A stretch of DNA of 64,000 nt. Source: Pelagibacteraceae bacterium AG-422-B15. GTDB taxonomy: Bacteria > Pseudomonadota > Alphaproteobacteria > Pelagibacterales > AG-422-B15. This document shows, one piece after another, positions 1 to 64,000 of this stretch; position 1 is the stretch's first letter, and every line of letters starts with the position of its first letter. The stretch is taken from contig QCMN01000001.1 of the NCBI GenBank assembly GCA_003213715.1, positions 57,956 through 121,955 on the forward strand, written 5' to 3'. The notes under the pieces were generated by a model. It searched no databases, was not told where the DNA came from, and saw only the letters and a list, made by a program, of their open reading frames with translations. Made by a program: the position numbers and the translations under genes.

Positions 1-133
1 ATCGTCCAACTTTAAGGTGTGCTCTACGACAGAGTCTCTTATTTTTTTTAAATTAGGATTCATTATTAATTTACCCAATATGGGTTTTTTTTATTTAAAT
101 ATCAATAAACATTTACCTATTGAATAATCATCA

Positions 134-1474
134 ATGCTGCGCATAATTCTTAACATGGTAAAAAGCTTAGAAAAAATCGCAAAACAAAAGAAAATCAAAT
201 ACTTTCTTGTCACATTTGTTGATCTTTTTGGAGTGCAAAGGGCAAAACTCGTGCCAACTCGAGCTATTGGAGAAATGCAAAAAACAGGTGCAGGCTTTGG
301 TGGGTTTGCAACACACTTAGATCTATCTTTTTCTGAACCTGATATGTTTGCATTACCTGACCCAGACAGCCTCATTCAACTACCCTGGCAGCCTGACGTT
401 GGCTGGTTGGCAAGTGATCTGGTCATGAATAATCAATTCATGGACCAATGTCCTCGTGTGATTTTAAAAAACCAAATTAATAATCTAGATAAGTTGAACC
501 TTAAAATGATGACCGGGGTAGAATGTGAGTTTTTTATTTTAAACGAAGATGGCACTGAAGTCGCTGACAATCGTGATGATGCTCTAAAACCTTGCTATGA
601 TGTTGCTGCTTTAATGAGACGCTTTGATGTATTGAGTGAGATTTGTGACTCTATGATTAAATTGGGCTGGAATCCCTATCAAAATGACCACGAGGATGCA
701 AACGGTCAGTTTGAAATGAATTGGGACTATACAGATTGTCTCACAACTGCAGATCGTCACGTATTCTTTAAGTTTATGGTAAAATCAATTGCTGAAAAGC
801 ATGGATTGAGAGCAACATTTATGCCTAAACCATTTACTCAACTAACCGGAAATGGTTGTCATGCACATGTATCTGTATGGGATAAAAAAAAGAAAAAAAA
901 CTTATTTCACGATACTTCTGACCAACTAGGTCTATCAAAGATGGGCTATCAATTCATTGGCGGTATTATGAAATCAGTAGACTCTTTTACTGCATGGCTG
1001 AATCCGTGTCTAAACAGTTATGAACGATTAAATGCAAAAACAACAAACTCCGGGTCAACTTATTCTCCAACTGCTGTGACGTACTCAGGAAATAATCGTA
1101 CACATATGATACGAATTCCAGATGAAGGACGATTTGAGTTTAGGGCTGCAGATGGCGCTGTTAACCCTTACCTGCTTCAATCAGGAATTATAGCAATGGG
1201 TCTGGATGGAATAAAAAACAAACGCAGCCCTGGGAAACGACTGAATATAAATATGTATACACAGGGTCACAAACTAAAAAGGGTGAAAAAACTACCTAAC
1301 AACCTAGAGCAAGCTATTAAAAAATTTAGCAATGACGCAGTTGTTAAGAAGTCAATTGGCGCAAAAGTTGTCTCGAAGTATGTAAAATTGAAGAAGCATG
1401 AGTTAAAAGAATTTAGTCAAATACGTGAAGCAAACAAAGCGAGCTGGATGCGTAAAAATATAATTGATTGTTAA
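134..1474 (+). CDS. Glutamine synthetase-family amide ligase (GlnA/PuuA/GmaS-like gamma-glutamyl-amine synthetase); substrate not assignable
   Basis: 446-aa ORF with GS-type motifs: N-terminal beta-grasp FVDLFGVQRAKLVP, GVECEFFIL, NGCHAHVSVW, RIP..RFEFRAADGAVNPYL. The start may instead be the internal Met at 155. Confidence 0.8.
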   Translation: MLRIILNMVKSLEKIAKQKKIKYFLVTFVDLFGVQRAKLVPTRAIGEMQKTGAGFGGFATHLDLSFSEPDMFALPDPDSLIQLPWQPDVGWLASDLVMNNQFMDQCPRVILKNQINNLDKLNLKMMTGVECEFFILNEDGTEVADNRDDALKPCYDVAALMRRFDVLSEICDSMIKLGWNPYQNDHEDANGQFEMNWDYTDCLTTADRHVFFKFMVKSIAEKHGLRATFMPKPFTQLTGNGCHAHVSVWDKKKKKNLFHDTSDQLGLSKMGYQFIGGIMKSVDSFTAWLNPCLNSYERLNAKTTNSGSTYSPTAVTYSGNNRTHMIRIPDEGRFEFRAADGAVNPYLLQSGIIAMGLDGIKNKRSPGKRLNINMYTQGHKLKRVKKLPNNLEQAIKKFSNDAVVKKSIGAKVVSKYVKLKKHELKEFSQIREANKASWMRKNIIDC

Positions 1475-1476
1475 AA

Positions 1477-2076
1477 TTATTTTGTGCCTAAAACAGTAGC
1501 TACCAAGTGTATTCTATCTTCTTCTCCACCATTAATAGCAGTGTGATATTTAGTGTTATCAGTTAAATAAATATTTCCATCAGCAGGAATGTGATGGCCT
1601 GTATGTTCAATGAACATTCGAGCCCCGTAATTGGTTTTGATTGCAATATGAAGTCTTTTTTCAGGATCTCTATGCCAGCTTAAAGTGGTGCGTGGCGGCA
1701 TTTTAATAACACGACATCTGCCTATTTCAAAAAACTCATTTATTTTTTCATATACATACTTGAAGTAAGTATTGTTTAATTTTGGGTTAAAGAGCGTGTA
1801 TCTTGTTTCATCAATGTATGGCTCCCTCTCCATTTCTTCAAATGAAGAATCTGGTTTTGTCCAATATTTACCTCTAATATTGCCTCCAAACCATTCATCA
1901 AGCTCTTTTTCATCATAGTTAAGGCAAATAGCATTTGATTTAAGCATGCCTGGTTTTTGTTCAGAATTTTCAAAAGGTCTTATTTTAATTAATTCACTTA
2001 CAGCTTCATTTAATTTATCAACATCAAATGAGATGTTCTCAAGCCTTTCAATATATTGGTTAATCGGTGTGTACAT
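1477..2076 (-). CDS. Aspartyl/asparaginyl beta-hydroxylase-like cupin (putative Fe(II)/2-oxoglutarate oxygenase)
   Basis: 199-aa ORF. C-terminal pattern SWHRDPEKRLHIAIKTN ... HTAINGGEEDRIHLV resembles the H-x-D...H cupin core of the AspH-like family. The assignment is from memory of the motif only. Confidence 0.5.
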   Translation of the reverse strand: MYTPINQYIERLENISFDVDKLNEAVSELIKIRPFENSEQKPGMLKSNAICLNYDEKELDEWFGGNIRGKYWTKPDSSFEEMEREPYIDETRYTLFNPKLNNTYFKYVYEKINEFFEIGRCRVIKMPPRTTLSWHRDPEKRLHIAIKTNYGARMFIEHTGHHIPADGNIYLTDNTKYHTAINGGEEDRIHLVATVLGTK

Positions 2077-2269
2077 TTTTTTTTGTTAGTATCCAAATTT
2101 AATATAGTATTTTCTATGATAATTAAAAGATCTACAGAGAATGAACCATGCTTAAATTGTCGCAGTTTTCTAAACAAAACAGAGGAAATTAGGTAAAAAT
2201 TGCAATTTATTTGTTTGCATTGGACCCTTGGTAAGAGATAAGTAAAAGTTATGACTCAAAAGCTACTTT

Positions 2270-3241
2270 ATGAATTATAGAATCGATAATCTTCAATATT
2301 GTAATTGGAATGAAGATGTATTTAAAATTAACAGGCAAGCAAAATTAGATGCCGTTCATGTCACAATTGCATATCATGAAGATTATGATGAAGTTCAAAA
2401 AAATATTGATGAATGGGACACTAATTTTGAGAAATTCAATAAACTAATTTTTCACGGTAAGTCGTATAAAGATATTGAAAAAGCTAATGAAGAAAATAAG
2501 ACTGCTATTTTTTTTGGTTTTCAAAACTGTTCACCTATAGAGGATGATATAAATTTGGTTGAAGCTGTTCACAAAATGGGAACAGTATTTATGCAATTAA
2601 CTTACAATAATCAGTCTTTATTAGCTACAGGGTGCTACGAAGAAAATGACAGTGGCGTTACTAGAATGGGAAAAGAAGTTATTAAAGAAATGAATCGTGT
2701 TGGAATCATAGTTGACATGTCACACTCAGCAGAAAAATCTACTTTGGATGCAATTGAAATTTCTGATAAGCCAATTGCCATAACACATGCTAACCCTTCT
2801 TTCTGGCATGAGGCAAAAAGAAATAAATCTGAAACATTACTCAGGGAATTGAGTCAATCAAATGGAATGATTGGACTCTCACTTTACCCCCATCATCTGT
2901 CAAACGGTACAAATTGTACTCTTGAGAGCTTTTGTGAAATGGTTGCCCAAACAGCAGACATTATGGGCACAGAACACATTGGTATTGGATCTGATTTATG
3001 CTTAAACCAACCTGACTCAGTGGTAGATTGGATGCGAAACGGAACTTGGACTAAGACAAAAGATTATGGTGAAGGCTCAAAAGATAATGCAGCTTTTCCA
3101 AAACAGCCGGAATGGTTCAAAAATGCTACTGGCTTTGACAATATTGAGCATGGATTAAAAAGTGTGGGGTTTAATAAAGATGAGACAAATGGCATCTTAG
3201 GCAATAATTGGTTTAATTTTTATAAAAATTATATTGGTTAA
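2270..3241 (+). CDS. Peptidase M19 (membrane/renal dipeptidase)-like amidohydrolase-fold protein, divergent
   Basis: 323-aa ORF with M19-like blocks VDMSHSAEKS, AITHANPSF, IGIGSDLCLN and LTYNNQS. The N-terminal H-x-D and bridging Glu positions appear substituted (see findings). Confidence 0.7.
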   Translation: MNYRIDNLQYCNWNEDVFKINRQAKLDAVHVTIAYHEDYDEVQKNIDEWDTNFEKFNKLIFHGKSYKDIEKANEENKTAIFFGFQNCSPIEDDINLVEAVHKMGTVFMQLTYNNQSLLATGCYEENDSGVTRMGKEVIKEMNRVGIIVDMSHSAEKSTLDAIEISDKPIAITHANPSFWHEAKRNKSETLLRELSQSNGMIGLSLYPHHLSNGTNCTLESFCEMVAQTADIMGTEHIGIGSDLCLNQPDSVVDWMRNGTWTKTKDYGEGSKDNAAFPKQPEWFKNATGFDNIEHGLKSVGFNKDETNGILGNNWFNFYKNYIG

Positions 3242-3244
3242 CAT

Positions 3245-4900
3245 ATGAGAAAAAAAGTTCAGCACAGAGATCCAAACCAAATCATGAAGCTCAGTCGATT
3301 AGGTTGTTTCCATCAATCCAAGCTATCATTTTTAAGAAGTTTCATAAGAGAATTTAAAGATTGGGAATTTAAAAATGAACTTTTTGAACTTAATGAAGAG
3401 GGTTATGGAACTGCTGTTTATTCTGTTTCAAAAAATGACAGAACATATTCTCTTGTTTGTTTTGCAAATACATTGGATGACTCTGAAAGGTCTGATCGGG
3501 TAATAGCCACAAAGTGGGATGCAGCATTTGTAATTCATGATGGACTTCCTAATAATGATGACATTCAAAGACTTCGTAAAAATGTTCCAAAGCAAGAAGT
3601 GGGCAGATGTTCATTTAGGGAACTTGCTTTATCAAGAGCAAATCGATCTGTCAGGGTGTTTGACCATGTAATTGATAGTCTATCAAATGGAACGCAGCCT
3701 GATAAAAAACTTCTTACTGAAGTTGGCTACCTTTATAGAACTACTGCCGTTTATGGGTCAGGTAAGTTTGGTTTAGCAGATCGATATAGAATTAAAGACC
3801 GTCCTGAAATAAACGGTCCATTTAGAATTGAAATGATGCTTGTTTATTTGGTTCGTCAGTTTACGTTTGATCAAGTTAATCACATTGCTCATAAAAAAAA
3901 TCCCAATAAATCTGTTAAACTAGACCTTGAATTGTCCAGGCAGCTTGGTATTGGCAATTCAACTGGGCTTGGAATGGCTCCCTTTATTATTAATCATCCT
4001 GCTCTTCTTCATCAATGGATTTATGTGAGAGAGGAAGCTTTAAAGCAAATTAGAGAAATTAAAAATGTATCAAACAATGATATTGAAATGTTTAAAAAAT
4101 TTTTAGAACTTTCAAAGAAAAATATTAAAAATTGGAATACAAAAAGCAAATATCAAAATATAAAAATTACTCAATTAAAAGCAGATATTAAAAAATTTGA
4201 GGAGAACTATCTCTGTAATATAACTTTTGATAAAGAATATTTTTGGGATCAAATGTATAAGTGGGTTGAGAAGAATTTAACTCATGAGGGCGTAGAGTAC
4301 ATAGTTTCTCTCATGATGGAACCATACGATAACATTATTAATTTACTAGTTCCACAAATGAGTTCTGATGAAGATCAATATTTTGATATACCTACAAATA
4401 GAAGCACAGATCAATTAAAATCATTAATTGAAAAATCTTACCCAGATATAATTAGAATGGACTTCTCAATTGATAAAAGTAACGAAAATTTTTGGTATAT
4501 TTCAAAAAATAAGGAAGAGCCTCGACTGGCACGTCGCCTTTATGAGCCGGGATCGGAATTAGAGCAACCTCTAGCGATTGCGAGAGATATTAAAGAACTT
4601 CATGCAAGATTATCATCTTATAAAAATGAAGAATTATCTAAATTTTTAGAGGAAAATAGCGACCTAAGACATGTTATAAGAAGGTGCTACATTGTCGAAA
4701 AGTTGCCTTACGCAGAAATTCAAGACAACTCCATTGGTTCAGAGTTGATGCCTATTGATATGCTAAGACTAAAACTATCTTTTTTTGGAGCCCAAAAATT
4801 CGATCCTCGATCGGACAAGTGGCTGAGAATTTGCATGTATCAGGGAGCACCATTGATGCACGAAATAAACAACTCAAATGACACATGGATTTACAATTAA
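3245..4900 (+). CDS. Hypothetical protein (551 aa), no family recognised
   Basis: Long uninterrupted ORF starting 3 nt after the M19-like stop. It overlaps the next ORF by 16 nt. Amino-acid composition is non-repetitive. I found no diagnostic motif. Confidence 0.6.
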   Translation: MRKKVQHRDPNQIMKLSRLGCFHQSKLSFLRSFIREFKDWEFKNELFELNEEGYGTAVYSVSKNDRTYSLVCFANTLDDSERSDRVIATKWDAAFVIHDGLPNNDDIQRLRKNVPKQEVGRCSFRELALSRANRSVRVFDHVIDSLSNGTQPDKKLLTEVGYLYRTTAVYGSGKFGLADRYRIKDRPEINGPFRIEMMLVYLVRQFTFDQVNHIAHKKNPNKSVKLDLELSRQLGIGNSTGLGMAPFIINHPALLHQWIYVREEALKQIREIKNVSNNDIEMFKKFLELSKKNIKNWNTKSKYQNIKITQLKADIKKFEENYLCNITFDKEYFWDQMYKWVEKNLTHEGVEYIVSLMMEPYDNIINLLVPQMSSDEDQYFDIPTNRSTDQLKSLIEKSYPDIIRMDFSIDKSNENFWYISKNKEEPRLARRLYEPGSELEQPLAIARDIKELHARLSSYKNEELSKFLEENSDLRHVIRRCYIVEKLPYAEIQDNSIGSELMPIDMLRLKLSFFGAQKFDPRSDKWLRICMYQGAPLMHEINNSNDTWIYN

Positions 4901-5514
4901 TGCAATCATCAAGTGAAATTAATACCATATCAAAGAGAGCTGCGAGAGCGGTTGGTTATTCATGGGGAGTAGCAGAGGAAGTTGGTAAATGCATAAGTGC
5001 AATAGAGATGTTTGGAATTTCTGGAGTAGAAAATTTAAATAATTATTTTAAAACCATCAAAGGCATTGAACCAGAAGGTCCAAAGCAAATTGAAAAAACT
5101 AATAAATTGAATGGTAAAAGTCTCTGCCCTATCTATACAGGATTAAAATTGATTGATAACTACAAATCTGTAGATGGAATAAAAGCATTAAAATTTATAA
5201 ACCTGGATTATCCATTGTTACTTTTACCTTTTGTAAATAAACTTTCATATTTAATTGGTAAGAGAATTGAAATTTCTATTGATGATATCAATGCAGAATG
5301 CAATCTAAACACATGTGTACTTGCTGATCATCAAATCAAATCTTTAATTATTAAAAAAGCTAATACAGTGAAAATTAATATTTTAGAAAATGAAGATAGT
5401 TTTTCCTGCAAAACTTGGAATGAGCTGTATGAAATATCAACTGAGACCTTTGTTGAGGAAACAGAACAATCAAAACAAACTGGAGCTGGGGCCGGTCTTC
5501 GAGATAACGATTAA
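4885..5514 (+). CDS. Hypothetical protein, DUF3726-like
   Basis: 209-aa ORF. The N-terminal segment ISKRAARAVGYSWGVAEEVGKCISAIEMFGISG resembles what I recall of DUF3726 proteins. It overlaps the upstream ORF, suggesting translational coupling. Confidence 0.45.
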   Translation: MDLQLMQSSSEINTISKRAARAVGYSWGVAEEVGKCISAIEMFGISGVENLNNYFKTIKGIEPEGPKQIEKTNKLNGKSLCPIYTGLKLIDNYKSVDGIKALKFINLDYPLLLLPFVNKLSYLIGKRIEISIDDINAECNLNTCVLADHQIKSLIIKKANTVKINILENEDSFSCKTWNELYEISTETFVEETEQSKQTGAGAGLRDND

Positions 5515-5517
5515 TAT

Positions 5518-6951
5518 TTAAAGTTGTATTCCTACGTTCTTCAACTGCAGGTAGCTTTTAATTGCTTGTTGGCCTTTCTCACGACTGTAACCTGATTGTT
5601 TATAACCTCCAAATGGAGTGGCAATACTTCCTGTGAACCAACTATTCACATAAACTTGACCACCATTTAAACGTGAAGCTGTTTTTGTAGCCATGTCAAC
5701 ATCTCTAGTAAACACACCGGCCGCTAAACCATAATCTGTGTCATTTGCAATATGGATTGCTTCTTCATGATCTTCATAATCTAAAACAGATAAGAATGGT
5801 CCAAAAATTTCTTCCTGTGCAATTGTCATATCGGGCTTAACATCTGAATAAATTGTGGGTTCAAAGAAGAAACCTTTTCTATCTACTCTGTTGCCACCTG
5901 AGACTGCTTTAGCGCCAGCTTGTAAACCTGAACGCGCATAATTTTCTACTTTTTGTAGCTGTTCCTCAGATATAACAGGCGTTAGGTCAACACCTTCTTG
6001 GTCACCAGGGCCTACTTTTATCGAAGCTGCTAACTTTGATAATTTCTCGAGCACTTCATCCTTAATAGATTTATGGACTATCATTCTCGACATTGCAGAG
6101 CAAATTTGTCCAGCTTGGCTAAAAATTCCAACCTTGGTTGCATTAACAACTTTATCAATATCTGCATCTGGTAAAACAACAGCAGCAGATTTTCCTCCCA
6201 ACTCAACAACAGCGGGTACAGCTCTTTCAGCAGCTGCGTGTAGAATTGCTTTTCCAGTTTTTACAGATCCAGTAAAAGTTATTTGTGCAACGTCCGGATG
6301 AGCAGTTAGCGCAGCTCCAGCTTCGCTTCCATAACCCGTGACTATGTTTATTAAGCCTTTTGGAACTTCAGCATTATGAATTGCTTCGGCAAAATAAGAA
6401 GTGGTTGCTAAAGGTGTTAATTCTGCAGGTTTTATGACTGTAGAATTTCCTGCTGCAAACGAACATGCCAAAGAACGAGCGATCATTGCAATGGGAAAGT
6501 TCCAAGGAACAATATGTCCTGACACACCGTAAGGTTCATAAACTGTATAATCCATAACCTGACTGTTTACAGGAATAGTCTGGCCTTCGATTTTATCTGT
6601 TAAGCCACTGTAGTAATCAAAGTAGTTTGCTGCATCAACAAATTCATATTCAGAAGCGGCAAGTAGTTTCCCATTTTCTGCACAAAGTAATGCCCCACCT
6701 TCTTTACTGACCTTGCGAAGCTCTTCAGCAATGCGTCGCATAAGTTTTGCTCGTTCCATCGGATTCATATCTACAAGAATTCGCGACTCGTATGCTTTTT
6801 TAGCAGACTCTACCGCTTGATTAATATCTTCATCTTTTGCGCAAGTTACTTCACCAATGACCTCTTCATTCGCAGGATTAATAACTGGAATAAGGTCTTT
6901 GCTTGAGGCGTCGGTCCATTCACCGTTGATATAGTGCTGGTATTTTTTCAT
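5518..6951 (-). CDS. NAD(P)+-dependent aldehyde dehydrogenase
   Basis: 477 aa with FTGSVKTGK, VELGGKSA, catalytic Cys context AGQICSAMSR and EEIFGPF. Confidence 0.9.
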   Translation of the reverse strand: MKKYQHYINGEWTDASSKDLIPVINPANEEVIGEVTCAKDEDINQAVESAKKAYESRILVDMNPMERAKLMRRIAEELRKVSKEGGALLCAENGKLLAASEYEFVDAANYFDYYSGLTDKIEGQTIPVNSQVMDYTVYEPYGVSGHIVPWNFPIAMIARSLACSFAAGNSTVIKPAELTPLATTSYFAEAIHNAEVPKGLINIVTGYGSEAGAALTAHPDVAQITFTGSVKTGKAILHAAAERAVPAVVELGGKSAAVVLPDADIDKVVNATKVGIFSQAGQICSAMSRMIVHKSIKDEVLEKLSKLAASIKVGPGDQEGVDLTPVISEEQLQKVENYARSGLQAGAKAVSGGNRVDRKGFFFEPTIYSDVKPDMTIAQEEIFGPFLSVLDYEDHEEAIHIANDTDYGLAAGVFTRDVDMATKTASRLNGGQVYVNSWFTGSIATPFGGYKQSGYSREKGQQAIKSYLQLKNVGIQL

Positions 6952-7061
6952 AAGTTAGAGTCTTTCTTGTTAAATACTGATCTATTTTTGTAATAAGGTC
7001 AGCTTTAATTTAGTTCAAAAATTCCTAGATTCCCAACTATTTTTACCTTAGTCTTACCGAC

Positions 7062-8150
7062 ATGAATTCAAAAAAGTCTGATTTTGTTAAATTTGAACAA
7101 GTCGATAAAAGTTATGATGGAAAAGAGCTAGTAGTTAAAGGACTCGACTTAGATATTGCAGAAGGTGAATTTCTTACCTTACTTGGGCCATCTGGATCTG
7201 GCAAAACAACAACTCTGATGATGCTTGCTGGTTTTGAAACTCCAACGAATGGAGAGATATATTTTGATGGACGTCCGATAAACAATATCCCACCTCACAA
7301 ACGTGGCATCGGTATGGTCTTTCAAAATTATGCTTTGTTTCCGCATTTATCAGTTTATGAAAATTTAGCTTTTCCTCTTAAAGTAAGAAAAGTGGACAAA
7401 TCAGAAATTGAAGAGAGAATTAATAAAACTTTGAAAATGGTTTCATTAACAGGTTTTGAAAACAGGATGCCCGCTCAACTATCTGGAGGACAGCAACAGA
7501 GAGTTGCTGTTGCTCGCGCGCTGGTGTTTGATCCTAAACTTGTATTAATGGATGAACCTCTTGGAGCTCTTGATAAAAATTTACGAGAGAGTATGCAATA
7601 TGAATTAAAGCACATTCACGAGTCATTAGGAGTGACTGTTGTTTATGTTACACATGATCAGGGTGAAGCTCTGACCATGTCAAACCGAATTGCTGTTTTT
7701 AATGACGGTAAGGTTCAACAGCTTTCTGGACCAAATGAATTATATGAAACACCAGTGAATTCGTTTGTTGCAAGCTTTATTGGAGAAAATAATACTTTCA
7801 CTGGAACTGTAAAAGAAATCGCCTCTGGTTCAGCAAAGATTGAAACTGACTCTGGTGAAACTATTGTTGCCAATCCTATTGCTGTGAGCTCTTCAGGAGA
7901 AAAATCCAGAATTTCTCTGAGACCTGAGCGAGTGAGTATTGACCCAAATGAACAACTTGAAAATAAATTCACAAGTGAGATCCGCGAAATTATCTATCAT
8001 GGAGATCATACTAGGGTGCGTGTAAATCTTCTTGGTAATGATGACTTTATTTTAAAAGTTCCAAACGCGAGCAGCGATTTAAAGCTTAACGTAGGCGACA
8101 AATTGGACCTTGGGTGGTCATCTCATGATTGCAGGGCTCTAGATTACTAA
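7062..8150 (+). CDS. ABC transporter ATP-binding protein, PotA/PotG-like (polyamine/opine-type importer)
   Basis: Walker A GPSGSGKTT, signature LSGGQQQRVAVARAL, Walker B LVLMDEPLGALD, and a C-terminal TOBE-like regulatory domain. Confidence 0.9.
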   Translation: MNSKKSDFVKFEQVDKSYDGKELVVKGLDLDIAEGEFLTLLGPSGSGKTTTLMMLAGFETPTNGEIYFDGRPINNIPPHKRGIGMVFQNYALFPHLSVYENLAFPLKVRKVDKSEIEERINKTLKMVSLTGFENRMPAQLSGGQQQRVAVARALVFDPKLVLMDEPLGALDKNLRESMQYELKHIHESLGVTVVYVTHDQGEALTMSNRIAVFNDGKVQQLSGPNELYETPVNSFVASFIGENNTFTGTVKEIASGSAKIETDSGETIVANPIAVSSSGEKSRISLRPERVSIDPNEQLENKFTSEIREIIYHGDHTRVRVNLLGNDDFILKVPNASSDLKLNVGDKLDLGWSSHDCRALDY

Positions 8151-8271
8151 TCCTTTGATACTACATGTAGATTCAACATTAATTTATTGAAAAATAATCT
8201 TTTTTTTTGTTGCGTTTTTGCTCAAGGCCTTGTGTAATATTTCTTTATATAAAAAAAGGAGACGATTAATC

Positions 8272-9393
8272 ATGTCTAGATTAACTAAACTAATCTCTTT
8301 GGCTGCTTTATTGGTGGCTCCATCTATGGCTACAGCCGCGGAAGTAAACGTGGTGTCATGGGGAGGCGCTTATACAGAAAGTCAAAAGCTAGGTTACGGG
8401 GACCCATATCAGGAAATGAGTGGCGTTCAAGTAAACTGGATCGACTACAGTGGAGGTTTGAGTGAAATTAAAGCTCAGGTCGAGTCTGGAGCGATTACTT
8501 GGGACATTATCGATGTGTATGCACGTGATACAATTATCGGTTGTGACGAAGGATTGTTTGTAGAATTCGATTTCGATAACGACTTCCCTGCTGGTGTTAA
8601 CGGTATGAAAGCAAGTGACGATTTCTTTGCTCCAATGCCTAGTGATTGTGCCGTGGGTAACATTCTTTATTCATGGAACTACGCTTACAACACTGACAAT
8701 GTAAATTTTGATGGAAGTTATCCAGATTCAATGGAGGACTTCTTTAACCCAGATAAATATCCAGGAGTAAGATCTATCTACTCTTCAGCTATGTCAAACT
8801 TAGAGTTTGCTCTAGTTGCTGATGGTGTTCCTGCATCTGATGTGTATGACTACATGGAAGATAATGGAATTGATAGAGCCCTTGATAAGCTTACAGATCT
8901 TTGCACAAACCCTAACGGTGGCTGCATTTTCTGGTCAGCTGGTGCACAACCACCTGAGCAGTTAGTATCTGGTGAAGCTATTATGGCTACTGGATGGAAT
9001 GGACGTCACTTCAATGCCATCGTGAACGAAGGTTCACCAATGAAAATGGTATGGGATGGCCAGATCCTTGACTATGAGTACTTCGTACTTGTTAAAGGTG
9101 GACCAAACCAAGAAGAAGCTATGAAAGCTCTTCAGTACTTCACTAGTTCTGAAGGTTTAGCTGGAAGTGCTAAGCACATTGCTTACGCTCCTTTCCGTAT
9201 CTCATCTCTTGATGTGATTATGGCTGATGAGCCGTGGTTCTATTCTGAGCAAGCAGGTGCTGTTGAGATTATGCCTCACATGCCTACTGCTCCAGCAAAT
9301 ACTGAGAACTACGTTCTTATGAACCCTGAGTGGTACGCTGATAACAACACTGAAATCAACGACGCTTGGGAAGCTTGGAAAGCTAACCTATAA
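8272..9393 (+). CDS. Periplasmic solute-binding protein, PotD/PotF-type (family 1 SBP)
   Basis: The ATG at 8272 is preceded by AAGGAGA. Signal peptide is LISLAALLVAPSMATA/AEV. The SBP-like body is SWGGAYTESQK...ATGWNGR. The track start at 8218 is rejected. Codon usage is visibly GC3/optimal-codon biased. Confidence 0.8.
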   Translation: MSRLTKLISLAALLVAPSMATAAEVNVVSWGGAYTESQKLGYGDPYQEMSGVQVNWIDYSGGLSEIKAQVESGAITWDIIDVYARDTIIGCDEGLFVEFDFDNDFPAGVNGMKASDDFFAPMPSDCAVGNILYSWNYAYNTDNVNFDGSYPDSMEDFFNPDKYPGVRSIYSSAMSNLEFALVADGVPASDVYDYMEDNGIDRALDKLTDLCTNPNGGCIFWSAGAQPPEQLVSGEAIMATGWNGRHFNAIVNEGSPMKMVWDGQILDYEYFVLVKGGPNQEEAMKALQYFTSSEGLAGSAKHIAYAPFRISSLDVIMADEPWFYSEQAGAVEIMPHMPTAPANTENYVLMNPEWYADNNTEINDAWEAWKANL

Positions 9394-9401
9394 GGTTTAA
9401 A

Positions 9402-9427
9402 CTTGGGCAACCTATGGGTTGCCCAAG
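9402..9427 (+). promoter_or_regulatory. Intercistronic stem-loop (11-bp perfect stem, 4-nt loop) between the SBP and permease genes
   Basis: CTTGGGCAACC-TATG-GGTTGCCCAAG read directly from the sequence. There is no strong downstream T-tract, so it is more likely a partial attenuator or mRNA stabiliser than a full terminator. Confidence 0.5.
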
Positions 9428-9454
9428 TACCTCAAATTAAGTATCCTTTTAAAT

Positions 9455-10702
9455 ATGACTGCCGAAATAAGAACCTCGGATGGAGAACTTCTATCCGTCA
9501 AACTCAAAAAAGTTGAGAGAAGACGCAGAACTACTGCTTTTTTACTGGCCGCGCCGCTTCTGTTCTTCATTGTTTTTGCATACGTAATTCCTATATTTCA
9601 GATGTTGGGGCGAAGTATTGATAATGCTGAAATGAACTCGTTTCTTACAGAAACACACGAGGTTATGCAGACATGGGATGGCAGTGAAATGCCTGGCGAG
9701 GATGTAACCTCAACATTTTATTATGAATTGAAGACTGCTGTAGAAAATAAATACCACGGTAAGATTGCAACTCGTTTAAACTATGAAAAAGGTGGCTTTA
9801 CAAGTCTGATTAAAAAGACGTCACGTAAACTTAAAAACTTTGATGAAAATGCTAACTTTCTAGACCAATTCATTGATGTTCATAAAAAATGGGGTGACAT
9901 TGAATATTGGCTAGCATTAAAGAGAGGAACTGACGCTTATCATTTTCGAAAATATTTAACGACATTTGATTATGAACAAAAGTTTGATGGCTCAATTGAA
10001 AGGATTCCTGAAAAGCTTAGAATTAATGTAACCTTGTGGCTGCGAACAATATTTGTTGCCGTTGGAGTAACTTTCTGCTGCTTTATTTTAGCTTACCCGA
10101 TTTCACACTTACTTTCAGTCTTACCGACTCGTTATTCAAATCTATTGATGATCTGCGTCCTTTTGCCCTTCTGGACATCACTGCTTGTTAGAACATCCAG
10201 TTGGATGGTTCTATTACAAAAACAAGGAGTGTTAAATGATACCTTAGTGTCGCTTGGATTTGTTGCAGATGAGTCGAGACTTGAGCTCATGTATAATATG
10301 ACAGGCACATTCATTGCAATGACGCAAATCCTATTGCCATTCATGGTTTTGCCTCTTTATAGTGTAATGAAAACAATTTCACCAAGTTTAATGCGCGCTG
10401 CAACGTCAATGGGTGCAACACCTTTTCACGCTTTTAGAAAAATATATTTTCCTCTGACATACGCGGGAATTAGTGCAGGATCAATTTTAGTATTTGTTTT
10501 AGCGATTGGTTATTACATAACACCTGCATTGGTTGGTGGAGCAAAAGGAATTTTAATTAGTAATAGAATAGCATATCACATGCAGCAATCACTAGACTGG
10601 TCTCTTGCAACGGCGATGGCGACAGTTCTTTTAATAGCAGTGCTAGTGGTATACTGGCTGTACAATAAGATTGTTGGCATAGATAACATGAGGCTTGGAT
10701 AA
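9455..10702 (+). CDS. ABC transporter permease (PotB/PotH-like) with a large extra-membrane insertion after TM1
   Basis: EAA-loop-like LMRAATSMGATPFHAFRKIYFPL and multiple TM segments. A hydrophilic stretch of about 150 aa lies between the first and second hydrophobic segments. The Met at 9455 is chosen because it lies after the hairpin. Confidence 0.8.
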   Translation: MTAEIRTSDGELLSVKLKKVERRRRTTAFLLAAPLLFFIVFAYVIPIFQMLGRSIDNAEMNSFLTETHEVMQTWDGSEMPGEDVTSTFYYELKTAVENKYHGKIATRLNYEKGGFTSLIKKTSRKLKNFDENANFLDQFIDVHKKWGDIEYWLALKRGTDAYHFRKYLTTFDYEQKFDGSIERIPEKLRINVTLWLRTIFVAVGVTFCCFILAYPISHLLSVLPTRYSNLLMICVLLPFWTSLLVRTSSWMVLLQKQGVLNDTLVSLGFVADESRLELMYNMTGTFIAMTQILLPFMVLPLYSVMKTISPSLMRAATSMGATPFHAFRKIYFPLTYAGISAGSILVFVLAIGYYITPALVGGAKGILISNRIAYHMQQSLDWSLATAMATVLLIAVLVVYWLYNKIVGIDNMRLG

Positions 10703-11567
10703 TATGGCATTACCAAAATATACAGAAATGAGATACAGAGTTTGGCACTATTCTTATTTAGTAATTTGTACTGCTGTTTTCGTATTTTTGATTGCGCCTC
10801 TTTTTGTGATCATACCACTATCATTCAATGCTGAGCAATATATCCACTTTTCTGACGGTATGCTTGCATTGCAGCCAGAAGCTTTCTCACTGAGGTGGTA
10901 TGAAGATATGATTTATGGAACAAAAAATCCTTGGGGAATAGCAGCTCGAAACAGTGTTTACTATGCATTTTTCTCAACAATTGGAGCAACCGTACTTGGA
11001 ACTGTTGCAGCATTGGGTCTAAGTAGTCGTTACATGCCTTACAAACAATTAATCATGAGTGTACTAATTTCACCAATGATTATTCCACTAATTATTTCTG
11101 GCTCAGCTATCTTTTTTTCACTTGCAAAATTAGGGTTAGCTGCAACTTTTCCTGGCATCGTCATTGCCCATATTATTTTAGGCACACCATTTGTTGTAAT
11201 AACAGTTACTGCAACTTTAAGTGGATTTGATGACAGTATTACGCGTGCAGCATCAAGTCTCGGTAGCACACCAACCAATACTTTTTTTAAAATTACATTA
11301 CCTCTAATAACACCTGGTATTATCTCTGGTGCATTATTTGCATTTGTAACTTCTTTTGATGAAATTGTCGTAATTCTATTCGTGGCAGGAGGAGATAGAA
11401 ATCTTACAACTATCCCACTTCAAATGTGGACTGGTTTGAGAGAGCAGCTCAGCCCGACGATCATGGCTGTTGCTACATGCTTAATTGTACTTTCAACATT
11501 AATCCTGATTGTGACTGAGTTGTTAAGGAGAAGATCTGAGAGGATAAGAGGGATTTCAGCTCAATAA
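10695..11567 (+). CDS. ABC transporter permease (PotC/PotI-like)
   Basis: Six hydrophobic segments and an EAA loop ITRAASSLGSTPTNTFFKITLPL. It overlaps the upstream permease by 8 nt. Confidence 0.85.
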   Translation: MDNMALPKYTEMRYRVWHYSYLVICTAVFVFLIAPLFVIIPLSFNAEQYIHFSDGMLALQPEAFSLRWYEDMIYGTKNPWGIAARNSVYYAFFSTIGATVLGTVAALGLSSRYMPYKQLIMSVLISPMIIPLIISGSAIFFSLAKLGLAATFPGIVIAHIILGTPFVVITVTATLSGFDDSITRAASSLGSTPTNTFFKITLPLITPGIISGALFAFVTSFDEIVVILFVAGGDRNLTTIPLQMWTGLREQLSPTIMAVATCLIVLSTLILIVTELLRRRSERIRGISAQ

Positions 11568-11592
11568 AAGTTAAGACAATTCGTTAAATATA

Positions 11593-12231
11593 CTATAACT
11601 CAAGTCCATCTTTTTTTAATGCTCTTAAAAGATCATTAAATCTGTCTTGCCCAAAGAAAAACTTGTCTTTATAGACTGTTAATGGAACTCCATGATGACC
11701 TGCTTCCAATTGTTCCTTTTGGTTTAATTTTATTTCATCAATCAGGCTTTGCTCAGCCTCTGTTCGTTTTTTTTCAATATCATTATGATTTAAGCCTAAT
11801 TTTGATGATGACTCAGAAATTGAATCATCAGAATTCCAATTTTTCATACCACTCCAAATCTTGCTTGAAACTTCTACGGCAAAATCAAGTTGTCTATCTT
11901 TTTCTATTGCCTGACAGTAATGACATAACTTAAATATACGTGGCTGGTCATCAGAAATTTTACCGGTTAGCATATTTTGTTTTATTGGATCTGGATTTGG
12001 TGTTTTAAATACCATACCGAGTTTTTTTGCCTGTAAAAAATAATCAAACCGTTTTAGAAGAAAATATGTAAATAAGTTCTTACCTTTAAAGAATTCTGGC
12101 TCTCTTATTGCTAACGGGTAGACTTGTTTAAAATTTATATCTACACCGTACTTATCTCTTAACAAAACGATACGCGGTAATATTAAATAAGAGTATGGAC
12201 TTCTAAAGGAGAAATATAAATCTACTTTCAT
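11593..12231 (-). CDS. DsbA-like thioredoxin-fold protein, 2-hydroxychromene-2-carboxylate isomerase family
   Basis: The N-terminus VDLYFSFRSPYSYL and C-terminal GVPLTVYKDKFFFGQDRF are typical of HCCA isomerase / kappa-GST-like proteins. Confidence 0.65.
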   Translation of the reverse strand: MKVDLYFSFRSPYSYLILPRIVLLRDKYGVDINFKQVYPLAIREPEFFKGKNLFTYFLLKRFDYFLQAKKLGMVFKTPNPDPIKQNMLTGKISDDQPRIFKLCHYCQAIEKDRQLDFAVEVSSKIWSGMKNWNSDDSISESSSKLGLNHNDIEKKRTEAEQSLIDEIKLNQKEQLEAGHHGVPLTVYKDKFFFGQDRFNDLLRALKKDGLEL

Positions 12232-13274
12232 ATCTCAAATATTAACCTTTCACATCCAGTGCCTTCAAGAAGATCATTTACTTTTTTCTGATCATTATCT
12301 TCAAGCATTTTATATTCTTCGTTAAGCCACTTTAAACACTTTGCCTGGTAAGGAAATGATTTTTGTTTCCACAGACATCCATCAATCTCTGTTTGCCATT
12401 CTTTATCGCCATTTTCTATTGCTTTAGCGTTTGCTAGCTGTGCAGGCATATAACCCTTACCGATTTCTGCAAGTAATTCCTTTACCGTTGACGGTAAAGT
12501 ATCAATTGATCCCCATTGTTCATCATCTACCTCAATACCAGATTGATCTTCAATTAAACCAACCCAAGCTACTGTCCTTAGAGATACTTCATGACAAATT
12601 TCTCTTGGCGTGGGATCAAAGTTTACAAGTTGAGACAGTTGACCATACATTGCAAAATCGCTTGATGAGGGTCTATTGCTTATCAAATAGGGTGTTGATG
12701 TGAAATGTTTCTCAAGTATACCCAATAAACGTCTGAAACTTGCATCTATGATAGGAGCTGTATCATTGTTGGAACCCACTACCCATAACCTATCTATCTG
12801 CCTTTTGCTTATCATTCCCTTTAAATTATCTAGCATTTCATTTGGCATCATTCCTACGGTTTGAAGAGGTAAAATTGTTCCTGCATTTTCTGCATCTTTT
12901 TGATCATGCCATCTATAATGAAACATATATTTCGTCCCCCACTCATCAGCAAAATCTTCAATTAAATAATTTAGAAACGCAAGTGCAGGATCAGATGGAA
13001 TAGTACTACGCTCACTAACCTCTTTATCAATCCTTCTTATTAACGGAGTCGAATCTGTTACAGCTTTTAAATTTCCATTTTCATCAGGTAAGACAAATGT
13101 TGGCAGTAGTCCAGGCTTGGGCTTTTCAATTCCCTCTTGATCAAGATATTTTGAAGGATCTCCCCAAATCATTTTATAAGGAATACGTTTATACCTAAGA
13201 TATGAAAGCATCTTACGTGTATAGGGTGAGCCCACACCGCCAAGAACAACTAATGGATTTGGTAAACTCATCAT
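12228..13274 (-). CDS. Glutathione S-transferase-like protein (N-terminal GST/thioredoxin-like domain, extended C-terminus)
   Basis: 348 aa. GVGSPYTRKMLSYLRYKRIPYK resembles a GST N-domain. It overlaps the downstream gene by 4 nt. Confidence 0.55.
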   Translation of the reverse strand: MMSLPNPLVVLGGVGSPYTRKMLSYLRYKRIPYKMIWGDPSKYLDQEGIEKPKPGLLPTFVLPDENGNLKAVTDSTPLIRRIDKEVSERSTIPSDPALAFLNYLIEDFADEWGTKYMFHYRWHDQKDAENAGTILPLQTVGMMPNEMLDNLKGMISKRQIDRLWVVGSNNDTAPIIDASFRRLLGILEKHFTSTPYLISNRPSSSDFAMYGQLSQLVNFDPTPREICHEVSLRTVAWVGLIEDQSGIEVDDEQWGSIDTLPSTVKELLAEIGKGYMPAQLANAKAIENGDKEWQTEIDGCLWKQKSFPYQAKCLKWLNEEYKMLEDNDQKKVNDLLEGTGCERLIFEI

Positions 13275-13281
13275 TATTCTC

Positions 13282-13986
13282 CTACTTCTGAATTATTTTT
13301 GAACCAGTATCGGTTAGATCTTTTGACTGTTTCATATTTCTCATCAACTCCATAATATCAATTGGTACTGCAACACCTTTTTTGCAAGCCGGTCTATCTT
13401 CCATCATCTGCATCCATCTTTTTACACCTTTAAGACCGTCGATATTCACACCTGACCATTTATATGTTCTTACCCAACACCAATTTGCAATATCAGCTAT
13501 GCTAAAATCATCAGCAAGATACTCATTTTCTTTTAAGCGTGTCTCCATAACTTCAAACAAGCGTCTTCCTTCGTTTTGATAACGATCAATTGCTGGTTGT
13601 ATTTTTTCTCCAGGCCAATAACGAAAGAAAACATTGGCCTGCCCCATCATCGGACCAATTCCTCCCATTTGAAACATTAACCACTGAATAACTTTTGAAC
13701 GTGCAATTGACTCTGTAGGCAATAATTTGCCTGCTTTCTCAGCCAAATAAATTAGCTGTGCACCACTTTCCATTATTGAAAGGTTATCGTTTTCAGTATC
13801 AACTATTACGGGAATACGCCCATTAGGATTCATTGCTAAAAATTCGGGCTTCTTTTGATCACCAGCTTGTAAATTCACAACATGAACATTGTAAGGTATT
13901 TCCAACTCCTCAAGAGCTACTGAAATCTTATATCCATTTGGTGTAGGTGAAGTATATAATTCAATCATTAATTTCTTTTGTTTCAA
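13282..13986 (-). CDS. Glutathione S-transferase (YfcG/YghU-like, Nu-class-like)
   Basis: [20 protein letters not shown]...[17 protein letters not shown]...[12 protein letters not shown] are classic GST N-domain motifs. Confidence 0.8.
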
Positions 13987-14383
13987 TGTTTAATTGGCCT
14001 GCTAATCCTGCTTCGCGGTGCTGATAAGCTTCAAGATATTCTGGGTCACTGGGCATCATATTTTCGCCCATTATTTTTCTTGAAGGCCATTTTGCAATAG
14101 CAACAACGTCCCATAATTCCTCAACTTTACCGACCGCTAAACGTTTTACATCTGTATGCAAAACTAATTCTCCTCCAATTTCCTTTAGATGTTTATCCAT
14201 GAACTCAGCATAAATTGTGTAAGCCTCTCTTCCGGTTAGGCTGGTTTCTCTCCCATCTTTATATTCCGCTTTCTCTTTAAACTTGAGAAGATTAAGCATG
14301 TATATTGGTTCATTGTCGTCCGTATTCTCAAAAAAACCTTTCATTTGTTCTCTATTTGGAAAAACACGATTCTCTACTTTCAT
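13961..14383 (-). CDS. DUF1330 domain protein
   Basis: 140 aa. [15 protein letters not shown]...[17 protein letters not shown]...[12 protein letters not shown] resembles DUF1330 (dimeric alpha/beta-barrel-like). Confidence 0.6.
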
Positions 14384-14853
14384 TTCTGTTTCCTTTCAAT
14401 GGTCGAGATAAAAAACATTAAAAGTGTAACAAATAACATGACACTTGTCCCAACTAAACCTCCTGGGGCAGTTGAAGTGAGATAATCCTGATCTAAATTA
14501 TGCATCGTCATCGTTACAATTCTTAATATATTATCGAATACGAAAACTAGCCAGGCTAATGATAAAAGGCTTTTATATTTTATAAGAATTATAATTGATA
14601 TAAAAAGTACTACGATCTGTGATCCACCCCATAAAGAACCTATAAGATAAATTACACTATTAGGATTTAAATTATTAACCTCTGGAAAAATTATAATTGA
14701 AGCAATTGAATTTAAACCAGCATCTTGAGCGAACATGTGGGTAAACGATCTGAACGCTACTAATGCGAGATACAAATAAAAAAACCAAAGTGCAAATTTT
14801 AGACCCTGATAATTGTTGTTTGCTTCCGTGGGAAAAAGGCTGATAAATTTCAT
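14380..14853 (-). CDS. Integral membrane protein, unknown function
   Basis: 157 aa with about 4 hydrophobic helices. It is tightly coupled to both neighbours (0-nt gap upstream, 4-nt overlap downstream). Confidence 0.5.
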   Translation of the reverse strand: MKFISLFPTEANNNYQGLKFALWFFYLYLALVAFRSFTHMFAQDAGLNSIASIIIFPEVNNLNPNSVIYLIGSLWGGSQIVVLFISIIILIKYKSLLSLAWLVFVFDNILRIVTMTMHNLDQDYLTSTAPGGLVGTSVMLFVTLLMFFISTIERKQK

Positions 14854-15783
14854 TTAATTAGCAAAATTGTGATTTCCCATTTTTTTACACACTTCATTAA
14901 ACTGCGAAATGGTTTCATTGATAATTTCCTCAACACCTTTGATCTCATCAATTAGGCCCATCGATTGCCCTGCCAATGCTGGAGCTGCGTTCATATCACC
15001 CTCAAAATATAGTTTCTTAATACCAAACATTGCGGACATATCCATTTCACCCTTTTCATAAATACCGTGAGTGAAGTCAGTTTTAATTGCACGAACACAA
15101 GGTTTAGATTTTTTATTTAATATGTAAGTTCCTTGTTCGTCTGAATCTAAAATTGCTTGCTTGTAATTTTGATGAACCGGACTCTCTTTAGATGATACAA
15201 ACCTAGTCCCCATTTGTATTCCCTCAGCTCCTGCTGCAAATGCTGCGGCCATTCCTATGCCATCAACTATACCTCCTGCTGCAATCATCGGTATATCAGA
15301 ATGCTTTCTAATAGACTGCAATAATACGTAAAGTCCAACTTCTTCAGGATTTTTAAATCCACCTCCCTCAGTCCCTTCAACTACTAACCCATCCACACCA
15401 GCTTTTATTGCTTTTAGTGCGCCTGCCAAACTTGGCACAGCATGAAAGACTTTTATGCCTGCATCTTTTAAAATGTGAATATATTTTGCTGGATCACCTG
15501 CAGATGTAGTTACAAATTTTACTTTCTCTTCGATAACCAAATTGATCATACTTTCATCACGTAAAAAAAGAATTGGTAGATTCACGCCAAAGGGTCGATT
15601 GGTGAGTGTACTCATTTTTTTGATTTCCTGCTTACACTCCTCAAGTTCACCTGATGAAGTTTCTATAATTCCAAACCCTCCGGCATTAGAAACCGCTGAA
15701 GCTAGTGCACTTCTTGCTATCCATCCCATTGGGGCCTGTATAATTGGATATTTAGAGCCAAGTATTTCTGTAATTCTATTCAC
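14854..15783 (-). CDS. Nitronate monooxygenase / 2-nitropropane dioxygenase family FMN enzyme (NMO/FabK-like)
   Basis: IIQAPMGWIA, GVDGLVVEGTEGGGF and IPMIAAGGIVDG are typical of the NMO TIM-barrel family. Confidence 0.8.
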   Translation of the reverse strand: MNRITEILGSKYPIIQAPMGWIARSALASAVSNAGGFGIIETSSGELEECKQEIKKMSTLTNRPFGVNLPILFLRDESMINLVIEEKVKFVTTSAGDPAKYIHILKDAGIKVFHAVPSLAGALKAIKAGVDGLVVEGTEGGGFKNPEEVGLYVLLQSIRKHSDIPMIAAGGIVDGIGMAAAFAAGAEGIQMGTRFVSSKESPVHQNYKQAILDSDEQGTYILNKKSKPCVRAIKTDFTHGIYEKGEMDMSAMFGIKKLYFEGDMNAAPALAGQSMGLIDEIKGVEEIINETISQFNEVCKKMGNHNFAN

Positions 15784-15812
15784 GAATTTTATATTTTGAA
15801 TAAAGCCTAAAG

Positions 15813-15835
15813 TATTGACATAAACACTGTCAATA
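15813..15835. promoter_or_regulatory. Perfect 8-bp inverted repeat (TATTGACA-N7-TGTCAATA), putative TetR operator overlapping a TTGACA -35 box
   Basis: Read directly from the 66-bp divergent intergenic region between the NMO operon and the TetR gene. Confidence 0.45.
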
Positions 15836-15849
15836 GATAATTTTTATCT

Positions 15850-16437
15850 ATGGTTATTACGCAAATTGTTAACGATGGACGCATCAACAGAAGTAAAACA
15901 ACATTAAATAAAATTGTTGCAGCCACTATTTCTTTATTGAGAAAAAATAACAACGGTCAAATCCCTACCGCCCAGGAAATTGCTGTAAAATCTGGCGTTG
16001 GAATAAGAACTGTTTTTAGGCACATCGACGATATGGAAGGATTAATTGAGGAAGTAAATCGTCGTTATCTAAACGATCTTGAGAACTATATTTTAAAAAA
16101 TAATCCAACACAAAACAGTAAAGATCAGCGAATTGAACATGTAATTAAAGAGCGTTTTTATTTATATAATACTTACCAGCACGTATTTAATTTAACCATT
16201 ACAAGTTTAAATAATTCTAATGCAATAAGAACTGGATTTATAAAATTTAATAATATTTTAAGACAGAGATTCGAAGAATTAATACCTGAAATTAAAATGA
16301 TCAATAAAGATAAACAAAATCTTATCGATACTCTAATTTCGTATGCAGCATGGTTTCGTATGACCAAATTTAATAATACAAAAGAAGAAAAATTTATTGA
16401 AGAATTAAAGTTACTATTTTTAATGGAACTTAAGTAA
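15850..16437 (+). CDS. TetR/AcrR family transcriptional regulator
   Basis: The N-terminal HTH TAQEIAVKSGVGIRTVFRHIDDMEGL is followed by a helical C-domain. Confidence 0.75.
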   Translation: MVITQIVNDGRINRSKTTLNKIVAATISLLRKNNNGQIPTAQEIAVKSGVGIRTVFRHIDDMEGLIEEVNRRYLNDLENYILKNNPTQNSKDQRIEHVIKERFYLYNTYQHVFNLTITSLNNSNAIRTGFIKFNNILRQRFEELIPEIKMINKDKQNLIDTLISYAAWFRMTKFNNTKEEKFIEELKLLFLMELK

Positions 16438-16444
16438 GGTAATT

Positions 16445-17296
16445 ATGTATCAGTCAACAGTTAGAAAAACTTTGTTATCTCTAGTTGTTTTCGTTATTAC
16501 GGTAATTATTATTTTGCCATATATTCTTAAAAACTTGGGTTTACATCCTGACTATGATGGAAATACATTTGATTTAGCTGGAAAAAAAGCTCTTATAATT
16601 GCAACAAGTCATGGGGTTTTAAATTATCCAGGAGAGTCATCTGGTAAACCCTCAGGTCTCGCAAGTTCTGAGTTAACTGCCCCCTATTTCGAATTTATAG
16701 ATGCTAACATAAGTGTTGATATTGCTAGTATCAAAGGTGGAGAAATTCCAGTGGATCCACAAACAACATCATATTTTGTGAGGTCTTCATCCGATAAAAG
16801 ATTTTATAAGGATGCTGAGGCGGTTGATAAACTTAACAATTCAATCAATATTAATGAAATAGATTTCTCTGCGTATGATATTGTATTTCTTGCTGGTGGA
16901 TGGGGAGCTGCATATGACTTGGGCTTTTCAGATACCTTAGCTGCAGGAATTTCTAAAGCATATTACTCTGGAAGCATCATAGGAGCAATTTGCCATGGTC
17001 CTTTGGGGTTAATTAATTCAAAAGATAAAAACGGCAACATTCTCATTGCAGGAAGGAAAATGACTGGTGTAACTGACAAACAAGTCAAAGAACTTAATAT
17101 TACAATGACACCATTACATCCAGAAGAAGAATTAAAAAAAGCAGGCGCATTGTTTGAAGCTAAAACCAAATTTCTTGACCAGTTTGCTTATCACGTAGTT
17201 GTTGATGATGAAAAACGATTTGTAACTGGTCAAAATCAAAATTCAGGCCATGAAACTGCACAAAGAATTATGGAAATAATAGAGGAGTCATCATGA
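16445..17296 (+). CDS. DJ-1/PfpI (class I glutamine amidotransferase-like) family protein with N-terminal membrane anchor
   Basis: The nucleophile elbow GAICHGPLGL is preceded by VFLAGGWGAAYD. The N-terminal hydrophobic helix is LLSLVVFVITVIIILPYIL. Confidence 0.7.
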   Translation: MYQSTVRKTLLSLVVFVITVIIILPYILKNLGLHPDYDGNTFDLAGKKALIIATSHGVLNYPGESSGKPSGLASSELTAPYFEFIDANISVDIASIKGGEIPVDPQTTSYFVRSSSDKRFYKDAEAVDKLNNSININEIDFSAYDIVFLAGGWGAAYDLGFSDTLAAGISKAYYSGSIIGAICHGPLGLINSKDKNGNILIAGRKMTGVTDKQVKELNITMTPLHPEEELKKAGALFEAKTKFLDQFAYHVVVDDEKRFVTGQNQNSGHETAQRIMEIIEESS

Positions 17297-17670
17297 ATAA
17301 ATTTTTAATTATTCTAAATACAATAAACGGATTTATATTTATCGTACTTGGTCTTGTTTGGATAATATCTCCTTACGATGCTGGAGCAAATTTTGGTATA
17401 TTAGTAATTCCAGAAGGATTAGGTCGAAGCAGTCTTATTGGCGATGTTGGAAGTTATTTTTTTTGCATTGGTTTGATGATGATACTTGCAGCTTATACTC
17501 TAAAAAATATCTGGTTTTATGCTCCTGCAATGCTTTTAAGTGTTACAGCAATATTTAGAATTATATCGTGGGCAGCACATGATGCAACTTTTGCAACACA
17601 ATTTATTGTAATTGAAATTGTTCTTGTTGCAATATTGCTTATTACATCCAGAAGGGTTTCTGGTAATTAA
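17293..17670 (+). CDS. Small integral membrane protein, unknown function
   Basis: 125 aa with 4 predicted hydrophobic helices. It overlaps the upstream gene by 4 nt. Confidence 0.5.
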   Translation: MNKFLIILNTINGFIFIVLGLVWIISPYDAGANFGILVIPEGLGRSSLIGDVGSYFFCIGLMMILAAYTLKNIWFYAPAMLLSVTAIFRIISWAAHDATFATQFIVIEIVLVAILLITSRRVSGN

Positions 17671-17672
17671 CT

Positions 17673-18740
17673 ATGAGAAAAATCTATTATTTTTTAATAG
17701 TTGCAATCTTAATATTTGTTGTTGGGTTCTTTGGAATAAGAAATACATCAGTTCAAAATTTCTTTATCGACTTAATTTTTGAATCTCAGTTAAATAATCA
17801 AGATAAATTAGTTACCTTTGAAGGTGATTATATCATCGGACTTGTCTGCGGATCACGAGGTCCATTGCCTGGTAAAGGAAGAGCTGAGCCATGTATTATG
17901 ATCAAGACTCCAGACCATATGTTTATTGTGGATACCGGAGATGGAAGTAGGCAAAATTTAATAAATTGGCAGATAGATCTTGGTAATTTAGATGCCGTAC
18001 TGTTTACTCACCTGCATTCAGACCATATTTCTGATTTGGCTGATTTTCATCTTTATTCATGGGTAACTCAAAATAGAGAAGGAAAACTTCCTGTTTATGG
18101 ACCAGAGGGAACACAATTAGTTACTGAGGGCATAACAAGGGCTTACGAGCTTGATTATGAATGGAGAACGCTGCATCATGGAGAGGAAGTAGCACCGTCT
18201 GATATTGCCGGCTTTGATACAAAAATAATAGATTTAAATAATCCAATTATTTTTGATGATGGCAGTTTGAAGATAACAGCATTTGAAGTTGAACATCTGC
18301 CAGTCTATCCCTCATTAGGATTTCGCTTTGATTATAAGGGCAGATCAATTGTAATTAGTGGGGATACGGATTACAGTACAAATTTGATTGAACAATCAAA
18401 AAATGCTGACTTACTTTTTCATGATGCTTTGTCATATAATATGATAGGTAGAGCTGAGGATATATCAGAGATTATACAGCCTCAACTTTCAAGAGTTTTT
18501 TATGATATTCAGGGATATCACGCCTCACCTGTTGAAGCCGCGCAAGCCGCAAATGAAGCAAATGTAAAAGAGTTAATTTTTTATCACCTGATACCAGCTC
18601 CTGATAGTTTTATTGCTAAAATAATTTTCGTAAAAGGGGTAAGCGAAGTTCGACCTGATAACTGGACATTAGCTGATGATGGTACCATAGCAATTTTACC
18701 AGTTAATTCAGAGGATATTACAATTACAAATATCGAATAA
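17673..18740 (+). CDS. Metallo-beta-lactamase-fold hydrolase (RNase Z/ElaC-like subgroup) with N-terminal membrane anchor
   Basis: H-x-H-x-D-H motif THLHSDHISD, a later ISGDTDY and HAS. The N-terminal helix is YYFLIVAILIFVVGFFGI. Confidence 0.75.
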   Translation: MRKIYYFLIVAILIFVVGFFGIRNTSVQNFFIDLIFESQLNNQDKLVTFEGDYIIGLVCGSRGPLPGKGRAEPCIMIKTPDHMFIVDTGDGSRQNLINWQIDLGNLDAVLFTHLHSDHISDLADFHLYSWVTQNREGKLPVYGPEGTQLVTEGITRAYELDYEWRTLHHGEEVAPSDIAGFDTKIIDLNNPIIFDDGSLKITAFEVEHLPVYPSLGFRFDYKGRSIVISGDTDYSTNLIEQSKNADLLFHDALSYNMIGRAEDISEIIQPQLSRVFYDIQGYHASPVEAAQAANEANVKELIFYHLIPAPDSFIAKIIFVKGVSEVRPDNWTLADDGTIAILPVNSEDITITNIE

Positions 18741-20413
18741 TGATTAAAAAAATATCTCTTTCAGTTTTTTTTATTCTTATTCTTGCTTTAATCCTATGGA
18801 CATACAAACTTCAAATATTTCTTTGGTCACTACCAACTATATTTGAGTTCACAAGACCAGTTGCTGAAAACCGTGAGGTAATTTGGCCAGACGGTCCATC
18901 AGAAAGAGATCCTGCCTTAGCTAATAAACCAAATATAATTTTAATACTTGCTGATGATTTGGGCTTCAATGATGTATCGCTTTATAATGGCGGTGCAGGG
19001 GATGGCAGTTTAATGACACCAAACATGGACCGTATTGGTTTAGAAGGCATAAAATTTAATAATGGTTACGCGGCAAGTGCAAGCTGCTCTCCCTCACGCG
19101 CCTCAATTATGACTGGTCGCTATTCAACAAGATTTGGATTTGAATTTACCCCCGCATTTAAATCACTCATTACTATTACAAAATGGGGTGAAGAATTAAA
19201 CAATACGGGGCTGTCTGTAATTTTTGATGATGAAGCTGAACTCACTGCTTTGGATAATGATGGTAATATTGGATACCCAGGCATGCCATCTAGCGAAATA
19301 ACTATTCCAGAGGTACTAAAAAATGAAGGATATTACAATGCAATAATTGGGAAGTGGCATCTTGGAACTGCTCCAAGTTATGGTCCAATTGATCAGGGAT
19401 TTGACGACAGCCTTCAATTAATGGGCGGACTTTATCTTCCAGAGAATCATCCAGATGTTGTAAATGCTAGAACTGGGGAAATTATTGACGAGATGGTTTG
19501 GGCCAGTACTCAATACGCTGCACGAAATAATAAGAGTGAACCATTTGAACCTCGTGGATATATTACTGACTACTACACAGATGAAGCAATCAAAGTTATT
19601 GAAAAAAATAAGAACAGGCCCTTCTTTTTATACCTATCTCACTTTGCGCCTCATAATCCACTTCAAGCTCTAAGAGACGACTATGATCATTTTCACCATA
19701 TCGAAGGTGAATTCAGTGAAGAATTAAAGGTATATTCTGCGATGTTAAGAGCTCTCGATAGGAGTGTTGGGAGAATATTAGATACACTTGAAAAGAATAA
19801 TCTAACAGATAATACACTAATAGTATTAACCAGCGATAACGGTGGAGCTAATTACATTCATTTATCTGATATCAATAAACCTTATCGTGGATGGAAACTA
19901 ACTCATTTCGAAGGTGGTTTGCATGTTCCATTTATGGCTAAATGGCCAAATAAAATTGAACCAGGAATAGAATTTAACGCTCCTATTCACGCAAATGATA
20001 TTTTACCAACATTTGCTGCTGCAGCTGGAGCAGAATTACCGGATGATAGAATCATTGACGGAGTAAACTTGCTGCCCTTTTTACAAAATCACAATTCAGA
20101 CATGCCGCATGAAACACTATATTGGCTACAAGGTCGCCTTCAAACTGTTCTTCACAAAAATTGGAAGCTCATTACTGATCACCGAACTGGTAAAGACTGG
20201 TTGTTTAATGTTGAGAGTGACCCCTATGAGAGAATTAATCTTGCAAGCGAAATGACGTTGAAAGTTGATGAGCTGAAAAGACTATTAAATGATCATAAAA
20301 AGGTTCAACCTCCTCCACTATATGATAACACAATGTCTGCTCCTATATTAATTGATAAACACAATGGGTATGCATTTCAAGATGGTGATGAGTTCACTTA
20401 TTGGGATAATTAA
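18740..20413 (+). CDS. Formylglycine-dependent (type I) sulfatase, arylsulfatase family, N-terminally anchored
   Basis: ILILADDLGFNDV, the C-x-P-x-R signature CSPSRASIMTGR, GKWHLG and LTSDNGG. The N-terminal hydrophobic helix is LSVFFILILALILW. Confidence 0.85.
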   Translation: MIKKISLSVFFILILALILWTYKLQIFLWSLPTIFEFTRPVAENREVIWPDGPSERDPALANKPNIILILADDLGFNDVSLYNGGAGDGSLMTPNMDRIGLEGIKFNNGYAASASCSPSRASIMTGRYSTRFGFEFTPAFKSLITITKWGEELNNTGLSVIFDDEAELTALDNDGNIGYPGMPSSEITIPEVLKNEGYYNAIIGKWHLGTAPSYGPIDQGFDDSLQLMGGLYLPENHPDVVNARTGEIIDEMVWASTQYAARNNKSEPFEPRGYITDYYTDEAIKVIEKNKNRPFFLYLSHFAPHNPLQALRDDYDHFHHIEGEFSEELKVYSAMLRALDRSVGRILDTLEKNNLTDNTLIVLTSDNGGANYIHLSDINKPYRGWKLTHFEGGLHVPFMAKWPNKIEPGIEFNAPIHANDILPTFAAAAGAELPDDRIIDGVNLLPFLQNHNSDMPHETLYWLQGRLQTVLHKNWKLITDHRTGKDWLFNVESDPYERINLASEMTLKVDELKRLLNDHKKVQPPPLYDNTMSAPILIDKHNGYAFQDGDEFTYWDN

Positions 20414-20473
20414 ATAGTATTTTTTTAAAATTTAATTAGACGATCGCTCTATTTGCTGTAAAATTTTTTCTAT

Positions 20474-20830
20474 ATGAGCGCAACAAATTCACTCCTAAGA
20501 TTTTGGGAAGAACAAATGGGAACGTCACACCGCTCAAGTAAGCACTTTTTCAGGAAGACCCCGTCTCATTATCATATGATGCTCCTTGTAATGTCAGCTC
20601 ATCAAAATAAAGAAAAGCTATGTGTTGAAGAATTAAAGACAAAGCTCTTTCATACATCTCGGCCTAAGTCATCTATGATGATTAATGAGGCTTGTGACAG
20701 AGGTTTCATACATTTAGAGAAAACAGAGAACGATAAAAGACGAAAAACAGTAAAACCAAGCTCTGAATTGATAAAAGAATTTAAGAATTATCTTAATTCA
20801 ATGAAAAATATCAATTGGAAGTCTGAATAA
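20474..20830 (+). CDS. Small winged-helix (MarR-like) putative transcriptional regulator
   Basis: 118 aa. CVEELKTKLFHTSRPKSSMMINEACDRGFIHLEKTENDKRRKTVKPS resembles a MarR recognition helix plus wing. The assignment is weak. Confidence 0.4.
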   Translation: MSATNSLLRFWEEQMGTSHRSSKHFFRKTPSHYHMMLLVMSAHQNKEKLCVEELKTKLFHTSRPKSSMMINEACDRGFIHLEKTENDKRRKTVKPSSELIKEFKNYLNSMKNINWKSE

Positions 20831-20835
20831 TAATT

Positions 20836-21576
20836 TCAAGAAAAAATTTTTTCAAAAAAATTAGACATCTCTCGCCATGAGTGCTGATCCGCATGCATAT
20901 CGTAGAATAATCCTGAGTTTCGATCATTAGCTTCAGGATTTGTAAAAGCATGTCCAACATTGCCGTAAGCATGAATTTGCCAATTTGCTTTTTTTGAATT
21001 TAATTCATCAGCTAAATCAATCATATTTTGTGGAGTGGCCATGGGATCATCGTACCCATGTAGAATTAAAATCGATGAGTCAATTTTTATTGATCCTTTT
21101 AATTGCTTTCCTGAACTTGCCGTTGGAGCGTCATATAATCCATGAAAACTTACAACCCCTTTAACATCTTCGCCTGCCCTAGCCAAATCAAGTGCACATT
21201 TTCCTCCAAAACAAAATCCAATTGCTCCGGTTTTGTTTTCATCAACTTTATCAAAATTCTTGAGGGTTTCAAAAGCATGGATCATTCTTTGTTGAAGCAT
21301 TACTCGGTCAGAATTAAATTCATTCATCAACTCCATTGACTCTTGGGGGTTTGAACCTCTTCTTCCCTGTCCATATAAATCCATAGCAAATGCAAAGTAC
21401 CCAAGCTCAGCAAGTTGTTCTGATTTCTTAATATCAAAATCAGAATGGCCTCCATAAGCATGACATACGAGAACTCCCGGTCTTGGTGTATCAAAACTAT
21501 CTTCATAACTTATTGAACCTTCAAATTGCACACTAGAATTTGCAGAACCATAAACTAGTTTTTCTGTTTTGATCAT
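20836..21576 (-). CDS. Dienelactone hydrolase family protein
   Basis: Nucleophile context GAIGFCFGGKCAL, ILHGYDDP and YGNVGHAF (alpha/beta hydrolase triad). Confidence 0.8.
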   Translation of the reverse strand: MIKTEKLVYGSANSSVQFEGSISYEDSFDTPRPGVLVCHAYGGHSDFDIKKSEQLAELGYFAFAMDLYGQGRRGSNPQESMELMNEFNSDRVMLQQRMIHAFETLKNFDKVDENKTGAIGFCFGGKCALDLARAGEDVKGVVSFHGLYDAPTASSGKQLKGSIKIDSSILILHGYDDPMATPQNMIDLADELNSKKANWQIHAYGNVGHAFTNPEANDRNSGLFYDMHADQHSWREMSNFFEKIFS

Positions 21577-21578
21577 AC

Positions 21579-22742
21579 TTATAGAATACCCTCATATGAG
21601 TTAATGTAAAGTTGCTTCATTTCATCAAGACTTATATCACGTGGGTTTGGTCCAGTGGATGGATCTTTCAAGGCCATTTCACTGAGTAGTTCAAAATCAA
21701 ATTCTTGATTAAGCTCCTTCAGTGTATGGGGGATAGCGAGTTCATCTCTAAGCTTCAATATCCACGACAGAAAACCATCAAATGTAGAATTTTCTAATTC
21801 TAAGTATTTTGTTAAAAGTTGTATCCTCTGACTTATAATAGGTTCATTAAACTTAAGTACATATGGCATAAATATTGCATTTGAGAGACCGTGATGAATA
21901 TCATTAACTGCATTTATAGGATGTGAAAGAGAATGTATTGCTCCTAGTCCTTTTTGAAATGCAGTTGATCCCATTGATGATGTTACTAACATTTTTGATC
22001 TTGCAAATATATCATCTGGATTTTTATAAGCATTTAGAAGACTATCTTTCACGTTCTTTATCCCTTCTAGTGCAATACCATCCGCCATAGGATGAAAACC
22101 TCTAGCACAGTATGCCTCTAAACAATGAGCTAATGCATCCATACCTGTTGCAGCTGTGAGATGAGGTGGAAGAGACAAAGTTAGGTTTGGATCAAGTATT
22201 ACAAGGTCTGGTAAGAACGAGGGATGAAATATTATTTTTTTTGTCTTATCACTTTCGTCCAAAATAAGTGATGCGCGGCCTGTTTCAGAACCTGTGCCAG
22301 CCGTAGTTGGTATCGCAATTACTTTTGGAAGTTGATCTGTAATTGCCCTTGTCCAATTATCCCCAATATCTTCGAAAAACCACAGGTTTTCCTTTTGTTT
22401 TGTCATAAAGGCAATTGCTTTACCAGCATCAAGAGAACTTCCTCCACCAATCGCTATTACACCATCGTTATTGTTAGACAAAAAGTGTTCAACGCCGTCC
22501 ATTACGTTCTTACCTGTTGGATTTCCTTTTATATTTGAAAAAATTGAGTGTTTGATTTTATTATTTTTTAATAATTCAGTAATTTTTATAAAGTTTTTAT
22601 TAGAGGTAAATTCTGGATCGGTAACAACTAAAGGATTTTGCATACCTTGAGCTTCTAAGGCATTTGGGATCTCTAGGGAACGGCCTAAACCAAACCATAT
22701 TGGGGTAGGATAATTCCAGCTAACATTATCAATATCACTCAT
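21579..22742 (-). CDS. Iron-containing (group III) alcohol dehydrogenase
   Basis: AIGGGSSLDAGKA, and the metal ligands DALAHCLEAY and HSLSHP. Confidence 0.85.
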   Translation of the reverse strand: MSDIDNVSWNYPTPIWFGLGRSLEIPNALEAQGMQNPLVVTDPEFTSNKNFIKITELLKNNKIKHSIFSNIKGNPTGKNVMDGVEHFLSNNNDGVIAIGGGSSLDAGKAIAFMTKQKENLWFFEDIGDNWTRAITDQLPKVIAIPTTAGTGSETGRASLILDESDKTKKIIFHPSFLPDLVILDPNLTLSLPPHLTAATGMDALAHCLEAYCARGFHPMADGIALEGIKNVKDSLLNAYKNPDDIFARSKMLVTSSMGSTAFQKGLGAIHSLSHPINAVNDIHHGLSNAIFMPYVLKFNEPIISQRIQLLTKYLELENSTFDGFLSWILKLRDELAIPHTLKELNQEFDFELLSEMALKDPSTGPNPRDISLDEMKQLYINSYEGIL

Positions 22743-22748
22743 ACTTTT

Positions 22749-23657
22749 CTATAGTGTTGGCGGTGTGGTTTTTTTTGTAGTACCAAAAGCATAGAAACTT
22801 ATAGCAATGATAATTACCAAGCCACCCATTAAAGTTATGTTTGAGGGAACTTCGTTTACTCCAAATAAAGGTATCCAACACCAAATTACTCCTCCCACAA
22901 CTTCTGTTAAAGAAAGTAACATAAATTCTGCTGCAGGCAGATAGCGCGCACCTAAACTTAAAAGTATAAGTCCAATCCCAACTAAAGTTCCGTGTAGCAT
23001 ACTTAATAAAATATTTTGTAACGGCATTGAGTAACTGTCAGCAAATAAAACAATCATAATCATTGAAAAAAGCGAGCAGGCAATACCAGCAATAATGATT
23101 GTCGTAAATTTAGGTGTGTCTGGTTGCCATCTGAGCGTTGTTGCAAATATTGCAAATCCAATAGAACAGAATAAACCAAATACCCAACCTAAAAAGGTTC
23201 CTGCATACCAGTCATTATAAGCCATTAGAAAGATTCCAAACAAAGATACAAAACACGCTATCGCAGTTGTGATGCCAATTTTTTCTTTTAGAAAGATATA
23301 TGCAAAGAGCCCTGCAAATAATGGTTGTGTGCCGATCATAAATAATGTGGTAGCCGCAGAGGTATAAGTCATTCCAAAAATAAAAAATATAAAAGCTGCG
23401 GCAAGACCAATACCACCCAATAAACCAGATGATCCAACTCTATTAAAATTATGATAGAAAGAAATTCCTTCGTTATAAATCAAATATATCAACAAAATTG
23501 TTGCTACAACTATACCTCTATAAAAAAGGTAATGCCATTGATAGACCTGAGCATCTACCATATACCTAACAGTAGGAGCTCCAAAACTCCATATCAAACC
23601 AGCAGATAGTGCCAGTATAAAACCTATTAAATATGTTTTGTTATTCTGCTCTGTCAT
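22749..23657 (-). CDS. DMT superfamily (EamA-like) transporter
   Basis: About 10 hydrophobic helices with a duplicated EamA-like architecture. The start is moved to the internal Met (MTEQNNKTY) at 23657 to avoid overlapping the divergent gene. Confidence 0.7.
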   Translation of the reverse strand: MTEQNNKTYLIGFILALSAGLIWSFGAPTVRYMVDAQVYQWHYLFYRGIVVATILLIYLIYNEGISFYHNFNRVGSSGLLGGIGLAAAFIFFIFGMTYTSAATTLFMIGTQPLFAGLFAYIFLKEKIGITTAIACFVSLFGIFLMAYNDWYAGTFLGWVFGLFCSIGFAIFATTLRWQPDTPKFTTIIIAGIACSLFSMIMIVLFADSYSMPLQNILLSMLHGTLVGIGLILLSLGARYLPAAEFMLLSLTEVVGGVIWCWIPLFGVNEVPSNITLMGGLVIIIAISFYAFGTTKKTTPPTL

Positions 23658-23703
23658 ATAATCTACTGCAGAATATATAAATAATAGCCTTATGACACTA
23701 TAA

Positions 23704-24846
23704 ATGACCACAGAAAATGAGATAACAGCATTGGGTGAGTTTAATAAAAAGTTCGAAAACACTTACGAATTATTCAAGAAAAACTTAGAAAATGATGAGG
23801 AGGTGGGTGCATCATTTGCCGTTTATCAAAATGGAGAAGTTTTGGTGAACCTTTATGGCGGCTATCGGGATCGTGATAAAAAAAACAAGTGGGACCAAAA
23901 TACAATAGTAAATATCCACTCAACCAGTAAGGGTATTGTTGCGATGATTGTTGCTAAATTGATTGATGAAAACAAACTAGATTTGGAGAAAAATGTTGCT
24001 GATTACTGGCCTGAATTTGCGAACGGCGGAAAAGAAAGTATAAAAGTAAAAACATTACTCTCCCATCAAGCAGGGATGTATGGATGGAGACAGCCTATAG
24101 ATGAAACCGATTTTTACAAATGGGACTATGTAGTTGATCTGTTGGCAAATCAAGAACCATATCATAAAGCTGATGAAAAAATATGTTATCATCCAAAAAC
24201 GATCGGTTTTTTAGTTGGTGAATTAATTAAACGAGTTACCAATAAATCAGTTGGTAAGAACTTGGAGGAGTTACTGAATAGTCCTCTTGAAACTAAATGT
24301 TTTATAGGTACACCTTCAGCATATCATGACAATATTGCTGAACTAATTAGTTCTGAAAGCCTAAGGAAAGCTTTCAGTAATCCGACAAATGTAGATGAGT
24401 ATCTAATTACTGCGTTTCTTAATCCTGCAAACAGAACAAAAACAGCAAATACAGCTGAATGGCGACTTGCGGAGATTCCAGCTATGAACTGTCACTCTAA
24501 TTCAGGATCACTTGCAAAAATTTATGATTTTTTCTTATCGCATTTATCAAATAAATTTATTTCATCAAATACCTTTGAAACTCTTACTACAGTTGCTGTA
24601 AGTGGAGACGATCATGTAATGAAGTCACCTATGCAGTGGTCACATGCAGGTTATAGTGTCGGTGGTGGAAAATTATTTGGTAAAAGCAGTAAAGCATTTG
24701 GTCATACTGGATGGGGCGGTTCTATGGCATTTGGGGATCCTGAAAATGGAATTAGCTGCGCATACACAATGAATTTATTAACTGGATCCATGCTCGGTGA
24801 TCAAAGAGCACTTAAATTAGTTGAAACAATATATGATACCCTATGA
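23704..24846 (+). CDS. Beta-lactamase-related serine hydrolase (EstB/class C-like esterase or amidase)
   Basis: S-x-x-K motif IHSTSKG and a K/H-T-G-like GHTGWGG. No signal peptide is apparent. Confidence 0.75.
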   Translation: MTTENEITALGEFNKKFENTYELFKKNLENDEEVGASFAVYQNGEVLVNLYGGYRDRDKKNKWDQNTIVNIHSTSKGIVAMIVAKLIDENKLDLEKNVADYWPEFANGGKESIKVKTLLSHQAGMYGWRQPIDETDFYKWDYVVDLLANQEPYHKADEKICYHPKTIGFLVGELIKRVTNKSVGKNLEELLNSPLETKCFIGTPSAYHDNIAELISSESLRKAFSNPTNVDEYLITAFLNPANRTKTANTAEWRLAEIPAMNCHSNSGSLAKIYDFFLSHLSNKFISSNTFETLTTVAVSGDDHVMKSPMQWSHAGYSVGGGKLFGKSSKAFGHTGWGGSMAFGDPENGISCAYTMNLLTGSMLGDQRALKLVETIYDTL

Positions 24847-26174
24847 AACTAAGTTTTAGATCAAAATTGTTTTACGGTGGTGGTGATTTTGCCATTAATA
24901 TAATGTGGCAACTGACTGTCTTCTACTTACTATTTTTTTATACAGATATTTTTGGATTATCGCCTGCAAACGCTGGATTAGTTTTCTTTTTAGCGAAAAT
25001 CTGGGACGCATTTACTGACCCGATTATGGGGTATATTGCAGATAATACTTCGACCAGATGGGGGAAATTCAGACCCTATATTTTGTTTGGATCAGTACCT
25101 GCGCTAATAATGATTATTTTATGCTTTACCTCACCTGATTTGTCACAAACGGGTAAATTTTATTGGGCACTTTTTACATACATTACATTCACCACTTTAT
25201 ATACAATCATTGCTATTCCAGTTGGATCGCTCATTCCGGCGATGACTCAAGACAGAGATGAAAGAACATCGCTCGCATCATTTAGATATTTAGGAGCCAG
25301 CTCTGGATCAATTGCTGTTGCAGTTCTAACATTGCCTCTGGTTGGCCTTTTTAGCTCACCACAGTTCGGATTTCCAATTGTAGTGGGTTGTTTGGCAGTC
25401 CTTGGAGCTATTTTTGCATTCCTATGTTTTTTTAATACTAAAGAAGTTTATTCAAAGCCATATGAAGAAACCATTGGTATTAAAAAAGTTACTAAAATGG
25501 TATTTAACAATTATCCATTACATTTCGTAGTATTGGCACTTTTAACAACTTGGGTTGCAAATAATATCAAGCAACTAACAGTTGTCTATTTTGTAAAATA
25601 TAATCTTCAATTAGAGGCTTACTTTAGTCCAATTTTGCTTGGAGTAATTTTACAAATTATGTTTGGTGCATATTTAGTTAACTTAATAAAACATAGGTTT
25701 GAGAAAAAGACTTTATTCATGATTGGAACATTTCTTTACGTAATCACAGATTTAATAATCTATTATATCACTGGGTATGAAAACTTTTGGTTATTAGCTT
25801 TTATTGCAACCTTTGGCTTCATTGGTTTCGGTATGGCAGGTGTCATGGCCTGGTCAATGATAGCTGATACAATCGAATATGGTGAATGGAAATCTGGATT
25901 TCGTGCTGAAGGAGTCTTAAACGCAGCTCACGTATTTGTTTTTAAATTGAGTGTTGGTTTTAGTGCATGGCTTGCTGGAGTAATTCTTGAAAGCACAGAC
26001 TATGTGGCAAATGCAATAGATCAAAGTCCAGAAACATTGAATGGTCTATTTATTATGGGATATATTTTTCCAGCCGTTGCCGGAACTATAGCAATAATAG
26101 TTACGTACTTTAATAAGTACGATAGTAACTTTTATGAAAGAATATTTTCTGAATTAAAACAAAGACAAAGTTAA
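24843..26174 (+). CDS. Glycoside-pentoside-hexuronide (GPH):cation symporter, MFS-type (MelB/YicJ-like)
   Basis: The signature DAFTDPIMGYIADNTSTRWGKFRPYILFG and about 12 TM segments. It overlaps the upstream gene by 4 nt. Confidence 0.8.
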   Translation: MKLSFRSKLFYGGGDFAINIMWQLTVFYLLFFYTDIFGLSPANAGLVFFLAKIWDAFTDPIMGYIADNTSTRWGKFRPYILFGSVPALIMIILCFTSPDLSQTGKFYWALFTYITFTTLYTIIAIPVGSLIPAMTQDRDERTSLASFRYLGASSGSIAVAVLTLPLVGLFSSPQFGFPIVVGCLAVLGAIFAFLCFFNTKEVYSKPYEETIGIKKVTKMVFNNYPLHFVVLALLTTWVANNIKQLTVVYFVKYNLQLEAYFSPILLGVILQIMFGAYLVNLIKHRFEKKTLFMIGTFLYVITDLIIYYITGYENFWLLAFIATFGFIGFGMAGVMAWSMIADTIEYGEWKSGFRAEGVLNAAHVFVFKLSVGFSAWLAGVILESTDYVANAIDQSPETLNGLFIMGYIFPAVAGTIAIIVTYFNKYDSNFYERIFSELKQRQS

Positions 26175-26177
26175 GTT

Positions 26178-27209
26178 ATGAACACAGTCTCGATTGGTGA
26201 GGGCTTTGGCAGAGTTAACCTCATTGGGGAGCATTTAGACTATAATGGTGGACATGTTTTACCGTTACAAATTAAGAACTCAATTATCTGTGAGATCGTT
26301 GAAAATAAAAATAGTGAGTCTATTTCGATAGTTTCAGATAAATATAAGGACTCTTTAATTGTTAAGAAACTCGAAAAAAGAAATAATTGGGCAGATTTCG
26401 TTATTGGATCATGTCTTTATTTTGAGAAGAAATTTTCAGTTAAGATTAACAATATCTCAATTTATATCAAAAGCAGCCTTCCATTGGGGGTCGGTCTCTC
26501 TTCCTCTGCTGCAATCACCGTTAGTACTTTAAAATCACTAAGTTGCTATTTTCAAAAAAATTTAGCAGACGAAGATTTAATTAATTTAGCATTTGAGGTT
26601 GAAAATGATTTTGTTGGTGTGGGCGGTGGAGTTATGGATCAATTTGTATCGGTCTTAGGAAATCATTATGAAGCTCTTTTTCTTGATACCTTTAATAAAA
26701 ATTATGAATTGATACCAATTTTTCAAGATTATCAATTTCTATTAATTGATAGCAATACACAAAGGATTTTATCAGATAGTGAGTTTAACAAAAAAAAAGA
26801 ATTATGTCTGAATGCTGCAAAAAAAATGAAAATTCAAAATCTCTGTACAAAAACAAAAATTGATGAAAATGATATTCAATTACTTTCAGATGAAGAGCTT
26901 AATGTTAGTAAACATGTAATTGAGGAAAATTTGAGAGTTGTAAAAGCAGCTCAATATTTAAAAGATAATAAAGCTGAAGAATTTGGAAAATTAATGACAG
27001 AAAGTCATATTTCTTTATCACGGCACTATAGAGTTTCAACTGATAATTTAAATAAGTTGGTTGATCTATCTAATTCCTTTGGCGCTTTAGGATCTAAACT
27101 TACTGGAGCTGGTTTTGGTGGGGCAATCGTAACTTTAGTAAAAAAAGAGCTGGTTGAAGAACTTAAAAAGTATATTCTTGATGGGTATCCAAATGCTAAA
27201 TTTATATAA
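26178..27209 (+). CDS. galK: Galactokinase (GHMP kinase family)
   Basis: Galactokinase signature GRVNLIGEHLDYNGG, GHMP ATP motif LPLGVGLSSSAA, and C-terminal TGAGFGGA. Confidence 0.8.
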   Translation: MNTVSIGEGFGRVNLIGEHLDYNGGHVLPLQIKNSIICEIVENKNSESISIVSDKYKDSLIVKKLEKRNNWADFVIGSCLYFEKKFSVKINNISIYIKSSLPLGVGLSSSAAITVSTLKSLSCYFQKNLADEDLINLAFEVENDFVGVGGGVMDQFVSVLGNHYEALFLDTFNKNYELIPIFQDYQFLLIDSNTQRILSDSEFNKKKELCLNAAKKMKIQNLCTKTKIDENDIQLLSDEELNVSKHVIEENLRVVKAAQYLKDNKAEEFGKLMTESHISLSRHYRVSTDNLNKLVDLSNSFGALGSKLTGAGFGGAIVTLVKKELVEELKKYILDGYPNAKFI

Positions 27210-27211
27210 TT

Positions 27212-28456
27212 ATGAAACTTAATTTACCAAAAGACTTTACATGGGGTACAGCGACTGCTGCCCATCAAGTAGAAGGAAATAATACAAACTCAGATTTTTG
27301 GCTGCTTGAAAATACAAAAAATACCACATTTGCTGAACCGTCAGGAATTGCTTGTGATCAATTGAATAGATATGAGGAAGATATTAAGCTTATGTCATCT
27401 CACGCAATACAATCCTATAGACTATCTATTGAATGGGCTCGTATCGAAGAGTGCGAGGGAGAATTTTCAAATGAAGCAATTGATCATTACAAAAAAGTTT
27501 TGGATTGTTGTCATGAAAATAATCTTCAAACGTGCGTCACATTCCAACACTTCACTTCCCCACTTTGGTTTACAGCTAAAGGAGGTTGGGAAAAAAAAGA
27601 AAACGCAGATTTATATGTTAAATATGCTGAATTTGTAACAAAAGAGCTAGGTGACCGTATAGATACGGTTTGTACAATAAATGAGGCAAATCTAACTGCA
27701 TGTTTTGCACACACATTTCCCAGCTACCCTGAACAAGGAATGAAAACTATCATGCCATTTGTTGAAGATGCTGCTAAATCATGCGGGTCAACTCTAGATA
27801 ATTTTGGCCCTTTTCTATTTGGCCATCCCTATAAAATACGTGACTGTATGATGGCGGCGCATGTAAAAGCGTTTCCAGTTATCAAAGGTCTACTTACAAA
27901 AAATCAGCCTGTTGGTATTACACTTTCAATTATGGATTACCAAGCGGCAGAAGGAGGCGAACAATCACGCGACATTGCTCATGCTGAAACAGTAGATGTG
28001 TGTTTGGATCAAACTAAAGATGACGATTTCATTGGTATTCAAACGTATACACGTCACACCTATGGTCCTAGGGGAATTATGAAACCTAACGTCAATGATG
28101 AAAATATGCTTATTATGGGATATGAATATTATCCAGAGTCATTAGAAAATGTATTGAGGTATGTTGCTCCAAAAATAAATTGCCCAATGATTGTGACTGA
28201 AAATGGGATTGGTACAGATGATGATAATCAAAGAATAAAATATATCACTACAGCATTAAAAGGACTTCAAAGCTGTTTAGATGACGGTTTAGATATTCGA
28301 GGTTATTACTATTGGTCATTTCTGGACAACTTTGAATGGATATATGGCTACAAACCACGTTTTGGTTTAATCGAGGTGAATAGAAATACTTTAGAGAGAA
28401 AAAGCAAAGAAAGTCTAAAATTTTACGAGCAAGTTATCAGAAACTCTCAATCCTAA
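27212..28456 (+). CDS. Glycoside hydrolase family 1 beta-glycosidase (beta-glucosidase/beta-galactosidase)
   Basis: N-terminal FTWGTATAAHQVEG, acid/base region TINEANL, nucleophile VTENGIG, and YYWSFLDNFEW. Confidence 0.85.
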   Translation: MKLNLPKDFTWGTATAAHQVEGNNTNSDFWLLENTKNTTFAEPSGIACDQLNRYEEDIKLMSSHAIQSYRLSIEWARIEECEGEFSNEAIDHYKKVLDCCHENNLQTCVTFQHFTSPLWFTAKGGWEKKENADLYVKYAEFVTKELGDRIDTVCTINEANLTACFAHTFPSYPEQGMKTIMPFVEDAAKSCGSTLDNFGPFLFGHPYKIRDCMMAAHVKAFPVIKGLLTKNQPVGITLSIMDYQAAEGGEQSRDIAHAETVDVCLDQTKDDDFIGIQTYTRHTYGPRGIMKPNVNDENMLIMGYEYYPESLENVLRYVAPKINCPMIVTENGIGTDDDNQRIKYITTALKGLQSCLDDGLDIRGYYYWSFLDNFEWIYGYKPRFGLIEVNRNTLERKSKESLKFYEQVIRNSQS

Positions 28457-28887
28457 ATTTCGTTACTCTCTGCTTGAGTAAGATAACAACCATTAATCAG
28501 CCATTCACCGTCTTCTTGTTGCTGCATTGAATAAATTGCAGTTACGAATTCACCTTCAGGATCAACTAAATATACTTCTAGGGAAGGTGCTCCATCTCTA
28601 AGTGATATCTTGCCAAAGTTCACACTTTTGGGACGATAAACGGCCTGGTACTGACCTACAACCATTTCACCAAACGCTTTTGGACTTGGGAATATTTTCT
28701 TAATAATTGGCGATGCGAAAGAATAAGCTTTTTCGAAATCATCATTTTGAAATGCTTGCAGCTGCTGACTTACAACAGAAATAATCTCTTGTTCGTCCTC
28801 ATCAGTAAGTGAAAATGCAGATGTGCTTATTAAAAGGACAACTAAAAATGGAAGTACTAATCCTTTGGCAATCTTAGTCGTCAACAT
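28453..28887 (-). CDS. Secreted DUF4864-like (NTF2-like) protein
   Basis: Signal-like N-terminus LLISTSAFS/LT. QQLQAFQNDDFEKAYSFASPIIKKIFPSPKAFGEMV resembles DUF4864. The stop codon overlaps the GH1 stop (CTAA). Confidence 0.45.
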   Translation of the reverse strand: MLTTKIAKGLVLPFLVVLLISTSAFSLTDEDEQEIISVVSQQLQAFQNDDFEKAYSFASPIIKKIFPSPKAFGEMVVGQYQAVYRPKSVNFGKISLRDGAPSLEVYLVDPEGEFVTAIYSMQQQEDGEWLINGCYLTQAESNEI

Positions 28888-29245
28888 CGGCGAATATTTT
28901 AAGCTTTCTTGCTTTTAATATAAGAACAGCTATGGCAATCAATAAAATGGCACCACCCTCGTAAAGCAACATGCTTGGATCCATAGTTTTGCCCTGTAAA
29001 ATTATTAAACGTGCAACAGCAGTAATAGCAATAAACAGCGGTATACTTATTCTAATTCTATTTAGCGTCCAATATTCTCTAATCATTTGTATAACTTCGA
29101 GATAAATAAATAACAAAAGTAAGTCTGCAAGTTCAACGAGATTTTTTTCATACATTGCATATATTTCATAGCCAATAGCTATAACTGTAGCAAAAATAAT
29201 TATTACCAGAGCTATTTTTTCAATGTATTTAATTGTATCTATCAT
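28874..29245 (-). CDS. Small membrane protein, PsiE-like
   Basis: 123 aa with 4 hydrophobic helices. The pattern LFIYLEVIQMIREY...FIAITAVARLIIL resembles PsiE-family proteins. The assignment is weak. Confidence 0.4.
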   Translation of the reverse strand: MIDTIKYIEKIALVIIIFATVIAIGYEIYAMYEKNLVELADLLLLFIYLEVIQMIREYWTLNRIRISIPLFIAITAVARLIILQGKTMDPSMLLYEGGAILLIAIAVLILKARKLKIFADVDD

Positions 29246-30423
29246 AAAATCTCAAAAAGACCTGCTGCTCCCATTCCGCCACCAACGCACATTGTTACAA
29301 CACCGTATTTAGCGTTTCGTCTCTTACCTTCAATTAAAATATGTCCTGTCATTCTAGAGCCGGTCATACCATATGGGTGTCCAATAGAAATTGATCCTCC
29401 GTTCACATTTAATTTCTCATTATCAATTCCTAGCTTATCTCTACAGTATAAAACTTGAACTGCAAATGCTTCGTTCAGTTCCCATATATCGATATCATCT
29501 ACCTTTAAGCCGTGTTGCTCTAGGAGTTTTGGTACAGCAAATACTGGTCCTATACCCATCTCATCGGGCTCACAAGCTGCAACAGAAAGTCCTCTAAAAA
29601 TTCCCATAGGTTCAATATTTCTTTTTTCTGCTTCTTTAAGATCCATTAACAAACATGAAGATGCTCCATCTGACAGCTGACTAGCATTGCCCGCAGTAAT
29701 ATATTTGTCAGGTCCCATGACTGGCATTAAACCAGCAAGGCTCTCAAGTGTAGTTTGTGGTCGATTACACTCATCTTTATCAACTGTTACTTCTTGTTCT
29801 GTAACTTCCTTTGTTTCTTTGTTCATTACATCCATTTTTGTCGTTAAAGGAACAATCTCGTCTTTAAATTTTCCTGCAGTTTGAGCTGCAGCTGTTCGTT
29901 GTTGACTTTGTAGTGAATATTCGTCTTGGTATTCTCTGCTTACTTTGTATCGATCTGCTACAACATCAGCAGTATTAATCATAGGCATCCATAATGCTGG
30001 GCAAATTTTTTGAAGTTCAGGCTCAATAAGGTGTTTCATGTTCATGTTTTGCTGTGTCATTGATATTGACTCTACTCCCCCACCAATAGCTACTTTAATT
30101 CCATCAACAATAATTCTTTGAGCAGCTACCGCTATTGATTGTAAACCTGATGAACAAAAACGATTTATTGTAGTCCCTGGCACAGTTACGGGGCATCCTC
30201 CCGCAATTGCAACATTTCTTCCAATATTATGACCTGTTGCTCCCTCTGGTTGTCCACATCCAAAGATAACATCTTCTACTTCACCAGCTTCAACTCCCGC
30301 TCTTTCAATAGCATGTTTAACAGTATGGCCACCCATTGTAATACCGTGAGTTTTGTTAAATCCACCTCTCATAGCTTTTGCTAATCCAGTTCTTGCAGTT
30401 GAAATTATTGCAGCTTCTCTCAT
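29242..30423 (-). CDS. Acetyl-CoA C-acyltransferase / thiolase
   Basis: Active-site Cys NRFCSSGLQ, NEAFA, GHPYGMTG and CVGGGMG. Confidence 0.9.
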   Translation of the reverse strand: MREAAIISTARTGLAKAMRGGFNKTHGITMGGHTVKHAIERAGVEAGEVEDVIFGCGQPEGATGHNIGRNVAIAGGCPVTVPGTTINRFCSSGLQSIAVAAQRIIVDGIKVAIGGGVESISMTQQNMNMKHLIEPELQKICPALWMPMINTADVVADRYKVSREYQDEYSLQSQQRTAAAQTAGKFKDEIVPLTTKMDVMNKETKEVTEQEVTVDKDECNRPQTTLESLAGLMPVMGPDKYITAGNASQLSDGASSCLLMDLKEAEKRNIEPMGIFRGLSVAACEPDEMGIGPVFAVPKLLEQHGLKVDDIDIWELNEAFAVQVLYCRDKLGIDNEKLNVNGGSISIGHPYGMTGSRMTGHILIEGKRRNAKYGVVTMCVGGGMGAAGLFEIL

Positions 30424-30614
30424 ACTATATTGCCCTTATAAATATTTAGAAAACCGTAAGATAGACTTTTTATATAAAAAAAAAAGTTTAATTTTATTTA
30501 AAAAAAATACATCAAAAATACCCTCAATTTTGGCAAATATTTTTCTTTATTCTGCTTGACCATATCCGAATTGAAGTTTAGAAAGTCGCATTCTTTGAAT
30601 TAGGGAGAATCTCT

Positions 30615-31052
30615 ATGGTCATGTTAAAGACAGAAGTATCAGCACCAAGCTGGGTACCAGAAGGTTACAAAAAACTTGGATGGCATGCTGGCTTTGATGT
30701 ATTAATTGGACCAATGTATTTTAAAAAAGAAGAGAATAACCAATATAAATTCATTACTAAAATTTTGGATAAGCATCTCAATGCTCATGGTATTGCTCAT
30801 GGTGGCTACTCTATGTCATTAGCAGATATTTTCTTAGGATCCATGGTATTTGCTGCGTGTGGGAAAAAACCTTGCAGTACTATTTCACTAAACTGTAACT
30901 TTGTAAGTCCAGGTCTTCAAGATGATATTGTTGAATGTGATGCTAAGGTAACAAGAACTACAAAATCACTCGTCTTTATTGAAGGTAATTTAATCTCACA
31001 AGATAAAATTATTTTATCCGCTTCAGGTATTTGGAAAATACTGAATCAATAA
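30615..31052 (+). CDS. PaaI/hotdog-fold acyl-CoA thioesterase
   Basis: 145 aa with HGIAHGG, a motif typical of PaaI-type thioesterases. Confidence 0.7.
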   Translation: MVMLKTEVSAPSWVPEGYKKLGWHAGFDVLIGPMYFKKEENNQYKFITKILDKHLNAHGIAHGGYSMSLADIFLGSMVFAACGKKPCSTISLNCNFVSPGLQDDIVECDAKVTRTTKSLVFIEGNLISQDKIILSASGIWKILNQ

Positions 31053-31579
31053 TAATTCATAAATCGGTCAAGACTAATATAGGTTTTCATATCATTAACC
31101 TTATTAGTTTTAAGTAGTCTTCTTACTTCTTGGACTGAATATATTTTTGTCTCTAGAACCTCATCTTCATCAAAATTTGTTTCACTCTTATCATAGCAAT
31201 GGGTTAGATAACAGTGTACTAGACAAGTGTTATATGCAGGTGTTGAATAGTATTTGCCAATCATTTTCCAATTTTTTCCATGATAACCAGTTTCTTCAAT
31301 TAATTCTCTTTTGGCGCAACTTAATGGCCTTTCTCCTGGGTCAATAGTCCCTGCTGGGACTTCAAGCATAATTTGATCTGATCCGTATCGATATTGTTTG
31401 AGCAAAACTATAAATTTCTTATCAATTATTGGAACAATACAAGTGATGCCGTTATGTACAATAAGATCCCTAATAGCTTTGTTTCCATTTACCCATTTAA
31501 CTTCATCAAAATGTAAATCAAAAACATTCGCTTTAATTTTTTTCTTGGTTTTAATAAATTTTGCTTTTCTTAGAGTCAT
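31046..31579 (-). CDS. NUDIX hydrolase (ADP-ribose pyrophosphatase-like)
   Basis: Nudix box GTIDPGERPLSCAKRELIEETGY. Confidence 0.8.
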   Translation of the reverse strand: MTLRKAKFIKTKKKIKANVFDLHFDEVKWVNGNKAIRDLIVHNGITCIVPIIDKKFIVLLKQYRYGSDQIMLEVPAGTIDPGERPLSCAKRELIEETGYHGKNWKMIGKYYSTPAYNTCLVHCYLTHCYDKSETNFDEDEVLETKIYSVQEVRRLLKTNKVNDMKTYISLDRFMNYY

Positions 31580-32076
31580 TTTTGAAAATCTCTCATATTA
31601 ATAAATTCGACTTTTAAATGATACTGTTCAATCAGATTTATCAGGTCATTCGGAGCTATTGACACTGTTGACGTGTTGATTAAAGGATGGAAATTCACAA
31701 TTTCATATTCCATAAACTCTTGATCAAAGAAAAATTTAACTTTTTTTTCTTTATCGTTCAATAATCCAAATGGAGATACTGATCCGGGTTTGATACCTAG
31801 AATATTCATTAAATAATCTTCATTTGCAAAAGATAATTTTTTGGAGTTTAAAGGCACTGATGCTTTTTTTAAATCAGCAATAATATCCTCAATAAAACTT
31901 ACTAAAAAAAAATTATTTTTTTTATCTTTCAAAAAAAGATTCTTTGAATGCGCTCCTTCAATTGAACCTCGAAGATTTTTAGAGTCTTCGACTGTAAACA
32001 GCGGTTTATGTTCAGTAATCTTATAACAAATAGACTTTGAGTCTAATAAATTAATTAATGAAATTTTATCAAACAT
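31576..32076 (-). CDS. YbaK/ProX-like aminoacyl-tRNA editing domain protein
   Basis: 166 aa. HSKNLFLKDKKNNFFLVS and PGSVSPFGL are typical of prolyl-tRNA synthetase-associated domain proteins. Confidence 0.7.
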   Translation of the reverse strand: MFDKISLINLLDSKSICYKITEHKPLFTVEDSKNLRGSIEGAHSKNLFLKDKKNNFFLVSFIEDIIADLKKASVPLNSKKLSFANEDYLMNILGIKPGSVSPFGLLNDKEKKVKFFFDQEFMEYEIVNFHPLINTSTVSIAPNDLINLIEQYHLKVEFINMRDFQK

Positions 32077-32945
32077 TAAACGAGAGAACTTAATTTCTCT
32101 TTATATTTTGAGTTGGGCATTTGATCAATTAGAGTTCTAAGTTGTTTCTTTGTAATCCACCCATTTAAATATGAATCCATTTCAATAGACCCAAATAGCT
32201 TTTTTCCCTTTTTTTGATATTTGTGAATATAGTTTGAGGCTTCAAGCATTTCTTCTGCATCACCAGTATCAAACCACTGAACATCATTTTTTAATGCAAA
32301 AACTTTTAAGAGATTCTTTCTAAGATAAGATTGATGCACATCAACTATTTCTAATTCTTTTCTTTTAGAGGGCTTTAAATTCTTAACAATTGATATGGAG
32401 TCCTTATCATAAAAATAAAGACCGGGTATTGTAAGATTACTCTTTGGTTTTTTTGGTTTCTCAATAATTGATTTTATATTTTTTTCTCTATCGTATTCAA
32501 TAACAGCTGATTTGTGTGGATATTTTGTTTTAACAGCTAAAACAGCAGCTCCATCCTTGAGCGACTGAACTTTTTTTAAAGTTGATGTGAAGCTCTTACC
32601 AAAAAATAAATTATCAGCTAAGGCTAAAACAAATGGTTTTTTATTAATAAATTTTTTGGCAATATTAACTGCATCAGGAATTCCAACTTGTTCTTTTTGA
32701 AATGTGTAACTGAATTTCATGCCAAGCTGTTTTCCCGAGCCAAATAGTTTTCTAAATTCTGGTATATCTTTCTTTTGAGATATAAATAGTACCTCGCGAA
32801 CACCAGCCTTAATTAAGTTTGATAACGCGTAATAAAGTAAAGGTTTATCATATAAAGGCAGAAGAGGCTTCACTGTTACTTTTGTTGCGGGCGAAAGTCG
32901 AGTTCCCTTGCCGGCAGCGAGAATAATGCCTTTTTTAAATCTCAT
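32076..32945 (-). CDS. Sugar-1-phosphate nucleotidylyltransferase (RfbA/glucose-1-phosphate thymidylyltransferase-like)
   Basis: GIILAAGKGTRLSP (G-x-G-T-R), KPLLPLYDKPLLYY, QVGIPDA. Confidence 0.75.
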   Translation of the reverse strand: MRFKKGIILAAGKGTRLSPATKVTVKPLLPLYDKPLLYYALSNLIKAGVREVLFISQKKDIPEFRKLFGSGKQLGMKFSYTFQKEQVGIPDAVNIAKKFINKKPFVLALADNLFFGKSFTSTLKKVQSLKDGAAVLAVKTKYPHKSAVIEYDREKNIKSIIEKPKKPKSNLTIPGLYFYDKDSISIVKNLKPSKRKELEIVDVHQSYLRKNLLKVFALKNDVQWFDTGDAEEMLEASNYIHKYQKKGKKLFGSIEMDSYLNGWITKKQLRTLIDQMPNSKYKEKLSSLV

Positions 32946-32968
32946 TAAAATTTAATTTGTTAAAAATA

Positions 32969-33820
32969 CTATTTACTTGATTTATGTTTCAAGAAATTTT
33001 TATCTCTTAAATTTCTATACTCTGGCTTTTTCTTTTGCATTTTTGACATCATTGTAGTCATTACATCTTCTTTATGAAGCGTAGCTGCATTCCAAAGCGC
33101 TACATTATCAAGTCCTTCTTTAACAGAGTGATCTCTTGAATAATTGAGAACTTCTTTTGTAACCCACATCGCAAGTGGTGTTTTTGATGCTAATTTTTCA
33201 GCCATTTCAAAAGCACTATCAATCATTTCTTCATGACTATCATGCAAAGAGCTCACAAGGCCTACTTCTTTTGCTCTTTCAGCAGATATCTTTTCTCCCA
33301 TCATAGTCCACTCACGCGCTATACCAGCAGGTATAATTTTAGGTAATCTTTGTATAGTTCCAATATCTGCTGCCAAACCTACATTTATTTCTTCAATTAA
33401 AAAAAATGCATCTTTTGTACAAAGTCTTATATCAGCGGCAGTGATTAAATCGATACCTCCACCAATACATCCTCCTTGGACAGCGGCAACAACTGGAAAT
33501 CTCGCATCCTCCAAACATGAAGCAGCACGTTGGAGAAACTTTAACTGTTGAATAAAATACCCCCTACTTCTGCCAAGCTCTTGGTTTGTTTCGTGTTCAA
33601 CAACATCATCTTTAAACATGCTAAGGTCTATTCCAGCAGAAAAGTGTGGTCCCGTGGATGATACAATTAAAGCTCTAATCTCACCACTGTCATCTAGCTG
33701 TTCAACTTCCTTTGGAAATAATCTCCAGAAATCCTCGTTCATTGAATTTCTTTTTTCAGGCCTATTGAACCTGATATGAGCAATTGAATTATTTATTTCA
33801 ACATCAAAGGGTTTTGGCAT
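32969..33820 (-). CDS. Enoyl-CoA hydratase/isomerase family (delta3,5-delta2,4-dienoyl-CoA isomerase-like)
   Basis: Crotonase-fold motifs FSAGIDL and AAVQGGCIGGGIDL. Confidence 0.85.
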   Translation of the reverse strand: MPKPFDVEINNSIAHIRFNRPEKRNSMNEDFWRLFPKEVEQLDDSGEIRALIVSSTGPHFSAGIDLSMFKDDVVEHETNQELGRSRGYFIQQLKFLQRAASCLEDARFPVVAAVQGGCIGGGIDLITAADIRLCTKDAFFLIEEINVGLAADIGTIQRLPKIIPAGIAREWTMMGEKISAERAKEVGLVSSLHDSHEEMIDSAFEMAEKLASKTPLAMWVTKEVLNYSRDHSVKEGLDNVALWNAATLHKEDVMTTMMSKMQKKKPEYRNLRDKNFLKHKSSK

Positions 33821-33895
33821 GTTTTTTTCCTCGCTTTAGATAAGTGATCTATATAAAGTATATATACATTTAAATATTAGAGAAATACATAAAAA

Positions 33896-34744
33896 ATGGC
33901 TATTAATTACGAAGAAATAATGTCCATGACTTCAGAAAACATTGAAGTTTCCTATACTGATAAAGACTCAATTCTCTATAGTCTAGGCGTCGGTCTTGGG
34001 AATGACCCAATGAATTTAGATGAATTAAAGTTTGTCTATGAAAATTCTCAAATTGCATTGCCATCAATGGCTACTAATTTTCAATATCACTCACCGTTAT
34101 TGCTGAAGACAAATATTAATTTCATTATGGTTGTTCATGGTGAACAGAGATTATCAGTAACTAATCCTTTACCTGTCTCAGGAGATTTTATAACCAACGC
34201 AAAAGTTATAGGTTGTTATGATAAAGGTCCTGGTAAGGGTGCAGTTATTGAGGTTGAAACAACTGTAAATCTTAAAAAAGATAATACTGAAATCTGCAAA
34301 CTTGTTAGTACAACATTCGCAAGGGGGGATGGTGGCTTTGGTGGACCTGAGTCTCCAAAAAAAGAATTAGTAAGGCCTGAAGGTAAACCAGACTATGTGC
34401 ACGAAATTAATACCAAACCTGATCAAGCATTAATTTTTAGACTTTCAGGAGATTACAACCCATTGCACTCTGATCCAAACTTTGCAAAGTCTGCTGGTTT
34501 TGAACGGCCAATTCTACATGGCATGTGCACTTACGGTATCGCATGCAGATCAATAATTGAAAGTGTCTGCGATAAAGATGTAAAGAAACTTAAAAGATTT
34601 GATTGTCGTTTTTCTTCACCTGTATATCCTGGAGAAACAATAGTTACAGAAATGTGGAAAGATGGTAATAATGTCTATTATCAATCCAAAGTAAAAGAAC
34701 GTGATAAAATGGTAATTAAAAATGGAGTGAGTGAAATAATATGA
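33896..34744 (+). CDS. MaoC-like double hotdog (R)-specific enoyl-CoA hydratase (hydratase 2)
   Basis: Hydratase-2 motif LSGDYNPLHSDPNFAKSAGF..PILHG. Confidence 0.85.
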   Translation: MAINYEEIMSMTSENIEVSYTDKDSILYSLGVGLGNDPMNLDELKFVYENSQIALPSMATNFQYHSPLLLKTNINFIMVVHGEQRLSVTNPLPVSGDFITNAKVIGCYDKGPGKGAVIEVETTVNLKKDNTEICKLVSTTFARGDGGFGGPESPKKELVRPEGKPDYVHEINTKPDQALIFRLSGDYNPLHSDPNFAKSAGFERPILHGMCTYGIACRSIIESVCDKDVKKLKRFDCRFSSPVYPGETIVTEMWKDGNNVYYQSKVKERDKMVIKNGVSEII

Positions 34745-35928
34745 TACCAAAAATTGGAATTTCTGAGGGTAAAAAACCTCTTTTTTATAATGAGTCTCAT
34801 CATGCATGGAGAGAAGAAGTAAGAAAATTTGTTTCAAAGGAAATAGCTCCTTTTGTTGAAGAATGGGAAGAAGCTGGTGAGTTTCCAAGAGAACTCTATA
34901 AAAAAGCTGCTGATGTAGGTCTAATGGGAATGGGCTATGATGAAAAGTATGGCGGTACAACAGAAGGTATTGATATTTTTCACGGTATCGTAACAGCTGA
35001 GGAGTTCGCCCATGGATGTGGCGGTGTTTCAGCAAGTCTTTTATCACACAATATTGCAATACCATTGATACAATCTTTGGGTACAGAAGAGCAAAAAGAG
35101 AAATTTATTCCCCCAGTGGTCAAAGGGGAAAAGATAGCAGCTCTTGCAATGACAGAGCCTTCGGGAGGATCAGATGTTGCAAGTTTAAAAACTAAAGCAA
35201 TTAGAAAAGGCGACCATTTCATTGTTAATGGCTCAAAAATGTTCATTACAAGTGGAATGCGAGCCGATACATACGTAGTTGGAGTAAGAACTGGTGGTGA
35301 AGGTGCTACCGGAATATCAGTTCTGGTTATTGAAAAGGATACACCTGGCTTCACTCAAACACCTCTCAAAAAAATGGGATGGCTCAGCTCTGATACAGCT
35401 GTACTTTACTTTGATAATTGTAAAGTGCCTGTAGAAAATTTGATTGGTGGAGAAAACAGTGGCTGGATCGGCGTAATGAGTAACTTCAGTCAAGAAAGAC
35501 TTGGTATGGCAGCTGGTATGAATGCATACTCTCAAATTTGTATTGATGAAGCAGTAGCTTGGGCAAAAGAACGAAAAACATTTGGTAAGCCATTAATTGA
35601 TAATCAAGTGATAAAACATAAACTCGTTGATATGAACAGAGCGGTTAAAACATCAAGGGCTTGGACTGAATTACTATCTTGGAGAGTAATGAATGGTGAA
35701 AGTCCAATAGCGGACTTGGCAATGCTAAAAGTGCATGCAAGTAAAGCGATGGAACTATGCGCAAGAGAAGCAATGCAAATATTAGGTGGAGCAGGATATC
35801 TTCGAGCAAATAGCGGACCTGGAAAAGTTGAGAGAATTTATCGAGAAGTAAGAGTTAATGCTATTGGTGGTGGATCAGAAGAAATAATGTATGATTTAGC
35901 TGCAAGACAATTGGGATACAGGTCTTAG
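34741..35928 (+). CDS. Acyl-CoA dehydrogenase
   Basis: 395 aa with ALAMTEPSGGSDV, the three ACAD domains and a C-terminal GGSEEI. It overlaps the upstream gene by 4 nt. Confidence 0.9.
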   Translation: MIPKIGISEGKKPLFYNESHHAWREEVRKFVSKEIAPFVEEWEEAGEFPRELYKKAADVGLMGMGYDEKYGGTTEGIDIFHGIVTAEEFAHGCGGVSASLLSHNIAIPLIQSLGTEEQKEKFIPPVVKGEKIAALAMTEPSGGSDVASLKTKAIRKGDHFIVNGSKMFITSGMRADTYVVGVRTGGEGATGISVLVIEKDTPGFTQTPLKKMGWLSSDTAVLYFDNCKVPVENLIGGENSGWIGVMSNFSQERLGMAAGMNAYSQICIDEAVAWAKERKTFGKPLIDNQVIKHKLVDMNRAVKTSRAWTELLSWRVMNGESPIADLAMLKVHASKAMELCAREAMQILGGAGYLRANSGPGKVERIYREVRVNAIGGGSEEIMYDLAARQLGYRS

Positions 35929-35929
35929 A

Positions 35930-37699
35930 TTAAAACTCTGCAACTTCCATATCCATCATTGAAGACTTACCAGCTTGCACCTTCTTTGAATACATAGTTA
36001 GTTCTGGCATAATTTTTTCAACAAAATAAGTTCCAGTTTTTATTTTATTTTTATGAATTGGCTCATTTTTGCCAATAGAGAATTTTGCCATTCGCGCCCA
36101 CATATAAGTCATCGACGATAGAGCTACCAAATTTAGGTAATCAGTGGCAGAAGCAAGGGCATTTTCAGGATCTTGCATGCCGTTCTGCATTAACCACATT
36201 GTTGAAGCGGTAACTTCATTGAGAGCGTTTTCAAGAGGTTTAATAAATGATGATATTTCTTCATTATCTTTATTTTCAGATAGAAATTTTTGAACTTCTT
36301 TTTGGAAGTTTTGTAACAACCGTCCCTGATGCATTGTTAATTTTCTTCCAACTAAGTCTAAAGCCTGAATACCATTTGTACCTTCGTATATCATTGTAAT
36401 TCTTACATCTCGCATGTACTGCTCAAGAGGATATTCTTTTGTAAATCCACTGCCACCTAGGACCTGTAAAGATTCTGAACAATTTAAAAAACCTCTATCA
36501 GTACAATAAGCCTTAATTATTGGTGTCATTAATGCAGCAAAATCGTCAGCTTCCTGTCTTACTTTTTCATCAGGATGATCTTCTGCAAGATCAATTTTCA
36601 TCGCTGTATAAATGCATAATGCACGCATTGCCTCAGTCGTTGCTTTGACATTCATTAACATTCTTCTTACATCAGGATGAACAATTATATTGTCTGCTTT
36701 ATTATCTTTATCTTGCTTATCCTTAACAACAGACCTCATTTGTTTTCTTTCTTTTGCAAATTCTAGAGCATTTTGGTACGAGATCTCTGACATTGCTATA
36801 CCTTGTAGTCCAACTTTTAAACGCGCATCATTCATCATCAGAAACATAGCTTCCATTCCTTTATTCTTTTCTCCAACTAGCCAACCTTTTGCATTTTCAA
36901 GGTTCATTACGCAAGTTGGCGAAGAATTAATTCCAAGCTTATGTTCTAAACCGCCACAATAAATTGTATTTCGAGTATTATCATCCAGTCGCTTTGGTAC
37001 AAGAAATAAACTTATTCCTTTAATGCCTTCGGGTGCATCTGGTGTTCTTGCGAGCACAAGATGAATAATATTTTCTGTTAAGTCATGTTCGCCGAATGAA
37101 ATCCAAATTTTTTGGCCTGTTAACTCATAGTGATCATCTTTAGGAACTGCAGTAGATTTTATTAAACCAAGATCGGTTCCACATTGTGGTTCTGTCAGAC
37201 ACATAGTGCCCATCCACTCACCTGAAGTCATATTAGGTAGATATTTATCTTTAAGTTCCTCTGTAGCCTTTTTTAAGATGGTCTTCATTGCGCCGTGACT
37301 CAATCCTGGACCCATATAGAATGCCATATTAGCAGCTATACCAATCTCACCTGCAAGTATGGCAGTCGTGAACGGTGCTCCACCACCACCATATTGAGTG
37401 GGCATAGTAGCACCAACATAGCCTGACGACTTTACTGCATCATACAATTTTTTAAATCTTTCAGGGGTATGAACTTCAGGACCTTCTGCCCCATCAGTTA
37501 CATATTTTAAGCCCTCTCTGTCGCCAATTTTATTACTATCTAGTACTTCTTGCTCATTAAGACGCCCTATTTCAGAAACAACGCTCATGAGTGTTTCTGA
37601 GTCATATTCCTTGAACTTTTCTATGCCTGCAATGACCTCATCGTAATTAAGCATGGCCAGATTGTATTTGAAATCTTCTATTGGACTTTTGTACGACAT
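35930..37699 (-). CDS. Long-form acyl-CoA dehydrogenase with extra C-terminal domain
   Basis: 589 aa with CLTEPQCGTDLG, IYEGTNGIQALDLV and a C-terminal extension of about 150 aa typical of the 590-600-aa alphaproteobacterial ACADs. Confidence 0.85.
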   Translation of the reverse strand: MSYKSPIEDFKYNLAMLNYDEVIAGIEKFKEYDSETLMSVVSEIGRLNEQEVLDSNKIGDREGLKYVTDGAEGPEVHTPERFKKLYDAVKSSGYVGATMPTQYGGGGAPFTTAILAGEIGIAANMAFYMGPGLSHGAMKTILKKATEELKDKYLPNMTSGEWMGTMCLTEPQCGTDLGLIKSTAVPKDDHYELTGQKIWISFGEHDLTENIIHLVLARTPDAPEGIKGISLFLVPKRLDDNTRNTIYCGGLEHKLGINSSPTCVMNLENAKGWLVGEKNKGMEAMFLMMNDARLKVGLQGIAMSEISYQNALEFAKERKQMRSVVKDKQDKDNKADNIIVHPDVRRMLMNVKATTEAMRALCIYTAMKIDLAEDHPDEKVRQEADDFAALMTPIIKAYCTDRGFLNCSESLQVLGGSGFTKEYPLEQYMRDVRITMIYEGTNGIQALDLVGRKLTMHQGRLLQNFQKEVQKFLSENKDNEEISSFIKPLENALNEVTASTMWLMQNGMQDPENALASATDYLNLVALSSMTYMWARMAKFSIGKNEPIHKNKIKTGTYFVEKIMPELTMYSKKVQAGKSSMMDMEVAEF

Positions 37700-37811
37700 A
37701 GGTTTAAGAATAATTAGTGTAGTTTAAGTATATATAACCTTTGTCTCATAAATTGCAAATTTCTAATTTTGTTGACCATATCGATGGGGAAAGTCTGAAA
37801 AGTTTAGAATT

Positions 37812-38735
37812 ATGAGTATTTATCTGCCTATTGCAGAGCTCTCAGTTAACATTTTTCTATTATTGTCTTTAGGTGGAGTTGTAGGATTTCTATCTGGCAT
37901 GTTTGGTTTAGGTGGAGGCTTTCTAATGACTCCACTACTAATATTTATAGGTATACCTACTAATGTTGCTGTTGCAACATCAGCAAACCAGATAGTTGCA
38001 TCTTCAATTTCTGGAACATTGGGTCACTGGAGACAAGGTCTTGTAGATTTCAAAATGGGAGGGGTATTGCTTATTGGTGCCTTCTTTGGATCAATCTTGG
38101 GCATTTGGATATTCAGTAGGCTTGTTGCAATTGGTCAAATTGATACTGTAATCTCAATTCTATATTTTGCTCTTTTAACAGGTATAGGTTTATCAATGCT
38201 GATTGAAAGCTCTAAAGTAATAAGGGATAGAATAAGAAGAAAAAGTGTTAAACGAAAGATTCATTATCATAACTGGGCGCATAGATTGCCATTCAAAGTT
38301 AGATTTTATAAATCTAAATTATACATAAGTGTTATTCCTCCAATTATAATTGGTTTTGTGATAGGTATCTTATCAGCAACAATGGGAATTGGTGGTGCTT
38401 TCATATTAATCCCTGCAATGATTTATTTTTTGGGAATGCCAACCTCAAAAGTAATAGGTACATCTTTATTCCAAATTATTTTCATAACTGCACTTGTTAC
38501 TATTCTACATGCAACTACTACTTTTGCTGTTGATGCAGTTCTAGCTTTCTTTTTAATACTTTCTTCTGTAGTTGGTGCTCAAGTGGGGGTATTGGCAGCC
38601 AATAAGTTAAGAGGTGAAGAAATAAGGGCTTTACTAGCCATAATAGTGCTTGGTGTTGCAACTAAAATTGCGCTTGATTTGTTAGTAGAGCCTAACGAAA
38701 TTTTTAATTTATCTGTAATACGATTAGTTTTCTGA
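37812..38735 (+). CDS. TauE/SafE family anion (sulfite-type) exporter
   Basis: 307 aa. The duplicated 4-TM halves carry GGGFLMTPLL and GIGGAFILIPAM motifs. Confidence 0.8.
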   Translation: MSIYLPIAELSVNIFLLLSLGGVVGFLSGMFGLGGGFLMTPLLIFIGIPTNVAVATSANQIVASSISGTLGHWRQGLVDFKMGGVLLIGAFFGSILGIWIFSRLVAIGQIDTVISILYFALLTGIGLSMLIESSKVIRDRIRRKSVKRKIHYHNWAHRLPFKVRFYKSKLYISVIPPIIIGFVIGILSATMGIGGAFILIPAMIYFLGMPTSKVIGTSLFQIIFITALVTILHATTTFAVDAVLAFFLILSSVVGAQVGVLAANKLRGEEIRALLAIIVLGVATKIALDLLVEPNEIFNLSVIRLVF

Positions 38736-39526
38736 TGATCAAACAATTAATTATTTTATTTTATTTTTTGACTGGAGTGTTAACGCCTTCAATTTCAATT
38801 GCACTTGTAATTGGCTCAGACCAGGAAGAAATATACATAGACGCAAATTTCTCTGGTGAAGAGCTTCTCGTTTTTGGGGCATTTTATTCTGATCCATCTC
38901 AGTCAAGAGATAGTAAAAGTGACATACTTATAGAAGTTGTCGGCCCTCCTGAGGATGTTGCATTAAGAAAGAAAGACTCATATTTTGGATTTTGGTTAAA
39001 TTCCAAAAGTGTAACTTTCAGAGATGTGCCAGGTTTCTACTATCTTTCGAGTACATCTGAACTTACAGATGAATTTTTAACGAATAATCAAATCGGACTA
39101 CTTGAGAGGGAAAAATCAGAGATGATTGATTGGAGCTCACTTACTACTGATTGGGGAAGTATTATAAATGAAAAGGAAAAAGAGGAATTCTTTAACGCTC
39201 TAATTAGAACAAAACAAAATGATAGTTTGTATAAACAAGTTTCAGATGAAATTGAAATAATTGATGGAAATCTGTTCAGATCTTATATTGATATTCCAAA
39301 TACCGTTCCTGTAGGAGAATACACTGTAAATCTTCATTTAATTATAGATAATGAGGTATCTCAGGAATATTCTTACAAATTTATGGTTACTAGAGTTGGA
39401 ATTGAGGAGGCAATCTACTCATTTTCAAAAAACTATCCATTCTTTTACGGATTGATTTCTTTAATAATTGCAATAATTATTGGCTGGAGTGGTGCTGAAA
39501 TATTTAAAAGATTTAGAAGAATATAG
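38735..39526 (+). CDS. Alphaproteobacterial bitopic membrane protein, TIGR02186-like
   Basis: 263 aa with an N-terminal signal/anchor and a single C-terminal TM (LISLIIAIIIGWSGAEIF). The start overlaps the TauE stop. The family assignment is from memory of this conserved pairing. Confidence 0.4.
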   Translation: MIKQLIILFYFLTGVLTPSISIALVIGSDQEEIYIDANFSGEELLVFGAFYSDPSQSRDSKSDILIEVVGPPEDVALRKKDSYFGFWLNSKSVTFRDVPGFYYLSSTSELTDEFLTNNQIGLLEREKSEMIDWSSLTTDWGSIINEKEKEEFFNALIRTKQNDSLYKQVSDEIEIIDGNLFRSYIDIPNTVPVGEYTVNLHLIIDNEVSQEYSYKFMVTRVGIEEAIYSFSKNYPFFYGLISLIIAIIIGWSGAEIFKRFRRI

Positions 39527-40257
39527 TGACTGAGATATCATATTTATATGTAGTTCTTGCAGGACTCCTTAGTTTTCTATCTCCGTGTGTATTACCAATT
39601 GTTCCAGGTTACTTGTGTTTTATGGCGGGAACTAGTTTGGATAAATTACAATTGGACCAAGGTGATGAAATTAAAAAAAAGGTTTTTAGTTTTTCATTAA
39701 GTTTTGTGATTGGGTTTTCAACTGTATTTGTAATCTTAGGTGCTTCTGCAACTTTACTGAGTAGCTTAGTTTATGAATATCTCGATATTTTACGTATCGC
39801 AGGAGGAATAATAATTATCATATTTGGTATTCATTTTATGCAAATCATACAAATACCATTTTTAAACAGGGAGATGAGATACCAAATTGAAAGCTATAGA
39901 CCAGGTATAGTTGGCTCTTATATAATTGGTTTATCTTTTGCATTTGGATGGACACCTTGCATTGGGCCTATTCTAGGAAGTGTTTTATCGATAGCCGCAA
40001 GCTCAGAGACAGTAACGTATGGAATAGTTTTACTAATGCTGTATTCAGCTGGCTTGGGCATACCTTTTCTAATTGCAGCCTATGCAATAAATGGCTTTAT
40101 GAAATTCTTATCAAGAATAAGAAATTATATAAGATTAATCGAAATTTTTACTGGTCTTTTACTAATTTTATTTGGTATCCTGATACTAACAAACAGAATT
40201 CAAGAATTGGCTTTCTTTTTTATAAAGTATTTTCCATTCTTAGCGCAATTTGGATAA
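39526..40257 (+). CDS. ccdA: Cytochrome c biogenesis / thiol-disulfide electron transfer protein CcdA (DsbD family)
   Basis: The conserved Cys motifs LSPCVLPIVPGYL and WTPCIGPILG, and 6 TM segments. The start is GTG, overlapping the upstream stop. Confidence 0.8.
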   Translation: MTEISYLYVVLAGLLSFLSPCVLPIVPGYLCFMAGTSLDKLQLDQGDEIKKKVFSFSLSFVIGFSTVFVILGASATLLSSLVYEYLDILRIAGGIIIIIFGIHFMQIIQIPFLNREMRYQIESYRPGIVGSYIIGLSFAFGWTPCIGPILGSVLSIAASSETVTYGIVLLMLYSAGLGIPFLIAAYAINGFMKFLSRIRNYIRLIEIFTGLLLILFGILILTNRIQELAFFFIKYFPFLAQFG

Positions 40258-40267
40258 AGGAGTAGAT

Positions 40268-41143
40268 ATGTTTCAAAAAGATTTATTGAAAAATAAAAGA
40301 ATTTTAGTTTCTGGTGGAGGCTCAGGACTTGGTAAAGCAATGGCGACAAGGTATTTAGAACTAGGTGCCGATGTCTATATTTGCGGCAGAAGAAAGTCAG
40401 TATTAGATGAAACTGCAAAAGAGCTTATGGATATGCATGGGGGATCTGTAAAATCAATCTCGTGTGATATCAAAGTTCCTGAAGCAATAGAAGATATGGT
40501 GGATGAAATTTGGAGCGAAGGGCCTCTAACTGGGCTACTAAATAATGCTGCAGGAAACTTTATCTCGAGAACAGAGGATTTATCTCCAAGAGCATTTACT
40601 GCTATTTCTAATATTGTTTTCAATGGAACTTTTTACATGACAAATGCAATAGGTAAAAGGTGGTTAGCTGAAAAGTTAAAAGGAAGTATAATTTCTATTT
40701 TAACTACATGGATTGATAGCAGTGGTCCATATACAGTTCCATCAGCAATGTCTAAGTCTGGTTTAGCGACAATGACTAGATCTCTCGCAGCTGAATGGGG
40801 AAATAGAGGTATAAGATTAAATGCTATCTCGCCTGGACCATTTCCGACCAAAGGTGCGTGGGATAGATTAGCGCCAGGAGGCAAAGGTGCAAATATGATG
40901 GAGTCGATTCCAATGAAAAGAACTGGAGAACTCAGTGAGCTTGCAAATTTAGCAACTTTCTTAATGGCAGATGGAGTCGATTACTTAACAGGAGAAATTA
41001 TTACTATCGATGGAGCTCAATGGTTGAATCATGCGGGTAATTTCTATGAAATGTTAAAAGATGTAACCGATCAAGAGTGGGAACAGCTCAGAAATATGAT
41101 CAAAGCCTCAAATGACGCTGATAAAGCAAAAAGGTCTGTCTAG
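40268..41143 (+). CDS. SDR family oxidoreductase, 2,4-dienoyl-CoA reductase-like
   Basis: VSGGGSGLGKA, NNAAGNF and SKSGLATMTRSLAAEW. The start is set at the Met at 40268 (MFQKDLLKNK) rather than 40250. Confidence 0.8.
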   Translation: MFQKDLLKNKRILVSGGGSGLGKAMATRYLELGADVYICGRRKSVLDETAKELMDMHGGSVKSISCDIKVPEAIEDMVDEIWSEGPLTGLLNNAAGNFISRTEDLSPRAFTAISNIVFNGTFYMTNAIGKRWLAEKLKGSIISILTTWIDSSGPYTVPSAMSKSGLATMTRSLAAEWGNRGIRLNAISPGPFPTKGAWDRLAPGGKGANMMESIPMKRTGELSELANLATFLMADGVDYLTGEIITIDGAQWLNHAGNFYEMLKDVTDQEWEQLRNMIKASNDADKAKRSV

Positions 41144-41943
41144 ATAAAAGAATCCTTAAAAAGTTTTTTGCTCAAACCTCTTATGAGTGACGGCAGGTGT
41201 CTCATAAAAAACGATGCAAATTTTGCTTCAAAGCCAACTGGATGATGTATTCTACTTGAGTCATAAGCGGACCAGACTGAATTTACGACTTTTTCAACTG
41301 GATAAACTTTTGTCTTTTGATTAACAAATTCGCGGTCCAATTGACTTTTTGCACCAGTTGTAACAGCTTCTGCATCTAAGATTGGTGTTTCGGTAAACCA
41401 AGGATTAATTTCAGATACTTTAATGCCATACCGCTCGAACTCAATACGCAGATTTTCGGTAAGAGAGCTTACGGCATGCTTTGTTGCCCCATAAACTGAT
41501 ATACCTGGAGCCGTAATAAGTCCTGCAACTGAACTTGTATTAAGTAGCATGCTGTTTTCTGTACTTCTTAGTATTTCAAGCATTGTAAAACATCCATTAA
41601 CAACACCTTTAAAGTTTACATCAATTATTTTGTTCATTTCCTCAATTTTGATATCCTCAAATGCTCCTGCAAAGTTTGCTATGCCTGCATTATTAAAAAA
41701 TATATCACACCTACCGCCTGTATACTGTGAGAAACTTTTTTCTGCATCAATCCAGTCTTCAATATTTGTTACGTCTAACTTTTGATACATACATTTATTA
41801 TGACCAATGATTTCGGCTACCTCTTTTAGGCCTTCTTGATTGATATCAAAAAGTCCTACATTCCATCCATTTTCAGCAAACGATATTGCAGTAGCCTTAC
41901 CAATTCCTGATGCTGCGCCAGTAATAAAAATACTTTTTGTCAT
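41140..41943 (-). CDS. Classical SDR family oxidoreductase
   Basis: ITGAASGIGKA, NNAGI and YGATKHAV (Y-x-x-x-K). Confidence 0.85.
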   Translation of the reverse strand: MTKSIFITGAASGIGKATAISFAENGWNVGLFDINQEGLKEVAEIIGHNKCMYQKLDVTNIEDWIDAEKSFSQYTGGRCDIFFNNAGIANFAGAFEDIKIEEMNKIIDVNFKGVVNGCFTMLEILRSTENSMLLNTSSVAGLITAPGISVYGATKHAVSSLTENLRIEFERYGIKVSEINPWFTETPILDAEAVTTGAKSQLDREFVNQKTKVYPVEKVVNSVWSAYDSSRIHHPVGFEAKFASFFMRHLPSLIRGLSKKLFKDSFI

Positions 41944-41949
41944 CCTAAG

Positions 41950-42564
41950 CTATAGTCCTTTTAAAAATAATTTAGTTGCAAATGAGCTTAATTCAGAAGG
42001 TTTTAAATCGTTTCTTTCCAATAATTGATCGCCAAGATTAACGCTAACAGCAATTACAGAAGTTACCATAAGTGAAATATCGTTTTGAGGAAATTTGATA
42101 ATTTTTGACATGTTTACTGTTACTTCTAGCAGTTTTTTATTAAAATTTTGGTATTCTTTTGAATTTTGACCCAACCATTTAAGATCTAATATATATTTTT
42201 TATTATTTTTAAAAAAAATATAATTTTCTGTATCATTATATATCCAGTTAAACCAGCTATTAAAAGCAATACTAACTAATTCATCAAAGGTTTTAGCTTT
42301 ATTAATTTCAGGAATGATAAAGTGACTAAATTCGTTAATAAGCCTATTTACAATAACTAAAAAAACTTCAACTTTATCATCAAAGTAATTATAGAATGTC
42401 CCAGAGCCCAAACCAGCCTCATATACAATCTCTCTAACATTAGAGCTGTCAAGACCCTTTTCTATAAAAACTTTTCTTGAAGCTAAAATTATCGAGTCAC
42501 GATTCTGTTGTTTGTTAAGCTGTCTCTTTCTTTTGTTAAAGGGAAGATCAATGGTTCTATTCAT
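41950..42564 (-). CDS. TetR/AcrR family transcriptional regulator
   Basis: N-terminal HTH region SSNVREIVYEAGLGSGTFYNYFDDK. The start overlaps the pyrD stop by 4 nt. Confidence 0.7.
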   Translation of the reverse strand: MNRTIDLPFNKRKRQLNKQQNRDSIILASRKVFIEKGLDSSNVREIVYEAGLGSGTFYNYFDDKVEVFLVIVNRLINEFSHFIIPEINKAKTFDELVSIAFNSWFNWIYNDTENYIFFKNNKKYILDLKWLGQNSKEYQNFNKKLLEVTVNMSKIIKFPQNDISLMVTSVIAVSVNLGDQLLERNDLKPSELSSFATKLFLKGL

Positions 42565-43604
42565 TTATTATTTATACCAACTGCTTCTGAAATATTTGTA
42601 AATCCATCATCTTTGATAAGTTTAACAAGATCAATCAAAATCTTATTTATTAGTTGGGGGCCTCCGTAAGTGAGTGAGGTATACATTTGTACTAATGATG
42701 CACCTAGTTTAATTTTATTATATACGTCTAATGCACTGCCAACTCCACCAACACCAATTAAAACTAATTCATGATTAGTCTCTCGATATAAAAATTTTAA
42801 AACTTTGTCTGATAAATCCTTTATCGGGGGGCCAGATAATCCACCGTCTCTTTTCTTATTTTGATCTCGTAAAATTTCTGGTCTTGAAAGTGAAGTATTG
42901 GTGGCAATAATTCCATCGATATGATATTTGCTAACAAGATTAAGAATCATACTGTAGTGATCATTTGTATTATCTGGATCAATTTTTAGCATGATTGGTT
43001 TTCTATTGTTTTCCTCATTCCTAATTTGAGAAATGTCCCTTAAAAGTACTTCAAGATATTCTTTTCTTTGCAATTCACGTAGAGCTTCAGTATTTGGTGA
43101 TGAAACATTGATGGTTACGTAATCACAAGAGACTGAAATCTTTCTGTAAATTTTTAGGTAATCATCAATGAAATTTTTAGTGTCTTTATTTGGTCCAATA
43201 TTTGATCCCACAATACCTGTCCTTTTTGCAGACATAAGATTCTTTACAAACCTCTTTTCTCCCTTGTTATTAAAACCCAATTTATTAATTATGGCACTGT
43301 CCTTTTTTAACCTAAAAATTCTTGGCTTTTCATTTCCATATTGTGGCTTCGGTGTAACAGTTCCACATTCCACAAATCCAAATCCAATCTTTAATAAAGG
43401 GTCTATTAATTCTGCATTTTTATCAAAACCAGCGGCAATGCCCAGTGGGTTACTAAAGCTAAGGCCTTTAACATTAGTATGCAGACTTTGATCTTGAAAA
43501 CCTTTATTTATTAAGGGGCTTCCATATTTTGTTAATTGTATTGTGACGCTATGGGCAGTCTCTGGTGGCAAAAGCTGAAGCATACCGGTTAACAAACTCA
43601 TCAC
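42561..43604 (-). CDS. pyrD: Dihydroorotate dehydrogenase (quinone), class 2
   Basis: GFVECGTVTPKPQYGNEKPRIFRL, NKLGFNNKG, NVSSPNT and GLSGPP. Confidence 0.85.
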   Translation of the reverse strand: MMSLLTGMLQLLPPETAHSVTIQLTKYGSPLINKGFQDQSLHTNVKGLSFSNPLGIAAGFDKNAELIDPLLKIGFGFVECGTVTPKPQYGNEKPRIFRLKKDSAIINKLGFNNKGEKRFVKNLMSAKRTGIVGSNIGPNKDTKNFIDDYLKIYRKISVSCDYVTINVSSPNTEALRELQRKEYLEVLLRDISQIRNEENNRKPIMLKIDPDNTNDHYSMILNLVSKYHIDGIIATNTSLSRPEILRDQNKKRDGGLSGPPIKDLSDKVLKFLYRETNHELVLIGVGGVGSALDVYNKIKLGASLVQMYTSLTYGGPQLINKILIDLVKLIKDDGFTNISEAVGINNK

Positions 43605-45157
43605 TTGCTCACTTTTATTCTTTCTCTAATAAGTTGTATTGTTTCTTTTATGCCGTAGATGGCAATAAAAGTACCAAATCTTGGTCCATCACTTTTGCCA
43701 AAAAGAACCTGATAAATAAGTTTGAACCAGTCTCTTAAATTATCAAACTTATAATCTTTACCAATTTGATAGATTTCAGTCTGTATAGTCTCAGCATCAA
43801 CATTGTCTGGCAAAAGCTCAATTCGATTAATTAAATCTAAAAAAATATTTTTCTCTTCTTCACTGGGTACTTTAAACTGAATTTTATCGGCATTAACATT
43901 CTTTTCAAATGATATTGCTCCAGTTATAAGTTCTAACATAAAATTATGGTCAGAATTGATAACTGAAGCATCATATTTTTTTATAAAATCTAGAATAAAA
44001 TCTGGATCACTCTTTCCACTGGCTGAAACTAAATTTAATATTAAATTGAAGGATATTGGTATTGAACCAATATGATTATGACTATTCATGATATGCCAAA
44101 CTGGATTTTCAATTTTTTCCTTATCGTTTTGGTCATTAAATTTATTTAGATGATTCAAAAATTCATCAACTGATTTAGGTATAACATCCAGAAATAGTTT
44201 TTTTGCTCTTCTTGGATTTTGGTACATGAAGTAGCTTAATGTCTCCTTAGGCGCATAAGATAACCATTCTTCAATACTCAAACCATTTCCCTTTGATTTT
44301 GAAATCTTTTCACCATTCTGATCAAGAAACAATTCATAGAAATAATTTTCGGGGGGTTGATGTCCTAAAGCACGACATACTTTGGATGAAAGTTGAAAAG
44401 TTGGTATCAAGTCTTTACCATACATTTCATAATCAATGTCTAAAGCACACCACCTCATTGCCCAGTCCACTTTCCATTGTAATTTGCAATTACCATATAA
44501 AATAGACTGTTCAATTTCCTTATTATTCTGAAGATACACAACCGTATTTTTTTCAGTATTAATTGAAACAATTTCAACTTCAAGTACGTGTCCTGTTTCT
44601 TGGCAAATCGGCAAAAAAGGACTATAAGTTTTTTTTCTTTCCTCTCCTAATGTTGGTAATATTATTTTTTTAATCTCATCATAAGAATTTAAAACTTTAA
44701 TTAATTGATCGTTAAAAAAACCAGATGTATAAAGCTCTGTCGCGCTTTTAAAAGAATATTTGAACTCAAACTTATCAAGAAATGCTTGTAACATCTCATT
44801 GTTATGGTTTCCAAAACTCGTTGATTTTTCAAAAGGATCTGGAATCGAGGTAAGTGGCTTGTGTAAATTTTTTTCCAAAATTTCCTGATTAGGAACATTA
44901 TCAGGAACTTTTCTTAATCCATCCATATCATCAGAAAAAGCAATCAATTCGACTTCATAGTCAGATACCGCTTTTATAGCATTAAGCACCATCGTGGTCC
45001 TTGCGACTTCTCCGAACGTCCCTATGTGTGGAAGTCCACTTGGTCCATAACCAGTCTGAAGCTTGATTTTTGAATAATCTTTGAGCTTAGCTCTTTTGAC
45101 TATCTTTCTAGCTTCTATAAATGGCCATGCTTTTGAATTTTCATTTACTGTTGCCAT
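43601..45157 (-). CDS. lysK: Lysine--tRNA ligase, class I
   Basis: HIGH-type PHIGTFGE and KMSKS-type KISKSKGNG. The length and layout are typical of alphaproteobacterial class I LysRS. The start is set at the Met at 45157 (MATVNENSKAWPF). Confidence 0.85.
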   Translation of the reverse strand: MATVNENSKAWPFIEARKIVKRAKLKDYSKIKLQTGYGPSGLPHIGTFGEVARTTMVLNAIKAVSDYEVELIAFSDDMDGLRKVPDNVPNQEILEKNLHKPLTSIPDPFEKSTSFGNHNNEMLQAFLDKFEFKYSFKSATELYTSGFFNDQLIKVLNSYDEIKKIILPTLGEERKKTYSPFLPICQETGHVLEVEIVSINTEKNTVVYLQNNKEIEQSILYGNCKLQWKVDWAMRWCALDIDYEMYGKDLIPTFQLSSKVCRALGHQPPENYFYELFLDQNGEKISKSKGNGLSIEEWLSYAPKETLSYFMYQNPRRAKKLFLDVIPKSVDEFLNHLNKFNDQNDKEKIENPVWHIMNSHNHIGSIPISFNLILNLVSASGKSDPDFILDFIKKYDASVINSDHNFMLELITGAISFEKNVNADKIQFKVPSEEEKNIFLDLINRIELLPDNVDAETIQTEIYQIGKDYKFDNLRDWFKLIYQVLFGKSDGPRFGTFIAIYGIKETIQLIRERIKVSK

Positions 45158-45308
45158 ATAAGTGACAATAACATAAATAAGCGGTAATTCGGTGAAAAAC
45201 AAACAATTTTTTTTATTGAAGTAAACTAAATAAGAACTATTTGGATTTATAGAGATAATAATAAAGCTATAAATTTTATTAAATTTAATATAGTACTCCT
45301 ATCTGATT

Positions 45309-45914
45309 ATGAAAAAAAATAAACTAAGAAAACCTACTCAAAGTGAAGCGGAAGAGGCGGTTCGTACATTAATTAAGTGGGCTGGGGACGATGTAACACG
45401 CGAAGGTTTACTTGACACGCCGAAAAGAGTGGCCAAGGCATACAAGGATTGGTTTTCTGGATATGATGAAGATCCAAAAGAGATTCTAAAAAGAACATTT
45501 TCAGAGACGGGTGGTTACGATGAAGTCATAATGTTAAAAGACATTAGAATTGAATCACATTGTGAACATCATATAGCGCCATTTATTGGAAATGCTCACG
45601 TTGCATATCTTCCTAACAAAAGAGTTGTTGGCATCAGTAAATTAGCAAGAATTACCAATATATTTGCTAAGCGAATGCAGGTTCAAGAAAAACTAACTTC
45701 TGAGATCGCAACATGTATACAGGATTGTTTGAAGCCTAAAGGAGTTGCAGTTGTGGTTGAAGCACAACATGAGTGTATGACCACTAGAGGAGTGCATATG
45801 CCAGGCATATCAATGGTCACCAGTAAACTTCTGGGAAAATTTAGAACTGATGCCTCTACACGTAGAGAATTCTATAGCATGCTTAATCAAGGTCCCATAC
45901 TTAAAAAAAGCTAA
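45309..45914 (+). CDS. folE: GTP cyclohydrolase I
   Basis: [20 protein letters not shown] and the HECMTTRG motifs. Confidence 0.9.
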
Positions 45915-45932
45915 TATATATTTATCAACTAC

Positions 45933-47384
45933 ATGCTTAATTTTAAATTAATACTTAACGTATTAGGGTACTTATTGATTGCTTTGAGTTTTGTTTTACT
46001 CGTCCCAGCTATATTAGATCTGGCTTTTCGCAATGAAACATGGCAATCATTTATAATAAGCTCAATAATTACTCTTGGATTTGGCATTACCTTTTTTATT
46101 TCAACAAGAAATTCTGCAGAAGATAAAATCCAAACCCAAGATGCATTTTTAATAACTACATTATCTTGGGTATTTATATGTTTTTTTGGTTCTCTTCCAT
46201 TCTTTCTATCTAGTCTAAATTTAAGTTTCACAGACTCAATTTTTGAGTCTATGTCAGGTATTACAACAACAGGTTCCACAATTCTAAGCGACATTAAGTC
46301 TATGCCTGAGGGCATCCTGCTTTGGCGAGGACTTCTTCAATGGATCGGGGGGGTTGGTATAATAGTCATGGCTATTAGTATACTTCCTGTATTGCAGGTA
46401 GGAGGTATGCAGATCTTCAGAACAGAATCATCAGATACAACAGAAAAGATCTTACCAAGAACTGCACAGGTTTCTTTTGCGGTAATCATAATATACTTAT
46501 CATTAACAGTTCTTTGTTTTATATCTTACTGGTTGAGCGGTATGAGACTTTTCGATTCCTTAGTTCATTCAATGACAACGATAGCTACAGGTGGTTTTTC
46601 AACAAGGAATGATTCATTCGCTAGCTTTGATAATCGATCAACAGAATATATTGCAATCTTATTTATGATTTTAAGTAGCCTTCCAATTTTAATATATCTT
46701 GAGGTTACACAAAATGGGATCAAAAGTTTTTTTAGAGATACTCAAATAAAAACTTTTTTAATCATAATTTTTGTAAGTTCTTTATTAGTAATTTCTTATT
46801 TGTGGATATTTGATCTTAAAAATTTTGAACAGTCTTTAAGGCACGGTGCATTTAATGTTGTCTCAATTATAACTGGTACAGGTTATACTTCAGATAATTA
46901 CAATTTGTGGGGACCATTTCCAATTTACTTACTTTTCTTTGGTATGTTTATTGGTGGCTGTGCTGGTTCAACTACTTGCGGAATCAAGGTTTTTAGATTT
47001 CAGATATTATTTGAAACTCTAAAAATGCAAATTCAAAAGCTCTTACATCCCCATGGCGTATTTGTTCCACATTATAATCGTAGAAAAATTCAGGACGAAG
47101 TAACATCTTCAGTCATGAGTTTCTTCTTTATATTCATTCTTAGTTTCATAGCTATTACTTTGCTTTTATCTATGACTGAGCTTGACTTTGTAACTTCATT
47201 ATCAGCAGCTGCGACTTCTCTTGCCAATGTCGGGCCAGGACTTGGGACCACAATAGGTCCAGAAAATTCTTTTTATGCAGTTTCTGATCCTGCTAAGTGG
47301 ATACTTATATTCTCAATGTTATTAGGGAGATTAGAGATATTAACTGTATTAGTTATCTTTCATCCTGCCTTTTGGAAGAAATAA
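45933..47384 (+). CDS. trkH: Trk-type potassium uptake protein TrkH
   Basis: 483 aa. The repeated membrane-pore-membrane units carry TTTG/ATGG/GTGY/NVGPG selectivity-filter-like glycines. Confidence 0.85.
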   Translation: MLNFKLILNVLGYLLIALSFVLLVPAILDLAFRNETWQSFIISSIITLGFGITFFISTRNSAEDKIQTQDAFLITTLSWVFICFFGSLPFFLSSLNLSFTDSIFESMSGITTTGSTILSDIKSMPEGILLWRGLLQWIGGVGIIVMAISILPVLQVGGMQIFRTESSDTTEKILPRTAQVSFAVIIIYLSLTVLCFISYWLSGMRLFDSLVHSMTTIATGGFSTRNDSFASFDNRSTEYIAILFMILSSLPILIYLEVTQNGIKSFFRDTQIKTFLIIIFVSSLLVISYLWIFDLKNFEQSLRHGAFNVVSIITGTGYTSDNYNLWGPFPIYLLFFGMFIGGCAGSTTCGIKVFRFQILFETLKMQIQKLLHPHGVFVPHYNRRKIQDEVTSSVMSFFFIFILSFIAITLLLSMTELDFVTSLSAAATSLANVGPGLGTTIGPENSFYAVSDPAKWILIFSMLLGRLEILTVLVIFHPAFWKK

Positions 47385-48293
47385 TTAAAATATTACTTTT
47401 AAAATTTCTTTTTGAACAAACAGTCTATTGCTCGCTTCTTGCCAAACCCTTGAATTATTTCCATCTATTACACTTGCTTCAACTTCCTCATTTCTGTTTG
47501 CTGGAAGACAGTGCATAAAAATACTATCCGATTTAGCCATTTTCATAACTTCTTCGGTAACTCTGAATTCTTTAATTAAATCATAATCCTGATTTTTTGT
47601 ATCCTCTCCCATTGATTTCCATGTATCTGTCATCACAGCATCAGCATGAGCAAGAATTTGGTCATTTACATGATGATGTACGATATCATCGAGATCAGTT
47701 GAAATGTCATACTCCTGCATTTTTTCTTTATACTTTTCAAACCATGCCTCCGGACAAAAAATATTAAGTGAGAAGCCTAATTCTTTTTTAAAAGCCTCAA
47801 TCCAAGAATTAGCTACATTTGTAATAGGTCCCATCCAAACAATATTCAATTTTTCTAAACTGCCCCTCTCCTCTAATAATGTCATTAGACCTGCCAAGCA
47901 CTGACAAGGATGTGATAAATTTGATAGTGCATTTATCACAGGTAAATGCGATAGCTTGGAAGCGCTCATTATAGTTTTATGATCGTTGACCCTAAGAATA
48001 AGTCCGTCAGCATATAGTCCAAAAGTATTAATTGTATCACTTACGCTTTCTTTATCATTACCCAGGTGAATATCTTCCTTATTTAAAATTGTTGTGGAGC
48101 CACCCAATTGTTTAATTGCAATATCGAACGATAGCCTTGTTCTGGTAGATTTTTTTTCAAAAAATAATACTAGGTTTTTACCATTCAAATTATTTTGTGT
48201 TATTGTTTTAGACCTTTTATTTTGTAAGGCATTATCTAATAAGCTGGTTAATTCACTCTTTGAGATTTCTTTTATATCTATAAAATTTTTCAT
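47385..48293 (-). CDS. argF: Ornithine carbamoyltransferase
   Basis: STRTRLSF, HPCQ, DTWKSMGE and HCLPA. Confidence 0.85.
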   Translation of the reverse strand: MKNFIDIKEISKSELTSLLDNALQNKRSKTITQNNLNGKNLVLFFEKKSTRTRLSFDIAIKQLGGSTTILNKEDIHLGNDKESVSDTINTFGLYADGLILRVNDHKTIMSASKLSHLPVINALSNLSHPCQCLAGLMTLLEERGSLEKLNIVWMGPITNVANSWIEAFKKELGFSLNIFCPEAWFEKYKEKMQEYDISTDLDDIVHHHVNDQILAHADAVMTDTWKSMGEDTKNQDYDLIKEFRVTEEVMKMAKSDSIFMHCLPANRNEEVEASVIDGNNSRVWQEASNRLFVQKEILKVIF

Positions 48294-49459
48294 TATTTAA
48301 ACTCACTGCAAGTAGCTCTTATTTTATCGATTGCTTCATCGCATTCAGTTAAGGTAAGATTAATTGGAGGCAAAAGTCTTACAACATTATCTGAAGCTTT
48401 TACAGTTAGAATATATTTTTCTCTTGCTAGATTGACAAACTTATCATTTTCAACTTTACACTTTAGCCCTAAAATAAATCCTCTTCCTCTGATATTTTCA
48501 ATGACGCTCGGAAAATCAGTAATCACGTTTTGAAGTCCTTCATAGAGTTTTTTTGCAACAACATTAATTTCATTAAAAAATTTGTCTTTTAGCATTATAT
48601 CCAAAACAGCGTTTCCCACTGTACAAGCAAGTGGATTACCTCCGAAAGTTGAACCATGAGAACCAAAATCCATCTTTTCACCAACTTTTTTTGATGTCAG
48701 GCACGCACCTAATGGAAAACCATTTCCAATTGCTTTTGCTATTGTCATAATATCTGGATATACTTCAGACCATTCATATGCAAATAATTTTCCCGTTCTA
48801 CCCATGCCGCATTGCACTTCATCAAAGATTAGAAGGCAGTTCTTTTCATCACAAATTTTCCTTAATCCCGCAAGGCATTGCCTAGGAACTTCTCTTATAC
48901 CGCCCTCACCTTGTATTGGTTCAATAATTACTGCAGAGGTTTTTTCACTTATTGAGTTTAGAAGCTGCTCATGATCACCAAATTCAAGAAATTTAAAATC
49001 ATTTACTGTGGTATTAAAAGAGCTGAGCTTATCTGGACCTCCCGCTGCAAGCGCCCCTATTGTTCTGCCATGAAATGAACCTGAAAAACTTAAAATTTCT
49101 TTTTTATGTGACCAATTTTCTGAACTATGAAAATATCTTCTAGCAATTTTTATGCTTGCCTCAATAGCTTCGGTACCTGAATTACAAAAGAATACATAAT
49201 CTGCGAAAGAATTATCACATAATCTTTGCGCGAGTTTTTCTTGTTCTGGTATCTGATATACATTTGATAAATGCCATAATTTATCTATTTGTTCTTTTAA
49301 TTTATCGTTTAGGTATGGATTTGAATAACCTAGGGAATTAACCGCTATTCCTGTACCAAAATCTAAAAACTTCTCTCCTGATTTTGTATACAAGTAGCTG
49401 CCAACTCCATGGGTAAATTCTAAGTTTGATCTTGGGTATGTTGGAAGAACATTGGTCAT
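48293..49459 (-). CDS. argD: Acetylornithine aminotransferase (class III PLP aminotransferase)
   Basis: NSGTEAIEA, DEVQCGMGRTG and the PLP-Lys context TIAKAIGNGFP. It lies adjacent to argF with a 1-nt overlap. Confidence 0.85.
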   Translation of the reverse strand: MTNVLPTYPRSNLEFTHGVGSYLYTKSGEKFLDFGTGIAVNSLGYSNPYLNDKLKEQIDKLWHLSNVYQIPEQEKLAQRLCDNSFADYVFFCNSGTEAIEASIKIARRYFHSSENWSHKKEILSFSGSFHGRTIGALAAGGPDKLSSFNTTVNDFKFLEFGDHEQLLNSISEKTSAVIIEPIQGEGGIREVPRQCLAGLRKICDEKNCLLIFDEVQCGMGRTGKLFAYEWSEVYPDIMTIAKAIGNGFPLGACLTSKKVGEKMDFGSHGSTFGGNPLACTVGNAVLDIMLKDKFFNEINVVAKKLYEGLQNVITDFPSVIENIRGRGFILGLKCKVENDKFVNLAREKYILTVKASDNVVRLLPPINLTLTECDEAIDKIRATCSEFK

Positions 49460-49460
49460 T

Positions 49461-50228
49461 TTATGGTCTCAATTTATAACCTGATTTTAACATCAAATAA
49501 TTTATCGCGATAAGAAATAAAAAAATTACTAATAATATAAAAATAGCTGAAAGGTATGAAGAATCACTTACACCCAAGAATCCATAACGAAAACCATCAA
49601 TCATATAAAAAAATGGATTTATTAAACTTGCCGTTTGAATGGGTCCCGGTAACACAGTTATCGAGTAAAATGTACCAGAAAGAAAAGACAAGGGAACAAT
49701 TATAAAGTTGCCTACCGTTCCAAGATGATCCCATTTTTCAGCCCATATTCCTGAAATAGTTCCAATTAAAGACATGATTGCTGAAGCTATTATAGCAAAA
49801 ATAAGAATTATATAGATATTATAAATACTAACATCAGCGAAAGGGTACATCATAAGAGCGCAAGCAACGGCAACAACTAGCCCCCTGGTAATTCCAGCTA
49901 AAGTAAAAGCTATAATTATTTCAATATTATTAAGAGGCGGCATCAAGAGATCAACAATATTGCCCTGTACTTTAGACATCAAGATGGAAGAAGAATTATT
50001 CATAAAGGCATTTTGAATGATGGTCATCATTATCAAGCCTGGAAATAGAAAACTTTTAAAGCTATCTAGGGGATAATTAGTTCTTACAGAACCAATCGCC
50101 GTTGTAAAAATTACCATAAAAAGCAAACTGGTTGCAGCAGGCGCTACAATTGTCTGTAGAGGAATTTTAGTAAATCTTTGTACTTCTTTTTTGTACAAAG
50201 TAATAATGCTTATTGGATTGTACTGCAT
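49461..50228 (-). CDS. ABC-2 type transporter permease (YadH-like)
   Basis: 255 aa with 6 hydrophobic helices and an ABC-2 permease-like layout. There is no adjacent ATPase gene. Confidence 0.7.
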   Translation of the reverse strand: MQYNPISIITLYKKEVQRFTKIPLQTIVAPAATSLLFMVIFTTAIGSVRTNYPLDSFKSFLFPGLIMMTIIQNAFMNNSSSILMSKVQGNIVDLLMPPLNNIEIIIAFTLAGITRGLVVAVACALMMYPFADVSIYNIYIILIFAIIASAIMSLIGTISGIWAEKWDHLGTVGNFIIVPLSFLSGTFYSITVLPGPIQTASLINPFFYMIDGFRYGFLGVSDSSYLSAIFILLVIFLFLIAINYLMLKSGYKLRP

Positions 50229-50250
50229 AGCGTCTGTTTAATTAAATTTC

Positions 50251-50265
50251 TTAAAATGTCATTAA
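50251..50265. promoter_or_regulatory. TTAA-N7-TTAA motif (CtrA-box-like) upstream of gcrA
   Basis: TTAAAATGTCATTAA read in the 188-bp gcrA upstream region. In a genome this AT-rich a chance match is plausible. Confidence 0.3.
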
Positions 50266-50416
50266 TATTTAGATTTCAGTAATTATTCTATTCAACTGAT
50301 ATTTATAGATAAATTTTTATACTCACAGATTGAGCAATAATATCAAGATTTAGTATATTTATATTGAATTCTATCAAAATGTAGTGGTAACATTTGCCAT
50401 CTATTAAGGAGAAATT

Positions 50417-50872
50417 ATGCCTTGGACATATGAAAGAATTGAAAAGCTCAAACAGCTTTGGGATGAAGGTCTAACAGCTAGCAGAATTGCAGCAGAGTTA
50501 GGTGAAGTCACAAGAAATGCGGTAATTGGTAAAGCACACAGATTAGGTCTTTCAGGCAGGATGGCCTCAAAAAGCAAGAATAATGGAATATCCATAATAC
50601 GAAAAAAAAGAATAAATGTATCAAAAAGTCAAAAAGTAATTGATATCTCACCTGTTATTGATGAGCCAATGAATCCAACATCATTTCAAGATATTAAGGA
50701 TGGCTTATGTAGGTGGCCAATTGGAGAACCAGAGGAAACAGATTTTAAATTCTGCGGAAGGAATACGAATGAAGGATTTGTCTACTGTCAAGCTCATCAC
50801 AAACAGGCTTATCAACCACTAAGCAAAGTAAGAGAAAGAAAGAAAATCAAAAAGAAATTTAGAATTACTTAG
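50417..50872 (+). CDS. gcrA: Cell cycle regulator GcrA
   Basis: N-terminus WTYERIEKLKQLWDEGLTASRIAAELGEVTRNAVIGKAHRLGLSGR and C-terminal CRWPIGEP...FCG....YC..H. It is preceded by AAGGAGA. Confidence 0.85.
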   Translation: MPWTYERIEKLKQLWDEGLTASRIAAELGEVTRNAVIGKAHRLGLSGRMASKSKNNGISIIRKKRINVSKSQKVIDISPVIDEPMNPTSFQDIKDGLCRWPIGEPEETDFKFCGRNTNEGFVYCQAHHKQAYQPLSKVRERKKIKKKFRIT

Positions 50873-50960
50873 AATAAAAACTCAAGAGAGAGGCTTAGAC
50901 CAAAAGAAAAGATCAATAAGATTACAATTACAAATATTACTCCGTTAATTAAGTTCATTT

Positions 50961-52025
50961 TTATTCCTTTTTATAAGATGGTATAAGTTTTTCACCTTTA
51001 CTTATTTTATCTTTAATTTCTTTTATTGTTGACTCCATTCTGACATATCTTTCTGCAGTTGATGGATGAGTTCCTCCAGTTGAATAAATTGAATTAGGAA
51101 CTTCTACAGCAAATCTTCTCCAAAAATTTACAGCATCATCTAAGTTGTAACCCGCTTGTGCTAAAATATACATACTGAGATAATCAGCCTCATTCTCATA
51201 TTCGATTGAATAAGCTGTAGCGCCAATACTTTGACCCACTTCCATCATGTCTTGTGGCAGACCGACGTATATTCCAAACAATAAACCAAGCAACGCCCCT
51301 GTGTTTGCGTTTTGAATTTTATCAGCAACATGCTTATTGGCATTATGAGCTAATTCATGAGCAAAAACAATTGCGGCTCCGGTTTCATTTTGTATTAGCC
51401 ACTTTGCCATCCTTAGTGAGAAAACCATAATCTCACCATTTGCAAAAGCGTTAAAAGTATTGTTATCAAGATCAATGACAAAGTTGAAACGGCATCTTTG
51501 TTCACTTCTGATTTTTATATTTTTAAATTCATCACCTCTAAGAATCTTGAATTCATATAATTTTTGATATTCTTTATCAATCTTTTCAATATAAGATTTA
51601 AATGCATCTTCCCCCTGGATTAAGCTTTCACCATCTATTTCTAAAATCTCATCACCAACTAAGATGCCCGCTTTACTTGCAGGCGAATTAGTACCTAAAC
51701 TCACGACTTTTAATTTTGATCCTAGTGAAAGACTTGTATTTATTTCTTTACGGATCGTTTCATATGCCGAGTACTCATTCGCAAGATTCATTCCTAAAGC
51801 AAATATTCGGTCATCCTCAGCACATAGATCTTTAGCACTGAACAATATATCTGTACCCATAGTTGAAAATGGTAAATACGTATCAAGCCATGAATCAGCG
51901 AACATTTGGTTTTGTATATCTCTTTCTTTTTCAGTTATTGCTGTGCTGTAGTCTGGAAGCTGTGTTTGCGGTTGGGCGCAAGAGATAATAAGTAATAAAG
52001 CTAAAATCGAGAATTTTTTCATCAT
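50961..52025 (-). CDS. M48 family zinc metallopeptidase lipoprotein with PDZ domain
   Basis: Lipobox LLIISC, PDZ-like LGTNSPASKAGILVGDEILEIDG, and zinc motif AHELAHNANKH. Confidence 0.8.
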   Translation of the reverse strand: MMKKFSILALLLIISCAQPQTQLPDYSTAITEKERDIQNQMFADSWLDTYLPFSTMGTDILFSAKDLCAEDDRIFALGMNLANEYSAYETIRKEINTSLSLGSKLKVVSLGTNSPASKAGILVGDEILEIDGESLIQGEDAFKSYIEKIDKEYQKLYEFKILRGDEFKNIKIRSEQRCRFNFVIDLDNNTFNAFANGEIMVFSLRMAKWLIQNETGAAIVFAHELAHNANKHVADKIQNANTGALLGLLFGIYVGLPQDMMEVGQSIGATAYSIEYENEADYLSMYILAQAGYNLDDAVNFWRRFAVEVPNSIYSTGGTHPSTAERYVRMESTIKEIKDKISKGEKLIPSYKKE

Positions 52026-52897
52026 ATCCGTTCTGAACGTTCTTTCTTAATCATATAGTAAGAGTGAATAAATATAATAGTTATTATAAAAATGCCACCA
52101 ATTAAGGTTTTTTGCGTTGGTGCTTCACTAATAAAAAACCATACCCATAGAGGTCCTAAGGCGGTCTCGAGTAAGAAGAAAATTCCCACTTCAGGAGAAC
52201 TAATGAATTGCGGTGCAATACTTATAAATACAAAAGATACACCTACTGTGACTACCATTAATGACAAAAGTATTAAATCAGTTGAATTAATTATGAAACT
52301 ATTAACAAAGAATACTGCTACGCAAGCTGTTAAAAGTTTTCCTAATATATATGAGGGCACAAAGTTGATATTTGGCGAACTTCTCATTACAGTTAAGCTG
52401 GCTCCAACAAAAGCAGCACATAGGAGTCCATAAAAATCACCAAGATATCGATTAAGCTCGTATGACTCATAGAAAATATAAATTACAGCAATCAAACAAC
52501 TAAGAGAGCAAAGCCAAGTGATCAATTGAGGTTTTTCGTTAAGAAAAATAAATGAAAATATTGATGCAATGATTGGAACAAGACTAATCATTATTAAAGC
52601 GTTTGCGACATCTGTATTTGCTAAAGCTAATATGAATGTAATGTTAGATCCCATTATTAAAACGGCATTTAATAGACCAGGTTTTCCGATACTCATAAAA
52701 TCCGGTACAGCTCTAGAGCTGAAGAAAACAAAATAGCCAATTAATAATGCAGTTCCAGGAAACAGAGATCTATAAAATAAAAGGTTCCATGTATCAATTG
52801 ATACGAGTTTAATAATTAGTGAGTCTGGAGTTACAATCATTACTCCAATAAATGCAAGTAGGGTTCCCTTTTGTGTATTTGATAATTTGTTAAACAT
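52022..52897 (-). CDS. DMT superfamily (EamA-like) transporter
   Basis: 291 aa with 10 hydrophobic helices. It overlaps the downstream gene by 4 nt. Confidence 0.7.
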   Translation of the reverse strand: MFNKLSNTQKGTLLAFIGVMIVTPDSLIIKLVSIDTWNLLFYRSLFPGTALLIGYFVFFSSRAVPDFMSIGKPGLLNAVLIMGSNITFILALANTDVANALIMISLVPIIASIFSFIFLNEKPQLITWLCSLSCLIAVIYIFYESYELNRYLGDFYGLLCAAFVGASLTVMRSSPNINFVPSYILGKLLTACVAVFFVNSFIINSTDLILLSLMVVTVGVSFVFISIAPQFISSPEVGIFFLLETALGPLWVWFFISEAPTQKTLIGGIFIITIIFIHSYYMIKKERSERI

Positions 52898-52906
52898 AAA
52901 TTTTAA

Positions 52907-52983
52907 TGGCGCGCCGGGAGAGATTCGAACTCCCGACCCCCAGATTCGTAGTCTGGTGCTCTATCCAGCTGAGCCACCGGCGC
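52907..52983 (-). tRNA. tRNA-Arg (anticodon ACG), CCA encoded
   Basis: The reverse complement GCGCCGGTGGCTCAGCTGGATAGAGCACCAGACTACGAATCTGGGGGTCGGGAGTTCGAATCTCTCCCGGCGCGCCA folds by hand into a cloverleaf. It has a 7-bp acceptor stem, GCTC/GAGC D stem, CCAGA/TCTGG anticodon stem and CTACGAA loop. Confidence 0.9.
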
Positions 52984-53015
52984 ATATAAGTTGATTATAG
53001 TTTATTTTCTTCTAA

Positions 53016-53711
53016 TCAAACCAAAAATCTTTTTTTTATAAATTTGTAAATTACAGGAACTATTACAATTATACTTATTAATAAAACGGGAAGTAAATAC
53101 TCAATTTTTAAAATATCACTTGATGAGAAATTCTGCGTTTCCATAATATTTTGAATTCCATTTCCAATACTCACTAAAATATATGCCCAGGGAATAACGC
53201 CAAAGATAGTTGCTATAAAATAGTCTCTAAACTTCATATCCAAGACAGCTGGGAGTAAATTTTGTATTCCAAATGGAACTCCACCTATTACTCTTATAAA
53301 GAGCAAATAGCTTATTGAATTACGATTAAAACCATCTTTGAACTTTTTAAATCTTTCACCGAATTGTTTTAAAATATAAGCTTTAAATAAATATCTACCG
53401 TACAAAAATACAATTACTGCTCCCGTGATTTCACCAATTATCGCGATGAGTAATCCTACGTATAGGCCAAAGTAAAATCCTGCTAAAATACACACTGGAG
53501 TTATCGGCCCCATTAAAGAAATCATTACTGCAATTATTAAGATGCATATAACAACTGAAAGTAATGGATATGAGAGAATATAATCCTGTATATATCCATG
53601 TTGGTTTATTAAGAATTCCATAGATATAGGGTTATATTTTCCCAGAAAATATAAAATAAGAACGATAGCGAGACCGATCCCAAGTAACCTTATTGACTTA
53701 TTTTTAAACAT
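53016..53711 (-). CDS. TVP38/TMEM64 (DedA-related) family membrane protein
   Basis: 231 aa with 5-6 hydrophobic helices. The central GEITGAVIVFLYGRY and LIRVIGGVPFG are typical of the family. Confidence 0.65.
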   Translation of the reverse strand: MFKNKSIRLLGIGLAIVLILYFLGKYNPISMEFLINQHGYIQDYILSYPLLSVVICILIIAVMISLMGPITPVCILAGFYFGLYVGLLIAIIGEITGAVIVFLYGRYLFKAYILKQFGERFKKFKDGFNRNSISYLLFIRVIGGVPFGIQNLLPAVLDMKFRDYFIATIFGVIPWAYILVSIGNGIQNIMETQNFSSSDILKIEYLLPVLLISIIVIVPVIYKFIKKRFLV

Positions 53712-53734
53712 ATATCTTATTTAATGAATATTAA

Positions 53735-53763
53735 TTGACTATCAATAGAATGCAATTTATAAG
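53735..53763 (+). promoter_or_regulatory. Putative sigma-70 promoter of rpmH (TTGACT-N17-TATAAG)
   Basis: Hexamers read directly, with 17-nt spacing. The -10 element ends 25 nt upstream of the rpmH ATG. Confidence 0.4.
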
Positions 53764-53787
53764 CCAATCACCTAACAAAATAGAAAT

Positions 53788-53922
53788 ATGAAAAGAACAT
53801 TTCAACCAAGTAATTTAGTCAGAAAAAGACGTCATGGATTCAGAGCTCGTTCTGCGACTAAAGATGGAAGGATTATTTTGGCTAGGCGCCGTGCTAAGGG
53901 CAGAAAAGTTCTCTCAGCTTAG
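53788..53922 (+). CDS. rpmH: 50S ribosomal protein L34
   Basis: Manual translation gives [44 protein letters not shown]. It is absent from the ORF track because it is too short. Confidence 0.95.
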
Positions 53923-53935
53923 AACAAGATATTCA

Positions 53936-54268
53936 ATGAATAAATTAGAGACATTAAAATCCTCAAAGGATTTTCAAAGAGCTAAAAGTGGACTCTTCTT
54001 TAGAAGTAAGTCCTTTTTATTACAGGCTTACGAGGATAAATCATGCAATAAAGTAAAAGTTGGATACACAGTTTCAAAACAAAATGGAAACGCTGTCGTA
54101 AGAAATAAAATAAAGAGGCGGCTAAGAGTAATTGCAAAAAATATTATTGGGGAATATGGTATAAAAAATTGGAATTACGTAATTATTGGCAAGAAGAATT
54201 CGCTTATTGAAGATTTTAAAAATCTAGAATTTGAAATGAATATAGCAATTAAAAAAATTCATAGTTAG
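53936..54268 (+). CDS. rnpA: Ribonuclease P protein component
   Basis: It follows rpmH in the canonical order. It is basic, with a KRRLR-type RNR-like motif (VRNKIKRRLRVIAK). The start is set at the Met at 53936 so that it does not overlap rpmH. Confidence 0.8.
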   Translation: MNKLETLKSSKDFQRAKSGLFFRSKSFLLQAYEDKSCNKVKVGYTVSKQNGNAVVRNKIKRRLRVIAKNIIGEYGIKNWNYVIIGKKNSLIEDFKNLEFEMNIAIKKIHS

Positions 54269-54271
54269 CAA

Positions 54272-54505
54272 ATGAAATCAATATTTATATTCCTGATAGT
54301 ATTATATCAAAGATTAATCTCTCCATATTTTCCCTCATCATGTCGTTTTATGCCAACATGCTCTGAATATGCAAAAGAGGCAATTGAAGAGCACGGTTTA
54401 ATTAAGGGAACATATTTAGGAATTAAGAGAATAACAAAATGTCATCCAATAAAGCTTTTAGGCGGTTCAGAAGGGTATGACCCTGTTCCAAAAGAGAAGA
54501 AGTAA
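54272..54505 (+). CDS. yidD: Membrane protein insertion efficiency factor YidD
   Basis: [31 protein letters not shown]...RITKCHP. Confidence 0.85.
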
Positions 54506-54508
54506 CCT

Positions 54509-56230
54509 ATGGAAAGTAGAAATCTAATACTTGCAATAATACTCTCGGTAGGCGTTCTATTTATCTGGAGTTTTTTCTTTGAAGCGCCTGAGCAAGAAAT
54601 GCTTAATGGAGAAATAGAAAGTGGTGACGTGTCAGAAGTGAACTCAAATGAACTTGATATGGAAGCCATTGATGAAATTGAGAGATCTCTGGGTATTACC
54701 GAAAATGGTAACATTGGTTTAGACGAGGCACTAAATGCTGATAAAAGAGTAAAAATTGAAACGGACAGCATTGTTGGATCAATTAATCTTAAAGGTTTAA
54801 GAATTGATGACATCGTTCTCAAAAAATATAATGAAACTCAAGAGGAGTTTTCAGAAAAAATTAGAGTTTTGCAACCAATTGATACTTATGACGGCTATGA
54901 AGTAACATTTGGATGGATAAAAAACCAAGACGCTAATTTTGAAACACCAAATGCTGAATCTATTTGGAAAGTGTCTAATAGCAATACTACTCTTACATCG
55001 AACAACGAAGTTGAATTTGAATGGAGCAATACGACTGGCCAGACATTCGTAACTACGATTGGCTTAGATGAAGACTATTTATTTGATATTACACAAGAAG
55101 TTAAAAATAATTCGAATGAAGAAATTATAATAAATAACGCAAGTAAGGTAACAAGAAAACAGGCGCCTTCTTTATCGGGCATGTTTATTCTGCATGAAGG
55201 GTTGCTTGGTGTCTTACAAGAAAAACTTGAATTAATAGATTACGACGACCTAAAAGATGATGAAGAAACACTAAACTTTGAAAGTGATAATGGTTGGGTA
55301 GGCATTACCGATAAATACTGGTTAGCTGCGCTCATTCCAGATCAGAATAAATCATTCAAAGCTATTTATACTTATGATAACGGATACATTGCTTACTATA
55401 GATCTCTAAATGCAACGAAAGTTGCAGCTGGTAGTGATCACATTGTTGAAAGTCAAATATTCATTGGTGCTAAAGAAGCAAAACTCATTGATCGATATCA
55501 AGAAGATTATGGCATTTATAATTTTGATTTAGCGATTGACTGGGGCTGGTTCTATTTTCTCACTAAACCTTTATTCAACTTGATTTACTTCTTTTCTGAA
55601 TTATCAGGAAACTTTGGTTTGGCTATCATTATATTAACAGTTATAACAAGAATTGTTTTCTTTCCTCTTGCTAACTGGTCATTCATCTCCATGGCTAAGA
55701 TGAAAATGCTTCAACCTGAAATGACAAGAATTAAAGAACTCCACAAAGATGATAGAGCGCAGCAACAACAGGCGCTAATGGCTTTGTATAAAAAGGAAAA
55801 AGTAAATCCAATTTCAGGATGTTTGCCAATACTTATTCAAATTCCATTTTTCTTTGCGATTTATAAGATGTTATTTGTCTCAATTGAAATGCGACACGCC
55901 CCTTTTTATGGATGGATCCAAGACCTTGCTTCAAAAGATCCAACGACCATTTTTAACGCATTTGGCCTTATACCATGGGATCCGCCATCGTTTATGATTA
56001 TAGGGATTTGGCCAGTGTTGATGGGCTTAACCATGTACATACAACAAAAACTCAATCCAGCTCCTCCCGATCCAATACAAGCAAGAATATTCATGTTCTT
56101 TCCGCTCTTTATAACAATTCTCTTAGCACAATTTGCTGCCGGTCTTGTAATTTATTGGACAACAAATAACGTACTCTCAATTATCCAGCAGTGGATAATC
56201 AATAAAAGAACCACAGTCAAAACAAATTAA
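54509..56230 (+). CDS. yidC: Membrane protein insertase YidC
   Basis: 573 aa with an N-terminal TM, a large periplasmic domain, and the conserved C-terminal core GCLPILIQIPFFFAIYK...YWTTNNVLSIIQQ. Confidence 0.9.
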   Translation: MESRNLILAIILSVGVLFIWSFFFEAPEQEMLNGEIESGDVSEVNSNELDMEAIDEIERSLGITENGNIGLDEALNADKRVKIETDSIVGSINLKGLRIDDIVLKKYNETQEEFSEKIRVLQPIDTYDGYEVTFGWIKNQDANFETPNAESIWKVSNSNTTLTSNNEVEFEWSNTTGQTFVTTIGLDEDYLFDITQEVKNNSNEEIIINNASKVTRKQAPSLSGMFILHEGLLGVLQEKLELIDYDDLKDDEETLNFESDNGWVGITDKYWLAALIPDQNKSFKAIYTYDNGYIAYYRSLNATKVAAGSDHIVESQIFIGAKEAKLIDRYQEDYGIYNFDLAIDWGWFYFLTKPLFNLIYFFSELSGNFGLAIIILTVITRIVFFPLANWSFISMAKMKMLQPEMTRIKELHKDDRAQQQQALMALYKKEKVNPISGCLPILIQIPFFFAIYKMLFVSIEMRHAPFYGWIQDLASKDPTTIFNAFGLIPWDPPSFMIIGIWPVLMGLTMYIQQKLNPAPPDPIQARIFMFFPLFITILLAQFAAGLVIYWTTNNVLSIIQQWIINKRTTVKTN

Positions 56231-56231
56231 A

Positions 56232-57119
56232 ATGTCTATAAAAAATAATGTGAGTGAAAGCTCTAGGCTTTTACAGAAATATTGGCCATCAGGGAAAAAA
56301 TATTTCAACAGCACAGATCAATTTATAAAAAGATATAAAAATCGAATTATTGTTATTAAATACGGAGGTTATGCTCTTACAAAACCTCATTTAGTAAAAT
56401 CTTTTGCAAAAAATATTGCCCTTCTGAACCAATTGGGAATGAAAGTTATTATTGTTCACGGTGGAGGGCCACAGATTGAAAATCAATTGAGAAAGAAAAA
56501 AATTAAGAATGAAGAATATCAAGGTTTAAGGGTTACAACAAAACAGATTTTAAGTGTTGTTAAGACAGTTCTAGCCAATGATCTCAATAAACTTATTTCA
56601 AATGAAATTACAAAATATGGCGGTAAACCAAAACGTTTTGATGGAATAAGACAAAAAATCATCAATTCAAAAATAGCTATGAATGGGAATATTGGATTTG
56701 TTGGAGAGCCCAAAAAAATTAATAAATCATTAATTCAAGCAGCGCTGGGTAAAAATCAAATACCAGTGATTGCACCGTTGGGATATGATTCAAATAAAAA
56801 TACGCTAAATATTAATGCTGATACTGCGGCTGCGTTTATCGCGGAGACAGTCAAAGCCGAAAGGCTTCTGCTTTTGACAGATGTAGAAGGGGTAATGGAT
56901 AATAACAAAAAATTAATTACCGAGCTGGATCGTAAAAAAGCATTTCAATACATAAAAAAAGGCACTATAAAAAGTGGTATGATTCCCAAAATTAAGGCGT
57001 GTTTCAATACCCTTAAAAATGGGGCAAAAGGAGTTGCTTTAATCGATGGTCGTAAACAAAATGCCGTGGTTATGGAGATTTTAACAACGAAAGGTGCTGG
57101 AACACTAATAAAGAAATGA
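56232..57119 (+). CDS. argB: Acetylglutamate kinase
   Basis: [14 protein letters not shown] and NINADTAA. Confidence 0.85.
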
Positions 57120-57940
57120 GTGATAATACAGAATTAAAAAATAAAATTGAAAGTACTTGGGAAAATATTGCTAAAATTTCTCCTAAAGATACAGACATCG
57201 CTGATGCTGTAAATGAAGTTATAAAAAAACTTGATAATGGACAATTTAGAATTGCAGAAAAAAGTGGCAATGATTGGATTGTTAATCAGTGGTTAAAAAA
57301 AGCCGTTCTTATATCATTCCGAATAAATGATAATAAAATTTTAAAAGGACCCTATACGTCTTGGTATGACAAGGTGAAAGGTAAAACTGTTGATTGGAAT
57401 GAGGATCAATGGAAAGAAGCTGGCTACCGACATGTTCCAAATGGTACCGTTCGCGAAGGATCATTCATAGGTAAAGGTGTAGTTCTGATGCCATCTTTTG
57501 TAAATATTGGTGCTTATATTGATGAAGGCACAATGGTTGATACATGGGCAACTGTTGGCTCATGTGCTCAGATTGGAAAAAACTGTCACTTATCAGGCGG
57601 TGTTGGTATTGGCGGTGTTTTAGAACCGCTACAAGCAAATCCAGTAATAATTGAAGACAACTGTTTTGTTGGTGCGAGAGCTGAAGTTGCCGAGGGTGTA
57701 ATTGTTAGAGAAGGATCAGTTCTTTCAATGGGAGTATATTTAGGGGCATCAACAAAAATTGTGAACAGGTCCACAGGTGAAATTAGTTATGGTGAAGTAC
57801 CCGCTTATTCTGTAGTGGTTCCAGGAAGCCTTCCAAATGAAGACCCTAAAAAGCCAAGTTTATATTGTGTTGTAATCGTTAAAACAGTTGATGAAAACAC
57901 AAGAAAGAAAACATCAATAAACGATCTACTCAGAGAATAA
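57116..57940 (+). CDS. dapD: 2,3,4,5-tetrahydropyridine-2,6-dicarboxylate N-succinyltransferase
   Basis: 274 aa with the N-terminal DapD domain plus left-handed beta-helix hexapeptide repeats ([36 protein letters not shown]). Confidence 0.9.
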
Positions 57941-57943
57941 ATT

Positions 57944-59032
57944 ATGGAAGTCGTTGAACTAACAAAATCACTTATTTCTTGTCCAAGTGTCACACCGAAT
58001 AATGAAGGTGTCTTAGACCTACTTCAAAAGGAACTCACTGACATGGGATTTACATGCAATCGTTATTTATTTAGTGATACCGACACACCCGACGTAGATA
58101 ATTTATTCGCAAAAATTGGCAGTGGTGCTCCACATTTGTGTTTTGGAGGTCATACTGATGTTGTTCCAGTTGGTGATGAAAATGCATGGAATTCAAATCC
58201 ATTTGAGGCCACTGAAAAAAATGGAAAGTTATATGGCCGTGGTGCGAGCGATATGAAATCTGCTATAGCTGCATTTGTTTCAGCAGTAAGAGAATATTTA
58301 GAGAATAATGAGATGAAAGGAACAATAAGTCTCTTAATTACAAATGACGAAGAAGGACCTGCAATCAATGGGACAAGAAAAGTACTAGAAGAAATTTATA
58401 AAAATGGGGAAAAGATAGATAGTTGCTTGGTAGGAGAACCCACATGCCCAAGTAATTTAGGTGAAATGATTAAAATTGGAAGAAGAGGCAGTATTACCAC
58501 GACTATTAAAGTTTCAGGAAAACAAGGTCATGTTGCCTATCCAGAATGGACTCTCAACCCAATAAATCCTCTGACATCAATACTCAATACACTGTGTAAT
58601 TTAGAGCTTGATAAAGGTACAGAAGACTTTCCACCATCAAATATGGAAATTGTTAAAATTGAGTCAAGTGAAGGTGCGACTAATATTGTTCCACAAACCT
58701 CAACTGGAATATTTAATATTCGCTACAATATTAATCACACAAAAGAGAGCCTTCAATCAATGATCAATGAAGTTGTTTCAAAAAATATCAATAATAGTGA
58801 CTATAAAGTTGATGTAACTTTTAACAATTCTGCAGAACCATTTTTAACTGAAAAAGGTAAATTTACAGAGATAGTGAAAAGTTCTGTTGATGAGATTACA
58901 GGAATGAATTCTTCACTTACAACAACAGGCGGAACATCAGATGCAAGATTTTTTAAAGACTACTGCGAGGTAGCGGAGTTTGGACTTATTGGAGAGACCG
59001 CACACCAAATTGATGAAAATGTAAAAAACTGA
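57944..59032 (+). CDS. dapE: Succinyl-diaminopimelate desuccinylase (M20 family). The reading frame ends early, and the conserved C-terminus continues in the +1 frame to 59090.
   Basis: GHTDVVPVGD, GRGASDMKSA and NDEEGPA. The final ~20 residues expected for DapE (EDITKLKEIYSLIITKYFQ) are encoded in the +1 frame after an A6 run at 59023-59028. Confidence 0.85.
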   Translation: MEVVELTKSLISCPSVTPNNEGVLDLLQKELTDMGFTCNRYLFSDTDTPDVDNLFAKIGSGAPHLCFGGHTDVVPVGDENAWNSNPFEATEKNGKLYGRGASDMKSAIAAFVSAVREYLENNEMKGTISLLITNDEEGPAINGTRKVLEEIYKNGEKIDSCLVGEPTCPSNLGEMIKIGRRGSITTTIKVSGKQGHVAYPEWTLNPINPLTSILNTLCNLELDKGTEDFPPSNMEIVKIESSEGATNIVPQTSTGIFNIRYNINHTKESLQSMINEVVSKNINNSDYKVDVTFNNSAEPFLTEKGKFTEIVKSSVDEITGMNSSLTTTGGTSDARFFKDYCEVAEFGLIGETAHQIDENVKN

Positions 59033-59429
59033 GGACATAACTAAGCTGAAAGAAATTTACAGTCTCATAATCACTAAGTACTTTCAATAAAAATCAACTA
59101 TATATCAATTTTAGAGCTATTTAGGTATTATACTATTAGCAACATTAGCATGATGGTCAAAGCTATATCCAATTTAAGGGGGGAAGGATTAAAATTCCAT
59201 CTAGTTCCTAACATAATAAATACCTAAATAATTGCTCCAGCTATTTGAAAAAGAAAGTAAACAGTCAAGATTACTGGGAAAGCCCTAAGAAAGTAGTTAA
59301 ATGATTGCTCGAAAATTTTTTTCATAGTTGTCTATTACAGATTATTTACTGAATTCGGGAGGGGAATAACATGTCAATTTGGCAAAGGCATAAAATTAAT
59401 ATTGATAGCTATTTGATTAGTATGTGGCC

Positions 59430-60836
59430 ATGTTTGATGAAATGTATAGCGATGATGCTCAAATAAGAAAGCACTACTTACAAGTAAATTCTTGGTTAAG
59501 AACCATGTCATCCACGGTCATTAGCCAAAAGAATTTTGAAGCTGAGTCTCATTTTAAAAGAATTGGTATTACATTTTCGGTCAAAGATGATGATATGACT
59601 GAACGAATCATCCCATTTGACCTAATTCCAAGAATTCTAACAAACTACGAATGGGTAAAGATAGAAAAAGGTGTTTTACAAAGAGCGAAAGCTCTAAATT
59701 CTTTTCTTCACGATATTTATAATAGCGGTGAAATTTTTAAGGCGGGTATTGTTCCAAAAGAAATAGTTTATAAAAAATCGTCCTATGATCAGTCTATGAT
59801 CAACTTTTCACCTCCAAGAAAGATTTATAGTCCAATAATTGGTGTTGACTTAGTCAGAACAGGAAAAGATGAGTTTTATGTTTTAGAAGACAACTGTCGG
59901 ACACCATCTGGTGTTTCATACATGTTGGAAAATAGAGAAATCATGATGAAAATGTTTCCTGATTTATTTCATACGAATCGTGTTTTGCGAGTTGATGACT
60001 ATCCTACTAGATTACTGCAGACGCTAATGAGTCTTGCCCCAAAAAAATGTGATAGCAGTATACCAACAGTTGTCTTATTAACTCCAGGCCATTTAAATAG
60101 TGCATATTACGAACATACTTTTTTATCCGACCAAATGGGTATTGAAATGGTGGAGTCACAAGATCTTTTTGTTGAAAATGATTTGCTCTATATGAAGACA
60201 GTTGATGGACCAAAAAAAATAGATGTTGTTTATCGAAGAATTGATGACGAATTTTTAGATCCTCTTTGTTATAACCCGGACTCAGTCATTGGTGTCCCGG
60301 GGATCACTCAAGTTTATAAAACAGGTGGTGTGAATATATGCTCAGCTCCTGGTGCTGGTATCGCAGATGACAAAGCTATTTATATATTTGTCCCTGAAAT
60401 GATAAAATTTTACCTTGGTGAAACACCAATTCTAGATAATGTTGAAACATGGAGATGTGAAAGAGATGACGAATTAAATTATGTATTAGAAAATATTGAA
60501 AAACTTGTAGTGAAAGAGGTTGATGGTTCAGGTGGTTATGGAATGTTAATTGGACCTAAATCTACTAAAGATCAAATTTCAGAGTTCTCTACTAAACTGA
60601 AAAGTAACCCTCGAGGATATATTGCTCAACCAACATTAGACTTATCATCCTCACCAACATTAATAGATAATGAAGTTTCAGGAAGACGAGTTGATTTACG
60701 TCCATTCTGTCTTGTTGGAGAAAAAGTACAATTGTGCCCAGGGGGATTAACAAGAGTTGCATTAAATAAAGGATCGTATGTAGTAAATTCATCACAAGGG
60801 GGAGGAGTAAAGGACACTTGGGTCCTCGCAGATTAA
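59430..60836 (+). CDS. Circularly permuted type 2 ATP-grasp protein (DUF404/DUF407-type amidoligase)
   Basis: MFDEMYS..., GITFSVKDDD..ERIIPFDLIPRIL..EW..IEKGVLQRAKALNSFLHDIY, and EVDGSGGYGMLIGP. The start is the ATG at 59430 (a GTG at 59424 is also possible). Confidence 0.75.
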   Translation: MFDEMYSDDAQIRKHYLQVNSWLRTMSSTVISQKNFEAESHFKRIGITFSVKDDDMTERIIPFDLIPRILTNYEWVKIEKGVLQRAKALNSFLHDIYNSGEIFKAGIVPKEIVYKKSSYDQSMINFSPPRKIYSPIIGVDLVRTGKDEFYVLEDNCRTPSGVSYMLENREIMMKMFPDLFHTNRVLRVDDYPTRLLQTLMSLAPKKCDSSIPTVVLLTPGHLNSAYYEHTFLSDQMGIEMVESQDLFVENDLLYMKTVDGPKKIDVVYRRIDDEFLDPLCYNPDSVIGVPGITQVYKTGGVNICSAPGAGIADDKAIYIFVPEMIKFYLGETPILDNVETWRCERDDELNYVLENIEKLVVKEVDGSGGYGMLIGPKSTKDQISEFSTKLKSNPRGYIAQPTLDLSSSPTLIDNEVSGRRVDLRPFCLVGEKVQLCPGGLTRVALNKGSYVVNSSQGGGVKDTWVLAD

Positions 60837-60837
60837 C

Positions 60838-61773
60838 ATGCTAAGCAGAACAGCAGAGAATCTTTACTGGATTAGTAGATATATGGAAAGAGCAGAAACT
60901 ATGGCACGCCTTCTTGATGTGGGTTATAGAATGTCCTTGTTTCCTAACCCTAAAGGCTACCATAATGAATGGGACTCGGTATTATCAGCTGCGGGTGCTG
61001 CTCAAGGTTACTTTACTAAATACAATGAAATAAATCAGGAAAATGTTGAGGATTATATTTTTTTTGACGAAGAAAATCCTTCCTCTGTGTACAGCTGTAT
61101 ATCCAAAGCTAGAAATAATGCCCTATTAGTGCGGACTGCATTCACCCCTGAGGCATGGGTAGCAATTAATAAGTCATACAAAGAGATATTGGAGCTTAAA
61201 AATAAAAAATTTACTCGTGCTGATCTACCAAACTTTACTGAATGGACTATTCAACAAGTAAATATGTTTCGGGGATCAGCAAACTCATTATTACGTAACG
61301 ACGGATACCATTTTATATTTCTTGGCACATTCATTGAACGAGCAGATAATTCTGCAAGATTGCTTGATGTAAAATATTTTGTACTACTTCCTACTGCTGA
61401 TTATATAGGGGGAAATCTTGATAATTTACAATGGATTATACTTTTACGATCACTATCTTCATTTCGCGCTTTTAGATGGGCTTATGATGGAGACGTGACC
61501 TCAACAAAAATTGCTCATTTTTTCATACTTAATAATGATTGTTCACGTTCTTTAAGTTTTTGTATAAATAATATTGTTTATCATCTTAATTGTTTGAAAT
61601 GCAGTCCTGAGAAAATCAGTGATATTTACTCTGGCCTAAAATCAGTTCATAATTCTGTAAAAGACGAAACTGTCGAGTCAATTATTGAATATGGTTTACA
61701 TGAGTATGTGACCAATTTTGTATCGAAGATATCTTTCTTAGACAATCAAATTCAAAATCATTTTTTTAGGTAG
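60838..61773 (+). CDS. Alpha-E domain protein (DUF403)
   Basis: The N-terminus MLSRTAENLYWISRYMERAETMARLLDV and a second repeat FLGTFIERADNSARLLDVKY are characteristic of the alpha-E family. Confidence 0.7.
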   Translation: MLSRTAENLYWISRYMERAETMARLLDVGYRMSLFPNPKGYHNEWDSVLSAAGAAQGYFTKYNEINQENVEDYIFFDEENPSSVYSCISKARNNALLVRTAFTPEAWVAINKSYKEILELKNKKFTRADLPNFTEWTIQQVNMFRGSANSLLRNDGYHFIFLGTFIERADNSARLLDVKYFVLLPTADYIGGNLDNLQWIILLRSLSSFRAFRWAYDGDVTSTKIAHFFILNNDCSRSLSFCINNIVYHLNCLKCSPEKISDIYSGLKSVHNSVKDETVESIIEYGLHEYVTNFVSKISFLDNQIQNHFFR

Positions 61774-61776
61774 ATT

Positions 61777-62598
61777 ATGTTACTTACAATCAATCATACA
61801 ACAAATTATGAATATGATGATAACCTATTAGGGTTAATTCAAACAACAAAGTTGACTCCATCACCCTACAATGGTCTTAAAATATTGAATTGGACTGTAA
61901 AAAGAAATAACAAATCTGGTGGTGAGATATTTAGAGATGGAGAGGGAAATAATATAATTAACTTCAAAGGCGAGCCATCAGAAAAGGAAATTAAATTTGT
62001 AGTTAAAGGAGAAGTTGAAACAATTGATACAAATGGAGTATATGAAAGTTTGAATGATAAAATCGATCCTTATGTCTATTTAAGAAATACAATTTTAACA
62101 CTACCAAATAATAAAATAAAAGAGCTAGCTTCTATTGCCTCAAAAGATAGCTCAAATGAAGACACCGTAACTATTGCTCATGATTTAATGCTCTTGATTG
62201 CAAAAAAAATTAAATATGAACCGTATACCACCAATACAAACACGACTGCAGCTATGTCAATAGATCAAGAGAAGGGTGTTTGCCAAGATCAAGCACATAT
62301 AATGATTTCCGCTGCTAGATACTTGGGCATTCCCTCAAGATATGTAAATGGCTACATGCATAAAAATAGAAATGACTCTGAATTTCAAGCTACACACGCA
62401 TGGGCTGAACTTTATATAGATCAACTTGGTTGGGTTGGCTTTGATCCTACAAATCAATGTTGTCCTGATGAGAGATATATTCGAGTTTCGTGCGGCTTAG
62501 ACGCAAGTTATGCGGCGCCAATCAGAGGGATCTTTTATGGTAACACTGCAGAAAAATTAGATATAGATGTTCAAACAATTGAAAACTGCTCACAATAA
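61777..62598 (+). CDS. Transglutaminase-like cysteine peptidase-fold protein with the bacterial transglutaminase N-terminal domain
   Basis: The Cys-His-Asp triad contexts are GVCQDQAHIM, THAWAELY and GFDPTN. The N-terminus is MLLTINHTTNYEYD. Confidence 0.8.
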   Translation: MLLTINHTTNYEYDDNLLGLIQTTKLTPSPYNGLKILNWTVKRNNKSGGEIFRDGEGNNIINFKGEPSEKEIKFVVKGEVETIDTNGVYESLNDKIDPYVYLRNTILTLPNNKIKELASIASKDSSNEDTVTIAHDLMLLIAKKIKYEPYTTNTNTTAAMSIDQEKGVCQDQAHIMISAARYLGIPSRYVNGYMHKNRNDSEFQATHAWAELYIDQLGWVGFDPTNQCCPDERYIRVSCGLDASYAAPIRGIFYGNTAEKLDIDVQTIENCSQ

Positions 62599-63339
62599 TT
62601 AGTATTTAACCTCCATAAAATATAACCCCTCAGGAGGAGCAAGTGCTCCACATTTAGAGCGATCTTTTGAGTTAAACGCTTTTTCAAAGTCGCCAAGTGA
62701 CCAACTTTTTTCTCCAACTAACTTTAAACTACCAACAATTGATCTAACTTGATGATGCAGAAATGATTTTGCAGTGAAACCAAAATAGATATTTTCTTCT
62801 GATTGGCTAATTTTTAGACTGTCTAAAGTTTTTATTGGACTATCAGATTGACAATGAGCTGAACGGAATGTTGTAAAGTCGTGCTGACCCTCAATCGAAG
62901 AAATGCATTCCTGCATCAAATCAACGTCAATGTCTTTATGTACTTGCCAAGCTCTTCCCTTCTCAATAGTGAGTGGTGACTTTCTGTTTACTATTCTATA
63001 AAGGTATTTTCTTTGAGTTGCATCAAATCTTGCATGAAAATCATTATCTGCTTTCTCTACTTCTAATATGGAAATTGGAAATGGCCTCAAGTGGTCGTTT
63101 AATGCGTTCTTAATTACATATGGTTCAAATAATTTGTCTGTAACATCAAAATGAGCAACCTGCCCCATTGCGTGAACACCTGCATCTGTTCTACCGGCCC
63201 CAAAGATAGTAATGTTTTCCTCAAATATATTATTTATTGCTTTTTCAATACACCCTTGAACTGATTGTCCATTTTCTTGTCTTTGCCATCCTACAAACGG
63301 AGTGCCATCATACTCAATTTTTATTTTGTACCTGTTCAT
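62599..63339 (-). CDS. truA: tRNA pseudouridine(38-40) synthase
   Basis: YKIKIEYDGTPFVGWQRQ, the catalytic Asp context GAGRTDAGVHA, and HHQVRSIVG. Confidence 0.9.
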   Translation of the reverse strand: MNRYKIKIEYDGTPFVGWQRQENGQSVQGCIEKAINNIFEENITIFGAGRTDAGVHAMGQVAHFDVTDKLFEPYVIKNALNDHLRPFPISILEVEKADNDFHARFDATQRKYLYRIVNRKSPLTIEKGRAWQVHKDIDVDLMQECISSIEGQHDFTTFRSAHCQSDSPIKTLDSLKISQSEENIYFGFTAKSFLHHQVRSIVGSLKLVGEKSWSLGDFEKAFNSKDRSKCGALAPPEGLYFMEVKY

Positions 63340-64000
63340 TGAATATAGGAGCCAACTTCAATTTTATGTCCTAAGAGAAAATCATTGATTGTACAATCTT
63401 GTTTACCTTCAACTCTTAGAAGCAACGGTCTAATTGAATTAATGCCACAACCAATTAAAAATTCTTCATTCATAATCTTTCCGGCCTCGCCTTTCTCATG
63501 AATTACCTCAGCCTTCAGTATTTTAATTCTTTTATTATTTAGTGAAAACCAAGCACATGGACTAGGATTATATGCATTTATACGTCTATTTATTTTCTCG
63601 GCATTTTCAGTCCAGTCAATTAAAGCTTCTTGTTTTTGTATTTTCTTTGCATAACAAGCTTGCGTGTCATTTTGTTTAGTAAACTGGATAGAGCCATCTA
63701 ATCTATTAATAAAGTTTATAAGCAATTCAGCTCCTTCATTTGCGAGTTCTTTTTCTAATTCACTGTAGTTTTGTTGTTCAATTTGTATTTCTTTTTGTAG
63801 CCCAATATCTCCAGTATCAAGGCCTTTATCCATTTTCATAATTGTAACGCCCGTAGTCTGATCACCTTCAATCATTGCTCTCTGAATTGGTGCAGCTCCC
63901 CTCCACCGAGGGAGTAAAGACGCATGTACATTAAAACAACCAAGTTTAGGTAAGTTGATTACTTCTTCAGGTAATATCAGTCCATAAGCAACAACAATTA
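63336..64000 (-). CDS. fmt: Methionyl-tRNA formyltransferase (N-terminus lies beyond the window edge)
   Basis: The track ORF 63336-63875 continues in frame to the window end. Manual translation of 63876-64000 gives ...VVAYGLILPEEVINLPKLGCFNVHASLLPRWRGAAPIQRAMIEGDQ. Confidence 0.85.
   Translation of the reverse strand, partial: IVVAYGLILPEEVINLPKLGCFNVHASLLPRWRGAAPIQRAMIEGDQTTGVTIMKMDKGLDTGDIGLQKEIQIEQQNYSELEKELANEGAELLINFINRLDGSIQFTKQNDTQACYAKKIQKQEALIDWTENAEKINRRINAYNPSPCAWFSLNNKRIKILKAEVIHEKGEAGKIMNEEFLIGCGINSIRPLLLRVEGKQDCTINDFLLGHKIEVGSYIQ

Follow-up and report, generated by a model that had tools for sequence, protein, structure and literature searches.

A conserved ATP-grasp, Alpha-E and transglutaminase-like operon of a SAR11 bacterium as a possible amide-bond module tied to nitrogen status

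What reaction is carried out by the bacterial gene triad that encodes a circularly permuted ATP-grasp protein, an Alpha-E protein and a transglutaminase-like protein? Few conserved operons of undefined function are as widespread in bacteria as this triad, and Anbu, a proteasome-type peptidase found in sister operons, links it to the debate on how the proteasome arose. We considered a copy located in a 64 kb stretch of DNA (termed the window) from a Pelagibacteraceae (SAR11) single-cell genome, where strong purifying selection has maintained an Anbu-less core in an organism that ranks with the most streamlined and abundant on Earth. Iyer et al. 2009 predicted that the Anbu operon is a peptide-ligase system (cited in PMC3495828, PMC5666114 and PMC6376114), and in the Aravind group's prediction tags attached by the ATP-grasp ligase are removed again by the transglutaminase-like peptidase (PMC3495828). 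A preliminary description of the window had placed the triad in these amidoligase-peptidase operons, and our results agree in both gene families and gene order. It had also held that substrate and physiological role are not established; the literature examined indeed gave no defined substrate, role or biochemistry for the triad.

The three genes lie on the same strand with spacers of 1 and 3 nt (Table 1), and the ORF coordinates agree with the operon structure proposed earlier. The stop codons of the transglutaminase-like gene and of convergent truA are adjacent (62598/62599), leaving the 0-nt gap that had been remarked upon. An alternative GTG start is possible at 59424, and the ATG at 59430 is the start conserved in all relatives. 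All three genes are under strong purifying selection when compared with SAR11 orthologues (pN 0.06-0.27 versus a pS of 0.63-0.79, which is saturated), a pattern that has not arisen by chance. The three family calls of the preliminary description are all supported by Pfam, with every match full-length and far above the gathering cut-off; none of the three has a model in NCBIfam.

Table 1. Positions of the triad and associated features in the window.
Feature	Position	Strand	Product	Basis
13-bp imperfect inverted repeat TGTCAATTTGGCA	59372..59384	+		conservation across lineage
Triad, three genes	59430-62598	+		ORF calls
Circularly permuted ATP-grasp gene	59430(ATG)-60836	+	468 aa	Pfam
Alpha-E gene	60838-61773	+	311 aa	Pfam
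Transglutaminase-like gene	61777-62598	+	273 aa	Pfam
Predicted catalytic Cys169	62281-62283	+		alignment to PDB
Predicted catalytic His207	62395-62397	+		alignment to PDB
Predicted catalytic Asp223	62443-62445	+		alignment to PDB
truA	62599-63339	-		TIGR00071, 6e-58

The ATP-grasp protein matches CP_ATPgrasp_2 (PF14403; 3.4e-153, 510.5 bits versus a cut-off of 32, profile positions 1-374 of 374) and CP_ATPgrasp_1 (PF04174; 8e-137, 456.1 bits versus 23.1, positions 1-332 of 332). Among 82 sequences, 172 positions are at least 97% conserved, and these include the invariant LEDNxRxPSG (L152 to G161), which we take to be the ATP-grasp Mg/phosphate motif. The protein aligns over its full length with PDB 3N6X (about 60% identity by eye, E 1e-174), and this similarity implies that the two probably share a fold. 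The latter is a structural-genomics entry named 'putative glutathionylspermidine synthase', which offers a structure only, its entry data having no attached activity. Sequence and profile searches of the PDB matched no characterised ATP-grasp enzyme, and a multi-sequence profile found no further PDB relatives. An AlphaFold2 model built on a 31-sequence alignment was of low confidence (pLDDT 49.8, pTM 0.38). Family membership predicts an ATP-dependent carboxylate-amine ligase, an activity for which the published evidence is confined to phosphate release from ATP by the Yersinia homologue acting alone; pull-downs of the Yersinia proteins did not detect specific complexes (PMC6376114).

The second protein matches Alpha-E (PF04168; 7e-83, 279.2 bits versus a cut-off of 20.8, positions 1-294 of 294) and carries two invariant motifs, ERAExxARL at residues 17-25 (E17-R18) and ERADxxARL at residues 167-175 (E167-R168). 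Its AlphaFold2 model (pLDDT 85, pTM 0.86) has 15 helices, and we predict an all-helical, internally duplicated partner. Neither sequence nor multi-sequence profile searches found relatives in the PDB, and no solved fold resembles the model (best Foldseek match in the PDB at E 0.54, TM of at most 0.29). Foldseek also gave weak matches to designed helical bundles and to diiron HDO-type enzymes, which we dismissed as noise. The role given to Alpha-E below is a guess.

The third protein contains Transglut_core (PF01841; 8.1e-22, 78 bits versus a cut-off of 23) and Bact_transglu_N (PF08379; 8.9e-10, 39.6 bits versus 27). Its residues C169, H207 and D223 line up with the equivalent residues of PDB 3ISR and TgpA 6G49. 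His and Asp are invariant in 76 sequences and Cys is present in 69 of them, with Ser in the other 7, which come from Burkholderia loci. The window protein has this Cys-His-Asp triad intact, as the predicted catalytic residues of a papain-like thiol core.

Mycobacterium tuberculosis Rv2411c-Rv2409c and Rv2567-Rv2569c presumably encode the same families as the triad. Rv2569c has been described as a secreted 'serine protease' that cleaves E-cadherin, and its in vitro protease activity is contested (PMC11081392); Rv2411c and Rv2567 were negative as GABA-trehalose synthetases (bioRxiv 10.64898/2026.04.15.718621). What the system does follows from neither result. Were the reports of secretion and E-cadherin cleavage to apply here, the third gene would specify a protease that is secreted and targets external or host proteins. 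We find this extremely improbable, as the N-terminus MLLTINHTTNYEYDD has no hydrophobic signal-peptide-like segment, the gene is translationally packed with those of two cytoplasmic-type proteins, and the protein is conserved in free-living oligotrophs, for which a host-directed role would be meaningless.

We propose instead, tentatively and at somewhat less than an even chance, that the triad is a co-translated operon for a module, powered by ATP and coupled to nitrogen status, in which amide bonds are both made and cleaved. The ATP-grasp enzyme would activate a carboxylate, most plausibly glutamyl or peptide, as an acyl-phosphate and ligate it to an amine, with Alpha-E as an obligate helical partner (adaptor, specificity subunit or acceptor), and the Cys-His-Asp enzyme would cleave or transfer the resulting (iso)peptide or gamma-glutamyl bond. 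As the ligase would make the bond and the thiol enzyme would cleave or transfer it, the pair may write and erase a peptide-type modification. This chemistry is what family homology suggests; we infer in addition that the three proteins are physical partners, and that the substrate may be a peptide or protein, given that sister operons add Anbu or a transglutaminase-DUF2126 amidoligase fusion. The module would resemble the Pup-proteasome system, in which an ATP-dependent carboxylate-amine ligase (PafA) is matched by a bond-reversing amidase (Dop). The 20S proteasome would find its parallel in the proteasome-type peptidase of sister operons, and a link to nutrient or nitrogen starvation may be common to both. 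However, the folds are unrelated (glutamine-synthetase-like versus ATP-grasp), the Pup system has no papain-like enzyme, and it possesses a small tag protein of a kind not identified for the triad.

Of 82 related loci, which range from SAR11 to Burkholderia, 75 preserve the order ATP-grasp, Alpha-E, transglutaminase-like, and 6 of the 7 loci without the full order are cut by contig ends. This order is also that of the first three genes of the Anbu operon in Pseudomonas, Yersinia, Cytophaga and many alphaproteobacteria (COG2308 ATP-grasp, COG2307 Alpha-E, COG1305 transglutaminase-like, then Anbu), whose fourth gene the window lacks. In the Anbu-linked alphaproteobacterial operons the ATP-grasp protein is 57-62% identical to the window copy, and Anbu follows the triad in 24 non-SAR11 alphaproteobacterial loci. 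The preliminary description had stated that no Anbu-like gene is present at this locus. We searched with a profile made from three Anbu proteins encoded beside related triads and checked against PF00227; no ORF of at least 70 aa in the 64 kb window matched even at E<=1, and none was found at E<=1 in 36 related SAR11 loci, which upholds the statement for that range.

A neighbour-joining tree groups all SAR11 copies in one clade. The copies in loci L016-L035 and L068 (27-30% G+C, two lineages), which have the same triad and an ATP-grasp protein with 73-76% identity, are monophyletic with the window copy. The immediate sister of the clade is L067, a Rhodobiaceae MAG in which Anbu was not detected, and the next branch is L069, an Anbu-bearing Rhodospirillaceae locus; this branching suggests that Anbu was lost from the SAR11 operon. 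Burkholderia operons encode an additional transglutaminase-DUF2126 amidoligase fusion of ~1140 aa. B. cenocepacia I35_5080-5083 (DUF404/407, DUF403, transglutaminase-like, large transglutaminase-like) comprises the triad in the order seen in the window, and the Burkholderia ATP-grasp protein is ~54% identical to the window copy. The DUF2126 fusion, a sigma-54 box and the Ser-for-Cys replacement (7 loci) are Burkholderia features, none of which the window has.

The most informative functional clue is the nitrogen-regulation context of these operons. Tandem glutamine riboswitch aptamers reside in the 5' leader of the orthologous operon at all 21 loci of two sister SAR11 lineages (RF01739 scores of 58-66 bits, with the gathering score at 35). 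The two lineages have different neighbour genes upstream, so the aptamers travel with the triad. Leaders that bear aptamers also carry a uORF of 16-20 codons, whose stop lies at most 8 nt from the ATP-grasp ATG and overlaps it in most loci, and a long-range helix precedes the triad as well. The lineage of the window differs in having minus-strand ORFs and TGTCAATTTGGCA in place of aptamers, long-range helix and coupled uORF. Upstream of the Burkholderia operons, sigma-54-type boxes with 10-11 of 12 consensus positions are found at ~85-90 nt in 7 of 9 loci, and one marine Rhodobiaceae MAG also has such a box. For the high-G+C Rhodobacterales loci we make no claim, as candidate boxes scored no better than the reverse strand. 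The glutamine aptamers and uORF before the SAR11 orthologues, the Burkholderia sigma-54 boxes and the 13-bp repeat are new here, as is the confident Alpha-E model with no match among solved folds.

The Burkholderia boxes match the published induction by NtrC and nitrogen limitation, since B. cenocepacia I35_5080-83 is NtrC/sigma-54 dependent (-6 to -9.4 in an ntrC mutant; PMC5491218). More generally, the triad operon is part of nitrogen-limitation regulons (PMC5491218; note added in proof of PMC3235984), is the most induced one in nitrogen-limited P. putida (PMC3235984, note added in proof; PMC5666114), and for Bradyrhizobium a listed sigma-54 box precedes the gene (PMC13207237). NtrB/NtrC and PII are absent from SAR11, and the main text of the P. 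ubique nitrogen-limitation proteome and transcriptome study does not list the triad genes (PMC3870248). The preliminary description had made no mention of nitrogen regulation.

Induction by nitrogen limitation has been read as a sign of raised protein turnover (PMC3235984, PMC5666114). The operon might accordingly serve to recycle nitrogen by degradation, with the transglutaminase-like protein acting as a protease or deamidase that frees amino acids or ammonia, and with the ATP-grasp and Alpha-E proteins as regulators or substrate handlers that ligate nothing. Anbu binds proteasome inhibitors, and the authors of that work favour degradation over peptide synthesis (PMC5666114), although peptidase activity of Anbu went undetected elsewhere (PMC6376114). 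Similarly, several proteins were degraded in vitro by the homologue Rv2569c, but serine-protease inhibitors blocked this activity and thiol-protease inhibitors did not (PMC11081392), which is a poor fit to a Cys-His-Asp enzyme, and may reflect a contaminant. ATP-grasp is moreover a ligase fold, and the 172 near-invariant positions fit a working catalytic site, not a regulatory relic. We consider a purely degradative role improbable.

The other members of the nitrogen regulon, which are urease, polyamine and amino-acid transporters and small-molecule catabolic genes (PMC5491218), bring a further explanation into view. Here, the ATP-grasp enzyme would make a gamma-glutamyl-amine, a polyamine conjugate or a dipeptide-like compound and the thiol enzyme would hydrolyse it, in a cycle for storing or scavenging nitrogen that may be analogous to that of glutathionylspermidine synthetase/amidase. 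The four operon domains co-vary with urea-metabolism domains in marine metagenomes (PMC3597751), and one SAR11 lineage has a urease cluster 4-7 kb upstream of the triad; both observations also speak for the nitrogen link of our own proposal. ATP turnover by the Yersinia enzyme in the absence of a protein partner points the same way, as does the name under which the closest solved structure was deposited, but that name is a structural-genomics label only, and the PDB searches led to no characterised ATP-grasp enzyme. The lack of Anbu beside the SAR11 triad indicates that a protease partner is dispensable, whereas sister operons have recruited a proteasome-like peptidase and the solved transglutaminase-like relatives are annotated as protein-directed enzymes. 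A simple two-enzyme cycle also leaves Alpha-E with no obvious role. On balance we regard a small-molecule substrate as rather unlikely, and retain the making and cleaving of a peptide-type bond as our working proposal.

In the window itself, the repeat TGTCAATTTGGCA opens a conserved block of ~28 nt, TGTCAnnnTGGCAAnnnCATnAAATTAA. The repeat lies exactly 58 nt before the ATG in 16 of 16 sequences of this SAR11 lineage, a position held even in relatives that are 81-87% identical in ATP-grasp and whose flanks have diverged, and no second exact copy occurs in the 64 kb window or in any of the loci. We consider the block a candidate operator or promoter element of the operon. TGGCA within this element was rejected as a sigma-54 -24 box, there being no GC at -12 spacing; a sigma-70 reading is a poor fit, and a generic promoter scan gave fewer sites (13) than shuffled sequence (20.1). 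The best sigma-54 (GG-N10-GC) site upstream of the window triad has 5 of 12 positions and lies inside dapE. No glutamine aptamer (RF01739) was found in the window at the gathering score or, in the region 58900-59600, at E<=10, and an aptamer profile built from the sister-lineage copies gave zero matches in the window. The leader folds no more stably than shuffles (z = +1.42) and was negative with Rfam. Two small minus-strand ORFs are located upstream of the triad in this lineage; the small intergenic ORFs were negative with Pfam. As this leader has no aptamer, sigma-54 box or stable RNA fold, nitrogen control of the window copy would be an extrapolation from its relatives.

For SAR11, which is without PII and NtrBC, a more specific proposal is that the module is a direct glutamine-sensing output that acts on Gln/Glu-derived amide bonds, through gamma-glutamyl tagging or Gln deamidation. 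Control would be exerted by riboswitches (type-1, tandem) with a coupled uORF in two lineages and by a protein-bound operator in that of the window, giving a minimal nitrogen-homeostasis circuit. This is possible but, in our judgement, rather doubtful. Glutamine switches expression ON through the riboswitch of this type that has been characterised (PMC6212724), whereas the proteobacterial operons are induced by nitrogen limitation; the two controls may be opposite in direction, and this weighs against our broader nitrogen proposal as well. If the glutamine-sensing reading were true, it would provide the first ligand-level functional anchor for the Anbu-operon family, an enigma since about 2008, and would extend the known targets of glutamine riboswitches to a further gene class and a further bacterial group. 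The SAR11 glutamine riboswitches and the proteobacterial sigma-54/NtrC promoters together make nitrogen shifts and glutamine levels the conditions in which to search for substrate and phenotype. One exact ATP-grasp sequence occurred on 261 contigs, and the Alpha-E 90% cluster comprises 790 members.

The ATP-grasp, Alpha-E and transglutaminase-like genes of the window are tightly packed, with spacers of 1 nt between the first and second genes and 3 nt between the second and third, and the stop codons of the last gene and of the convergent truA directly abut. The ATP-grasp start is placed at the ATG, which is conserved in the alignment of relatives, rather than at the GTG at 59424. Judged by the ORF map and Pfam matches, the preliminary description was right in its coordinates, spacers and three family assignments, and the 0-nt gap that it reported at truA is seen in the adjacent stop codons; no NCBIfam model matched any of the three proteins. 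It had also correctly taken the genes for a real instance of a known operon family that is still unexplained, and the window's operon is a new SAR11 member of that family, without Anbu and without a riboswitch. The present analysis adds the ties of orthologues to glutamine-riboswitch or sigma-54 control, a conserved element of the window that resembles an operator, and an Alpha-E protein that lacks a solved structural counterpart.

Features of the window and of compared loci (L numbers, relatives fetched for comparison)
Feature	Position	Strand	Size	Remarks
tRNA-Arg (ACG)	52907-52983	minus		sole RNA gene detected in the window by Rfam or ARAGORN
dapE ORF	57944-59032		362 aa	
Small ORF	59128-59214	minus	28 aa	same frame as 33-aa ORF; conserved
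Small ORF	59224-59325	minus	33 aa	in dapE-operon gap; conserved
Inverted repeat TGTCAATTTGGCA	59372-59384		13 bp, imperfect	conserved in group A
ATP-grasp gene	59430-60836	+	468 aa	Pfam CP_ATPgrasp_2 3.4e-153, CP_ATPgrasp_1 8e-137
Alpha-E gene	60838-61773	+	311 aa	Pfam Alpha-E 7e-83
Transglutaminase-like gene	61777-62598	+	273 aa	Pfam Bact_transglu_N 8.9e-10, Transglut_core 8.1e-22
truA	62599-63339	convergent to triad	246 aa	Pfam TruA; TIGR00071 6e-58
Terminator-like hairpins	62644-62661 and 62689-62701	+		T-rich tails; within 3' end of truA
Aptamer leader regions	L016:7762-8001, L017:7754-8001, L033:7757-8001, and 18 further loci	operon strand		RF01739
Urease cluster	L033:548-3947; also L034, L035			ureC, ureE, ureF, ureG; group C
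4HBT_2 thioesterase gene	L011:7257-7673	minus		inserted between dapE and ATP-grasp gene
ORF without assignment	L011:11205-11849	minus	214 aa	between transglutaminase-like gene and truA

A scan of species-representative genomes yielded 586 relatives of the ATP-grasp protein, and the loci compared are the best 80 of these; the closest among the 80 are Pelagibacteraceae (SAR11) single-cell genomes with 99-100% identity. In Cereibacter sphaeroides the ATP-grasp protein is 61% identical. An identical ATP-grasp sequence is present on 261 contigs and the Alpha-E protein's 90% cluster counts 790 members, which indicates that the lineage is abundant in marine data. The gene order is intact in 75 of the 82 fetched loci, and six of the seven exceptions are truncated by contig ends. 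SAR11-type loci fall into three groups, which are together monophyletic in a neighbour-joining tree; the nearest outgroups are two MAGs, one from a marine Rhodobiaceae and one from a Rhodospirillaceae. In group A, to which the window belongs, G+C is 34-35% and the operon is flanked by dapE and truA. In groups B and C, G+C is 27-30% and ATP-grasp identities are 73-76%; the neighbouring genes there differ from those of group A and also between the two groups. Against SAR11 orthologues, pN for the three genes is 0.06-0.27 and pS a saturated 0.63-0.79; by this measure selection maintains all three.

Anbu usually shares an operon with COG2308, COG2307 and COG1305, and COG2308 is found also without it (Valas and Bourne, 2008; PMC3235984). 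Structures of Anbu have been solved (Fuchs et al., 2017, PMC5666114; Piasecka et al., 2018, PMC6376114); neither peptidase activity nor a complex of Anbu with other operon proteins was detected, and hypotheses on the operon are described there as still unconfirmed. In three non-SAR11 loci the gene after the triad matches PF00227 (Proteasome), and with a profile built from these three proteins, 24 alphaproteobacterial loci were seen to have an Anbu gene downstream of the triad, next to it in every case except one. The same profile had no match at E<=1 in any SAR11-type locus or in the 64 kb window, within which the earlier claim that no Anbu-like gene is present is borne out. Burkholderia loci instead encode a protein of about 1140 aa in which transglutaminase-like domains are fused to DUF2126 ('putative amidoligase'). 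The distribution of Anbu, read on the tree, suggests that the SAR11 lineage has lost the gene from its operon.

Several reports connect orthologous operons with nitrogen. In P. putida under nitrogen limitation it ranked first among the induced operons (note added in proof of PMC3235984; PMC5666114). For the sigma-54-dependent genes I35_5080-83 of B. cenocepacia H111, the changes listed in an ntrC mutant are -8.2, -9.4, -9.4 and -6.0 (PMC5491218). A listing for Bradyrhizobium places a sigma-54 box upstream of the gene (PMC13207237), and in marine metagenomes all four domains show co-variation with domains of urea metabolism (PMC3597751). We found boxes of the aGGCACG-N4-TTGCT type, matching at 10-11 of 12 positions, 85-90 nt upstream in seven of nine Burkholderia loci, and a sigma-54-type box, TGGCATAGTTTTTGCA, in the locus of the marine Rhodobiaceae MAG. 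None was found in the fetched SAR11 loci, in keeping with SAR11 lacking NtrBC and PII (PMC3870248).

All 21 loci of groups B and C carry two tandem glutamine riboswitch aptamers in the 5' leader, on the operon strand, scoring 58-66 bits against RF01739 (gathering score 35; E 5e-12 to 7e-10); in L016 the aptamer pair occupies 7762-7884. The gene upstream of the leader encodes a CDP-alcohol phosphatidyltransferase in one group and an EamA transporter in the other, so that the aptamers go with the triad. Around the second aptamer and beyond it, these leaders have three more elements. The first is an 11-bp long-range helix, formed by a conserved segment with the inter-aptamer linker and bracketing the second aptamer; the helix is invariant and hence has no covariation support. 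The second, a hairpin, exposes GAAAGG or GAAGGAG, and the third, a uORF of 16-20 codons, ends at most 8 nt from the ATP-grasp ATG, overlapping it in most loci; its position is kept though the peptide sequences are very different. We infer a mechanism, suggested by this layout, in which the aptamers would control translation of the uORF, coupled to that of the operon. Listed targets of glutamine riboswitches are PII, glutamine synthetase, glutamate synthase, ammonium transporters, PMT1479 and gifB, with genomic occurrences that are cyanobacterial, besides unassigned marine metagenome sequences (PMC2864571, PMC6212724), and the element is mentioned in passing for a Pelagibacter MAG (PMC12379486) and marine phages (PMC9004378). 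No mention of it together with the triad operon was found in the literature searched, Ames and Breaker (2011) lying outside that search. The characterised glutamine riboswitch is an ON switch (PMC6212724), whereas the proteobacterial operons answer nitrogen limitation. In group C a urease cluster is also present, 4-7 kb upstream of the triad, and this echoes the metagenomic co-variation with urea metabolism (PMC3597751); Rfam '5_ureB_sRNA' matches in this cluster are merely the antisense strand of ureC.

In the window, dapE and the operon are separated by a gap of 390 nt that contains no glutamine aptamer, even at E<=10, and that as a leader is no more stable in folding than shuffled sequence (z = +1.42). 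It does hold the inverted repeat, whose distance upstream of the ATG is exactly 58 nt in 16 of 16 group A sequences. The repeat is kept also where flanking sequence has diverged, and it occurs only once in the window and once in every locus. The repeat looks like a protein-binding site and is a candidate operator; this candidate element carries the sequence TGTCAnnnTGGCA. With a different element and no aptamer in group A leaders, nitrogen control of the window's copy is an extrapolation from orthologues.

Our tentative reading, to which we give slightly less than even confidence, is that the triad is an ATP-dependent module for making and cleaving amide bonds that is wired to nitrogen status, with glutamyl or glutaminyl groups on peptides or proteins as likeliest substrates. 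The ATP-grasp enzyme would ligate through an acyl-phosphate intermediate, with Alpha-E as obligate partner, and the thiol enzyme would reverse or transfer the bond; Anbu or DUF2126 fusions, where present, would extend the same logic. A purely degradative role in nitrogen recycling is a rival reading that we hold to be improbable, given the ligase fold of the ATP-grasp family.

Over its whole length the ATP-grasp protein can be aligned with PDB 3N6X, to which it is roughly 60% identical; this structural-genomics entry is labelled 'putative glutathionylspermidine synthase'. Neither the protein's sequence nor a 15-sequence profile found another PDB protein. That label would suit a small-molecule amide cycle of the glutathionylspermidine synthetase/amidase type, an alternative that we consider rather unlikely. 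At least 97% conservation is seen at 172 positions across 82 sequences, among them L152-E-D-N-x-R-x-P-S-G161, which we take to be the Mg/phosphate-binding E-x-N...P-G motif, displaced by circular permutation. AlphaFold2 gave no usable model of this protein (pLDDT 49.8). Alpha-E is predicted confidently as 15 helices (pLDDT 85, pTM 0.86); the motif ER-A-(E/D)-x-x-A-R-L occurs at residues 17-25 and 167-175, both copies invariant, indicating an internal duplication, and no solved relative was found by sequence, profile or fold search.

In the transglutaminase-like protein, Cys169, His207 and Asp223 are retained and match the triads of 3ISR and TgpA (6G49) in alignment. A role as secreted protease derives from Rv2569c, reported to be a secreted 'serine protease' inhibited by AEBSF and PMSF and not by thiol-protease inhibitors (PMC11081392). 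This profile is hard to square with a Cys-His-Asp enzyme, the N-terminus of the window's protein has nothing resembling a signal peptide, and we regard such a role as very improbable. Rv2411c and Rv2567 were tested and ruled out as GABA-trehalose synthetases (bioRxiv 10.64898/2026.04.15.718621). These reports leave the system undefined, and the earlier statement that its function is experimentally undefined stands within the literature searched, where no defining study was found. Seven Burkholderia loci (L072, L073, L074, L076, L078, L079 and L080) have Ser at the catalytic Cys (GTSRD versus GVCQD) and keep His and Asp; the variant, of interest beside the claim for M. tuberculosis Rv2569c, may be a serine nucleophile or an inactive form.

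Two conserved minus-strand ORFs lie in the dapE-operon gap, parted by a stop codon that is itself conserved in relatives. The hydrophobic 28-aa peptide, M[LF]GT[RK]WNFNPSP[LI]KLDIALTI..., is conserved even in relatives with 81-87% ATP-grasp identity and has no Pfam match. DapE is 362 aa long in the window, as against 381 aa in every SAR11 relative: the 3' end of the gene (59018-59032) has one additional A in an A run ('gtaaaaaactg' versus 'gt-aaaaactg'), and the conserved C-terminus EDITKLKEIYSLIITKYFQ runs on in another frame, owing either to an error in sequencing the homopolymer or to a true frameshift. At the other border, the two hairpins inside truA may end the operon transcript, given the 0-nt gap. 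Some group A relatives (L011, L012 and L063) have additional genes at the operon borders, so that the flush junction with truA is not universal.
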